Of a DNA stretch of 49,152 nt, positions 1 to 49,152 are shown piece by piece (position 1 is the stretch's first letter; every line of letters begins with the position of its first letter). The notes beneath the pieces are model-generated. The model ran no database searches. It was given only the letters and a program-made list of their open reading frames with translations, and was not told the origin of the DNA. Source of the DNA: Clostridiales bacterium (GTDB lineage: Bacteria; Bacillota; Clostridia; Saccharofermentanales; Saccharofermentanaceae); NCBI GenBank assembly GCA_017513085.1, contig JAFWDK010000035.1, positions 1-49,152 of the forward strand, read 5' to 3'. The position numbers and the translations under genes are program-made.

Positions 1-2238
1 CGGCGATTCAATCAGGAAGAAGTATGCGCAGTCACCACCTGTGCGGTTACCTTCCTCGATCTCCTTAACCCAGAAAGCTTTTCCTTCTGGCTCAGATGCA
101 CGGTTCAGGGCGATTGTATAAAGACGCTCTACGAAATCTGCAATGGAAGGATCCTTATCCGGGATTGGAGTAGGATCGCCTGGCTTAGTTGTAGGTGTAG
201 GATCTCCAGGTTTTGTTGTAGGAGTCGGATCTCCTGGTTTAGTCGTAGGAGTTGGTTCACCTGGAACAGGTGTAGGTGTATTAGTCAGTGTGACCGTCGG
301 AGGCGTTGTCGGTTCTGCTACCATGATCGTTACAGTAATACTATCTTCCTTAACCTCCAAAACCTCGCCGGCCTTCGGATCCTGATAAACAACTGTCAAC
401 GGCTCAGCAGTATCAACATGAGCCCAACCGACCTGCACTGTCACTTCCTTGAATCCAGCATTCTTCAGATCCTCTTCAAGGAAGGTCTTCGCTTCTTCGT
501 AGTTCTTACCAATCACATCCGGCATTGTGTATGTCGGCACTGGCGTTGGGGTAGGTGTTGATGTTGGCGTTGGTGTAGTAATCGGGTCAAATCTTTTCGG
601 CGTAAGAACTACACAAGAATCAATTGATAAGACATGATTCCACTCTACTCCCGAGATTTGATGCCAACCGTCATAGTATTTTCCGTCATCAGAAATACTA
701 CCCTCGGAAAAATCTCTTAGTCCGTATGCGCAATTTGAAATATCTAATTTCTCGATTTTATTATCGTAACAATATAGATAATACAGCTTCAGGTTTCTAA
801 GCAGATCCAAGCTAGTTATTTGATTATTGTAACAATACAAAGAATACAAAGACTTATTATTGCTTACATCCAAACTTGTTAGTTTGCAATTATAGCATTC
901 AAAATCATATAGACTCGTCAAGTTGCTTACATCTAGGCTCTCTAGCGGATTCTTACTGCAATACAATTTTGTTATATGTGAGTTGTTTGATAAATCCAAA
1001 CTGGTTAATTTGTTGCTATAACAATGCAAATGGATCAATTGTGCATTTTGACTTAAATCCAAGTTTTTCAATGCATTGCCTTCACAATACAGATACGCTA
1101 GTTTCGAGCATCCACTCACATCTAGAGAAGTCAATTTATTGTTGTAACAAGCAACCTTATACATCTTGGTATTGTTGCTCAAATCCAAAGTCTTTAGCGG
1201 ATTATCATGACAATACAACTCTTCCAAATCAGCGTTTTGGCTTACGTCCAAACCTGACAACTGATTATGATGGCAATAAAGCGTAATCAAAAGCGGACAC
1301 TGGCTCACATCCAAACTCGTCAGTTTGTTTTCATGACAGTATAGAGTGCGCAATTTCTCGTTTTTGCTCACATCCAGACTCGTCAGTTGATTGGGACCGC
1401 AAAAAAGTGCGAGCAACGAATCACACGTGCTTACATCTAAGCTGGTTAGTTTATTGCCTCTACAATCTAGATACTCTAATGAAGTATTCGTGCTTAAATC
1501 CAGATTTGTTAATTCATTTCCGCTACAATCCAATGTATCCAACTGCGAGCATTGTCTGATATTCAAGGATTTAATGTCATTTCCATTACAATGAACCCAC
1601 TTCAAATTTTGATTGTTGCCCAAATCCAATTCTTTTAGTTTATTGAATGAACAAAACAGTCTTTCCAAATACAAGTTGTTGTTTAAATCCAAACTTGTTA
1701 GATTCTGTTTGTCAAGCGACAATTGCTTCAAATTAAGGTTACAGTGCAAATCTATACTTTCCAATTTACTTGTCTTATCATCCGCATCACAGTATAATTC
1801 CTCCAAAGCTATATTATTCCGAAGATCCAATTCTTTCAGACTAGTGCAACTACAGTTGAGTTTTTTCAGTTTGGTATTCTTACTCAAATCCATCCTTAAT
1901 AAATGCGTTGTATTGCAATAAAGGGTAGTTAGATTTGTAAAGTACTCAATTCCAGCCAAATCTGAGATGGCTGAATGAGATAAGTCTATTGTAGTAACTT
2001 TATCTATCTCCTCTTTAGATAGTTTTCCATTCTTATCTAAGTCTATATGATCTCTTATATACATTCGAAAACTCCCATCTGGGAAATCCACTACATCTAC
2101 CTCTTCGAAAGGAACTGCATCCTCTGCGGATATCTCCTCTTCTTCTGCGCGTACTGTCGGGGCAATGCCCTTCCCAATCACCGGTGCAGCCATGATTGCC
2201 GCTACCAGCACGCCTGCTAATATCAATCTTCGTTTCAT
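1..2238 (-). CDS. Secreted leucine-rich-repeat (internalin-like) surface protein with PASTA-like domain, PT-rich linkers and DUF4214-like domain; C-terminus lies beyond the window edge
   Basis: Not in ORF track. Frame read by hand is stop-free from ATG 2238 (RBS AAGGAGG) to base 1. Signal peptide MKRRLILAGVLVAAIMAA, cap FPDGSFRMYI..DLDKNGKLSKEEI, about 20 LxxLxCxxNxLxxLDL repeats, MPDVIGKNYEEAK (PASTA-like), and ERLYTIALNRASEPEGKAFW similar to 11548..12696. Confidence 0.88.
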   Translation of the reverse strand, partial: MKRRLILAGVLVAAIMAAPVIGKGIAPTVRAEEEEISAEDAVPFEEVDVVDFPDGSFRMYIRDHIDLDKNGKLSKEEIDKVTTIDLSHSAISDLAGIEYFTNLTTLYCNTTHLLRMDLSKNTKLKKLNCSCTSLKELDLRNNIALEELYCDADDKTSKLESIDLHCNLNLKQLSLDKQNLTSLDLNNNLYLERLFCSFNKLKELDLGNNQNLKWVHCNGNDIKSLNIRQCSQLDTLDCSGNELTNLDLSTNTSLEYLDCRGNKLTSLDVSTCDSLLALFCGPNQLTSLDVSKNEKLRTLYCHENKLTSLDVSQCPLLITLYCHHNQLSGLDVSQNADLEELYCHDNPLKTLDLSNNTKMYKVACYNNKLTSLDVSGCSKLAYLYCEGNALKNLDLSQNAQLIHLHCYSNKLTSLDLSNNSHITKLYCSKNPLESLDVSNLTSLYDFECYNCKLTSLDVSNNKSLYSLYCYNNQITSLDLLRNLKLYYLYCYDNKIEKLDISNCAYGLRDFSEGSISDDGKYYDGWHQISGVEWNHVLSIDSCVVLTPKRFDPITTPTPTSTPTPTPVPTYTMPDVIGKNYEEAKTFLEEDLKNAGFKEVTVQVGWAHVDTAEPLTVVYQDPKAGEVLEVKEDSITVTIMVAEPTTPPTVTLTNTPTPVPGEPTPTTKPGDPTPTTKPGDPTPTTKPGDPTPIPDKDPSIADFVERLYTIALNRASEPEGKAFWVKEIEEGNRTGGDCAYFFLIESP

Positions 2239-2313
2239 GAATCTAAACCTCCTTTTGCTTGCATCTCATTTTTCATACTCAAACAACACCTCCTGTTCGA
2301 ATTCAAAATGCAG

Positions 2314-2353
2314 AAAACAAAAACGCAACGCATCCTATACAAACGCATTGCGT
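2314..2353 (-). terminator. Intrinsic terminator in the leader of the LRR gene
   Basis: Minus strand ACGCAATGCGT/ATGCGTTGCGT 11-bp stem (2 G-U) followed by TTTTGTTTT. Confidence 0.7.
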
Positions 2354-2464
2354 ATTAAACGATCAACAGACAGGCAGAATTAGACAGATGTAACTTAGCT
2401 TGCTTCAAAAGCCTATCCCCACTGCTCATTTTCGTCAACCTTTCCACATTCACAACCTTAGATT

Positions 2465-2493
2465 ATTATCGCACAAACCCAGTGCAGAGTAAA
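2465..2493 (-). promoter_or_regulatory. Candidate sigmaA promoter
   Basis: TTTACT-N17-GATAAT with a TG extended -10. Confidence 0.4.
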
Positions 2494-2562
2494 GATTTCT
2501 TGCGATCGTATGGCTATTTTCGGTCATGTCCGTATCGTGACACAACTTTCTATTGTTGACGT

Positions 2563-3300
2563 TTAGATCTGATACTTCTTCGCAGGATAAAAAGCAAAAC
2601 CTTGTGACTTTGAACCATCGTCTGCCACAACGTAATAATATTCCCCGGCTTCTTGTACCGAATCGTACATAGAAGATGTCACTTTCAAGGATTCTTCTTT
2701 TGTGGTGCTTCCGGCAGAAGGAGTATAGTAAACATAATACTGCGTAGTAGGATCACCATCAGAATCATAGGTCACTTTAGTGCTTTTTCGGGAGATAAAA
2801 AGAAGTGACGTTTTGAGTTTTGCATCTTCAGGTTTAGGTGCCATTGCAGAGTTCATGAAACTTGAGAAAAAGTACAAACCGACGATCATAACAGGAAGCG
2901 GAAGAATGCATAACACGATCCTGATGATGCTCGGCGTCTTGCCGCGTCGCAAGCTCTTGATCACATAGCTGGCGCAGGTGATCACTACGGCGGCGCTCAC
3001 TGCAACAATAAAGAACTTTATAAACACGCCGAAGACTTTCGCACCCTCTTCCTGTCCGAGATAGTATTTCTCATACTCGATCTTCAAAATGTTATCAGTG
3101 AGAATGATCTTTCCACTCTCCGGATCCGTTTTCGCTTCTTTTTGGAGTTGAGCCTGGTATTCCGCTTCCGATGCATCCCATTTTTTCTTGTAGGACTTCT
3201 CTTCATGCTTCATGAACATCACGCCCAAGAAAAACATGGCAAAAATAGCGATCACGGAAATGAATCCGCCCAGTATGCCAATGAGCTTGTTTCTCTGCAT
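2563..3300 (-). CDS. Hypothetical membrane protein (3 TM segments)
   Basis: 245-aa ORF, RBS GGAGG, three hydrophobic stretches. Confidence 0.75.
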   Translation of the reverse strand: MQRNKLIGILGGFISVIAIFAMFFLGVMFMKHEEKSYKKKWDASEAEYQAQLQKEAKTDPESGKIILTDNILKIEYEKYYLGQEEGAKVFGVFIKFFIVAVSAAVVITCASYVIKSLRRGKTPSIIRIVLCILPLPVMIVGLYFFSSFMNSAMAPKPEDAKLKTSLLFISRKSTKVTYDSDGDPTTQYYVYYTPSAGSTTKEESLKVTSSMYDSVQEAGEYYYVVADDGSKSQGFAFYPAKKYQI

Positions 3301-3333
3301 AGCAACCTCCCTTCTGAATGGATCCTCCGATCG

Positions 3334-4980
3334 TTACAGTTTTCCTAATGCGTGTTTCGCTGCAATCAGACCGAATGTATAGCAACGGCCGAGAGAAAGT
3401 CCTGTCTGATGAAATGGGTAATCGGCGCCGCCGTAAAAAGGACCACCGAGATTTCCGATACAATATAAGCCTTCGATCGGTGTGCCGTCTTCGTGCAGAG
3501 CCTGGCCGTTCTCGTTGGTCAGAACACCGGACACTTCCGCAGAAACACGGATGTGTTTTCTCGCACCCCAGAAAGGTGCTTTCGCGATTTTGTGCATGTA
3601 CTTGGACGGCTTACCGAAGTCTTCGTCGCACTTCTTCTCACAAAGCTCGTTATAGCGATCGATAGAAGCCTTCATGGCATCGTACGGGATGTCCAGTTCT
3701 TTTGCCAGCTCTTCGAGCGTATCGCAGCGATGCAGATCGATGAGGTTCTTGAATACACCTTGAGGCTCCTCGACTTCGCCTGGGATGAATTTGCTCATCA
3801 CCTGCGGCGGTACCGGACCATCAACAAATTCATCTTTCGGCCAGTTCATGTAGTTGTTATCGTAGATCGTAACATACCAGCCCTTCGAACCTGCGCGGTG
3901 ATCCTTGTCACGCATGGTGCCCTTGTAGGACGGCTGGTACTTCAGGATGTTGCCCATGTACACGAAGCCGGTGTACTCGTTAGTGAAACGCTCGCCCTTC
4001 ATGTTCAGGTAGAGGAACGGTTCTTCGAACATAAGCGCCGAGTCGAAATCGTGCATCATCTTGGTGTGACCCTGTGGTTCCATCTGCGCACCGACAGAAA
4101 TTGCCAGAACATGACCGTCACCGGTTTTGTTACTCTGCTTCTTATCGAATTCATCGATGTCCGGGCACCAACGCTGAACCATCGACTTATTATTCGAATA
4201 ATCACCGGTTGCAAGGATCACCGCCTTCGAAGCATTGAAACGGATATACTCGCCACTCTTGCTTTTCCCGATGACCCCCGTCACGCGTCCGTTTTCTGTG
4301 ATCAGCTGGACCGCCGGAGTGGAAAAGAACGTCTTAAGATTCGGACACTTTGCCTTAATGTTTTTCACGATATTACGAAGTGCATTGCCCACGTTCAGTG
4401 GCTTCGGGCCGATCCAAGGCGCCCAAAAATAGCAGTGGTCATCGCCGTAATCGTAGGTGTTTCCACGGTCATTCCATACGCCGGTAAAATCACCGCTGGT
4501 ACTTCTGAATGCGCAAAGCTTGTCGCCATCATTTAACAGTTTGGCGCTCTCGGTATTGCTGTCGACTTTGCTACCATCGCCATATTCGGTTTCTTTCGTA
4601 AAACCGGCACGGTTATAAAGCCACATCATGGCCTCTTCCGAATGGTCGGCGTAAGCCCGCAGCTGTTTCGTATCAGCACGCCAGTCGCACAGGCTGTTCG
4701 TGTGGTGGATCCACTTGGCGATGCCCGCTTCCGTCGATCTCGATTTAATGATCGCCGATCCGCAGTTTCCCTGGGAAACCACATTCGCTTCCTTCTGCAG
4801 AAGCGCGACCTTCGCGCCCTGCTCTGCCGCGATACCGGCGGCTGGAACTCCAGCTGCTCCGGCACCTACCACTACGATATCAAAGTCCAATGTCTTGCTC
4901 GGCTTAAGTTTGCCAAGTTCGACGGAGGAATCCTCAATTTCACCTAAAGTCAGTCCCTCAGGGACAAGTGCTTTTGCCAT
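3334..4980 (-). CDS. FAD-dependent oxidoreductase (FAD_binding_2; fumarate reductase flavoprotein/3-ketosteroid dehydrogenase-like)
   Basis: DIVVVGAGAAG, AVILATGDY, TGDGH, GERFTNE, IEGLYCIGN motifs. Start moved to MAKALVPEG behind GAAGGAGAGG. Confidence 0.85.
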   Translation of the reverse strand: MAKALVPEGLTLGEIEDSSVELGKLKPSKTLDFDIVVVGAGAAGVPAAGIAAEQGAKVALLQKEANVVSQGNCGSAIIKSRSTEAGIAKWIHHTNSLCDWRADTKQLRAYADHSEEAMMWLYNRAGFTKETEYGDGSKVDSNTESAKLLNDGDKLCAFRSTSGDFTGVWNDRGNTYDYGDDHCYFWAPWIGPKPLNVGNALRNIVKNIKAKCPNLKTFFSTPAVQLITENGRVTGVIGKSKSGEYIRFNASKAVILATGDYSNNKSMVQRWCPDIDEFDKKQSNKTGDGHVLAISVGAQMEPQGHTKMMHDFDSALMFEEPFLYLNMKGERFTNEYTGFVYMGNILKYQPSYKGTMRDKDHRAGSKGWYVTIYDNNYMNWPKDEFVDGPVPPQVMSKFIPGEVEEPQGVFKNLIDLHRCDTLEELAKELDIPYDAMKASIDRYNELCEKKCDEDFGKPSKYMHKIAKAPFWGARKHIRVSAEVSGVLTNENGQALHEDGTPIEGLYCIGNLGGPFYGGADYPFHQTGLSLGRCYTFGLIAAKHALGKL

Positions 4981-5129
4981 ATACAAACCTCTCCTTCTAT
5001 ATTCCAAAGAACAATTATAAACAAAATTTATAAGACTGTCATGTTCACTTCTCCGAAAACGTATATATGATCCTTGAATCTCCACTCGTTGTGGTAGAAT
5101 AAGGTGAATAAATATGTACGAGGTCACAC

Positions 5130-7487
5130 ATGAAGATCAAAGATATACTGCAAGACCGCGCCATCCTGATCTGGGGATACGGCCGCGAGGGAAAATCCAC
5201 GGAGAATTTCATTAAGACGCATTGTCAGGTCAAAAGTCTGGAAATCTTTGAGGGCAAGGAAGAAGACATCGATCCAGATAAATACGACTATATTCTCAAA
5301 AGCCCCGGTATTGCACCGAAAAAGCCGAATCCGAAGTATATCTCGCAGACCAAGCTTTTCATGCAGGAATTCCGCGGTCAGACGATCGGCATCACAGGCA
5401 CCAAGGGCAAAAGCACTACTTCTTCCATGCTCTACCACGTATTACGCGAATGCTACGGCGGAAGTGCTTTTCTCGTAGGAAATATCGGATTCCCGTGTCT
5501 CGACCATTATGACGAGATCACCGATGATTCACTCATCGTATATGAGTTAAGCTGTCATCAGCTTTCCGACCTCGAGTTTTCACCTCATGTCGCGGTGTTC
5601 CTGAATCTCTACGAGGATCACCTCGACCGCTATATCACGAAAGAGAACTACTTTAACGCTAAGAAAAACATTACGATCCATCAGGAGGCGGGTGACTTTT
5701 TCTTCTACGGAAACGACGTGCCGGAGATCGATACACGCGCTGAGAAGCACCTGATCCGTTTCGACGAAGCGATGGATCTCAACATGAAACTGCGTGGGGA
5801 CCATAACCGCTTTAACGCGACGTTCGTCTATCAGATCGCCACAATGGTCTTCGGGCTCGACAGTGACAAGGTCAAGGCCGCGATCGAGACTTTTGAGGGA
5901 TTGCGTCATCGTCTGGAGTTTGTGGGCAATATCGGAGGTATCGACTACTATAACGATTCCATTTCCACGATCCCGCAGGCGACGATCCAGGCGATCGGTA
6001 GCATCAGGAACACGCACACTGTCCTGATCGGCGGTATGGAACGGGATATCGATTATTCTTCGCTAATTGACTATATCCGCGCGCATCAGGATCTTACGTA
6101 TATTTTCATGTATAAGTCCGGACGAAGGATCTTCGATTCGGTCGGTGATCTGCCGTGCTGTTTCTATGTGGACGATCTCGCAAGTGCCGTTTCTATGGCC
6201 AAGGAAAAAACGCCGGAAGGTTCGGCCTGTGTCCTCTCTCCCGCTGCGGCATCCTACGGGTATTTCAAGAATTTCGAAGAGCGAGGCGATGCTTACTGTG
6301 CACTGGTGCGCGGTAGCGCGGATGAAAAAAAAACGACTTCTCTCGTCTTCACGGGTGATATCGGATTTGACCGCTACATGGAAGGCCGCTGGAAAGATCC
6401 GGCACTTCTGAGTGATGAACTTCGCGCACTTCTTAAGAGCGCGGACCATGTGATCACGAATGTGGAAGGACCGATCATGGCGGGAACGAAGAACGAAGAA
6501 AACAGCGGCGCGAAACAGCTTCTGCACTTCATGGATCCGGAAGTCGGCGATTTCCTGAAAGACATCGGTTCCGACATCTGGAACATCTGTAATAACCACA
6601 TCATGGACGCAGGTCCGGACGGCATCTACAGCACGCTGGAAGAAGCGAAAAAGCGTGGCGTACAGACGATCGGTGCGGGCGAAAACATCGATGCTGCCCG
6701 GATTCCTGTCATACTTCCGGAAGCAGGCGGAATTGGTATGTTCGGCGTGGGTTATCAGCGTGCGTGCCGTGTGGCCGGCGAAGAGAAACCGGGCTGTTTC
6801 AGCTGGAGCGATCTCGATGCGATCCGGCGCGTGATCAGTGATATCAAGAGCCGTTGCCGCTGGTGCATCGTTGTGGCGCACGCGGGCGAGGAGTTCACAC
6901 CGCTTCCGTCCCCGTACACACGCGAGCGTTATCTTAAGTATCTCGAGATGGGCGCGGACATCGTCATCTCCCATCACCCGCATGTACCGATGAACTATGA
7001 GACCGTGGGCGACAAGGTCATCTTCTACTCTCTCGGCAACTTCATTTTCGACACGGATTATCAACGTTCCCAGTTTAATACGGAAAAAGGACTCGTCGTG
7101 AAACTGAACTTCACGGAAAGTGCTTTTGATTTTGAATCGTACGGAATCGATATCGTAAGAGGCGACGAGAGGATCGAGATCGGGGAACTTCCGGTAATCT
7201 TCCAGGATGTGCAGGAAGAAGAGTATAAACTTCTCGCCCCGCTTTCAGCCAAGATGCTGGTGGCTGCAACCAAGCGCCAGATGACTTACCTCAATCCGGC
7301 GCGCTTTAAGGATGCGACCGAGGAAGAATGGGCGGAGCACTTTGCCGAACCGCTCCGTACCGGACGCGTGCCTGGCGAGACACTGGATTTCGCGATCATC
7401 TGCCCGCTTGCCGAGCGCGAAAAGGACCAGGACTGGAAGAAGAGCAAGCACCAGGATATCGTCGAATATATTCAGAAACAGATGTAA
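5130..7487 (+). CDS. murD: MurD-family ligase fused to a C-terminal CapA/PgsA-family metallophosphoesterase
   Basis: N-terminal GITGTKGKSTT, GNIG, ELSCHQL, EDHLDRY, NDSIST, SPAAAS..F..F.ERG. C-terminal FTGDI, NVEGP, NNHIMDAG, AHAGEE, ISHHPHV, YSLGNFIF. Confidence 0.85.
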   Translation: MKIKDILQDRAILIWGYGREGKSTENFIKTHCQVKSLEIFEGKEEDIDPDKYDYILKSPGIAPKKPNPKYISQTKLFMQEFRGQTIGITGTKGKSTTSSMLYHVLRECYGGSAFLVGNIGFPCLDHYDEITDDSLIVYELSCHQLSDLEFSPHVAVFLNLYEDHLDRYITKENYFNAKKNITIHQEAGDFFFYGNDVPEIDTRAEKHLIRFDEAMDLNMKLRGDHNRFNATFVYQIATMVFGLDSDKVKAAIETFEGLRHRLEFVGNIGGIDYYNDSISTIPQATIQAIGSIRNTHTVLIGGMERDIDYSSLIDYIRAHQDLTYIFMYKSGRRIFDSVGDLPCCFYVDDLASAVSMAKEKTPEGSACVLSPAAASYGYFKNFEERGDAYCALVRGSADEKKTTSLVFTGDIGFDRYMEGRWKDPALLSDELRALLKSADHVITNVEGPIMAGTKNEENSGAKQLLHFMDPEVGDFLKDIGSDIWNICNNHIMDAGPDGIYSTLEEAKKRGVQTIGAGENIDAARIPVILPEAGGIGMFGVGYQRACRVAGEEKPGCFSWSDLDAIRRVISDIKSRCRWCIVVAHAGEEFTPLPSPYTRERYLKYLEMGADIVISHHPHVPMNYETVGDKVIFYSLGNFIFDTDYQRSQFNTEKGLVVKLNFTESAFDFESYGIDIVRGDERIEIGELPVIFQDVQEEEYKLLAPLSAKMLVAATKRQMTYLNPARFKDATEEEWAEHFAEPLRTGRVPGETLDFAIICPLAEREKDQDWKKSKHQDIVEYIQKQM

Positions 7488-7502
7488 TGATATGAAGCTG
7501 AA

Positions 7503-7518
7503 GTTAGTTTAATCTAAC
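7503..7518. promoter_or_regulatory. GTTAG-N6-CTAAC palindrome, candidate DtxR/MntR-family operator
   Basis: GTTAGtttaatCTAAC, same consensus as the boxes upstream of feoA. Confidence 0.55.
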
Positions 7519-7549
7519 TAAGATGTATCGATCAACAAAGGAGCCGACT

Positions 7550-8500
7550 ATGCCAACAGGAAATTATCCGGAACACGATATCAACCAGGTCTTCGACTAC
7601 ATTCAGGTCGTTCTTCATGCAGGTGGCGTCGCAGATAATGCTCTCGACGAGATGTCTTTGATCAACCGTCTTTTCGCCGCTTTGCCGGTGCAGGCGGTCG
7701 AGTACGGTATGCAGTTCCTGCATGGTAAGCGTGACCTTCCGAAGTCTTGCGATGAGATCATGCCGCTTTTTATCCGTTTCGTAAATCTCGTTGAGTACTG
7801 CGAGACCATCGTGAAGATGCGAAACATACCTTCGCATCCGACACCGGAAGAACTGGCCGAACGGGTCAAAATGAACGCTTCCCTCGACGTATTCGAAAAG
7901 GCATTCTGCACACCGCTTCTGGGCTATTCATTCAATAACGGAAAAGCCAAAGCAGGTAGCGCGAATGCTTCTGAGGCACAGACATCGGCTGTATCGGGCG
8001 CAGTTTCGGAAGAAGCAAAGAATGCTGAAGCGATGGAAAACGCGAATGAGGATCTCGCGAAGGCTTCCTCTGCCGAAGAGAATACAGCGGATGCAGAGGG
8101 CTCTTCCAACCTGCATCTCATGAACGATTCCGCCCCGGTCTTTGTGTGTAAAGACGCATTGGCGACAGCGCTTTTCTATGAGACCAAACTCGGTTTTTCC
8201 GCGGCGCATCTCGATGATGAAAGCATGCCGCACATCTGCCTTAGCCGCGATAACATTCATATCATTCTCGTACAGGCAAAAGAAGGGGACGCCGTTCGTC
8301 CGCTGCGCGAACTGTACGGCATCCCGTATGATCTTTATATCTATGTTTCCGAGCCCATGATGCTCCAGCTGGAGCTTTCCGGCGCGGGGGTCACGATCGT
8401 AAAAGTGCTGGATCCGGCAGAGTCTTCCGTCAACACAAACCGCGAATTTGTTTTCGCCGACAACGACGGACGTCACATCTGTGTATCGCATCGCGCTTAA
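7550..8500 (+). CDS. Protein with unknown helical N-domain, acidic/Ala-rich linker and C-terminal VOC (glyoxalase/bleomycin-resistance) domain
   Basis: APVFVCKD...ALFYETKLGF and REFVFADNDGRHI motifs. ATG 7550 follows AAGGAG. Confidence 0.7.
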   Translation: MPTGNYPEHDINQVFDYIQVVLHAGGVADNALDEMSLINRLFAALPVQAVEYGMQFLHGKRDLPKSCDEIMPLFIRFVNLVEYCETIVKMRNIPSHPTPEELAERVKMNASLDVFEKAFCTPLLGYSFNNGKAKAGSANASEAQTSAVSGAVSEEAKNAEAMENANEDLAKASSAEENTADAEGSSNLHLMNDSAPVFVCKDALATALFYETKLGFSAAHLDDESMPHICLSRDNIHIILVQAKEGDAVRPLRELYGIPYDLYIYVSEPMMLQLELSGAGVTIVKVLDPAESSVNTNREFVFADNDGRHICVSHRA

Positions 8501-10137
8501 AACGAGATCGTTGCGATAAACATTTCATCCTCATATTTCAGATCCAAGGAGTATCCCAGAAGCAGCAGGTTATTGTCGGCAATCGCAAGGCCCAGTCCTG
8601 TGCCGTTTTGGCCACGTGCTTTTTCTCCTTTCACAAAAGGCGTCTTCAGTTCTTCGACATTGGAGACCGGCTCGCTTGTCCGATTGCTGATCTGAAGCCT
8701 CTTCGCTTCGATCGTCACTTCGACCACACTACTTTCCTCTGCATATTTGCCACAGTTCGTGAACAGGTTATCGATCGCCTGCAAAAGAAGATCTCTGTCG
8801 GTCGTAAGAGTGATGTCGTCTCCGTTGATCGTCACATTGATCCCTCTCTTCTCGAAGATCACTTTACTCTTTGCTGCACTCGTTTCAACAAGTTCCCGCA
8901 GGTCTATCTTTTCCTTCTTGATCGCGCGGGCAGTCCGGTCCGTCTTGCTAAACTCCAGGATCCCTTCCAGCATGGAGTTCATCTCACTGACATTTTCACG
9001 GATTTTGGCTGCGTTCACCGTTGCTTTTTCCGCATCAAAAGAACTGACTTCGGCGGGCGTATCTCCTTCTCGTAAGAACGCGATCTGATCCTCCAGTTTT
9101 TCCGCGTAGGCCGAGATCGTCGCGAGCGGTGTCTTCAGGTCATGTGCCATCGCCTCGGACATTTTCTTCTGATTATCAAAGACGACCCAGACCGCCTTGG
9201 CTCTGAAGTAACGGATCACAGAGATCGTGAGCGACAAAAGAAGCGCAAGAGACATCGCCACACCAAGGACAACCCAAAAAGTCACCGGCAATACTTCCAA
9301 CACACCGCTTCTGGGAATAACCGAACAATGCAATTCCCATCTCATGTTATTGCCATACCCTGTCAAGGGCTCTGAGTACAACTCGATTTCTTCCGTTTCC
9401 TTACTTTCATCATAGTAGTGATTCACAAAGCCCGTATACAGGAATTTAAAGTCCGCTCTTGCAACGCGTGTCAGCGTTTTCGCTTTCTCCGTCGAGCAAT
9501 CGATAGAAGCTAAGACCGGATGATGCCAATCATCGGTATCTGTGACTTCAATTACCCCCGGATAAAAGCGGTGCGTTTCCGGATCTATATAGATTTCTGT
9601 AAGATTGTATCCATAGATTTTTTCATTGGACAACTCTTCAGCCAAAATATCGTTCTCGAGTATTGCCGAAGTCTTCGCCTGTTTTTTCAGACTGTACTTT
9701 CCGTTTTCATACTCGTTCAGTGGATCCAGCAGCGACATATCCGCAAGAAAATAGAAATCTTTAATCTTAGTCTCCTGCTCAGTCGTTTCTTGTCCGAGCG
9801 CAATCATCATGGGGGCAACATCCTTGTTATCAAGGATCTTCTCTTCGTTGATATACACACTCGCATACACGCCGGCTCCACGAAGCAGACACATTGACCA
9901 TTCCAAGTCGTTATAGCAGGATGCATAGGATTCTTCATCAGAACAAACAAAAGCATGTATCTTCTGAGACGCATTATTCACGAGAGAGACCACCACTTCA
10001 TTATCCTCATCTGCGATTTCCTGTATCCGGGATCGCAAATACCATTGTGTACCAATCATGCCGATCGTCATTGTGATCAACAGCGTGATCAAAAAGAACA
10101 TTAAAAACTTCGGTTTCTTAATCGTTTTTCTTTTCAT
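8497..10137 (-). CDS. Sensor histidine kinase
   Basis: Two TM segments, H-box AHDLKTPL, N-box NLFTNCGKY, G2 GTGLGLAI. Confidence 0.92.
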   Translation of the reverse strand: MKRKTIKKPKFLMFFLITLLITMTIGMIGTQWYLRSRIQEIADEDNEVVVSLVNNASQKIHAFVCSDEESYASCYNDLEWSMCLLRGAGVYASVYINEEKILDNKDVAPMMIALGQETTEQETKIKDFYFLADMSLLDPLNEYENGKYSLKKQAKTSAILENDILAEELSNEKIYGYNLTEIYIDPETHRFYPGVIEVTDTDDWHHPVLASIDCSTEKAKTLTRVARADFKFLYTGFVNHYYDESKETEEIELYSEPLTGYGNNMRWELHCSVIPRSGVLEVLPVTFWVVLGVAMSLALLLSLTISVIRYFRAKAVWVVFDNQKKMSEAMAHDLKTPLATISAYAEKLEDQIAFLREGDTPAEVSSFDAEKATVNAAKIRENVSEMNSMLEGILEFSKTDRTARAIKKEKIDLRELVETSAAKSKVIFEKRGINVTINGDDITLTTDRDLLLQAIDNLFTNCGKYAEESSVVEVTIEAKRLQISNRTSEPVSNVEELKTPFVKGEKARGQNGTGLGLAIADNNLLLLGYSLDLKYEDEMFIATISF

Positions 10138-10149
10138 TTTTCGCCTCCC

Positions 10150-10863
10150 TTAGCAGGTGATCTTGTATCCGCCACCGATCACCGTCTTGATGGCTCCGCC
10201 GGAAGACCCCAGACTCTTGCGCAGTTTCTTGATGTGATTGTCGACGACTCTGTCGCCACCATCAAAATCCATGCCCCACACAAGATCCAGAAGTTTCTGT
10301 CTTCCGAGGACCCGTCCCTGGTTCTCCATGAGAACCTTCAAAAGGAAGTATTCTTTAGGTGCCAGCACCACTTCTTCTCCATCTGCCAGAACCTCCATCC
10401 TGGAAGGGTTCAGTGCGATACCTCCGCACAGAAGGATCTTCTCCTCCTTTTCACCGCTCTTTCCCGCCTGCGTGTCAGAAGTTTCATCCACACGGGGCTC
10501 CGTCGCTCTGGCCAGAAGCGCCAGACACTTCGCGTAAAGCACTTTAATGGAAAATGGCTTGACCATGTATTCATCCGCCCCAAGAGCATAGCCCTTCAGG
10601 ATGTTATCCTCGTTTCCAAGCGCGGTCAGGAAAACGATGGGACAGTTGCTTTTGCGGCGTAAGATCTTACAGATATCAAAACCGGATGGTCCCGGAAGCA
10701 TGATGTCCAGGATCGCAATGTCATACGTAGAAGCACTCACGAAACGAAGGCCTTCGTTTCCGTCTTTCGCTGCATCCACTTCAAAAGCACCGGTTTCCCT
10801 GAAGTGTTCCGCGATCAATTCGCGCAGTGCTTCGGCGTCTTCTACGATCAATACTCTGGCCAT
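10150..10863 (-). CDS. OmpR/PhoB-family response regulator
   Basis: VLIVED, LDIMLPG, GADEYMVKPF, VVDNHIKKLRK, TVIGGGYK. Confidence 0.95.
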   Translation of the reverse strand: MARVLIVEDAEALRELIAEHFRETGAFEVDAAKDGNEGLRFVSASTYDIAILDIMLPGPSGFDICKILRRKSNCPIVFLTALGNEDNILKGYALGADEYMVKPFSIKVLYAKCLALLARATEPRVDETSDTQAGKSGEKEEKILLCGGIALNPSRMEVLADGEEVVLAPKEYFLLKVLMENQGRVLGRQKLLDLVWGMDFDGGDRVVDNHIKKLRKSLGSSGGAIKTVIGGGYKITC

Positions 10864-11042
10864 AACAAAAATACCTCCATGCCATCAGGATAAAATACGG
10901 ATGTATCCTTCATGTATCTATCTGAAGGCAAATAGAAAAAAAATCAGAAAAACCATTTCCCTATACACTGATTATATACGAAAAGGGCCCTCACAAGTCC
11001 GTTTCTTTTTCTTGTTTGTGGCTGTTTTTCCCAGACCATACG

Positions 11043-11272
11043 AATATAACTTTAAAGTATATTTTTGACCTTTTGTTCGACTGATTATAATTTGAAAGTA
11101 TATTTTTGGATCTGGTTCGGCGTGGATTATAACTTGAAAGTATATTTTTGTTCCTTTGGCGCACGAAATATAATCTGAAAGTATATTCTGATCCTCTCGG
11201 ACACAAAAATATAACTTGAAAGTATATTTTGTGTTTCGCGGTTAGAAAAACATAACGCAAAAGTATATTCCG
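11043..11272. repeat. Six-copy intergenic array, about 22-bp core (A)TATAAytTgAAAGTATATT, period 41-42 bp
   Basis: AAAGTATATT starts at 11054, 11095, 11137, 11178, 11219 and 11260, with variable sequence between copies. Confidence 0.9.
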
Positions 11273-11283
11273 TTTTTTTACAT

Positions 11284-11313
11284 AAAAAAGCGATTAGCCG
11301 TTGCCAATCGCTT
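11284..11313 (-). terminator. Probable terminator of the long minus-strand operon
   Basis: AAGCGATT...AATCGCTT inverted repeat followed by a T-run on the minus strand. Confidence 0.55.
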
Positions 11314-11352
11314 CAGAGCAAAAATGCGCTTTCGGATTCAATATGGATCTTC

Positions 11353-11529
11353 CTACTCTTTCTCTTTATGACATGAACCGCTCATCGGGCATCCGCCACA
11401 GCCGCAACTGCAAGAGCCACGACCTTGTTTTCTCCTGCGGATCATAAAGAAGATGATCAAAACGCAGATCAAGACCAGGATCAGGCTGACCACGATCGTC
11501 CCTATATTGTTTTGCAGAAACTCGAGCAC
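11353..11529 (-). CDS. Small FeoB-associated-type Cys-rich membrane protein (58 aa), second copy
   Basis: Below ORF-track cutoff. GTG start after GAAGGAG: MLEFLQNNIGTIVVSLILVLICVLIIFFMIRRRKQGRGSCSCGCGGCPMSGSCHKEKE*. Same layout as 18219..18440. Confidence 0.85.
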   Translation of the reverse strand: MLEFLQNNIGTIVVSLILVLICVLIIFFMIRRRKQGRGSCSCGCGGCPMSGSCHKEKE

Positions 11530-11547
11530 GCGCTTCCCTTCTCCTTC

Positions 11548-12696
11548 TCAGATCGTGCCTCTCTCAAAAGCATTGGCGTTACAGAACTTTTCAAATTCAT
11601 AGCAGCAGGCAAATGCACGGATGGCCACGATCGGTTTTGTACCGGTATCCAGTTTTTTGACCCAGAAGTTTAATCCCTCCGTATCTGCCTCTCTGCCCAA
11701 AACAGCCTGATACAGGCGCCTGACAAATTCGATGGATGGAAGCTTATTGCCGGCGAACTCTTTTCCAGCGAAGATCTGCTTCACGCAAGATGCCGCAGAC
11801 TTATCCAACGTCGTAAGAGCAAGGCTCATGGAGTTCAGCTCTTTTTCAGAAGGATCACGGCTCAGTGCCACGTTATAGAGCTGCTTCGTGAAAGCAATCG
11901 CATTCTTGCTGGCAAACTCGGCTTTGTGCCACTTCGCGCCGGATTTGACGCCGTAGGTTGCACAGACATTGCACCATTCTGTTGACTCGATAAAGCCGTT
12001 TACCACATCTCTCTTCGGAGTACCTTTCTTTAAAACGCCGAGCCAATACTCTCTTCCTCCCTCTTCCGATTCTCGGTCAAAGAAGGTTCTGTACAACGTC
12101 TCAACGAAATCTTTATCACTGAGTTTTCTGTTCAAAAACTCCGGCGCATCCAAAAGGAAGAATCTAGCACAATCCGCACCTGTGTACTCACCTTTGGAGA
12201 CTTTTTCCGACCAGAAATCTTTTCCTTCCTTCTCCGAATCACGATCGAGCGCGATGTGATAGAGTCTCTCGATGAAATCCTCGAAAGTCGGGTCCGGTGT
12301 CGGCTCCGGCGTAGGCGTAGGAGTAGTTGTAGGGGTAGGTGTCTCAGTCGGTGTCGGATCCTCAGGGTCCGGTGTGGTGGTAGGTGTAGGATCGCCCGGA
12401 ACAGGTGTTACAGACGGGTCGCCCGGTTCTTCCGGTTCAGGTGTTGGCGTCGGTGTCGGAGTTTCGGTCGGCTCGCCGGGCTCTTCCGGTGCCGGCGTAG
12501 GCGTCGGCGTCACGGTTGGCTCCTCACCTTCATCGTCGTCCGGGACCGGAGTCGGAGTGGCCGTCGGGACCGGGTCTTCCGTATTCAGTCGGGCTGCAGC
12601 ACGCACAGTGCTGTCCGCTTTAAAAAATCCATTCAAACAAACGATCATGACCAGCGTCGCCAGGAGCGCGATCATACGAGCAATACTTCTTTTCAT
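11548..12696 (-). CDS. Secreted PT-rich protein with DUF4214-like repeats
   Basis: Signal peptide, long PT/PE linker, repeated F(I/V)ERLY...LxR.....G..(F/Y)W units. Confidence 0.85.
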   Translation of the reverse strand: MKRSIARMIALLATLVMIVCLNGFFKADSTVRAAARLNTEDPVPTATPTPVPDDDEGEEPTVTPTPTPAPEEPGEPTETPTPTPTPEPEEPGDPSVTPVPGDPTPTTTPDPEDPTPTETPTPTTTPTPTPEPTPDPTFEDFIERLYHIALDRDSEKEGKDFWSEKVSKGEYTGADCARFFLLDAPEFLNRKLSDKDFVETLYRTFFDRESEEGGREYWLGVLKKGTPKRDVVNGFIESTEWCNVCATYGVKSGAKWHKAEFASKNAIAFTKQLYNVALSRDPSEKELNSMSLALTTLDKSAASCVKQIFAGKEFAGNKLPSIEFVRRLYQAVLGREADTEGLNFWVKKLDTGTKPIVAIRAFACCYEFEKFCNANAFERGTI

Positions 12697-12755
12697 TTTC
12701 CTGTAACCATCCTAAAACAGTCTCTTTCCTAGTCTAAATTTTGTCACTTTATCTG

Positions 12756-14258
12756 TCAATTATTGCCGGACCGTGTGCAGGATACGGCCGGATCGGCTGT
12801 GTCAAAAGCAACCGAATCGAGGACTTCTCCGCTTTCCTTGTCGACCACAACAATGTTGATGCCGTTTTCACCCAAAGACCTCTCGGAAACGCCGAGACGG
12901 ATCGAACAACCATAACGTCCTTTCCAGCTGGCGCTACTCATGGAGACCTTCGTATTGCCGATATACGTAGCATATGTACTATCCGCGTTATCCACGCCTA
13001 TCGTCTCATGCAGGACTTCCCCGTCAGAAACGATCGCCAGATAACTGTGGTAATCCTCTCCCTTCAGCCCGCCGGCCTGAACCAGTCCGAGTTTCCGGAG
13101 CTTTTCGATATGCGCATCAGTCAGATACGCTCCCTGCGGTCCGAATGTGGTCATATAGATCGTGGTTCCATCGGAAAGTTCCAGAAGATAGTCCAGATAT
13201 TTGTCGAGATCCGTCTCCAGGGACAGATATGCTTCGTTGCGCTTTCTATGGTAGAGCTCTGCATAGCGCTCGTACACACGGCACTTCTCCTCACCACGGT
13301 GATCTTTCAGGTTGTACTTCTCAACCAATTGTTGCGCGACATAATGCGTCACTTTTTCCGCGCCCAAAGTATTCACGTGCAATTTTCCGCGGAAATCCGT
13401 AGCATAATCCAGACCGATCTCGTCCACATGATCGTTCATATCCCAGACCTCATAGCCACGTTCACGAATGATCCTCTTGGCAAAATTAAACTGGGCAAAA
13501 TACTCTTCATCCAGGCAGTTCGGCGTACAGGTAAAGACTACTTTTTTGCCGAAGCCGTCACAAAAATCCAGGAACTCGTTAAGGAATACGACATTCTCCT
13601 CCGGAATAGGCTTCTCTTCGGTATCGAAATAGGACATGATCTGTTTCTTATCGAATGACTCTGTGCCCGTACTGATCCAATATCCCATGAAGCAGTTCTC
13701 GTCGTCGGTAAAGTCCGTCTTCTGAAGATCCTGCCATCTCGAGTGATACTTCATGAAAGAAAAGTAATAGTCGAACCGGTCAAGATTCCCTACCGGATGG
13801 AAAGCCTGCCAGTCATTGGTCAGTTTATCGATCAGATCAAAACGGTTCTTCGAAAGCTTCATGTTGTCCGTCACACGACGGATGCCCGGGTCAGCCAGCG
13901 GCTCGAAAGCCAGATCACGGAGATCCACCAGATAGAGACTCGGATCCTGTGTCTTCTCCACTTCCTTGATCAGAAGTTCCGTCGCATCGAAAGGCATACT
14001 GCCAAGCGCAAGTGGAAGAAGCGTAACACCGTACTCCTCATACATCTGCATCGGAATAATATATTCCTGCACCGCACTCGACCCGATCCACGCCACATCG
14101 GCAACATTCTCCGGCATCTCGTAGAACTGCTTGAAAGCCGCGCGGGAATGGGTATTATCCTGAAACCCGAACACCTTATTGAGGTATAGGAATCCCAGCA
14201 CCAGCACCAGTGCAAAGACACCCAAATCTATCACTTTTTTCCAGATCGTCTTCTTCAT
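12756..14258 (-). CDS. Membrane-anchored SGNH/DltD-like acyltransferase partner, with C-terminal ILEI-like domain
   Basis: N-terminal TM, WIGSSAVQ block I, DFRGKLHVN..GA His block, GINIVVVD...GEVLDSVAFDT tail; directly follows the MBOAT gene. Confidence 0.65.
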   Translation of the reverse strand: MKKTIWKKVIDLGVFALVLVLGFLYLNKVFGFQDNTHSRAAFKQFYEMPENVADVAWIGSSAVQEYIIPMQMYEEYGVTLLPLALGSMPFDATELLIKEVEKTQDPSLYLVDLRDLAFEPLADPGIRRVTDNMKLSKNRFDLIDKLTNDWQAFHPVGNLDRFDYYFSFMKYHSRWQDLQKTDFTDDENCFMGYWISTGTESFDKKQIMSYFDTEEKPIPEENVVFLNEFLDFCDGFGKKVVFTCTPNCLDEEYFAQFNFAKRIIRERGYEVWDMNDHVDEIGLDYATDFRGKLHVNTLGAEKVTHYVAQQLVEKYNLKDHRGEEKCRVYERYAELYHRKRNEAYLSLETDLDKYLDYLLELSDGTTIYMTTFGPQGAYLTDAHIEKLRKLGLVQAGGLKGEDYHSYLAIVSDGEVLHETIGVDNADSTYATYIGNTKVSMSSASWKGRYGCSIRLGVSERSLGENGINIVVVDKESGEVLDSVAFDTADPAVSCTRSGNN

Positions 14259-14267
14259 CTTTGCACC

Positions 14268-15827
14268 TCAGAACTGACCATATATAAAAGCACTGGCCGA
14301 ATAGCCCGGTCCGTATGCGCCAAGCAGCACGACCGCAAGCAAAAGCGCGACATACAGCGTCCGCCTGAAAAGCACCGGTTGCGTGTCGATCCAGTTTCTG
14401 GCGTAGCCGTGCTTCTCACGAAAAGCGGCAACCGCGATGAGCGCGAGCACCGAGATCACGATCACGTTGATATCTTTATAGGAGATACCGAGTTTCAAGA
14501 TACTGTCATCAAAGAGGATCCACGGATTCCATCTTGACGGGGTAAACGTTCTGCCGACTTCCCGAAGGAAAGAGAAACCCTGCGCCACGTCCTTGGCGCG
14601 GAAGAACACGATGCCCAAAGAATACGTCAGATAGGTACGCACTGCGCGGAAGAACTTCCAGCCGAAGCTGTCTGTCTTAAAGCCGAATTTCGCGTTAAGT
14701 TTCTCGGTCCTCGGTTTGAGAAAATCTTCCAGCATAAGGATGATCCAGTACCACAGGCTCACGCCGATAATATGACGGAACGCGCCATGCCAGATGCCCA
14801 GCACGAGCCACAGCACGGCCATACCGATCGCGGTCGTAATAAACTTGGCTGCCTTCTTCCCAAAACGGTTCTTCAACTTCTTATTCAGTTTCTGGAGACG
14901 GGTGCTTTTTAAGACGGGATAAAGGACATAGTCTTTTGCCCACGTACCCAGCGTGATATGCCATCTTTGCCAGAATTCCTGGCTGGTCTGAGAGAAAAAC
15001 GGATTTTTAAAGTTCTCTACCAGCTTGATGTCGAAGAGTTCTGCGACGCCGATCACGATGTCGCAACAACCGGAGAAATCCGAGTAAAGCTGGAGCGGAT
15101 ATAAGAGAAGCGCGATCCATGTATAGATCCCGCCATAAAGCGTGAAATCCGCCCACACGGCATTCACGATAATGCCACAGCGCTCCGCCACCACGATCTT
15201 TTTAAACATACCCCAAAGGATACGCTGCGTGCCGTGCGCAAGATTGACATACTTGATCCTGTGCTCTTCATAAAGGCTTGAAAGCTGGTCATAACGGCTG
15301 ATCGGGCCGGTGATCATCTGCGGGAAGAAGCTGCAGAACAGAAGCAGTTTCAGAAAATTGCGCTGCGGTTTAGCGTTCTCCCAGTAGCAGTCGATCGTAT
15401 AGCTGATGATCTGAAGCGTGTAATAACCCATGCCCATCGCCACGGCAACAGGCGGAAGCTCAATGACCCGGATCGACGGAAAGAGTTGATTGAGTCCCCA
15501 TAACGAGGACGTGATGAATTCTCTTCCTTTAAGGAAAAACCACAGGAATACGTCGATCACAATGGTCAGGACCATGATGAACTTCCATGTCTGTAGATTC
15601 TTCGCTCCGTCCTTTTTCTTTCTGCCCGATTCCATACCGTTTGTGACGCACCAGGCCATGCCCGTCGAAATCAGCACATACAGAAATGTTACCGGCTTTG
15701 CTGCCAGACCATAAAAGATCAGGCTGAGCAGTAAAAGCCGCACCCACTGGAATTTCGAAGGAGCAATATAGTAGACCGTCACTGCGCCGATCAGAAAAAG
15801 GAAAAAACTAAGCGATGTAATCGTCAT
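14268..15827 (-). CDS. MBOAT O-acyltransferase (AlgI/DltB family)
   Basis: GMGYYTLQIISY, FFPQMITGPI, QLYSDFSG, ENFKNPF, EFWQRWHITL, GIWHG; ends FIYGQF. Confidence 0.95.
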   Translation of the reverse strand: MTITSLSFFLFLIGAVTVYYIAPSKFQWVRLLLLSLIFYGLAAKPVTFLYVLISTGMAWCVTNGMESGRKKKDGAKNLQTWKFIMVLTIVIDVFLWFFLKGREFITSSLWGLNQLFPSIRVIELPPVAVAMGMGYYTLQIISYTIDCYWENAKPQRNFLKLLLFCSFFPQMITGPISRYDQLSSLYEEHRIKYVNLAHGTQRILWGMFKKIVVAERCGIIVNAVWADFTLYGGIYTWIALLLYPLQLYSDFSGCCDIVIGVAELFDIKLVENFKNPFFSQTSQEFWQRWHITLGTWAKDYVLYPVLKSTRLQKLNKKLKNRFGKKAAKFITTAIGMAVLWLVLGIWHGAFRHIIGVSLWYWIILMLEDFLKPRTEKLNAKFGFKTDSFGWKFFRAVRTYLTYSLGIVFFRAKDVAQGFSFLREVGRTFTPSRWNPWILFDDSILKLGISYKDINVIVISVLALIAVAAFREKHGYARNWIDTQPVLFRRTLYVALLLAVVLLGAYGPGYSASAFIYGQF

Positions 15828-15843
15828 CTTCTCATCCTATCAC

Positions 15844-16086
15844 TCAGTGGCCCGACTCCATGATCAGATCTACCATCTCGCCTACGTTCTTCATCTTGAC
15901 TGTCTTTCCCATCGGGATCTTAAAACCGAATTCCTCTTCTACCGCCACGACAATATTGATATGTTCAAAAGAATCCCAGCCTTCCACGTCATCAGCCACC
16001 GTCTCGTCATGCAGCTCGATCGTCTCGTCGTCAAGGACTTCCCGGAATACTTTATTCAATCGCTCATACACTTCTTCTCTTGTCAT
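15844..16086 (-). CDS. Acyl carrier protein
   Basis: GWDSFEH phosphopantetheine site, 80 aa, acidic. Confidence 0.93.
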   Translation of the reverse strand: MTREEVYERLNKVFREVLDDETIELHDETVADDVEGWDSFEHINIVVAVEEEFGFKIPMGKTVKMKNVGEMVDLIMESGH

Positions 16087-16091
16087 TTCTC

Positions 16092-17900
16092 TTACTCCCC
16101 TTCTTCAGCGGTATTGACCGCGATCACGTTCTGTTTATTCTCATATTCTTCATTCACGACAAATTCCCAAGTCGTGTTATCGTTCTCATCTTTTCCGATC
16201 AAGGCAAAACCCTGCGTCGCGAAGAACTCGCGAACCATCGCATTCTTTCCCGTCGGATAGTAGTAGCCGAAGATCTTCTTGATGCCAAGGCCCCTTGCCC
16301 GGGAAACCAGTTCATCCATCATGGCAAATTCCATGTTGCGCTTGAGCACACGGCAGCTCATCAGCCAAAGCTCGATGTGAAGTTCGTCGCGGTCCTGTCC
16401 GCCGATCCTTCCGATCACGACACTGACTACACCATTGTCGCCGAAACGGTCACTGAGTTTTCCGTAAAGCGTAACGTGATCCGCATCTTGCGCGACTTCC
16501 TCGATCTCCGCCTGACTATAGCGCTTCGTGGTGAGATTGAACTGATTGCTTTTATTCGTCAGTTGCGCAATGCGCGACATATACATCGCGGCAAACGGCC
16601 GGATCTCCGCCTTCATGTCCAAAGAACGAAGGTAATCTTCGTAGTTGGCAAAAGAGGCCTCAAACTGCGCCCGCCGCGCATTCTCCTGATACATTTCGGT
16701 ACGCTTGAGATCATCTTTTGAAAGCGAGGTGACCTCGAAGAATCCGCTCTTGTCGAGCAACTGCACATACTGCTCGACGCGGTCGATCGGTGGCGTCGCC
16801 ACGCCGGGGACCTGATCCTCAATGATTGCGCGCTCTGCAGGATTATCGTCCACAAAAACGAAACTCTCCGGCAGGAGATTCAACTCCTTCGCCGTCTCAA
16901 CAAGATTCATGCTCTTCGGATTCCAGTTCGCTTTGAAACTGATGAAATCATCTTTATGCAGGACACTGTCCGGACGTTCAAGCCCCGCTACCGCATTGGC
17001 TTCGTCGTTTTTGGAATTGACGGTCAGAAGCACGCCCAACTGCTTGTGAAGCCGGATATACTCCTGGAACTCGCTATACGCCTGGGCGACCGAAGTCTCC
17101 TGTCCGATCTCGATATTCTCCGGCCCGTCATCGCCAACGATCCCGCCCCACATGGTATTATCCAGGTCGAGATTAAAGGCCTTCTTATTCTTCCCGTAGA
17201 CCGACTTGATGATGTTCGCCACATTGAAAGACAGATACGGGATCGCCGGGACCGCCACCGCATATTTATACATGTGCCAGTAAAACGGATCGGACCACTT
17301 GTCCAGTCCGTAGGACGCGGAAATATAGTTCACATCGCAGATATAGAAGTTCTCGTTGTTCTGCGCGTATTCGTAAAAAGCACTATTCAGTGATGTGACG
17401 AAGTTCACTCTTCCGTGAATGTCGCTGGCGTCTTTGTTGCCAAGAAGACGGAAATACGGATATTCGAAATTATTCTGGATGATCGGGCAGTGATATGTCT
17501 GCGCGATATACTGCCACAAAGAAGTAAACTTCTCCATGACAACGTTTTTCTTTCTCAGGACTTCTTCTTTCTCGTCGGAAAGGAGCGGAAAATCCTGAAT
17601 ATTGCGCACACACGTGCAGATATAGATCAAGTCCGGAGCAAACTTCATGAGTTCCTCATTCGGGAATCTTCCTTCCTCGTAATACTGGTTGTACTCGGAC
17701 TCATAAAACTCCGGTTTGATCCCGAAATTAAGAAGGAACAGTTCCAGCAGAAGTTTAATGTCCTGCGTGGTCTGTCCCCCCAGAATGGCTATTTTCTTTT
17801 CGACAAAAGAACTCGAAGCATCGCTGAGGAGTTTTCTTCTCAGGCTTTTCTTCTGCTTGCGGATCGATTCTGCATCAAAAGGATACTCCAAATCTTTCAT
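16092..17900 (-). CDS. FkbH-like HAD-IIIC glyceryl transferase/phosphatase
   Basis: LDLDNTMWGGIVGDDG, SKND, ANWNPKS, FVDDNPAER, QLTNKSNQFNLT, DRFGDNG, LMSCRVL. Confidence 0.93.
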   Translation of the reverse strand: MKDLEYPFDAESIRKQKKSLRRKLLSDASSSFVEKKIAILGGQTTQDIKLLLELFLLNFGIKPEFYESEYNQYYEEGRFPNEELMKFAPDLIYICTCVRNIQDFPLLSDEKEEVLRKKNVVMEKFTSLWQYIAQTYHCPIIQNNFEYPYFRLLGNKDASDIHGRVNFVTSLNSAFYEYAQNNENFYICDVNYISASYGLDKWSDPFYWHMYKYAVAVPAIPYLSFNVANIIKSVYGKNKKAFNLDLDNTMWGGIVGDDGPENIEIGQETSVAQAYSEFQEYIRLHKQLGVLLTVNSKNDEANAVAGLERPDSVLHKDDFISFKANWNPKSMNLVETAKELNLLPESFVFVDDNPAERAIIEDQVPGVATPPIDRVEQYVQLLDKSGFFEVTSLSKDDLKRTEMYQENARRAQFEASFANYEDYLRSLDMKAEIRPFAAMYMSRIAQLTNKSNQFNLTTKRYSQAEIEEVAQDADHVTLYGKLSDRFGDNGVVSVVIGRIGGQDRDELHIELWLMSCRVLKRNMEFAMMDELVSRARGLGIKKIFGYYYPTGKNAMVREFFATQGFALIGKDENDNTTWEFVVNEEYENKQNVIAVNTAEEGE

Positions 17901-18277
17901 TTTGCGGACTTCCTTTTCTTGTAGAAGGTTTCGATCAGTTCACATGTCTTATCCGAGATCACATGCTCGATGAGGCAAGCTTCTTCGGAAGCTGTTGCCT
18001 CATCGACGCCGATCTCTTTCAACACATTGGTCAAAAGTATATGCTTGGCATACACGTTCTCCGCGATCTGCTTACCTGCCTTAAGAAGCTTGATGTTTCC
18101 CTCGGCATCCATGCTGACCAGTTTCTCCTCGCGGAGCTTCTTCATCGCTATGCTGACACTTGGCTTAGAGACTTTCATCTCCTCGGCTACGTCAACAGAA
18201 CGTACAGTTTGCTGTCTCTCACGTATGATGAGGATGCTCTCCAGATAATCCTCCGTTGATTTGCTTGTCCTTTTCAT
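17897..18277 (-). CDS. DtxR/MntR-family metal-dependent repressor
   Basis: EDYLESI, RSVDVAEEMKVSKPSVS.AMKKL, EACLIEHVIS. Start moved to MKRTSKSTEDY. Confidence 0.9.
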   Translation of the reverse strand: MKRTSKSTEDYLESILIIRERQQTVRSVDVAEEMKVSKPSVSIAMKKLREEKLVSMDAEGNIKLLKAGKQIAENVYAKHILLTNVLKEIGVDEATASEEACLIEHVISDKTCELIETFYKKRKSAK

Positions 18278-18440
18278 TCCTGTGGCACATCCCTCCTGCA
18301 GGGCAGCAACTGCAATTGCATCCGCAGGAAGATTTTCCCTTTTTCTTATTTGATACCAGTTTTGCCAGGATGACTGCAACCAACGCAATGACCACCAGAC
18401 CAGTGATGATCGAACCCAGATTATCTGCTATCCAGTTCAT
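18219..18440 (-). CDS. FeoB-associated Cys-rich membrane protein
   Basis: One TM then KKKGKSSCGCNCSCCPAGGMCH; overlaps the feoB stop. Confidence 0.88.
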   Translation of the reverse strand: MNWIADNLGSIITGLVVIALVAVILAKLVSNKKKGKSSCGCNCSCCPAGGMCHRNEKDKQINGGLSGEHPHHT

Positions 18441-20902
18441 TTTACCACAACCTTTTTCTTAAGAGTAGTTGACTCTTTATAAGGACGGACGAGAAGCCAG
18501 ATGAAAGCTGCCACGATGGCGATCGCCAGTACGAACAATGCGATGTTTCCGTCTCCGGCGAACATACTCATGATCTGGTAGACCACGAAGGATACCACAT
18601 AGGCAAATCCACATTCATAGCCGATCGCGAACCACGTCCATTTTCTGTTATTCATCTCTCTCTTGATCGCGCCGATCGCTGCGAAGCAAGGTGCGCACAG
18701 GAGGTTGAAGATCAGGAAGCTCATGCCGGCAGCATAGGTAAACATCGAAGCCAGCACGGCCCAGGTCGAGCCTTCGCCACCATAGAGGACGCCCATGGTG
18801 CCGACGATGTTTTCTTTTGCCACAAGACCGGTGATCGAAGCCACGGTCGCCTGCCAGTTACCAAATCCGATCGGTGCAAAGATCCATGCGATACCGGATC
18901 CGATCTTCGCCAGAATACTGTCGCCGATCGCTTCTTCTTCGAGAAGTCCGAACGAACCATCTGTCCATCCGAGTCGGGAGAGGAACCAGATAACGATCGA
19001 GGAAAGGAGGATGATCGTGCCGGCCTTCTTGATGAAGCTCCAGCCACGCTCCCACATGCTGCGGAGAACGTTGGAAAGTGTCGGCCAGTGATAAGCCGGA
19101 AGTTCCATAACGAATGGAGCCGGATCTCCTGCAAACATCTTCGTTTTCTTAAGGATGATACCGGAGCAGATGATCGCTGCGATACCGATAAAGTATGCGC
19201 CTGTGGAGATCCATGCACTGCCGTTGAAGATCGCGCCGGCGATCATGGCAATGAAAGGCAGCTTCGCACTACAAGGGATAAATGTTGTCGTCATGATCGT
19301 CATACGACGGTCACGTTCGTTTTCGATCGTTCGGCTGGCCATAATGCCCGGGATACCACATCCTGTACCGATTAGGATCGGGATGAAGCTCTTACCGGAA
19401 AGGCCGAAGCGGCGGAAGATACGGTCAAGTACAAAAGCGACACGAGCCATATAACCGCTGGCTTCCACAAACGCAAGAAGGAAGAACAAAACCAGCATCT
19501 GCGGAACAAATCCGAGGACCGCGCCCACACCGGCAACAATACCGTCCAGCACCAGGCTCTTGAGCCAGTCCACACAACCTACGGCATCCAGTCCTTTTTC
19601 CACGAGGACCGGCACACCTGGTACCCAAACGCCGTAATCGGCCGGATCCGGTTCTTCCAGTCCGTTCTCTTCAAAGTACGCAACCGCTTCCAGATAGCTC
19701 TTGCCGTTGACTTCGTCGCCGGCATCTTCCGGAACCGCCTGATAGTACACGTCGATGTCGCTCTGCTCGAGTGTCTCTTCGTCTTCGATCGTATATGCAA
19801 CTTTCACTTCGTCTGTCGTGAAAGCTTTCATATCTTCGATGCTCATCTCTTCGTCAAATCCGACAAAAGCATCGACGGCCTGCACGGCATCGTTGTATTC
19901 TTCTGCGGCTTCTTCCGCATCCGCGGAACCGATGCTGAAAAGATGGAAGCCGTCACCGAAAAGTCCGTCATTTGCCCAATCCGTTGCCGGTGCGCCGACG
20001 CCGATCATGGCTATCCAGTAGATGATAAACATAACCAGAGCAAAGATCGGAAGTCCCAGGAAACGGTTCGTGATGATCTTATCGATCTTATCGGATTTGC
20101 TGAGTGAACCGGTGGCTTTTTTCTTATAGACACCCTTGATCAGCTCGGCGATATAAACGTAACGCTCATTGGTAATGATGCTCTCGGAGTCGTCGTCCAG
20201 TTCTTTTTCCGCCGCCTGAATATCTTTCTCGATGTGCTCCAGTTTATCGGAAGGAACATTCATCTGCTCGAGTACTTTTTCATCACGCTCGAAGACCTTG
20301 ATGGCGTACCATCTCTGCTGTTCTTCCGGCATATCGTGCACGATGGCTTCTTCGATATGAGCCAGTGCGTGCTCAACGGCGCCGCAGAAGTTATGCATCG
20401 GCACACGTTTAGCGTTCGTAGCCGCCTGGATAGCCGCTTCTGCTGCCTCCAGTGTATGCTCGCCTTTCAGCGCGGAGATCTCAACGATATCACAGCCCAT
20501 TCTCTTGGCCAGCGCCTCTGTATCCAGCGAGTCGCCGTTCTTTCTGACCACGTCCATCATGTTGATGGCGATGACGACCGGAATACCGAGCTCAATAAGC
20601 TGGGAAGTCAGATAAAGATTACGCTCGAGGTTGGTGCCGTCCACGATGTTGAGGATAGCGTCCGGACGCTCGGTGATCAGGTAGTTTCTGGCAACTACTT
20701 CTTCCAGTGTATACGGAGAAAGCGAATAAATACCCGGAAGGTCGATGATCTTGACGTCATCGTGTTTCTTCAGCTTTCCTTCTTTCTTCTCTACGGTAAC
20801 ACCCGGCCAGTTTCCCACAAATTGGTTGGAACCGGTAAGAGAGTTGAACAATGTTGTCTTACCACTGTTCGGGTTACCTGCCAATGCAATTTTCAAACTC
20901 AT
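18437..20902 (-). CDS. feoB: Ferrous iron transporter B
   Basis: GNPNSGKTT, VGNWPGVTV, DLPGIYSL, NMMD, FVMELP.Y..P, PCFA. Confidence 0.97.
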   Translation of the reverse strand: MSLKIALAGNPNSGKTTLFNSLTGSNQFVGNWPGVTVEKKEGKLKKHDDVKIIDLPGIYSLSPYTLEEVVARNYLITERPDAILNIVDGTNLERNLYLTSQLIELGIPVVIAINMMDVVRKNGDSLDTEALAKRMGCDIVEISALKGEHTLEAAEAAIQAATNAKRVPMHNFCGAVEHALAHIEEAIVHDMPEEQQRWYAIKVFERDEKVLEQMNVPSDKLEHIEKDIQAAEKELDDDSESIITNERYVYIAELIKGVYKKKATGSLSKSDKIDKIITNRFLGLPIFALVMFIIYWIAMIGVGAPATDWANDGLFGDGFHLFSIGSADAEEAAEEYNDAVQAVDAFVGFDEEMSIEDMKAFTTDEVKVAYTIEDEETLEQSDIDVYYQAVPEDAGDEVNGKSYLEAVAYFEENGLEEPDPADYGVWVPGVPVLVEKGLDAVGCVDWLKSLVLDGIVAGVGAVLGFVPQMLVLFFLLAFVEASGYMARVAFVLDRIFRRFGLSGKSFIPILIGTGCGIPGIMASRTIENERDRRMTIMTTTFIPCSAKLPFIAMIAGAIFNGSAWISTGAYFIGIAAIICSGIILKKTKMFAGDPAPFVMELPAYHWPTLSNVLRSMWERGWSFIKKAGTIILLSSIVIWFLSRLGWTDGSFGLLEEEAIGDSILAKIGSGIAWIFAPIGFGNWQATVASITGLVAKENIVGTMGVLYGGEGSTWAVLASMFTYAAGMSFLIFNLLCAPCFAAIGAIKREMNNRKWTWFAIGYECGFAYVVSFVVYQIMSMFAGDGNIALFVLAIAIVAAFIWLLVRPYKESTTLKKKVVVK

Positions 20903-21135
20903 GCTTTTTCGCCCCCTGTGATCTCGATCATTTCTGCGTCCGCCCTTCTAAGCGACAACTCATAACCTCGTACATTGACCTCGACCGGGTCACCCAAAGG
21001 CGCAACTTTTCTTACGTAGATGCTTGTTCCTCTTGTGATCCCCATGTCCATGATCCTTCTCTTGATCGCGCCTTCACCGTGCAGTTTCACTACGGTGACG
21101 GTCTGTCCGACCTTTGCTTCTTTAAGTGTCTGCAT
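20899..21135 (-). CDS. feoA: Ferrous iron transport protein A
   Basis: RRIMDMGIT.G...APLGDP. Confidence 0.95.
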   Translation of the reverse strand: MQTLKEAKVGQTVTVVKLHGEGAIKRRIMDMGITRGTSIYVRKVAPLGDPVEVNVRGYELSLRRADAEMIEITGGEKA

Positions 21136-21189
21136 ACATATCCCTCCTCATGTGCGACTGTTTGTGTTTTTCCGAACGATCCGGCGAAA

Positions 21190-21402
21190 TCAGATCATGA
21201 CTTTCTTCGCCATCTCTTCATCGAGTGCAATTCTGGCTTCTTTCACTTTTACAATGACATTTCCGCCCAAAGAACTGATCAAGGTTACATTTCCGCCCGG
21301 GGTGAATCCGAGATTCTCAAGGTGTCTTTTGACATCCGGATTTCCGCCGACTTTACGGATTATGTTCTCTTGCCCAGGATCGGCAAAAGTTAGTGGTATC
21401 AT
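21190..21402 (-). CDS. feoA: Ferrous iron transport protein A (second copy)
   Basis: HLENLGFTPG...VKVKEARIALD; upstream of feoA-feoB. Confidence 0.92.
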   Translation of the reverse strand: MIPLTFADPGQENIIRKVGGNPDVKRHLENLGFTPGGNVTLISSLGGNVIVKVKEARIALDEEMAKKVMI

Positions 21403-21466
21403 GTAAATCGCCTCCCGTTTGCTCTGCCGTTCCCTGCTTTCCGCGGGACGGCTCTATCTTGCATGC

Positions 21467-21571
21467 GTTAGCGATTGCTAATCCTGTGTCGGAGTGAAGT
21501 TGTTATATGCTAACCGCACGCTCACAAAAATGGTTAGACACTGCTAACCGATACTGTTATACATGACTAAC
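21467..21571. promoter_or_regulatory. Four GTTAG-N6-CTAAC-type boxes (candidate DtxR/MntR-family operators)
   Basis: 21467 GTTAGcgattgCTAAT; 21499 GTTGTtatatgCTAAC; 21533 GTTAGacactgCTAAC; 21556 GTTATacatgaCTAAC. Confidence 0.75.
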
Positions 21572-21584
21572 ACTTTTCTGTCAA
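21556..21584 (-). promoter_or_regulatory. sigmaA promoter of the feo operon
   Basis: TTGACA-N17-TATAAC, with the -10 overlapped by box 4. Confidence 0.75.
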
Positions 21585-21692
21585 GAAGGGATTTTTATAC
21601 TAAATGCATAAATAACACTTACTCAGCTGGCAAGTTTTTCTTCTGTTTTCTTATTACTAGTGTATAATGGATAAAAAACATCGGAGGATGTA

Positions 21693-22355
21693 ATGCGTAA
21701 GGAAACTGATTTTTCTCGAGGCAAATGGACTTTTATCTTCATTTGTGAAACAGCACTGGTGATTGGGCTTCTCGTCCTGATCGTACTCTTTTCGGTCCCG
21801 ACGGAACGCCGCCTGATGGACACCGTGCGAGAGCTTTTCCATGCGAAAGAGGTCAAATTCGATCAGTACTCCAAGCAGCAGAACGTGTTCACCCTCATGA
21901 ATATTGATGAGCGCCGCAAGGGCAACAACAAGATGAAAGATACGCTCCTTGACGATGTTGAGATGCGTTTCCTCTACCGCAACGGTAGCGACAACTGGGG
22001 TCTGTCGATCACTTCCCTGCATTTTGAATCGCATAATCAGGCACGTGAGTACTTCAATTTATACGAGACTGCCCAAACTACGACGATCGATATCCTCAAG
22101 CCCCTCGACTGGTACGAGTATGCCGATTCCCGTGTCAAAGAGCTTGGCTACCACTTGGATCCGGAGATCATGGGTGAAGAAAAATACGAGTGCTACATTA
22201 TGTTCCTGGAGTCCAAGTCCGTGGTCACCATTGAGTTCTATGCCACACCGGATGCGGATGATTCCCAGCAGAAGATCTTGACCGATCTTTGTTACGAGCT
22301 TTCTCTTCCGAACCCCTTCGAACTTGAAAATACGATTTCTGAGCGGGAAGCTTAA
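21693..22355 (+). CDS. Hypothetical N-terminally anchored protein
   Basis: 220-aa ORF, RBS GGAGG, single TM. Confidence 0.75.
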   Translation: MRKETDFSRGKWTFIFICETALVIGLLVLIVLFSVPTERRLMDTVRELFHAKEVKFDQYSKQQNVFTLMNIDERRKGNNKMKDTLLDDVEMRFLYRNGSDNWGLSITSLHFESHNQAREYFNLYETAQTTTIDILKPLDWYEYADSRVKELGYHLDPEIMGEEKYECYIMFLESKSVVTIEFYATPDADDSQQKILTDLCYELSLPNPFELENTISEREA

Positions 22356-22360
22356 TAGGC

Positions 22361-22393
22361 AGGCCGTGAATACAGAAGAACGGCTTGTTTTTT
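22361..22393 (+). terminator. Intrinsic terminator
   Basis: AGGCCGT...ACGGCTT then GTTTTTT directly after the stop codon. Confidence 0.55.
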
Positions 22394-22543
22394 GTCGTCA
22401 ATGGTGGTGTAATATCCATAGTTGATATCATATGAAATGATCCATTTAATTTCCTGATTTTGCAAATATGTTGATTTCTTCGTGCAAAAACGCTGCTCGG
22501 AGTTCTTTTGCCGCGTAAATAACTATGAAAGAAGGGTGAAAAC

Positions 22544-23347
22544 ATGGATCAATTCACGGAGTTGCTTTTGGCTCGGAAAAAGGAGTTGGAAGGCGCAATC
22601 AGGCAGGCCTCGGAAGTTCTGGACGCTTCACCGCCAGGCTTCTTGAAGATATTCAGTTCGGAAAAATCTGTACGGTTCTATCTCGTCGACGAATCCGGAA
22701 ACACAACTTATCTTTCAAAGAAAGCCAATTTAACGCTCATAAGCAAGTTGGCACAAAAGAGTCATGCACAACACTTTCTCCCCAAAGCGCGTGAAGAGCT
22801 GGCTTCGATCGACCGGCTTTTGGATAGACGGCAATATCGGTCAACTGACCAGCTGTTCGCCGGTTTGAGCGAAGAGAGAAAGGCACTCGTGCAGCCTTTT
22901 CTTTGGGATGATGATTATTTTGCCTATCAATGGGAGAATCAGCCTTTTACACCAAATCCGTTTCATCCAGAGGACAAACTATACTCCACCAATCATGGTG
23001 AGACGGTACGTTCCAAGTCGGAACTCGTATTTGCCAATATGTTTTTTGAACTTGGTATTCCTTTTAAGTACGAGTGCCCGCTTCTGCTTTCGAACGGGAA
23101 AGTTTCTTACCCTGACTTTACTCTACTCAAAAAAAGTACCCGTCAAGTCTACTATCACGAGCATTTCGGTTTGTTCGATGATAGCGAGTACAGGAATAAT
23201 GCCTTGCGGAAAATGGATGCTTATCGGCGAAATGGCATTTTCGTCGGCAAAAACCTCATCATCACTTACGAAACCTCGGATTGTCCGCTTGATATTCCCG
23301 CTTTGAAGAAGTCTTTTGCTGAGATTTTTCTGGACAGCGGCCGCTAA
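22544..23347 (+). CDS. Hypothetical protein with C-terminal PD-(D/E)XK/Vsr-like nuclease domain
   Basis: GETVRSKSE...GIPFKYE...YPDFTL...YYHEHFG...K...Y pattern typical of restriction-endonuclease-like folds; helical N-terminus. Confidence 0.65.
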   Translation: MDQFTELLLARKKELEGAIRQASEVLDASPPGFLKIFSSEKSVRFYLVDESGNTTYLSKKANLTLISKLAQKSHAQHFLPKAREELASIDRLLDRRQYRSTDQLFAGLSEERKALVQPFLWDDDYFAYQWENQPFTPNPFHPEDKLYSTNHGETVRSKSELVFANMFFELGIPFKYECPLLLSNGKVSYPDFTLLKKSTRQVYYHEHFGLFDDSEYRNNALRKMDAYRRNGIFVGKNLIITYETSDCPLDIPALKKSFAEIFLDSGR

Positions 23348-23470
23348 TGGTCTGATGAGGGGAGATCTGGGGGGGCGGCGGGGCGGGGAGCGTAAGGGGG
23401 CATGGGCGCTGGAGTGCAAGGGAGCTGGAGTCAGGGGGCAAGGGCGCAGGAGTCAAGGGTGCAGGGGCAA

Positions 23471-23823
23471 TTCATACTTTTTGCAAGTTTCGAGCTCAAA
23501 AGAATGTACTTGTCTCAGTCCTGAATTGACGAATTCATACTTTTTCCCGATTTTTTCTCAAAAGGTATGAAGTCTCATAGACGGAGCGCAAATGGATTCA
23601 TACTTTTTCCCGTTTTTTTCTCAAAAGGTATGAAATCCCTTAGACGGAGCGCAAATGGATTCATACTTTTTCCCGTTTTTTCCTCAAAAGGTATGAAATC
23701 CCTTTGACGGAGCGCAAATGGATTCATACTTTTTCCCGTTTTTTTCTCAAAAGGTAAGAAATCCCTTAAACAGATCACAAATGAAAACATCCTTTTGACA
23801 AAAAAAGTAATCAAAAGGATGTA
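23471..23823. repeat. Six-unit 63-bp tandem array, each unit with an inverted repeat
   Basis: Units start at 23471, 23534, 23597, 23660, 23723 and 23786. TTCATACTTTT...AAAAGGTATGAA; the two end units are diverged. Confidence 0.92.
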
Positions 23824-23865
23824 TCCTCAGTTTTTTATCCAATCATCGCCCAGTGAGCAGTAGCG

Positions 23866-24792
23866 TCACTGGTGCGGTACGTAGAACTCCTTTTCCACAT
23901 CCTCGACGGCAAGAAGATTCGTAAGTTCCTCTTCCGTGACATCCTGGAGATGGCCGATCACGACGCAATCGATGATGTGAGCCTTGTAGACGATCGCAAA
24001 TTCCAGCTTACCATACCGGATGATATCACCCGGCTTGACCTCAACGGTGGTGATCTCTTCTTTATAGATCTTCTCCGCAATCCAGCAGCTCTTCTCGTTT
24101 CCGCCGACATCTTTCATTGTTCCTAAAGAAAATGCCGTGTTCTGGCGTTTCATGATCTCCTGCGAAGTGGCATTGTTCTCCATAACGACCTTGAACTCGC
24201 GATCGCCGATGGACAGGACCGGCATCTTGTCAGGATCGATGGCATCTTCATCCACAACGATGTCGATGGTCAGATCATCATATACCGTAACAATATAGTA
24301 CTTCCTGTCTTCGAGGCAATTACCTTCCTGCAACGTCTCTTCGACTGTCATTTTAGTCGTTCCCGGCTTTACTCCCATAAAAATGTAGGTATAGGTGAAT
24401 CCTGCCCCGTTCATCTTGTCATGATCCGGATCACGGTATTTCTTGTCATACTCGATCTTAACGATTGAACTATCCTCAAAGGTGAATTCATATCTCGGTC
24501 CGCCACCATCAAAAGAAGACAACGTCCACTTTATTTCTTTCTTGCCACTAGTCTTCGGATCTGTATTTGTCATATTGCTGGTCGCTCCTGTGGTATCTTC
24601 GGTAACTCCGCTCTCTCCGGCCGTCTCAGTAGTCTCCGCACTCTCACTGCTTTCCGCAATAGTCGTCGCACTCGTACGGCTGGTCCTCGTATCCGATGCA
24701 TCCGTATCTTTCGACGTACAACCCAAAAGCCCTAAGCCGGCAGCCGCAAGCACAAGCCCCGATGCGGCCAACAACCTTTTAACACTTTTCAT
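23866..24792 (-). CDS. Lipoprotein with S/T-rich linker, Ig/chagasin-like domain and C-terminal cyclophilin-like-fold domain
   Basis: Lipobox LLGC; GAGFTYTYIFMGVKPGTT; MENNATS...MKDVGGNEK...VKPGDI..Y...AIVY. Confidence 0.6.
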   Translation of the reverse strand: MKSVKRLLAASGLVLAAAGLGLLGCTSKDTDASDTRTSRTSATTIAESSESAETTETAGESGVTEDTTGATSNMTNTDPKTSGKKEIKWTLSSFDGGGPRYEFTFEDSSIVKIEYDKKYRDPDHDKMNGAGFTYTYIFMGVKPGTTKMTVEETLQEGNCLEDRKYYIVTVYDDLTIDIVVDEDAIDPDKMPVLSIGDREFKVVMENNATSQEIMKRQNTAFSLGTMKDVGGNEKSCWIAEKIYKEEITTVEVKPGDIIRYGKLEFAIVYKAHIIDCVVIGHLQDVTEEELTNLLAVEDVEKEFYVPHQ

Positions 24793-24913
24793 TTCTACTC
24801 CCTCGCAAACCGACCGTCCCCGCGGGAACCCGGCAGATACCGCTTCCCGCGAGGCACAGATCAAATCATTCCCTCACTATTATATCGTTTGTCGAAGGCC
24901 AGGTACACTACTA

Positions 24914-26119
24914 TCACGAAGCCTTGAAATTGTAGACCGGCTTCATGATGTCGAGGATGTCCACGGAATCCGCGATCACATCTACGATGTCGCCCAGAGA
25001 CTTGTACGCCATGGGCGCTTCGTCCAAAGTCTGCGGGGTGACGGAAGTCGTGTAGATGCCTGCCATTTCAGCCTTATAGGTATCCATGTCCAGTTTTTCC
25101 CTTGCCGCAGAACGCGAAAGGATACGACCGGCACCGTGCGGCGCCGAGTAATTCCACTCCGGATTGCCACGGCCCACCGCGATCACCGAGCCATCACGCA
25201 TGTTGATCGGAATCAGGACCTTCTCACCCGCATGCGCCGCGATCGCGCCCTTTCTCAGGATCATCTCATCGGTATCGATATAATTGTGTACCGTGTGAAA
25301 AGCACTTTTCCCGGTCATTCCGGTTCTTTCCAGGAGGATCTCAGCCATTTTTTCACGGTTTCTCACCGCAAACTTCTGGCAGATCTCCACATCATGCAGA
25401 TAGTCCTCCAGGAAGGAGCCGTAAAGCCAGCACAACTCCTCAGGAACCGTCAGGACCTGTTCATCGTACTCCTTGGCCAGCGCCCGGAGAGAAGACTCGA
25501 TCTCCTTTCTACGACCCTCTTCCTTATACGTACGGATCAGCTCTTCCTTCTTCTTGAAATACTCCTCCTTGCCCTTATGCAGGTCTACGGCGAGGCCCTG
25601 GTAGAACTCCGCCACCTGCTTGCCCAGGTTACGGCTGCCGGAGTGGATCACGAGATAAAACGTACCATCCGAAGAGCGGTCGATCTCGATAAAGTGATTG
25701 CCTCCGCCAAGCGTACCGAGCGATCTCTGCAGATACCTGGTATTCTTGAGGTTACGGAAGCAGCGCAACTCGGTAAGATCGAACTTCTCGACCTTGCCCT
25801 CCCAGACATTCATGCCGGAAGGAATGAAATGCGCGGCCTCATCGATACGCGCGAAATCCAGAGATCGCGCGGAGAGCTCGACTGTGTACATGCCGCAGCC
25901 GATGTCGACGCCTACGATATTCGGGCAGACCTTGTCGCCCACCGTCATTGTAGTACCGATCGTGCAGCCTTTGCCGGAATGCACGTCCGGCATGATGCGC
26001 ACCTTCTGGCCGGAAGTTAACTCATAATCGCACATCTTGCGGATCTGCTCGATGGCTTCGTCTTCCACCACCTTCGCGTAGCAGATCGCCGTATTTAATT
26101 TTCCTTTTATTTCAAACAT
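24914..26119 (-). CDS. rtcB: RtcB-family RNA ligase
   Basis: MPDVHSGKG, VGVDIGCG, GTLGGGNHF, IHSGSR, HNY, RKGA, SAPHGAGR, DEAPMAYK. Confidence 0.96.
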   Translation of the reverse strand: MFEIKGKLNTAICYAKVVEDEAIEQIRKMCDYELTSGQKVRIMPDVHSGKGCTIGTTMTVGDKVCPNIVGVDIGCGMYTVELSARSLDFARIDEAAHFIPSGMNVWEGKVEKFDLTELRCFRNLKNTRYLQRSLGTLGGGNHFIEIDRSSDGTFYLVIHSGSRNLGKQVAEFYQGLAVDLHKGKEEYFKKKEELIRTYKEEGRRKEIESSLRALAKEYDEQVLTVPEELCWLYGSFLEDYLHDVEICQKFAVRNREKMAEILLERTGMTGKSAFHTVHNYIDTDEMILRKGAIAAHAGEKVLIPINMRDGSVIAVGRGNPEWNYSAPHGAGRILSRSAAREKLDMDTYKAEMAGIYTTSVTPQTLDEAPMAYKSLGDIVDVIADSVDILDIMKPVYNFKAS

Positions 26120-26146
26120 TTTCATTACCTCTAACATCATGCCGGA

Positions 26147-27637
26147 TCACGCTGTGATCCCATTATATCTCGGGCTGTTTAAGACCTTTAACATAAAAGA
26201 ATACGGGTCGATTTTTCCCGAAGTGACCATAGAGAAAAGCATCGGTGTAACACCGCTCAGCAGGACCACGCCCTGCTCATTGCTTCTCACCGGGACTTGC
26301 TGGTGTCTGGCGCATACATTCCAGAAGATCAGTTGCGGCAGCTTATAGCCTGCACGCTCGAATCTCTCTTTCGCGGCCTCGAAATTGGTCATCTCCGCAT
26401 TTTTCGCACAGAAGTTAAACTCCATATCCGAGATCAGGAAGATCCTCTTCGGGAGGTCTTTCTGCTTCAGGTGATACTTCACCGCGGTGTCCAGGATCAG
26501 GTCAAAGACCGCCTCGACATTCGTATCCGCCACCTCGCTTTTGGAAGTCACGTAACGCAATTTCTCGACGAAGGTTTTGCCCTTGATCTCGATCAATTGC
26601 GGTCTTCTTGAAAAAGAGATGTAGTGGTTCTTGAAGACACCCTCATTTCTCTCCGCGAAGTACAGACCCAAAGAAAGCGCGACAGCCGCCGGGTAAGCAC
26701 CCGCGCAAGTTGAATACATGGAACCGGAAGTATCGATGACCGCCAGCGAATCCTTCGCACAAGGAAACTCCGGCAACGAAGACCAGGTCGCGTTCAGTGC
26801 TTTTGCCTCGGAAGAGGAAATCGACACGAAGCTCCGCGTATTGTAATCCCAGTTCAGATACGGCAGGATCAGCTCATACGGAGATACATTCTCCGCGTTC
26901 AGGTACGCCTTGCCCTCGGAAACCGCGGACAGGTAAGCGTTGTATCTCTCGCCGTCATTTCTGAAGAAGGCCTTTCTATACTTAAAAAGCGCTCTCGACG
27001 GTTGTGTCTCGTAGTCGAACGTGTAGTCTTTCTCTCTCAGGTTGTTCTCCAGGATACGGATCGCACCTCTCAGCTTCGTCAGCGTTTTTCTGTACTGCTC
27101 CTCGGACATATCCAGTGCTTTGGCCATTTTTTTGCCTTGCGCGCGGGTCTTTTGGGAAGACGCGTTGATGGACGGCAGCCACTTGCCCAAAAGCGTGGTC
27201 GGTCTGTCTTTCTCCAGTGCCGCCAAATCAACGGTCAAGACTCTTTTTACCTCAGAGATCATGGCCGCCTCGGCCGGCGTGCCGAACAAAGACAGCAAGT
27301 CGTCATATCTGCCAAGCTCGCTGAAGAAGAAGATATTTTTCTCCAGGGACTTCGGCGACACAAACGCCAGCCAGTGCACGATCGTGCGGAAGACTCTTCT
27401 CTCGCCCAGACCGCCGCGGATATCTCTTGTGAAGAACAGGAGCTTCATGGCAGTGTCCGCATCCTCGTCGAATGCTTTTTGGAAACGAGCGAGGATATCG
27501 GCTTTTGAAGCCTGTCTCAGCGCACCGGCGCAGGAGAACATATCCAGGCAGGCGGAGTCCGTCGTCTCGTACGTTACGGCACCATTCTCTGTATACGTCA
27601 TATTTACTTTTGTCTCTCTCTTTAAGAACTCCAACAT
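26147..27637 (-). CDS. DUF2828-family protein (helical N-domain plus vWA domain; Ro60/TROVE-like architecture)
   Basis: TENGA...ACLDMF, RDIRGGLGER, GRYDDL, KWLPS, MIDAS DTSGSM, ISDMEF, FWNV; ATG after AAGGAG. Confidence 0.85.
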   Translation of the reverse strand: MLEFLKRETKVNMTYTENGAVTYETTDSACLDMFSCAGALRQASKADILARFQKAFDEDADTAMKLLFFTRDIRGGLGERRVFRTIVHWLAFVSPKSLEKNIFFFSELGRYDDLLSLFGTPAEAAMISEVKRVLTVDLAALEKDRPTTLLGKWLPSINASSQKTRAQGKKMAKALDMSEEQYRKTLTKLRGAIRILENNLREKDYTFDYETQPSRALFKYRKAFFRNDGERYNAYLSAVSEGKAYLNAENVSPYELILPYLNWDYNTRSFVSISSSEAKALNATWSSLPEFPCAKDSLAVIDTSGSMYSTCAGAYPAAVALSLGLYFAERNEGVFKNHYISFSRRPQLIEIKGKTFVEKLRYVTSKSEVADTNVEAVFDLILDTAVKYHLKQKDLPKRIFLISDMEFNFCAKNAEMTNFEAAKERFERAGYKLPQLIFWNVCARHQQVPVRSNEQGVVLLSGVTPMLFSMVTSGKIDPYSFMLKVLNSPRYNGITA

Positions 27638-27665
27638 AAGCTCCACTCCTTTATCTTTAAGTTAC

Positions 27666-27735
27666 AAGGCACTGCAAGATTCGAACTTGTATTTGATTTG
27701 GATAATCATTCACCGACAATTGCTGTAAGTGCCTT
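27666..27735 (-). ncRNA. Putative small structured RNA B (Y-RNA-like, with tRNA-type T-arm)
   Basis: AAGGCACT/AGTGCCTT perfect 8-bp terminal stem, TACAGCAA directly after the 5' strand, CAAG-TTCGAAT-CTTG arm next to the 3' strand. Confidence 0.6.
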
Positions 27736-27738
27736 TAC

Positions 27739-27799
27739 AAGACGCGGTTTTTAGAATGCTTTACCACATAAAGATCTGTCAGTTTGCTGTACGCGTCTT
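27739..27799 (-). ncRNA. Putative small structured RNA A (paralog of B)
   Basis: AAGACGCG/CGCGTCTT perfect 8-bp terminal stem followed by the same TACAGCAA. Confidence 0.55.
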
Positions 27800-27811
27800 T
27801 GTTATGTCTCC

Positions 27812-27841
27812 ATTCTACCCACCTGTGATTTTTCTTCACGG
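27812..27841 (-). promoter_or_regulatory. Candidate promoter of the ncRNA-DUF2828-rtcB operon with an imperfect palindrome at the spacer/-35
   Basis: -10 TAGAAT at 27817-27812, no good -35; CTGTGA-N7-TCACGG at 27823-27841. Confidence 0.4.
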
Positions 27842-27907
27842 AAAAAAAGTTGCGAACTGTGCTACAATGTATGCGAAGTTTTTGAAAAGCACGGAGATCT
27901 CAGGCTT

Positions 27908-28780
27908 ATGGCGGATTTACGAAAGATCGATCTACACATGCATTCCAAGGTTTCGGACGGCACCGACTCGCCGGAAGATCTGGTGGAGAAGGTTCGGGAA
28001 GCAGGTTTTTCCACATTTGCCGTGACCGATCACGACACACTCGAAAGTATCCCGATGATCCGGGCGGCAATAAAAGAAGGCGACCCGCGTTACATCTGCG
28101 GCGTGGAATTCTCCTGTAAAGACGAACAAGGCCGGTACCACATCCTCGGCTACGGCTTCGATCCCGATTCTTCGGCGATCCACGACATCGTTTCGGCCGG
28201 GCACGATTACCGCATCAAGAAGTTTCTCGCGCGTGTCGATATTCTAGAGCAAAAGCACTCGATCACTTTCCCTTCGGAGGAGATCGAGGGTCTGCTTGCT
28301 CTGGGCAACCCCGGCCGTCTGCACCTGGCCAATCTCATGATCGATCACGGCTACGTCAGCTCCCGCGGCGAAGCTTTTGACCGGTATCTGAATAATCTTC
28401 ATGTAGAAGGACTCTACTTTCCGCCGGAAGACGCGATCCGTCACATCCTTGCGGCCGGCGGCGTGCCGGTTATGGCACATCCGGTATACGGCAGCGGCGG
28501 AGAGGAAGTCTTCGGGCACGATCTGGAGCGTCGCGTGATCCGTCTGAAAGACGCAGGACTCTGTGGCCTGGAAGCGTTCTACTCGCGCTACACGCCGGAG
28601 CTTCGCGATATGGTTTTAGATCTGGCTGATAAATATGATCTGTTCGCCACCGCCGGCAGTGACTACCACGGCGCGCACAAAAAAGTCGCACTCGGCGACA
28701 TCGGCCCGTTGCCGGAAGAGGAAGCGGTGCTGACAAAATGGGAAAAATCGCTCGATGCGTTCCTTGAGAAGGTGCTCTGA
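27908..28780 (+). CDS. PHP-domain phosphoesterase (TrpH/YciV-like)
   Basis: DLHMHSKVSDG, VTDHD, GVEFS, HILGYG, AHP, GSDYHG. Extended -10 TGcTACAAT at 27860-27868. Confidence 0.92.
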   Translation: MADLRKIDLHMHSKVSDGTDSPEDLVEKVREAGFSTFAVTDHDTLESIPMIRAAIKEGDPRYICGVEFSCKDEQGRYHILGYGFDPDSSAIHDIVSAGHDYRIKKFLARVDILEQKHSITFPSEEIEGLLALGNPGRLHLANLMIDHGYVSSRGEAFDRYLNNLHVEGLYFPPEDAIRHILAAGGVPVMAHPVYGSGGEEVFGHDLERRVIRLKDAGLCGLEAFYSRYTPELRDMVLDLADKYDLFATAGSDYHGAHKKVALGDIGPLPEEEAVLTKWEKSLDAFLEKVL

Positions 28781-28798
28781 GCGACCGGTTGAGCGACT

Positions 28799-29815
28799 TT
28801 ATTCTGCCTCGCTCCGTTCCATCGCCTGCTGATCCAACGTCCCTTGGTCCAGCGCCTGCTGCTTCAACAGCCGCTCGCGCATGAGGTCCACAAAGTGTTC
28901 CGGCTCGCGCACGCGCACTAAAGGCCCGAATCCCAGGAGCCGGATGACCATCTCGGTCTCGTCATTTCTGTCATATAACAATGTTACCCGGTAGTTTTTC
29001 TCGTCTAACTTCTCCGCCCGACGCTCAAAATGCGCAAAATGCAGCATCACACGGTCCAGTGCTTTTCGCTCGTCAAGGAGATCAAAAACGACCTGATCCT
29101 GATGCGGGCGGGTCTGCTTCCGCTCCGTCATCCACGGCTCGACCTCGCAAAGCTCGCACGAATCGATGCGCGCCAGGTTGATGATGTCGCTTCGGTGCGA
29201 CGCACGGCCGAACAGCCGGAACTTGTCGTCCTTCTCGGAATACTCGAGGTGTGACGGCAGCGTCGTGATCTGCATCAAGTGCCCGTAGCGGTTTCTGACC
29301 TCCAGGCGGAGCGCTTTCTTCTCACGCAGCGCTTCCAGAACCGTCGCAAAATGCGCGCGATACGCGGGATCCTCATACGGATCGCCGTCTGCATAGCGGT
29401 CAAACACACAATAATCTTCCTTCGCAAAAAGCACTTTCTCGTCGGGATACGGGAGCGGCACGGTCGCTTCGTGTGTCTCCGCATCCGCATCGCCATCTTC
29501 GCCGGTCTCTGCCATTTCCGTTCCTTTCAGGAAAAGCAACATGCGCGGGTCCTGACTGATCGCGTTGATCCACTCTTTCTGAAGTTTGGTCAGCGGCATT
29601 GTCGGTGCGGCGTGAAGCGGCGTGGTGCCGTCTTTCCGCAGTAGCGGCCAGCGGCTTTCAGAGAGCGCCGGAAGGATCGCGAGCGCGCTCTCATCAAATG
29701 CATTTTCCGCGATGATCCTCCGCATCTCTTCGGTCGTGACAGGATGCGAAACGGCCTCGCGCAGGATCCTTGCCACCGCGTTATAGTAGGCGCTGTAAAG
29801 CTCACTGAAGATCAT
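28799..29815 (-). CDS. WYL-domain protein
   Basis: P.HLEYSEKDDKFRL...INLARI WYL-like core and a WCX-like tail (LLGFGPLVRVREP); coupled to the upstream WYL gene. Confidence 0.8.
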   Translation of the reverse strand: MIFSELYSAYYNAVARILREAVSHPVTTEEMRRIIAENAFDESALAILPALSESRWPLLRKDGTTPLHAAPTMPLTKLQKEWINAISQDPRMLLFLKGTEMAETGEDGDADAETHEATVPLPYPDEKVLFAKEDYCVFDRYADGDPYEDPAYRAHFATVLEALREKKALRLEVRNRYGHLMQITTLPSHLEYSEKDDKFRLFGRASHRSDIINLARIDSCELCEVEPWMTERKQTRPHQDQVVFDLLDERKALDRVMLHFAHFERRAEKLDEKNYRVTLLYDRNDETEMVIRLLGFGPLVRVREPEHFVDLMRERLLKQQALDQGTLDQQAMERSEAE

Positions 29816-31152
29816 GAAGGCTCACCGCCTTTCTCATTTCGCATCGAGTTTTCATCGAGCGTTGCCGGATCGGTCAGCTGAGTCGAACTTTCATCGAGCG
29901 TAGACGGATCGGTCAGTCCATACAAACTATACATTTTCTCGATATCTTTTTCGAATCTCTCCTGCAGTTTCGCATTGGAAAACTGAACGTCTTTCAGACG
30001 CCCGATAAACGTCCGGATCCACGGTACAAGCTCGCTGCTGTCGAAGACGTCGGCTGAGAAACGGCTTGTATTCTTATCGATCCGTTCCACTGTGCCGACA
30101 CGCTTCTCGCGCTCGAGGCGCTGATGGATGAAATCCTCATTATTCTCATACCGCACGGTAAATTCCACATGCTCCATCCGGCTGCCCGACCAACTCTGCG
30201 TGCTGACGCCCCAGATGTTCGGCTCCATGGCCGCAAGTTTTTTTCTGTGCGCCTCGAACTCCGGGCATGGTCCTCCGCTCTTGACCGACACGATGTGGTC
30301 CAGACGCATCGACGTGATCCGCCGCGCGTCGTAGCCGTAGGCCATCAGATACTGCCGGCCGCTCTGCACGCTGATGCGCACCTGAAGCGGCACGAAGATC
30401 CCGCTCGACGAACGCTTCTCTTTCGGCAGGTATGTCTCGAGCGTCACGAAGCTTTTTTCCCGCATTGCGTCAAAAAGCGCGCACATGATCTCGCTGTCCA
30501 TCGCTGCCGTGATGTAGTGATGTTTGAATGTGAAAAGGCTTGCTTCTTTTTCTTGCTTGTCCGCGCAAAAAGCACCGATCACGCCGAGTGGAGCGATTTC
30601 CGAGAAGTAGTGCAGCACCTGTGCGTCGATGCTCCCGAAGCCTTCCGCGCGGCGGTAATACACGGTCTTCCCTTCCTTTTCGGAAAGCACGATACCCTCT
30701 TCCTGATACTCTTTCAATTTCTTCCGAATCGTGGATTCGTCGAATGTCCTTGCTCCGGGATACATGCCCAGGTACTTGTCGACTTGTTGCACGATCTCGC
30801 CAAGCGACCACGCGCGTGGCATTTCTCCCGTCTTCTCCGGTGCGAGGATGTCCATCAAAAGAAAATGCAGCGTGATGTCGCCATCGGTGAAACTCTTGGC
30901 CTTCCAGGCCTTATAAAACGGATTATGCTTTCCGCTTCGGCTGTCGATAGTGATCGCAACAGATTTGCCGTCAGACGTATTCTGAAAATGCATATAGTCC
31001 GAAAGCCAACTCTCGATCCGGCGGCGCTCATCGTCATAGGTACGAGTGCTTTTGGCGTCGAAATCTTCACGGCTTTTGAAACCGTAGACATAAAAATCGC
31101 GCATATACTCGCGGATCTTATTGAAGTTTTTCACAAGTTCGCTATACGGCAT
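29812..31152 (-). CDS. WYL-domain transcriptional regulator (wHTH + WYL + WCX)
   Basis: STIRKKLKEY..EGIV wHTH-like; VPLQVRISVQSGRQYLMAY...MRLDHI; ELVPWIRTF. Confidence 0.85.
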   Translation of the reverse strand: MPYSELVKNFNKIREYMRDFYVYGFKSREDFDAKSTRTYDDERRRIESWLSDYMHFQNTSDGKSVAITIDSRSGKHNPFYKAWKAKSFTDGDITLHFLLMDILAPEKTGEMPRAWSLGEIVQQVDKYLGMYPGARTFDESTIRKKLKEYQEEGIVLSEKEGKTVYYRRAEGFGSIDAQVLHYFSEIAPLGVIGAFCADKQEKEASLFTFKHHYITAAMDSEIMCALFDAMREKSFVTLETYLPKEKRSSSGIFVPLQVRISVQSGRQYLMAYGYDARRITSMRLDHIVSVKSGGPCPEFEAHRKKLAAMEPNIWGVSTQSWSGSRMEHVEFTVRYENNEDFIHQRLEREKRVGTVERIDKNTSRFSADVFDSSELVPWIRTFIGRLKDVQFSNAKLQERFEKDIEKMYSLYGLTDPSTLDESSTQLTDPATLDENSMRNEKGGEPS

Positions 31153-31235
31153 CTTCTGTCCTCGCCAAACACTTCCTTCGGAGATCCTCTATTTTGCGGC
31201 CACCGCTTTGGCTTCGCGCTTCGGCCGTTGGCTTG

Positions 31236-32384
31236 TCAGTTCAGTTCATCGAGCAACCCGAAACGGTAACCTTCGTTTTCAAGAAGCGTCAGCACCGCGT
31301 CCAGTTCCTGCACATTGGACGATGAGTCGTTGTGCATCAGCGCGATTGCTCCGTTGTGATGATAGGTCGCAAAATGATCCGTCACATAGCCCGGCGCCGG
31401 CTGGTTGTCCGGTTCGTAATCGTTGTACGCAATGCTCCAGAAAACGGTCTTGTAGCCGGCATCCGTAAGGATCGTCATCAGTTTCTTCGTATATGTTCCC
31501 TTCGGAGTGCGGAAATACGGATCAAACGCATATCCCGTCACTTCATAGAAGTATTCTGCCACATCAAATATCTCGTTCGCAATCTCTTCGACGCTTTTTG
31601 TCGTCAGATCGGTATGCGTCACCGTGTGGTTACAGACCATATGGCCCTCTTCCTTCATGCGCTTGGCATAGCCGCTGCACTCTTTCAGATACATTTTCGT
31701 GACAAAAAAACTTGCCTTCGCGTTGTGCTTCGCGAGTGTGTTCAGGATCGATTCGGTGTTGGCGGACGGGTACCCGCAGTCAAACGTCAGGTAGATCACC
31801 TTATCGCCTTCCGGCACATTGTAGTTGATGTACGCGCCGTTATACTCGCGGATATTGAAGAACTCGTACGTGCCCGAAGGGGTATGGTCCTTTTTCCTCT
31901 GGAAACACCAGCTCTCCTTCATGGTGTTATCGAGTGAATCATAGTAGCCGGCGTTGGCGATAATACTGTCGCGCAACGCATGGATCCTCGTCAGATAATC
32001 CCCCTCGCCACCATCGGACGGGATCGGCGCTTTCGTCGGCGCCGGCGGAGTTGGTTCGGGTGTTGGCTCCGGTGTGGGTGTAGGTTCCGGTGTCGGAGTA
32101 GATGTTGGCTCCGGTGTGGGCGTCGGCTCGGGAGTCGGCTCGGGAGTCGGCGTCAGAGTGGGTTCCGGTGTCGGAGTCGGCGTAGGGTCAGCGGTAGATT
32201 CCGACGTCGTATCCGTCGTCACATCCTCAGACGACACACTCGACGGAACACTGGTCGGTTCAGCCAAAGAATCGGACGCAAGTGATTTTGACGTAGAAAT
32301 CGACTTTCTATCACTGCAACCTGAAAGCGTGAACGACAGAATAACAGAAACCAGCAGAAAACCGGCAACAATTCGCTTATTCAT
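31236..32384 (-). CDS. Polysaccharide deacetylase (CE4, PdaA-like) lipoprotein
   Basis: Lipobox LSGC, PT linker, YLTFDCGY, NHTVTH, FRTPKG, FWSIAY.D, ALMH. Confidence 0.92.
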   Translation of the reverse strand: MNKRIVAGFLLVSVILSFTLSGCSDRKSISTSKSLASDSLAEPTSVPSSVSSEDVTTDTTSESTADPTPTPTPEPTLTPTPEPTPEPTPTPEPTSTPTPEPTPTPEPTPEPTPPAPTKAPIPSDGGEGDYLTRIHALRDSIIANAGYYDSLDNTMKESWCFQRKKDHTPSGTYEFFNIREYNGAYINYNVPEGDKVIYLTFDCGYPSANTESILNTLAKHNAKASFFVTKMYLKECSGYAKRMKEEGHMVCNHTVTHTDLTTKSVEEIANEIFDVAEYFYEVTGYAFDPYFRTPKGTYTKKLMTILTDAGYKTVFWSIAYNDYEPDNQPAPGYVTDHFATYHHNGAIALMHNDSSSNVQELDAVLTLLENEGYRFGLLDELN

Positions 32385-32493
32385 AGGACTTCCTCCACAA
32401 CACATCTAAGTCTAGTATACTTCATCCGCGCGAAGATTCGCTAAGAAAAGCGTCACATTTCAGTTCGGCGCGGCGGGCGCCTCGTTCGGCCTG

Positions 32494-33405
32494 TCAGAAC
32501 AGCGTGGTGCCGACGATGTTCATGCCGAGCACCAGCATGATTGCGGAGAATGTGCCGGCGACGGCGAGCCTCTGGCCGGCTTTTCCCCTGTTGCCTTGGG
32601 GGTCGAGCAGGAAGAAACCGAGAACGATGAGGATCGGCGCGATGCATCCGATTACCAGATATGCGCCAAAAGCGGCGACGGCGCTGCTTGTCGTGAAACC
32701 TGCCGTTGCGCTCGAGGCCGTCGCCTCCGCCACCGGTTTCAGGCTGCGTGTCAGGGAGCCGACGACGACTGAAAATCCGTTGTTCAGAAAATGCATCATC
32801 ATCGGAAGCAAGAGGTTGTTCTTTTTGGTCATGACCAGAGAAAGGAAAAAGCCCCCACATGCCGTGGTCAGGAAGCGCATGACGGACATATGCATGATAC
32901 CAAAAAATGCACCCACGATCAGCGCGATCATCCAGTCTTTTTTGAGAGAACGGAAGTGCGACAGCACCATACCACGCTCCATGGTTTCTTCACAGATCGC
33001 CGGCATGACAGCAGCGGCGAGAAGTAGGTACCAGAGGCTGTTTTCGCTGTACAGGTAATCTGTAAGCCCTGTCAGCTCGCTTTGGAATGAACGGGGCATG
33101 ATGATCAAGGAGATCGTCATGGCAAGAAGGCTGAAAAGGATCGTGCCGCCGGCGACCAGGATGACGCCGAAAAAATCGCGCAGCGTGATCTTCTTGATAG
33201 GAAACATTTCTTTGAGTTTGACACGACGGGCAAGGCAATACAAGATCGAAACCACCGCGAACATTGCTTCCGAAGTAAAAAGCCCGAGCTGGCCCCAGTT
33301 TCGCTGCATGTAGGCGCCCGCTGTCACGAATAGCGCGAGGCAGCCTGCCTGAACGAGCACACCCATCCATGGGCGCAGTTTTTTCTGATTTGAGATCTGT
33401 TCCAT
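32494..33405 (-). CDS. CPBP (CAAX/Abi) family intramembrane protease
   Basis: EETMERG, FFGIMH, HFLNN; multi-TM. Start moved to MEQISNQKK. Confidence 0.9.
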   Translation of the reverse strand: MEQISNQKKLRPWMGVLVQAGCLALFVTAGAYMQRNWGQLGLFTSEAMFAVVSILYCLARRVKLKEMFPIKKITLRDFFGVILVAGGTILFSLLAMTISLIIMPRSFQSELTGLTDYLYSENSLWYLLLAAAVMPAICEETMERGMVLSHFRSLKKDWMIALIVGAFFGIMHMSVMRFLTTACGGFFLSLVMTKKNNLLLPMMMHFLNNGFSVVVGSLTRSLKPVAEATASSATAGFTTSSAVAAFGAYLVIGCIAPILIVLGFFLLDPQGNRGKAGQRLAVAGTFSAIMLVLGMNIVGTTLF

Positions 33406-33437
33406 TTTAACCCTCTTCTTTCTTATGCCATCAACAT

Positions 33438-33548
33438 TTATGCCAGGATCGGCATGGCAAAGATCGTGTACCGGAAGATCTTTCTGTGATACGAGATCTT
33501 CGAATCGAGATCCCAAACCGTATACATTTTGTGCACTACCTTAGTCAT
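33438..33548 (-). pseudogene. Probable truncated remnant of a DUF2812-type gene
   Basis: 36-aa ORF MTKVVHKMYTVWDLD... coupled (ATGA) to the padR stop with RBS GGAG. Resembles, from memory, the N-termini of DUF2812 proteins that follow padR. Confidence 0.4.
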
Positions 33549-33859
33549 TTCTCTCCACCCATTATCTTTCTGCCGTTTTCCACCAGTTCGGAAAGCCGTG
33601 CCAGTTCCTCTTTCAGCACATCCCGGCCAGTCTCCGTGATGACATATTCCTTCTTTCTGCACTGCGGATTCTCCGGAAGCGCATCGATCCACTTTTTGTC
33701 CAGAAGAGTATTGATCGCGCCGTAAAGAGTGCCCGCCGCTAGTTTCACACGCCCGTGCGAAAGCGTCTCCACATTCTGTATGATGCCGTAACCGTGAAGC
33801 GGTTCCTGAAGCGAAAGCAAGATGTAGAACACTGCTTCCGTCAATGCAAGCTGACCCAT
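33545..33859 (-). CDS. PadR-family transcriptional regulator
   Basis: ILLSL.EPLHGYGI, GTLYGAI..L, RKKEYVITETG; start MGQLALTE after AAAGGAG. Confidence 0.93.
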   Translation of the reverse strand: MGQLALTEAVFYILLSLQEPLHGYGIIQNVETLSHGRVKLAAGTLYGAINTLLDKKWIDALPENPQCRKKEYVITETGRDVLKEELARLSELVENGRKIMGGEK

Positions 33860-33892
33860 ACACTCATCTCCTTTCACATTATCGGGCTCCGT

Positions 33893-33949
33893 TATATCGG
33901 CTCCCGATATATCCGAAGTCATTATATCGGCCGCCGATATAGTTGTCAA
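33893..33949 (-). promoter_or_regulatory. sigmaA promoter with two TATATCGG-N3-CCGATATA operators (likely PadR autoregulation)
   Basis: TTGACA (33949-33944)-N17-TATAAT (33926-33921); perfect palindromes at 33893-33911 and 33923-33941. Confidence 0.85.
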
Positions 33950-34204
33950 TACTTTCGGAAACGAATTCAGATAAAGAATAATTCCGCACAGGTCAAAAGC
34001 CCGAAATTCCAAGGTAAAAGGAAACTGCCCCATCGTGACGAGATGTCACTTCGAGGCAGTTCCTTCAAAAATATAACCAATTCATTTGAAAAAGAGCCCC
34101 CGTCCGCATTGAAATCACGCGGGCAAAGTGTTTACATAAAAATATAAGATCTTCATATAAAGGAGGAACTGTCCACCGTCCCGGCGGGGGCAGCAAATAA
34201 CGAT

Positions 34205-35101
34205 ATGAATCGTCTCAATACAAAGAAAACCGCAGTGAAACTTCTGATCATGCTGATCATCATGGGCGTACTCGTCGCAATAGGCCGGGCCAAAGGAATC
34301 TTCTCATCCGTTGAAGGAGTCGTAAGTGATTTTCACATCAACTTTTCGTCGATCCTGAAAGTCGTGATCATGGCATCGCTGGTACTAGCCATAGAGAACC
34401 TGATCCTTTTTATCTTAAGTCTTTGCACGCCGAAGAAAGGACGTTCGCAGACACTGATGAGCGTGGCCAGCAACGCGATACGCTACATCACCGCCATCGT
34501 CGTTCTTTGCTGGGGTCTGACGATCCTGGGCGCAAACGTTGGCACCATCGTTGCCGGCGTCGGGATCCTGGCCTTGATCGTTGGTTTCGGCGCCAATACA
34601 CTGATCGCCGACTTGGTCACGGGTATCTTCATGATCTTTGAGAACCAGTACAATGTCGGCGACTTCATCGAGGTTGCCGGGTTCCGTGGCCGCGTCACCA
34701 GCATCGGCGTACGCACCACCTGCATCACGGATATGGGCGGCAACGTCAAGATCATCAACAACTCGGACATGTCCAATATTCTCAACCGATCTTCGCACAC
34801 ATCGAAAGCCGTCAGCACGATCGGCATCCCGTACGATGCGGATCTGGAAGCACTCGAAAGCAAGATCCCGGCGCTTTTGAAAGAGATCTTCGACAAGCAC
34901 GGCACCGTGCTGAAAAGCGAACCTCAATACCTCGGCGTGGACGAGCTTTCGGACTCCTCCGTGGTACTGAAATTTATCGTTGAAGTCGATGACGCGAATA
35001 TTTACGAAGCCACCAGGATCTTAAACCGCGAACTCCTTCTCAACTTCAAGAAGTACGGCGTAGAAGTGCCTTTTCCGCAGATCGACGTACATCAGAAATA
35101 A
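34205..35101 (+). CDS. mscS: Small-conductance mechanosensitive channel (MscS family)
   Basis: AGVGILALIVGFGA, DLVTGIFMIFENQYNVGD, VEVPFPQ. Confidence 0.92.
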   Translation: MNRLNTKKTAVKLLIMLIIMGVLVAIGRAKGIFSSVEGVVSDFHINFSSILKVVIMASLVLAIENLILFILSLCTPKKGRSQTLMSVASNAIRYITAIVVLCWGLTILGANVGTIVAGVGILALIVGFGANTLIADLVTGIFMIFENQYNVGDFIEVAGFRGRVTSIGVRTTCITDMGGNVKIINNSDMSNILNRSSHTSKAVSTIGIPYDADLEALESKIPALLKEIFDKHGTVLKSEPQYLGVDELSDSSVVLKFIVEVDDANIYEATRILNRELLLNFKKYGVEVPFPQIDVHQK

Positions 35102-35110
35102 GGAAGACCA

Positions 35111-36346
35111 ATGGCAAGCGTTTCTCGAAAAAACGATCGGAACCGGACCGGGACCGGCGCCGGAAACGAAATAGAGTTCTCGGAACCTACCTCGCGCGGC
35201 GTCGAGGAGTTTACGCGCCCTGCTGAGGAGTATCCAACCCCTTCGTGGGACAAGCGTCCTTTGCCTCCGGAGATCGTCGCGCCCGGAAAATACCAGTGGG
35301 AGAAGCCGGGGCAGAAACGCACCAAGACCGTGAAGACGATGGCGTGGCTCTCCGCAATCGTCTTGATACTGATCAACATGAATATCCTTACGGGCGACAT
35401 GGCCAAAACCTTTGCCGACATTTTAAACATAGAAACGACCGCCACTTCGGATGCGAGCGGACTTTCGGCCGAAGCCGAAACCGAGGACGAGACCGAAGAG
35501 TCGGCGGTCCCTTCACGCTCCGGGAATTCCACATCTGATGCGGGCGCGACCCCGGACGGAACTTCTCCCGATAGCACCTCCGGCGCGTCGCCCGTTGCCG
35601 ATACCACGCAGGCGAGCGCATGGGAAATACCGGAATGCGACATGACCGTCTTTGCCAGCTACTCCGAAATGATGGGCAGCCTGAAATTCCGGAATCTTGG
35701 AAACTGCTCCAAAATCACTCTCGAAGTGTGGGACGTGCTGACCGGGACTTGTGAGGAAAGCCGCGACATCACAAACGACATCGACGCAGACGGAAACTAT
35801 TCGATCCAACCCTTTACGACCGACGAGATCTACAATCATCACCAGACGGAATACGACAACATCATGGAATTCCCGATGAAAGTGGAATTCCGCGTTATTG
35901 TGGAATACGAAACCGCAGACGGAAACACCAGCAAGACATGGTCGCATATCACGGCGATGGACCGGAACATGTGGTTTTGCAAATTCATCCACGAAGAAGA
36001 TAAGAGCTTCTTCTCCGCACCGATCGACATCCTCTTCTCCACGGACAGCCAGGACGGCGAAGCAAAAGTGCTTTTTGATCAGCCGGAAAAAGCCGGACCG
36101 AATGTATTCAGCATCAGCCTTCTGGTGGACGGAAAACCTGTGGATATCTCGGGAAGCAAGATCTTCACTTCGACCTACGATGTAAGTGGAAACGGAACCG
36201 AAGTCCACTACTATTCCGACGTGTACCTACTCCTTCCGGATGGATTTGATCCGGCCGCGGCGCACGACGTCAAGCTTTACGTATACCATTACCTTGAGGA
36301 TTATCAGGCAGTCTGTGAAACCGTGGTCGTCATAAACTACCAATAA
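35111..36346 (+). CDS. Hypothetical single-TM protein with extracellular domain
   Basis: 411-aa ORF, one TM, S/T-rich linker. Confidence 0.7.
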   Translation: MASVSRKNDRNRTGTGAGNEIEFSEPTSRGVEEFTRPAEEYPTPSWDKRPLPPEIVAPGKYQWEKPGQKRTKTVKTMAWLSAIVLILINMNILTGDMAKTFADILNIETTATSDASGLSAEAETEDETEESAVPSRSGNSTSDAGATPDGTSPDSTSGASPVADTTQASAWEIPECDMTVFASYSEMMGSLKFRNLGNCSKITLEVWDVLTGTCEESRDITNDIDADGNYSIQPFTTDEIYNHHQTEYDNIMEFPMKVEFRVIVEYETADGNTSKTWSHITAMDRNMWFCKFIHEEDKSFFSAPIDILFSTDSQDGEAKVLFDQPEKAGPNVFSISLLVDGKPVDISGSKIFTSTYDVSGNGTEVHYYSDVYLLLPDGFDPAAAHDVKLYVYHYLEDYQAVCETVVVINYQ

Positions 36347-36435
36347 CACATGGAGAAACGACACTATTTCCGCTTCGGGATCTTAGCGAGAAGCGTGCTT
36401 GGCGGCCTAACGGATCGGCCGCCGTACCCGTTTCT

Positions 36436-37419
36436 TTATTTCAGTTTTACCCACTCGACCGGCGGTGCGCGGAAGATATCACCCTTGCACTTCTCGATCT
36501 TCTCTTTTGCCTCAGGGAACGGAACATATGGCAGTTTCGTGCCTTCCATCAGTTCAAAGATGTCCCCTTGGGTGTATCGCTGCTCATCCACGTTATCGCT
36601 GTTGAAAGTATAAGTATAGAACGGTTCATCTCCCAGCACCTCGACCCGGATAAGGACCAGATCCGGAGTACCGTTTTCTCCGTAATAACTGTCAAAGGCT
36701 TGGAATCGAGGATCCATCTGTTCGTATTGAGCGGCATACTCGGTAAGCTCGAGAGTATTGTGAAGTTCTGATTGTTCATCTAAATATCCGAACACCGAAA
36801 TATGCATCGCCGCGCCGCCGGCTCCGCCGCATACATAAGCGCCGGCAGAGTTGATCTCCGTGCTGCTTCTTTCCCAGGACTCATAGAAACCCTTGATCTG
36901 CAGTTTGTCATCCGCATACCGGACGACGATCTGCGCGTCACTATATCCAAATCCTCCCACACGCAAAAGCAGTTCCGGCACACCATCCGATCCGAAGTCC
37001 GGATAGCAAAAGCTAACTGTTATGTCCGATCTATCGTGCATTCTTGCATGCGTATTCATAAAAGCCGTCAACTCGGAAAGCTTCACTTCTTCTTTGAGAT
37101 CCTTGCTGAAATCCACGAGTGCAAAATCATCGCTGTGTTCGATCAGAAAGGAAGTCTCCGCACCGGTCGAGCCTTTTAGAAATGCTTCAAAAGCACTCTT
37201 CGCTGCGGATGCGGGGTCGGTGTTTTTCTTCGTCGTCTCTTGCGCCGATCCTTCGGAAGAGAAGGAAGAAGGATCCTCAGATCCAGACTTCACTGTATCG
37301 GATGTTTCACTCGTCTCCAGAGCCTTGGTTTCACTTTGCTTTTTTTCTGTTTTGGAAGTACAACCACCCAGCAAAAAGATCCCCAAAATGCCGGCAAGTA
37401 CTCGTACATTCTTTTTCAT
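36436..37419 (-). CDS. Hypothetical lipoprotein
   Basis: Lipobox LGGC, S/T-rich linker, DFGSDGVPELL motif. Confidence 0.75.
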   Translation of the reverse strand: MKKNVRVLAGILGIFLLGGCTSKTEKKQSETKALETSETSDTVKSGSEDPSSFSSEGSAQETTKKNTDPASAAKSAFEAFLKGSTGAETSFLIEHSDDFALVDFSKDLKEEVKLSELTAFMNTHARMHDRSDITVSFCYPDFGSDGVPELLLRVGGFGYSDAQIVVRYADDKLQIKGFYESWERSSTEINSAGAYVCGGAGGAAMHISVFGYLDEQSELHNTLELTEYAAQYEQMDPRFQAFDSYYGENGTPDLVLIRVEVLGDEPFYTYTFNSDNVDEQRYTQGDIFELMEGTKLPYVPFPEAKEKIEKCKGDIFRAPPVEWVKLK

Positions 37420-37629
37420 AACACACCTTCTTTTTCCTGTACTACCCTGCTTGTTTCGCAGTCCTTACAGGTGCCGTTTTTCTGCTGCCACAGTATAGCA
37501 CAAGCGTTTTCCCTTAATACTTACAATACTGTAATAATTGCACTCTCACTTTCTTCCGATATATGTTAGAATAATTCATCGGATAAACACACGCGCGTGC
37601 CGGCCGCGCCGCGCATCGGGAGGGCAATT

Positions 37630-38388
37630 ATGAAATATCTGCTTTGGGCACTTTACGGGATACTTGGATTGATCGGCGCCATCGTTGCCGGCGTCATCCT
37701 CTACTTCCTGTTCGTCTTCGTCTGTTCTTTTTTCATCGATACGAAGAAAGAATACAATCAGGACTCGAAGTTTTACCGTTTCCTTCTGACCTCCACCACC
37801 GGCATCGGCATGAAGATCATGCGCATCCGCTACGACCTTGTGGATCTCGACAAGATCCCGGAAGGCAAGCAGATGCTCTTTATCTGCAACCACCGCTCCA
37901 ATTTCGATCCGCTCATTTCGTGGCACATCCTGCGCAAGCATTATCCGTCTTTCATTTCCAAAGAATCGAATTTTAAGATCCCCTTCTACGGCCGTATGAT
38001 CCGTCGCTGCTGCTTCATGTCCATCGACCGTGAGAATCCGAGAAAAGCAATGGCCACGATCGATCGTGCTTCGAAGCTGCTTCAGGCAGATGAAGTGTCC
38101 ATCGCCGTCTATCCGGAAGGAACACGCAGCAAGTCCTGCGAACTCCTGCCTTTCCATAACGGCGTGCTAAAGATCGCTCAGAAAGCAAATGTTCCGGTCG
38201 TTGTCCTTACGATCCAGGGTTCCGAAAGCGTTGCGAAGCGCTACCCTTGGCGAAGCACAAAAGTCAGACTGAAATACGTCGGCATGTTTGATGCGGAACG
38301 TGTCAAGCTCAGCAAGACTTCCATCATCGCGGACGAAGCCCGCGACATGATGATCCGGGATCTTCAGAACGATCCGTTGAAACAGTGA
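37630..38388 (+). CDS. plsC: 1-acyl-sn-glycerol-3-phosphate acyltransferase (PlsC family)
   Basis: NHRSNFD, IDREN, YPEGTRS. Confidence 0.9.
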   Translation: MKYLLWALYGILGLIGAIVAGVILYFLFVFVCSFFIDTKKEYNQDSKFYRFLLTSTTGIGMKIMRIRYDLVDLDKIPEGKQMLFICNHRSNFDPLISWHILRKHYPSFISKESNFKIPFYGRMIRRCCFMSIDRENPRKAMATIDRASKLLQADEVSIAVYPEGTRSKSCELLPFHNGVLKIAQKANVPVVVLTIQGSESVAKRYPWRSTKVRLKYVGMFDAERVKLSKTSIIADEARDMMIRDLQNDPLKQ

Positions 38389-38395
38389 TCCTCTC

Positions 38396-39133
38396 ATGAT
38401 CTACTACGAGCATTTTTGTCCTGAACATATCGGTATACTGCTGGTGATCACCACGTGCATCACCCTCACGCTTCTTGTCAGCCGTAAACTGAACGACAAG
38501 CAGTCGGGCAGGCTCTTCATGGTCCTCTCCGTCACGCTCTTCTGCGCCGAAGCGATTCAGGATATTCTTGCTTATCACGAAGGTTTTCCGATCACTTCGT
38601 TTCTCCCGATCCACCTGTGCAACCTCGGCATTTTCGTGAACCTGCTCGCCTCTTTCACGAAAGGGAAAGTCAGCGGCTTCTTCTCGGAAGTCTCTCTTGT
38701 GCTCATCATGCCGGGCGCCATCGGCGCGATCCTTTTTCCGGACTGGAATTACCGTCCGTTCTGGGACTGGCTCAACCTCACGATCTTCTTTACCCATCTG
38801 CTTCTGACCCTGATCCCGCTTCTGTTCCTGGTAAAAGGACGCACACACGTCAAGATCAGCCACTTCTGGTACAGCCTACTGTTCATGCTCGTGGTCGTTC
38901 CGCCGATCTACGCTTACGATATGAAATTTGAGGACAACTACATGTTCCTCCGCCGGCCCGTCTCCGGCTCCCCGCTCGAGTGGGTCTATAATCTTTCCGA
39001 CGGCAAACACTACATCCTCGGCCTCTTCTTCCTGCTGGTCGGCGTTCTCGCTTTCGAATATGCCCTGATCATCGGACTAAGATTTTTGGTCAAGAAAATC
39101 CGTCAACGCCATCAAGAGAATAAGACCGCTTAA
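38396..39133 (+). CDS. YwaF/TMEM164-like integral membrane protein
   Basis: LPIHLCN, AILFPD, FFTH, NYMFL..P motifs; multi-TM. Confidence 0.75.
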   Translation: MIYYEHFCPEHIGILLVITTCITLTLLVSRKLNDKQSGRLFMVLSVTLFCAEAIQDILAYHEGFPITSFLPIHLCNLGIFVNLLASFTKGKVSGFFSEVSLVLIMPGAIGAILFPDWNYRPFWDWLNLTIFFTHLLLTLIPLLFLVKGRTHVKISHFWYSLLFMLVVVPPIYAYDMKFEDNYMFLRRPVSGSPLEWVYNLSDGKHYILGLFFLLVGVLAFEYALIIGLRFLVKKIRQRHQENKTA

Positions 39134-40107
39134 CTTTCGAAGCGGTCTCCCATCTTGCATTTCCTTGCCTCTTTAAAAGCACTTCCGTCGCGCTTTCGGA
39201 TCACTGTGCTGAGGTTGCTGTCTTTGGTACAAAGTGTAAGCTCCACCTGTCCTTTCGTGATCACAGGATGACGTAAAACACGCGCTTTGGCCCGGGAAAC
39301 CGCCAAGGCCGGATCTTTGGAAAAAGCGATATAAGAATACTTTTCATCTTCATAAGGGACATCCGCATCTTTCAGCTGCTTGTGCAGTTTGCTCCGCGCA
39401 ACCCGGCACGAAAAATGACACCAGTCATCGGAAGAAAGCCGACAAGGCGCATCGTGCGGACAGGGTGCCAACAGATGACCTCCCCAGGCCAATACCTTCT
39501 GCCGCACCTCACGCACCACCGCAAAACCTTCCTTCGTTCCCGGCTCCACAATGACCAGAAGTTTATCCGCCGCATCCCAGAGTTTACGGAGGACCGCCTC
39601 GCGCGCCCCGCTCGAGAGCTCATTTAACACATAGGAAGTCATCACGAGATCGGAAGATCCTCCGAAATCGTCTTTCTCCAGATCAAAAGCACGCCACTCG
39701 GTTTTGGCTGACAAGGTGGCTTCTTCGCGCATCAGTGACGCGCCCACATCGCGCATGGACGCTTCGCGCTCATAGCAGACGATCTTATCCGGCGAGAAGA
39801 TCTCCTCCACCGCCCAGGATGCAGAACCCGAACCTGCGCCCACATCAAACACGGAACGGATCTGCGAAGGATCCGGTAATAACTCTTCCGTATAAGAGAG
39901 CGCGTCACAGACCGCCCCGAACGTCGCCGGCATACGCACCGCAGCATAGACCCGCGCCTCCAGATCTTCGGAAACCAGGACCTTGCCGTGCCCGCTTTCA
40001 TTCTTGTACCGCTCGGTCATCTGACGCGAAAGTTTCTTCAGCACCTCCGGCTTCTCACCGGAAAGCGAATCTTCGATCGCCGTGCGCAATTGCAAAGGAA
40101 GTTCCAT
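39130..40107 (-). CDS. Rsm22-like SAM-dependent methyltransferase
   Basis: YAAVRMPATF, DVGAGSG, SYVLNEL, VEPGT..GF, APCPH...C.....WCHF, EDEKYSY. Confidence 0.88.
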   Translation of the reverse strand: MELPLQLRTAIEDSLSGEKPEVLKKLSRQMTERYKNESGHGKVLVSEDLEARVYAAVRMPATFGAVCDALSYTEELLPDPSQIRSVFDVGAGSGSASWAVEEIFSPDKIVCYEREASMRDVGASLMREEATLSAKTEWRAFDLEKDDFGGSSDLVMTSYVLNELSSGAREAVLRKLWDAADKLLVIVEPGTKEGFAVVREVRQKVLAWGGHLLAPCPHDAPCRLSSDDWCHFSCRVARSKLHKQLKDADVPYEDEKYSYIAFSKDPALAVSRAKARVLRHPVITKGQVELTLCTKDSNLSTVIRKRDGSAFKEARKCKMGDRFES

Positions 40108-40116
40108 ATGTTATCG

Positions 40117-41718
40117 TCACTCTCTGGTAAACTGCGAGATAAACTGCCAGGCCTGCTCACCCGTGTGCTCACGGTACTCATGCACCTGCTCGCTGATGCT
40201 CGAGAGCGCCGTCCGGCACACACCATCCTCGCTGTCAAAATAGCGGATGGTCAGCGTGCTGCCCCGGCTCTCATCGAACTTCTTCTCCACACGCTCACCG
40301 GCAAGTCCGAAGATCGGATCCTCCCAGTTCTCTTTATTCTCGTAGAGCACGGCGTCGAAGTCTTTTTTCAGTTTATTGACTTTCGCCATATACTTCACGC
40401 GCTCCAGCGAATCATCCGCCTGGAACGGCAATTCCGGAAGATGCGATTTCTCTCCGCCGGAAATAAAGATCGGAACCATCACATCCATGTTGATACCATC
40501 GTCCAAAGACTTGCCGAACGGATTCTTCTTCACCGGGAAAAGCGCACTCGCCGGTGCCATGCCTGCGAAGATCTCCGGGTACTCCTGGAACATATCCCAT
40601 GTCTTGGCGCTGCCCATCGAGAATCCCGTCGCATAGATACGGGTGACATCCACGTTGTACTTCGATTTCAGATCCTCGATCACCTGCACCACTTCATCCG
40701 GCGGTACATCCTGGTGGTTTTCAAACGAGATGAAAAGGAAGTCGTGACGGTGACAGATCGACCACCAGCCGGCCACGAATGTCAGATACATGGAAGAGTC
40801 TCCGCCGCCATGGAAACCGATCACCATCGGCGCCGGACCTTTGTCGAAAATGCCTTTGTTGTAATACGCGAAATAACCGACCTCGTGCTCAGTCGTCCCC
40901 TTATACTTACCGAACTGGCGGTCCGAAGTTTTTACTACGGTACTGCCCCACTCTTCAACCATATTGAGTTCTTCGAAGTCCGGCTCGATCTCGATCTTAC
41001 CGCACCACATCTTAAACTTACGCACGAATGCCTTAAAGTCCGCCTCATACTCAGCGGTTTCCTTGATAAGAAGATGCTCGCAACCGGAAAAAGCAGCATT
41101 GATCTCCTCACTGTTGCCCACGCTCAGGATCGCAATATCTTTACGATCCACCTGTGGCACGACGGAAAGATTCTCCATCGAACACATCGCCGGCGTGATC
41201 TCTCCCGGCCCCCACAAATACTCGCCGGAGAGAGTGGTCAGAAGATTCTTCGCCACATAGTCCGCCGACTTTCCGAAACTGTAAATATCCGCACGGAAGA
41301 TCGCTCCACGGATGAAATATCCCTTGAATTCACGAGTAAAAAAATCATCGATACGCTCGTAACCATCCTCGTAATAAGGATGCATCTTGGTCTGCGAGAT
41401 CAGCTCCGCATAAAGCGACGCGTCTGCGCCCTCCCAACCATTCTTATTCGTCGGATAAACAAAAAGCACTGTGCTGTCGACAGCAGATGCGATCCGGGCG
41501 AGTCCTCTTTCCTCAGCAAAAGCAACCGCCTCTTCCATGCTCTGTTTTTCTTCTTCGAAAATAAGGAGAAGCGGTGCGCGGAATCCGAAGTTGTGCACTT
41601 CCCCATTGATCGCCGTTTTCGGCTTATATACTTTTAAAGTATAATTCTCAAATTCGTGCTCCCAGCATTTCCCACCGTTTTCGAGTACGGTGACACTCGG
41701 TTTCTCCATCATCGGCAT
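40117..41718 (-). CDS. Alpha/beta-hydrolase (PHB-depolymerase/esterase-like C-domain)
   Basis: FHGGG oxyanion motif, RIYATGFSMG nucleophile elbow, C-terminal His; start uncertain. Confidence 0.7.
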   Translation of the reverse strand: MPMMEKPSVTVLENGGKCWEHEFENYTLKVYKPKTAINGEVHNFGFRAPLLLIFEEEKQSMEEAVAFAEERGLARIASAVDSTVLFVYPTNKNGWEGADASLYAELISQTKMHPYYEDGYERIDDFFTREFKGYFIRGAIFRADIYSFGKSADYVAKNLLTTLSGEYLWGPGEITPAMCSMENLSVVPQVDRKDIAILSVGNSEEINAAFSGCEHLLIKETAEYEADFKAFVRKFKMWCGKIEIEPDFEELNMVEEWGSTVVKTSDRQFGKYKGTTEHEVGYFAYYNKGIFDKGPAPMVIGFHGGGDSSMYLTFVAGWWSICHRHDFLFISFENHQDVPPDEVVQVIEDLKSKYNVDVTRIYATGFSMGSAKTWDMFQEYPEIFAGMAPASALFPVKKNPFGKSLDDGINMDVMVPIFISGGEKSHLPELPFQADDSLERVKYMAKVNKLKKDFDAVLYENKENWEDPIFGLAGERVEKKFDESRGSTLTIRYFDSEDGVCRTALSSISEQVHEYREHTGEQAWQFISQFTRE

Positions 41719-41996
41719 GTCTGTCATCTCCTTCAGATCCTTATTCTTGTAAGGGCCCGACACAGGTTTTCCGCCCGTCATTGAGCCCACAGGATTTATT
41801 ATATCGAAAACCCCGAACGAATACAAAATGCTATTCACAAAAAATTGACATTTTCTTTACAGGACAAATATATTTATTAATTTCCGCTTTATACCGAAAA
41901 CCTAGAATGTAAATTGTGAAGTTGCATTTTCACTCACAAAAAACTTCCGAAAGATCAACGATCCGGAAGCGCTGATAAAGCAAAGGAGGTAAAGGT

Positions 41997-44900
41997 ATGG
42001 CAAGTAAAAAACGACTACGGAGCATATGCATGATGCTCTCCATGATCCTGATCGGAGTGTTCGCACTCACGGTCTTCCAGCCCGCGGGCAAAGTCGCGGC
42101 TGCAGACTCTGCGATCAAAGCTTACGGTCGGAATACATTAGATGGAAATGTGTATCAATTCCGATTGTACGAAAAGGAAAGAAAAGACCCTGAAACAGGC
42201 GAAGTTGAAAAGTATTATGCTTTTGCCGGTTTTTTCCCGAAAACAAGCGAGTCTTCCGACGGATATTCCTATCTTCCTACGACACAGCTTGGTATCCCGG
42301 TCGATTTTTATGATAATGAAAATCTGATCGGTACACCATATTTTATTGAAGCTATCGCTTCTGACTGTTGTAGAGAGTTCGAAAAGATCGGAAATAGCAC
42401 CGGTCTTGAGATCACTGCACTTTCTATTCCAAGCGGAGTAAAAACGATTGAAACGCAAGCATTCTCGGGTACAAATGTGGCAACGATCTCTCTCCCTGAC
42501 TCACTTGAAACCATTGGAAACAGTGCTTTTTCCGGTTGTAAAATGCTTACACGCGCGGACTTGAGCAGATTAGATGATCTTCAAAGCCTGGGTTCCGGCA
42601 TATTCAGCGGATGCACGATCCTTGAAGAAGCTCTGCTGCCTAATCAAGCTCCGGGCTTTACAGAGATTCCGAGCAGCATGTTCGCTAGCTGCTCCAAACT
42701 ATCTACCATCGCCATTCCGGATAGCGTAACTTCAATCGGAGCCAACGCCTTCAGCGGTAATACAGATCTGGAGAGTGTGAGTGGCGCAAACTATATCATC
42801 ACTTTTGGCACGCAGGCTTTCCAGGGATGCTCGAAGCTGGTAAATTTCGTCATTCCTTCTTCCACGTTGGAAATCAGAGACGGCTGTTTCCAGAACTGTA
42901 CCAAACTGGTAAACGTAACCATTCCAAGTGATATTGACCTTCGAATCTTAGGCAAAAACGCATTTCAATCTACTGCCATCACCTCATTTACTGTTCCTTC
43001 AAGCAGCAACCAGTTGTGGACAGTAGGTTCAAATTGTTTTAAAGATTGTAAGTCACTCGTACAAGTTACCTTTAATACATCTTCCATAAAAACACTTGAT
43101 ACTTATGCATTTAATGGATGCACCAGCCTCACCTCTCTGACCATTGACGGCACTTCTCTCGAAATCATCGGAGATAATTGCTTCAACAATTGTGTAAAAC
43201 TCCATAACATTTCCACCAGAGGCAATGAACAACTGGCTAATGTCAAGAGTTTCGGTAACGCTGCGTTCCAGGGATGCGAAGCCTTTACGGAATTCGTGAT
43301 TCCTTCGCAGATCGAAAAGATCGGCGACTCTACTTTCAGCGGCTGCAAGAATATCGAAAAAATCTATTTCAGCGATTCCGACACGCTCACACGTATCGGC
43401 AACAGTTCTTTTTATGGATGCGAAAAGATGGTCATCGCCGACAAGACGACCGATGAAGAAACCGGTCTTCTTCCGGCAACTGTTGTCAATATCGGTAACT
43501 ACGCTTTCAGAAACTGCAAAGCCATGACCAAACTGATCCTGCCTTCAGGACTTCAGGCTCAGGGCATCGGCACCGGCGCATTCCAGGGCTGTTCCTCTAT
43601 TATTAATCTTACGATCCCGGATTCGGTAACCACTTTGTATGCGGGTACATTCTCCGGTTGTACGAAACTAGAGAACGTCGTTCTTTCAGATGCATTAACA
43701 GAGATCAAAGATTCTCTCTTTACCGGATGCACCAATCTCCATAGTATCGTCATCGGAAGTCATGCGACAAGCATCGGCATGTATGCGTTCAAAGATTGTA
43801 CCAATCTTAAAAGTGTAACCATGGGCGACGCCATCGTTACGATCGGCGACCAGGCTTTCTACAATTGCAAAGCTCTTGGGAAAGACGGCACGGCATTTGA
43901 GCTCAGCAGCGCGCTCACCAACCTCGGCAACCAGGTCTTCTATAACTGTTCATCACTTTCCGGTCTGGCTATTCCAAGTGGTGTGACAGCGATCGGCAAC
44001 AGTTGCTTCGAGAACTGCACCGCACTTGACGCCGTAACTATGGGAAACAACATTATTTCCATCGGCAACAGCGCTTTTAAGAACTGCACCAAGCTCGGAT
44101 CCGGCAGTGATTTCGCACTGAGCAGCGCACTCGTCACGATCGGCACAAGTGCTTTTGAAAAGTGTGAATCCTTGACCGCTATTGCAATTCCGGACAACGT
44201 AACCGAGATTCCGCTTAGCTGTTTCAACGGTTGTAAAGCACTGACAACTCTTACTATGGGTGACAGTGTCGTTTCCATCGGCAAGCAAGCTTTCTATCAG
44301 TGCTCCAATCTCGGTCTGGACGGCGCGACCGTCGAGCTGAGCGATGGGCTTCAGTACATCGATGAGAATGCTTTCTACCAGTGCAAATCTCTTACCGAGA
44401 TCGCTTTCCCGGATTCCGTAACCGTCATTGCCAAGCAGTGCTTCTACGGATGTAGTGAACTGGTCAAGTTCACAATGGGCAGCGGCGTCACAACGATCGG
44501 TGAAAAGGCTTTCTACGAATGTAAGAAACTTGGTTCGGACGGAAACAAGATCATCCTGAGCGAATCTCTTACAGATATCGATCCGCATGCTTTCTACGGA
44601 TGCAGCAAAATCACTTCTATCGATATCCCGGATCTGGTTAAGTCCATCCCGACATACTGCTTCTATGGTTGTACTTCACTTCAGAGCATCACTCTCGGAA
44701 ATACGATCTCATCGATCGGCATAAGTGCTTTTAACGGATGTTCGGCGCTTCAGAAAATCGACATTCCGGAGAATGTGACGATCATCTCTGATTACAGCTT
44801 CAACGCGTGTACGAATCTTTCCGCCGTAACGATGGGAAACAACGTGACACATATTGGCCCGAGCGCTTTCTATAACTGCCAGAAGCTCAGCAGCATCACG

Positions 44901-47900
44901 CTTAGCGAGGCGCTTACACAGCTCGGCGCAAATGCTTTCTACAACTGCTTCGCTTTGACAAGCATCGACCTTCCTGAACCGCTTACCATCATTCCGGAAA
45001 ACTGCTTCTATGGTTGCAAAGCTCTCGACAAACTGACGATGGGCAACAACGTGACCAAGATCGGAAAGTCTGCTTTCCAGAACTGTGAGAAGCTCGGCAA
45101 GTCCGGCGTATTCAACCTCAGCGATGCAATCTTCGAGATCGGCTCCGGTGCTTTTAACTCTTGTAAAGCTCTATCTGACGTGGCTCTTCCTCCGGAACTC
45201 GATGCGATCCCTGACCAATGCTTCAACAACTGTATCGCGCTCAAGACTCTGACTATGGGTAACAAGGTTGAGTCCATCGGAGCGAATGCTTTCAACGCAT
45301 GTACAAATCTTGGCAAGAATGATTTCGAGATCCACCTGAGCGATGCGCTGACTCTCATCGGCAACAGTGCATTCTATCAGTGCTCTTCGCTTTCCGCCAT
45401 CGACATTCCGGACGGCGTGGAAGTAATTCCGGAGAACTGCTTCAATGGTTGTACTTCTATTGACCGTATGACCATGGGCAACAACGTGACCTCCATCGGA
45501 AAGATGGCGTTCTATAATTGCTCGAAGCTTGGCAAGAACTACGACATCGCACTGAGCACAGATCTTGTAACCCTCGGCGAAAGTGCTTTTAACGGATGCG
45601 CATCTCTCTCCGCAATTGACATTCCGGAAGGTGTAGCCGTTATTCCGACATCCTGTTTCAAGGGTTGTTCGCTGCTCACCGAGATGACCATGGGCAATAA
45701 CGTGACCGACATCATGAATGAAGCATTCAGCGGTTGCGCTTTCCTCGGCAAGAACTGCGTCATCTCGCTCAGCGATTCTCTCGACTTCCTCGGCCAAAGC
45801 GCTTTTAACGGATGCGCGTCTCTCGAGGCGATCGAGATCCCGAGTGGTGTTGCGACTATCCCGCAGAGCTGCTTCAAGGGTTGTACAAACCTTATCGCCG
45901 TGACAATGAGTGACAACGTCGAGATCATCGACCGTGAAGCATTCTCGGGCTGTTCCTCTCTCGGAAAAGACGGTGTGGATTTCACACTTTCTGAAGGTCT
46001 GGAAACACTTGGTGTTCAGGCATTCGCAAGTTGCACATCTTTGGAATACATCCGTCTTCCGTACTCTATCTCCACCATTCCGGCGAACTGTTTCAACAAC
46101 TGCACATCGCTTCGCACGGTAGATCTGAACGAAGTGAAGAACATCGGCGAGAGTGCTTTTAACAAGTGCACGTCTCTCACGGATCTCCACTTCCCGGATA
46201 CGATCGAGTCTCTCGGCAAGTCCTGCTTCTATCAGTGCGCATCTCTCGAACTCGTATTTGTTCCGGATTCCATCAATGTGATCCCGAGCCAGTGCTTCGG
46301 TTCATGTACTTCTCTCAAGTACGTCTTCATTCCGGATTCCGTCCGTTCGATCGAGAATGGTGCTTTCTCCGGTTGCCAGCTCCTCGCAGTCGAGCTTCCG
46401 GATGCTTTGACCACATATAAGTCTTCGGCTTTCAATTCGAATCCGAACCTTAACCGTGTCGTCACTGACATGGATAAGATCACGATCATAGAATATTGGG
46501 GAACCAACATGCAGGTCAACGTACCGGCCGTAGTCTACAACATGCCTGTTATCGCGATCGCTTCCAATGCTTACGCACAGACAAAAATCACTCAGGTACA
46601 CGTCCCGTCTTCCATAACGTCTATCGCGGCAAATGCGTTCTATCAGTGCACATCGCTTCAGACCGTACGAATCAACGAACAGACCACAGTTGCAAGCGGT
46701 GCTTTTGCAGGATGCACATCGGTATACCGCCTGAAGGACATCGACGACGAGTACACCAAGATCCTGAAATACTATGGTGAAGCTGATGTTATCCGTATCC
46801 CTGAGAGACTCGAGAACAGAAAGGTCATCGAGATCTGCGCTTCCGCTTTCGCCAACAACAAGTCCCTGACTTCTGTCTACGTTCCGAAGCAGATCACTCA
46901 GATCGGCAGCAAGGGCTTCTACAATTGCTCTAACGCCATCATCGAGTATTACGCAGCAACCGGTCTGGGCGCAAATGCATTTACCGGATGTAAGGGCGCT
47001 AACATCTACGGCGCTACTCCTACACCTCGTCCGACCAATACGCCGGTTCCGACCAACACACCTAAGCCGACTCCGACCAATACGCCGAAGCCGACTCCGA
47101 CTAAAGCTCCTGGCGTCTCTCCGACTCCTGTAGCCGATAAGACCGTCGAGGTTGGCAAGAGCTTCCAGTATACTGTTTCCGGTGTTTCCGCAAGCAGGAT
47201 CAAGTGGTCGGTAGGTAACACTTCTGTAGCGACAGTTGACTCTGCCGGACTCGTAACCGGTAAATCCGTCGGTAACACTTACCTGTATGCGGCTCTTCCG
47301 AACGGTACGACAGTCAAGTGTCTGATCCGTGTCGTCTACCCGACTCTCAAGCTGAACTACACCGAGAAGACATTGCACATCAACCAGAAGCTCCAGTTCA
47401 CAGTTTCGAACACTTCCGGTCAAAAGATCACCTGGTCGGTCGGTAACACTTCAGTGGCTACTGTAGATCAGAATGGTAATGTCACCGGCAAGAGCGCGGC
47501 CAATACTTACCTCTACGCCAAAAGCGCAGACGGTCGTGTCGCGAAGTGCCTGTTGAAGATCGTCGATCCGGGCACACTCGGCATCAACTACACCGAGAAG
47601 ACTGTCTACCTCGGACAGACCTTCACCTTCACTGCCAAGAAACCTGGCATCCTTACTCCGACCTGGTCGGTAGGCAATACTGCCATCGCCAAAGTCGACA
47701 GTAATGGTAAGGTGACACCAGTCAGCGTCGGCAATACTTACCTGTATGTGAAGACCGCTGACGGACGTTCGGCCAAGTGCCTGATCAAAGTCGTTGATCC
47801 GGGCGCCCTGAACATCACCTACACGGAGAAGACCATCAAGCTTGGTCAAACCTTCCAGTTCACCGCCAAGAATCCGGCAGGACAGACCGTGACCTGGAGA

Positions 47901-48032
47901 GTAGGTAATACAGCCGTAGCAGTTGTCGATGCCAATGGTGTCGTTACTGCCAAGAGTGTCGCCAACACGTACCTCTACGCCAGCACGCCGGACGGACGCG
48001 AAGTCCGCTGCCTGCTGAAGATCGTCGCCTGA
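41997..48032 (+). CDS. BspA-type (LRR_5) surface protein with PT linker and four C-terminal Ig-like (Big_2) domains, 2011 aa
   Basis: Signal peptide; dozens of IG..AF..C..L..I.IP..V repeats; four WSVGNT.VA.VD..G.VT..S..NTYLY units. Confidence 0.95.
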   Translation: MASKKRLRSICMMLSMILIGVFALTVFQPAGKVAAADSAIKAYGRNTLDGNVYQFRLYEKERKDPETGEVEKYYAFAGFFPKTSESSDGYSYLPTTQLGIPVDFYDNENLIGTPYFIEAIASDCCREFEKIGNSTGLEITALSIPSGVKTIETQAFSGTNVATISLPDSLETIGNSAFSGCKMLTRADLSRLDDLQSLGSGIFSGCTILEEALLPNQAPGFTEIPSSMFASCSKLSTIAIPDSVTSIGANAFSGNTDLESVSGANYIITFGTQAFQGCSKLVNFVIPSSTLEIRDGCFQNCTKLVNVTIPSDIDLRILGKNAFQSTAITSFTVPSSSNQLWTVGSNCFKDCKSLVQVTFNTSSIKTLDTYAFNGCTSLTSLTIDGTSLEIIGDNCFNNCVKLHNISTRGNEQLANVKSFGNAAFQGCEAFTEFVIPSQIEKIGDSTFSGCKNIEKIYFSDSDTLTRIGNSSFYGCEKMVIADKTTDEETGLLPATVVNIGNYAFRNCKAMTKLILPSGLQAQGIGTGAFQGCSSIINLTIPDSVTTLYAGTFSGCTKLENVVLSDALTEIKDSLFTGCTNLHSIVIGSHATSIGMYAFKDCTNLKSVTMGDAIVTIGDQAFYNCKALGKDGTAFELSSALTNLGNQVFYNCSSLSGLAIPSGVTAIGNSCFENCTALDAVTMGNNIISIGNSAFKNCTKLGSGSDFALSSALVTIGTSAFEKCESLTAIAIPDNVTEIPLSCFNGCKALTTLTMGDSVVSIGKQAFYQCSNLGLDGATVELSDGLQYIDENAFYQCKSLTEIAFPDSVTVIAKQCFYGCSELVKFTMGSGVTTIGEKAFYECKKLGSDGNKIILSESLTDIDPHAFYGCSKITSIDIPDLVKSIPTYCFYGCTSLQSITLGNTISSIGISAFNGCSALQKIDIPENVTIISDYSFNACTNLSAVTMGNNVTHIGPSAFYNCQKLSSITLSEALTQLGANAFYNCFALTSIDLPEPLTIIPENCFYGCKALDKLTMGNNVTKIGKSAFQNCEKLGKSGVFNLSDAIFEIGSGAFNSCKALSDVALPPELDAIPDQCFNNCIALKTLTMGNKVESIGANAFNACTNLGKNDFEIHLSDALTLIGNSAFYQCSSLSAIDIPDGVEVIPENCFNGCTSIDRMTMGNNVTSIGKMAFYNCSKLGKNYDIALSTDLVTLGESAFNGCASLSAIDIPEGVAVIPTSCFKGCSLLTEMTMGNNVTDIMNEAFSGCAFLGKNCVISLSDSLDFLGQSAFNGCASLEAIEIPSGVATIPQSCFKGCTNLIAVTMSDNVEIIDREAFSGCSSLGKDGVDFTLSEGLETLGVQAFASCTSLEYIRLPYSISTIPANCFNNCTSLRTVDLNEVKNIGESAFNKCTSLTDLHFPDTIESLGKSCFYQCASLELVFVPDSINVIPSQCFGSCTSLKYVFIPDSVRSIENGAFSGCQLLAVELPDALTTYKSSAFNSNPNLNRVVTDMDKITIIEYWGTNMQVNVPAVVYNMPVIAIASNAYAQTKITQVHVPSSITSIAANAFYQCTSLQTVRINEQTTVASGAFAGCTSVYRLKDIDDEYTKILKYYGEADVIRIPERLENRKVIEICASAFANNKSLTSVYVPKQITQIGSKGFYNCSNAIIEYYAATGLGANAFTGCKGANIYGATPTPRPTNTPVPTNTPKPTPTNTPKPTPTKAPGVSPTPVADKTVEVGKSFQYTVSGVSASRIKWSVGNTSVATVDSAGLVTGKSVGNTYLYAALPNGTTVKCLIRVVYPTLKLNYTEKTLHINQKLQFTVSNTSGQKITWSVGNTSVATVDQNGNVTGKSAANTYLYAKSADGRVAKCLLKIVDPGTLGINYTEKTVYLGQTFTFTAKKPGILTPTWSVGNTAIAKVDSNGKVTPVSVGNTYLYVKTADGRSAKCLIKVVDPGALNITYTEKTIKLGQTFQFTAKNPAGQTVTWRVGNTAVAVVDANGVVTAKSVANTYLYASTPDGREVRCLLKIVA

Positions 48033-48208
48033 CGCGACGCGAAGTCCGCTACATGCTGATGATCGTCGCCTGACGCGACGCGAATCCGCTGCCTGCTGAA
48101 GATCGTCGCCTGACGCGACGCGAATCCGCTGCCTGCTGAAGATCGTCGCCTGACGCGACGCGAATCCGCTGCCTGCTGAAGATCGTCGCCTGACGCGACG
48201 CGAAGTCC
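47995..48208 (+). repeat. 40-41-bp tandem repeat derived from the 3' end of the BspA gene
   Basis: GACGCGAA(G)TCCGCTGCCTGCTGAAGATCGTCGCCTGACGC at 47995, 48036, 48077, 48117, 48157 and partial at 48197. Confidence 0.95.
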
Positions 48209-48278
48209 TCCGGACGCGCTGCAAGACGTCTCCTGAAAGACGCGACGCAGCGCCCACGGGGACACGAAGCGACGCCCG

Positions 48279-48422
48279 CGGCCGGGGCAAGAAGCCAGCG
48301 GCCCGATCCCGATGAAGGACGGCGGCCGGGGCAAGGAGCCAGCGGCCCGATCCCGATAAAGGACGGCGGCCGGGGCAAGAAACCAGCGCCCGATCCCGAT
48401 GAAGGACGGCGGCCGGGGCAAG
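48279..48422. repeat. 43-44-bp GC-rich tandem repeat
   Basis: CGGCCGGGGCAAG at 48279, 48323, 48367 and 48410. Confidence 0.92.
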
Positions 48423-48499
48423 TGGTATAACAAGTAATCAAGAAGCGCAACCCAAACAAAAAGGGCTGCGCTTCGGCGTTTCCGCTTCTTCGCAACCCC

Positions 48500-48576
48500 T
48501 GGTGGGTAGTATTGGACTTGAACCAACGACCCCTTGCATGTCAAGCAAGTACTCTAACCAGCTGAGCTAACCACCC
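48500..48576 (-). tRNA. tRNA-Val(GAC)
   Basis: GGGTGGTTAGCTCAGCTGGTTAGAGTA-CTTGC-TTGACAT-GCAAG-...TTGGTTCAAGTCCAA-TACTACCCACCA; encoded CCA; upstream TTGATT-N17-TAAACT. Confidence 0.97.
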
Positions 48577-48770
48577 GACTATTTGACTTAAAAGAGTTTA
48601 CTAGAAAGCGGCAAAGAAATCAAGTCATTTCTACCTATCCCCTTCTCTTTTTTTCAAAGCAGGTAGCTGCCATTCCCGCCACTGCTGCGTGGAGTGTGAT
48701 CAGCCGGATACAAGGCTGGGTGGTCCGAATAATACTATCCCGTAGCGCTGGTTAAATTGTTATTGTCAAC

Positions 48771-48792
48771 GCGGTTAGTTATGACTAACCGC
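48771..48792. promoter_or_regulatory. GCGGTTAG-N6-CTAACCGC palindrome (feo-type box)
   Basis: Perfect match to GTTAG-N6-CTAAC. Confidence 0.5.
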
Positions 48793-48796
48793 ATGG

Positions 48797-49152
48797 TTTA
48801 CTGTTAAAATCTTCAAAATCGATGTTTTCACCAGTAAATTCCTGCCCTTTTCCGACCCATTTACTGGTAAAATCCTTCAAAATGCGAATTCTACCAGTAA
48901 ATGTCAAAAAAAGAATTCAAAAAAGTCGATTTTTTACTGGTAAAATCACTGAAATCGAGGATTTTACCAGTAAATGCCAGAGTTAGTCTAAACTAACTAC
49001 CATGTTTACGGGCAGATTCGACGATTTGCTCCATTTAGCCCGTAAATTTTGCCGTTTTTTGAATTCTTTTCTTGACATTTACGGGCTAAATCAACGTTTT
49101 CTTCATTTCAGCCCGTAATACCCTCCGAAAAGCACTGGATTTTACGGGCCAA
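48797..49152. repeat. Array of about 42-bp inverted-repeat units (TTTACTGG...CCAGTAAA x3, then TTTACGGGC...GCCCGTAAA x2 plus a partial)
   Basis: Units start at 48797, 48860, 48933, 49005, 49078 and 49141; runs off the window. Confidence 0.85.
48981..48998. promoter_or_regulatory. AGTTAG-N6-CTAACT palindrome (feo-type box)
   Basis: Perfect match to GTTAG-N6-CTAAC, lying between the two repeat subtypes. Confidence 0.5.

Follow-up and report, generated by a model that had tools for sequence, protein, structure and literature searches.

Ro60 and its Y RNAs form a classic RNA-protein particle that is still poorly understood. In the description of Chen et al. (2014; PMC4201824), YrlA-type Y RNAs (RF02553) have the motif GNCGAAN0-1G (GGUCCGA in animals) in their terminal stem, close to the 5′ end, and their docking stem is located where a tRNA has its anticodon stem. 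These RNAs adjoin a Ro60-type gene on its strand, often several in tandem; their paired ends are thought to dock the protein, the remainder is often a tRNA mimic, and they occur in bacteria as well as in phages, often in RtcB operons (PMC4201824). These latter features each have a counterpart, observed or presumed, in the RNA modules described here. The RNA-repair operon rsr-yrlBA-rtcBA of Salmonella (Hughes et al., 2020; PMC7790460) is under the control of RtcR. It unites the gene of a Ro-type protein with tandem small RNAs and RtcB in a single transcription unit, next to a regulator that senses a ligand, an arrangement that the present locus appears to share. Listeria phage CKA15 concerns the same protein family as our locus: abundant non-coding transcripts, located ≤2 kb upstream of the DUF2828 homologue CKA15_055, were proposed as its possible Y RNAs, and the best HHpred match of this homologue is Rsr (PMC12282133). 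In contrast to the modules defined below, the passages of that paper that propose these Y RNAs give no sequence, motif or structure for them. We found no published description of the modules themselves; DUF2828 or its RNAs may be discussed by Burroughs and Aravind (2016, NAR, on RNA repair systems) or Sim et al. (2020, Annu Rev Microbiol).

The window, by which we mean the whole 49,152-nt stretch of the Clostridiales contig that was analyzed, contains a minus-strand operon of DUF2828 and RtcB genes headed by two RNA modules, A and B (Table 1). The sequence-only reading had described two adjacent minus-strand elements, each closed by a perfect 8-bp stem of differing sequence and sharing a motif, and both the coordinates and the stems proved correct. 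The modules are separated by 3 nt (GTA), and TACAGCAA directly follows the 5′ stem strand in each. The T-loop hairpin that had been placed against the 3′ strand of module B is present as well. The accompanying statement that this module has no anticodon arm holds only for a canonical arm, as a middle hairpin (TGATT-ATCCA-AATCA, with a 5-bp stem and a 5-nt loop) does occupy the anticodon-arm position. The ATG of DUF2828 follows module B by 28 nt, with an AAGGAG ribosome-binding site between them.

Table 1. Features at the DUF2828 locus, numbered from the first nucleotide of the window.
Feature	Positions	Strand	Basis or description
RtcB RNA ligase, next gene of the operon	24914..26140	-	Pfam PF01139 1.6e-55
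DUF2828 + DUF7788 (vWA) protein, predicted distant Ro60 relative	26147..27637	-	Pfam 1.3e-30 and 6.9e-44
RNA module B	27666..27735	-	8-bp closing stem AAGGCACT/AGTGCCTT, ACAGCAA motif, insert with T-arm-like hairpin
T-arm-like hairpin CAAG-TTCGAAT-CTTG in module B	27675..27689	-	One C before the 3′ strand
ACAGCAA of module B	27720..27726	-	Motif search
RNA module A	27739..27799	-	8-bp closing stem AAGACGCG/CGCGTCTT, ACAGCAA motif, 37-nt insert with small hairpin
ACAGCAA of module A	27784..27790	-	Unpaired; 5′ stem strand, then one nt, then the motif
Flanks of module A	A at 27800, G at 27738	-	Sequence
Possible -10 box TAGAAT	27812..27817	-	Inferred from the sequence; ~12 nt upstream of module A; weak, without clear -35
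WYL/WCX-domain protein, likely regulator, upstream	28799..29815	-	Pfam WCX 1.2e-4; PADLOC WYL 2.3e-8
WYL-like protein of 446 aa, forming a pair with the preceding one	29812..31152	-	PADLOC WYL 1.9e-9; Pfam WYL 0.02

Within the window the evidence for the modules is weak, and their significance rests on comparison across loci. TACAGCAA occurs in the window at modules A and B only, yet 22 of 100 shuffles contain at least two matches. The 146-nt stretch folds with z = -1.82, and equally good folds arose in 7 of 200 shuffles. A sigma-70 consensus scan and a terminator scan of positions 27400-28100 returned no sites, and neither ARAGORN nor Rfam called a tRNA at 27666-27799. Contigs from four of six RNA sequencing runs that are available as contigs only fall on the window; they are few, have a depth of 2-5 and neither cover nor bound the modules usefully. 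A near-copy of module A is present in another locus (L001), with which the intergenic region of the window is 95% identical.

Comparison of bacterial modules revealed a common design, in which a closing stem of 7-8 bp (consensus AAGGCRC/GYGCCUU) is followed after its 5′ strand by an unpaired and nearly invariant ACAGCAA, then by a variable insert; an A flanks the stem on the 5′ side and a conserved G follows the 3′ strand. We refer to the stem, the motif and the flanking A and G as the handle, and to the insert as the cargo. A covariance model (R1) was built from 38 bacterial modules. In a search of the whole 3.06-Mb genome with R1, modules A (match 27736-27802, 49.2 bits, E 4e-8) and B (match 27663-27738, 42.4 bits) were the only matches. 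Two other AARRYRYNNACAGCAA matches in this genome have no closing stem and were set aside as chance occurrences.

The pairing of the closing stem is retained while its sequence changes. Among the 38 bacterial modules, 97% of cells are paired and five of the eight pairs have varied on both sides (70 cells). In the viral set, which comprises 76 distinct modules retrieved by the bacterial model, pairing reaches 94.6% of cells and all eight pairs are compensatory (137 cells); none of 500 shuffles reached these values in either set, although both counts lean towards structure because the seed modules were picked for having a paired stem and the viral alignment was fitted to the model. CAGCA is invariant in all 76 distinct viral modules and the G after the stem is retained in 71 of 72. 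Inspection of the sequence logos by eye showed neither a K-turn nor a pairing partner for ACAGCAA inside the module. The commonest stem class is AAGGCAC, both overall and in the gene-proximal position; it is also the class of module B. Adjacent modules share a stem class in only 3 of 100 pairs, compared with ~14-15 expected from the class frequencies by our own arithmetic. Rfam 15 contains no family for the modules. Judged by covariation and model matches, modules A and B are thus structured RNAs belonging to a large and apparently unnamed family, in agreement with the earlier expectations that the stems would covary, that no named family would cover them and that the canonical Ro-binding sequence would be missing: what is conserved in its stead is the AAGGCRC stem with the unpaired ACAGCAA.

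About a third of the cargos include parts that resemble tRNA. T-loop or CU-NNN-AA hairpins are carried by 52 of 177 inserts in bacteria and by 49 of 134 in viruses, as against at most 3 in the reverse complement and about 0.1-0.8 in shuffles for each pattern and set. T-loop hairpins by themselves account for 30 of the 177 bacterial inserts and none in the reverse-complement control. The anticodon-like loops include CU-UUU-AA, CU-UGA-AA, CU-CAU-AA and CU-GUU-AA. A wider loop pattern (YU-NNN-R-N) gave poor contrast (56 versus 29 in the reverse complement) and was dropped in favor of the stricter CU-NNN-AA and T-loop patterns. In other loci some inserts are whole cloverleaves. Many cargos score as tRNA (RF00005), at 37-53 bits among those listed, with matches that mostly span model positions 4-67 or 5-66 and so leave out the acceptor end. 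Of the two modules of the window, B is limited to a T-arm and A contains no such part; many inserts are a single hairpin. The resemblance to tRNA extends to the setting, as phage modules are interleaved with true tRNA genes, but the tRNA-like cargos have acceptor-like stems of only 3-5 bp, no CCA end and assorted anticodons, and the handle with its ACAGCAA has no counterpart in tRNA.

The sequence-only reading had anticipated that motif and stem would be enriched near DUF2828 homologs, and the enrichment is strong and strand-specific in bacteria and phages alike. The stem and ACAGCAA design was found in 76 of 80 bacterial DUF2828 loci, the remaining four having almost no upstream sequence. R1 gave 182 matches in these 80 loci, all of them upstream and on the strand of the gene. 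With a pattern of ACAGCAA plus a stem of at least 7 bp, we counted 157 occurrences in the 61 kb that lie 0-800 nt upstream of DUF2828 and 36 farther upstream. The 295 kb downstream contain 5 and the 476 kb on the opposite strand contain 7, none of these with the handle. In a sample of 151 genomes of the class, R1 matched five, and the four genomes with DUF2828 above the cut-off are all among them; in these four the RNA and DUF2828 are on the same contig within ~2 kb, and the fifth has a lone module and no DUF2828. An RtcB match is present in 50 of the 80 loci, in most of them downstream of DUF2828. The first WYL protein has a homologue in 62 loci, nearly always upstream on the strand of the gene, and the second in 51.

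DUF2828 is encoded in 705 deposited phage genomes, and its carriers include widely used phages of the Listeria (P100/A511-type), Enterococcus, Campylobacter, Felix-O1-type and mycobacterial groups. Across 80 viral DUF2828 loci (protein identity about 40%), R1 had 155 matches, all on the strand of the gene, and a script that requires motif and stem found 191 elements on that strand and one on the other. We also searched in the reverse direction: DUF2828 is on the record in 23 of 36 viral loci with a genuine module, whereas it is within 8 kb in none of 44 control loci with a chance match to the pattern. The other 13 module records show no DUF2828; 12 of these are incomplete and one is rated 100% complete. 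The modules are positioned between tRNA genes, upstream or downstream of DUF2828, or tens of kb away from it. The partner genes near them are tRNAs and not RtcB (RtcB in 3 of the 80 loci, WYL genes in 2), with DUF2828 as the constant neighbor. Nine named phages with DUF2828 were tested; in three of them (ValKK3, B23 and CBB) the 5 kb around this gene contain no module, and phage Tf has a 13-bit match only.

The likeness of DUF2828 to Ro60, which had been put forward from the sequence, was upheld for one part of the protein. We scored 8,000 candidates, of which 7,668 are relatives of DUF2828. Alignment of diverse DUF2828 proteins to TROVE proteins with hhalign gave probabilities of 85.4% and 84.6% (E about 6e-6, 246-248 columns), a level reached only with the phage-inclusive alignment, as an earlier comparison with closely related DUF2828 proteins gave 31.5%. 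The aligned span places DUF2828 residues about 200-478 on the last TROVE helices and the vWA domain of Ro60-type proteins, the MIDAS DxSGSM included; residues 1-200, the N-terminal half, which in Ro60 is a HEAT-like helical ring (TROVE, PF05731), did not align to TROVE in hhalign. Pfam gave no TROVE match in DUF2828, and across 24 members it reported VWA_2 in 21 and a weak vWA_Ro60 in 3. The Atlas feature neighbors of DUF2828, a language-model neighborhood, are TROVE and vWA_Ro60, and GenBank annotators have labeled the mycobacteriophage homologues “Ro-like RNA binding protein.” Profiles A1 and A4 had no meaningful match to sequences of solved structures. As judged by profile comparison, DUF2828 is a distant relative of Ro60 over its C-terminal half.

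The modules are distinct from the YrlA-type Y RNAs. They conserve an unpaired ACAGCAA after the 5′ strand, and not GNCGAAN0-1G or GGUCCGA within the stem; the protein beside them belongs to Pfam DUF2828/DUF7788 and not to TROVE; and where the cargo is tRNA-like, the handle is at the acceptor end and leaves the anticodon-like arm exposed. The YrlA model had no match at positions 27000-28500 of the window at E up to 10. It likewise matched none of 20 DUF2828 loci at the gathering score, nor any of 5 other loci when E was allowed to reach 1. At true Ro60 loci of the same phylum it gave sub-threshold scores of 27.9-39.9 bits in three of four, just upstream on the strand of the gene, and R1 had no matches at these four loci. 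The proposed check against Rfam therefore separates the two: the YrlA model finds real Ro60 loci and not the modules. Relative to the Salmonella operon, both the protein family and the RNA family are different, the regulator is a WYL/WCX pair and not the sigma-54 activator RtcR, there is no RtcA, and the RNAs lead the operon, whereas those of Salmonella are between rsr and rtcB.

In combination, we think it probable that modules A and B belong to a widespread, unnamed family of small structured non-coding RNAs that accompanies the Ro60-like DUF2828/vWA proteins in gut bacteria and many phages and most likely supplies their cognate RNA partners. By analogy with the systems above, the modules are best read as partners of a Ro60-like protein in the manner of Y RNAs. 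DUF2828 would dock on the handle, which would carry a variable cargo, often a tRNA or a look-alike of its T-arm or anticodon arm. At the present locus a weak promoter, probably under WYL control, may drive transcription of the modules at the head of the DUF2828-rtcB operon, and they would presumably be cut out of the leader afterwards as discrete RNAs. The cargo could then link the particle to enzymes of tRNA handling or RNA repair such as RtcB, in much the way that Y RNAs act with Ro60.

The modules could instead be real small RNAs with a partner other than DUF2828, serving as substrates, guides or sensors for RtcB or other enzymes of tRNA processing. As baits, for example, they could be cut in the single-stranded ACAGCAA or in an anticodon-like loop and then rejoined; the WYL regulators would sense the fragments, and DUF2828 would merely be co-inherited. 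WYL pairs do flank most bacterial loci, some records have modules without DUF2828, and in five bacterial loci where RtcB is the first gene the array is in front of RtcB and not of DUF2828, which would allow the entire operon to be the partner. We nevertheless regard a different partner as unlikely, given that RtcB and WYL genes are rare at the phage loci, that DUF2828 accompanies genuine modules and not chance matches, and that the handle is conserved together with DUF2828 in phages of hosts from Actinobacteria to Campylobacter. A role in cis is also conceivable, because the last module is close to the start codon with no terminator-like site in between. The modules would then be leader structures, like those of ribosomal-protein genes, through which DUF2828 or a WYL protein controls the translation or stability of its own mRNA, and they would not be released. 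Only the ribosome-binding site separates module B from the ATG, and in 50 of 73 bacterial loci a gap of 15-55 nt is left between the last module and the start codon. Against this, the copy number is variable (the exact-motif script counts 1 to 6 modules at a bacterial locus, and a viral stretch of 16 kb has as many as 11 on a single strand), the phage modules are found among tRNA genes, downstream of DUF2828 or far from it, those of CKA15 have their own promoter, and cargos that resemble a whole tRNA are hard to square with an operator. Members of a cis-regulatory leader class are without exception in the 5′ UTR of the gene that they regulate and have an expression platform (a terminator or a helix that sequesters the ribosome-binding site); the window has no terminator-like site, and the phage modules are placed as just described. 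Regulation purely in cis thus seems quite improbable to us.

As inverted repeats in tandem arrays, some with inserts that score as tRNA with poor acceptor stems, the modules do recall REP- or MITE-like palindromes or decayed tRNA pseudogenes without any function as RNA. Against this, the 3.06-Mb genome has two copies only, both at the DUF2828 operon, and a strict strand bias is seen (182 of 182 bacterial matches; 191 versus 1 viral elements). Different phyla retain the unpaired 7-nt motif even as the stem changes by covariation, and neighboring modules avoid the same stem class. We therefore consider an origin as DNA-level repeats highly improbable.

If the modules are partners of DUF2828, as we favor, they would point to a second and far more phage-rich branch of Ro60/Y-RNA-type particles with an RNA family of its own. 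There is also a gain for annotation, as the modules are now either not annotated at all or entered as small hypothetical genes or unusual tRNAs. A more speculative extension, which we hold to be doubtful, is that the family forms a modular display system in which the constant protein-binding handle presents interchangeable mimics of tRNA parts. The DUF2828-bound RNAs might then be decoys or sentinels for enzymes that cut anticodon loops: phages could carry them alongside spare tRNAs to soak up or report the anticodon nucleases of the host, and bacteria could couple them to RtcB and WYL proteins to detect and reseal damage. If true, this would represent a new non-coding RNA logic in the conflict between phage and host over tRNA. 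The partnership with DUF2828, the processing and the purpose of the cargo are directly testable, since the handle is short, sharply defined and easily mutated and several of the carriers are laboratory phages.

One such carrier is CKA15, the Listeria phage with the proposed Y RNAs. The region reported as most abundant, 26,236-26,727 (PMC12282133), is ROOL RNA according to Rfam, and the text of the supplement gives no coordinates for the other two transcribed regions. We located three ACAGCAA modules at about 25,290-25,555 (complement) of OR088597.1, where they follow a promoter of their own (TTGACA-17-TATCAT).

Modules A and B of the window are members of a real, widespread, strand-specific and covarying RNA family that accompanies a Ro60-like protein. 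The sequence-only reading had described them as two adjacent stem-closed hairpins with a common motif and had proposed that they are cognate small RNAs of the Ro-like DUF2828, in a class analogous to Y RNAs; as far as computation can go, bacterial and viral loci support this. The two elements are 3 nt apart on the minus strand, TACAGCAA lies directly 3′ of the 5′ stem strand in both, and CAAG-TTCGAAT-CTTG is found within element B, 1 base ahead of the 3′ stem strand. The variable insert (cargo) of module B is a T-arm alone, and that of module A is a small hairpin common to L001, the window's closest relative. The window by itself carries little statistical weight; TACAGCAA occurs there only at these two sites, but at least two matches were obtained in 22 of 100 shuffles, and the fold z of the elements' stretch was -1.82. 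ARAGORN, Rfam at E up to 10 and a promoter/terminator scan reported nothing at the two elements. The family is absent from Rfam 15, in agreement with the sequence-only reading, which offered no named family for the elements.

Features of the window locus and of the Listeria phage cka15 locus (L302)
Feature	Position	Strand	Description
Element A	27799-27739	-	Perfect 8-bp closing stem, AAGACGCG...CGCGTCTT
Element B	27735-27666	-	Perfect 8-bp closing stem, AAGGCACT...AGTGCCTT
DUF2828 protein, 496 aa	ATG at 27637	-	ATG 28 nt past end of element B; Pfam DUF2828 1.3e-30, DUF7788 6.9e-44
RtcB	next after DUF2828 gene	-	Pfam 1.6e-55
Cyclophilin-like protein	23866-24864	-	Gene after rtcB; weak chagasin-type inhibitor match
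Two WYL-type proteins	upstream of RNAs	-	Same strand as elements
PHP-domain gene	27908-28780	+	Divergent insertion between WYL genes and RNA array
Promoter region	27800-27915	-	Upstream of module A; direct repeat TTCGCA-N16-TTCGCA
cka15 ACAGCAA modules	OR088597.1 ~25,290-25,555
cka15 third module	L302 4423-4527		Read directly
cka15 ROOL match	L302 3071-3622 (OR088597.1 ~26,195-26,746)	complement	Rfam

Among 8,000 candidates scored, 7,668 were relatives of the window's DUF2828 protein. The bacterial locus set comprised the best 80 of 562 matching places on one-genome-per-species contigs, with an alignment of 20 relatives as the query. A script requiring ACAGCAA and a closing stem with 7 or more pairs revealed the enrichment upstream of DUF2828 that the sequence-only reading led us to expect: 157 copies of ACAGCAA with a stem and 9 without in the 61 kb lying 0-800 nt upstream on the gene's strand. 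The corresponding counts were 36 and 5 farther upstream on that strand (120 kb), 5 and 23 in the downstream zone (295 kb), and 7 and 18 on the opposite strand (476 kb). The 12 stemmed elements of the last two zones are without the conserved handle (closing stem, unpaired ACAGCAA, flanking A and G) and look like chance occurrences. The logo of 188 elements reads A, AAGGCRCNN, ACAGCAA, a variable insert with an A-rich end, NNGYGCCUU and G(U). In it, stem pairs 3-6 alternate between G-C and A-U, and pair 8 takes all four Watson-Crick forms. These modules are 44 to 189 nt long (median 84), number 1 to 6 per locus by the exact-motif script, and are often separated from their neighbors by gaps of 2-13 nt. 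Just 3 of 100 adjacent pairs share a stem class, against ~14-15 expected from class frequencies by our own arithmetic, which fits avoidance of mispairing inside one transcript. With several scans combined, modules are present in 76 of the 80 loci; in the remaining four (L061, L064, L078 and L079) the available sequence extends only 0-208 nt beyond the upstream end of the operon.

The stem covaries, as the earlier reading anticipated. We aligned 38 short modules with the 8-pair stem taken as the structure (alignment A3), and from these derived a covariance model, R1. In A3, whose seed modules were picked for a paired stem and are thus biased towards structure, 97% of cells pair (only 29-57% in slid registers), and both-side changes occur in five of eight pairs (70 cells), the other three being invariant; none of 500 shuffles reached the observed pairing values. 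Across the whole 3.06-Mb genome, R1 has exactly two matches, the window sites, at 49.2 and 42.4 bits. Across the 80 loci and the window (E up to 0.01), all 182 matches are upstream and on the gene's strand. When 79 viral matches (76 distinct) were aligned to the bacterial model, a fit that itself favors structure, 94.6% of cells were paired and compensatory changes appeared in all eight pairs (137 cells), equaled in 0 of 500 shuffles. CAGCA is invariant in all 76 viral modules, and 71 of 72 retain the G that follows the stem.

Searches of the 80 bacterial loci with the window proteins (tblastn) detected the WYL/WCX protein in 62, a second WYL-like protein in 51 and RtcB in 50, and the usual gene order is WYL-like, WYL, RNA array, DUF2828, RtcB. 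In 50 of 73 loci, a gap of 15-55 nt separates the end of the last module from the start codon. Because the modules lie upstream of RtcB in the five loci where RtcB precedes DUF2828 (L023, L030, L044, L053 and L072), the array heads the operon rather than DUF2828 as such. In a same-class sample of 151 genomes, R1 matched 5, which include all 4 genomes with DUF2828 above the Pfam cut-off; in these 4, module and DUF2828 occur on one contig, within ~2 kb. The fifth genome (G436) is devoid of DUF2828 and has a single module-like hairpin (L093 1503-1553, AAAACAC..ACAGCAA..GTGTTTT-G, 40.5 bits) between two methyltransferase-like ORFs; this hairpin may be prophage-borne.

Several features surround this core. 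The cyclophilin-like gene is probably outside the core system, since L001 alone also has it. The PHP-gene insertion is likewise common, among the 80 loci, only to L001, and its product resembles 3′,5′-bisphosphate nucleotidase and RNase RNM models far below their cut-offs. The promoter region shares 95% identity with L001, compared with ~81-89% for the proteins, and its direct repeat is a possible operator at which the WYL proteins would act. One bacterial locus, in a Mogibacterium-type genome (L020 384-2360), has a phage-like layout in which a tight array of 17 tRNA genes runs directly into the module array upstream of DUF2828.

The viral locus set consisted of 80 of 483 matching stretches, with DUF2828 relatives at ~40% identity. 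All 155 R1 matches (E up to 0.1) are on the gene's strand, and the script found 191 elements on that strand versus 1 on the opposite strand, in 74 loci. As tRNA genes are frequent (213, in 62 loci) and RtcB and WYL genes rare (3 and 2 loci), the constant phage neighbors are DUF2828 and tRNA genes. In the reverse direction, scanning viral contigs for AAGGCACNNACAGCAA gave at least 120 stretches, 80 of them with flanks, of which 36 had a genuine stem-closed module. DUF2828 was within 8 kb in 16 of the 36 and elsewhere on the record in 7 (23 of 36), and within 8 kb of 0 of 44 chance matches. Twelve of the 13 module records without DUF2828 are rated <90% complete; the remaining one, of 278 kb, carries a module and lacks DUF2828 although it is rated complete. 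By tblastn, 705 of 50,697 deposited phage records carry DUF2828, including Escherichia, Mycobacterium, Salmonella, Vibrio, Listeria, Staphylococcus, Campylobacter and Enterococcus phages. The family is of high interest because it reaches into many laboratory phages.

We examined nine named-phage records by R1 with filters off. Listeria phage LMTA-57 has two modules directly upstream of the DUF2828 gene, and cka15 has the same two plus a third, with a TTGACA-17-TATCAT promoter ahead of all three. In Enterococcus phage PEf771, two modules scored 26.9 and 21.6 bits and a third was weak. Campylobacter phage CPX carries two, at 30.4 and 19.1 bits, located between its tRNA array and DUF2828. The single module of Mycobacteriophage Enceladus, at 24.7 bits, occupies the gap that follows the gene. 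For Shigella phage Tf the only match reached 13 bits; it has ACAGCAA and a 7-bp stem and lies inside the tRNA array. No convincing module was found within 5 kb in Vibrio phage ValKK3, Synechococcus phage B23 or Pectobacterium phage CBB. The link to DUF2828 is thus broad and not universal, at least at R1's reach. In Enceladus (L301 4170-7476), a gene for a band-7-like membrane protein is found three genes ahead of the Ro-like gene, which the module directly follows. A link between band-7/SPFH proteins and a tRNA-like RNA has been described for RNA-repair systems. In CBB (L307 2940-11029), DUF2828 adjoins an ATP-dependent RNA ligase, an HNH endonuclease, a ribosome hibernation-type protein and a tRNA nucleotidyltransferase.

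At three of four true Ro60 loci, the Rfam model of the bacterial Y RNA YrlA gave sub-threshold matches (27.9-39.9 bits, against a gathering score of 69) immediately ahead of the gene and on its strand, whereas R1 found nothing at the four (best 14.7 bits). DUF2828 loci show the reverse, the YrlA model having no match in the window at E up to 10, in 20 loci at the gathering score or in 5 loci at E up to 1, in line with the initial reading, which set these RNAs apart from canonical Y RNAs. Ro60 and DUF2828 are thus each accompanied by a separate RNA family, encoded at the corresponding position. As for the protein, Pfam did not match TROVE in the window's DUF2828 protein. In a language-model search, TROVE + vWA_Ro60 clusters were the nearest other families (0.92, 24 of 30 matches), which is a lead only. 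Against TROVE proteins (four from same-phylum genomes and 20 from a protein search), the profile match was weak for closely related DUF2828 sequences (31.5%) and reached 85.4% and 84.6% (E ~6e-6, 246-248 columns) for a phage-inclusive alignment. The match spans residues ~200-478, from the final TROVE helices through the entire vWA domain, and includes the DxSGSM metal site; no alignment with TROVE proteins was obtained for the N-terminal half. Independent support comes from the HHpred best match of the cka15 homologue, Deinococcus Rsr, given in passages of PMC12282133. Ro-likeness of DUF2828 is already in annotations, the mycobacteriophage protein being labeled "Ro-like RNA binding protein," and the pairing of a Ro-type protein with tRNA-mimicking RNAs encoded next to it is a known concept. 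The 2016 abstract by Burroughs and Aravind reportedly covers Rot/TROVE together with Y RNAs, as well as a tRNA-like RNA linked to band-7.

In 20 loci, Rfam at the gathering score reported tRNA only, with some matches inside modules and mostly minus acceptor positions, and ARAGORN called some module-internal tRNA look-alikes with assorted anticodons. Insert hairpins were counted if the stem had 4 bp or more and the loop 7 nt, with reverse complements and shuffles as controls. CU-NNN-AA loops numbered 24 in bacterial inserts (reverse complement 2, shuffle mean 0.8) and 34 in viral inserts (3 and 0.7), and T-loops 30 (0 and 0.2) and 21 (1 and 0.1), respectively. At least one of the two hairpins is present in 52 of the 177 bacterial inserts and in 49 of the 134 viral ones, and the commonest phage loops, read as anticodons, are UUU (9), UGA (9), CAU (6) and GUU (4). 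When the cargo resembles a whole tRNA, its short acceptor-like stem is continued by the handle, and ACAGCAA takes the 5′-leader position. By analogy, the family most likely works like a Y RNA: the handle would dock the DUF2828 protein, and tRNA-like cargo would link the particle to tRNA or RNA-repair enzymes.

Full-text searches for "DUF2828" returned no paper concerning bacteria or phages, and those for ACAGCAA only unrelated ones; the modules were undescribed in the literature found for TROVE/RtcB/Y RNA, WYL + RtcB, tRNA-like + RtcB + anticodon nuclease, and Ro-like mycobacteriophage. The closest paper is a multi-omics study of CKA15, passages of which describe very abundant non-coding transcription from three regions no more than 2 kb upstream of CKA15_055, suggest that these may be Y RNAs, and report the CKA15_055 protein in virions (PMC12282133). 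Those passages give no motif for the putative Y RNAs. The top region (26,236-26,727), where transcription is described as far exceeding that of any other part of the phage and which is annotated as three tiny ORFs, CKA15_059-061 (PMC12282133), matches the full Rfam model of ROOL RNA at 90.1 bits (E 2e-18), just below the gathering score of 99.1. This ROOL match lies ~700 nt upstream of the ACAGCAA modules.
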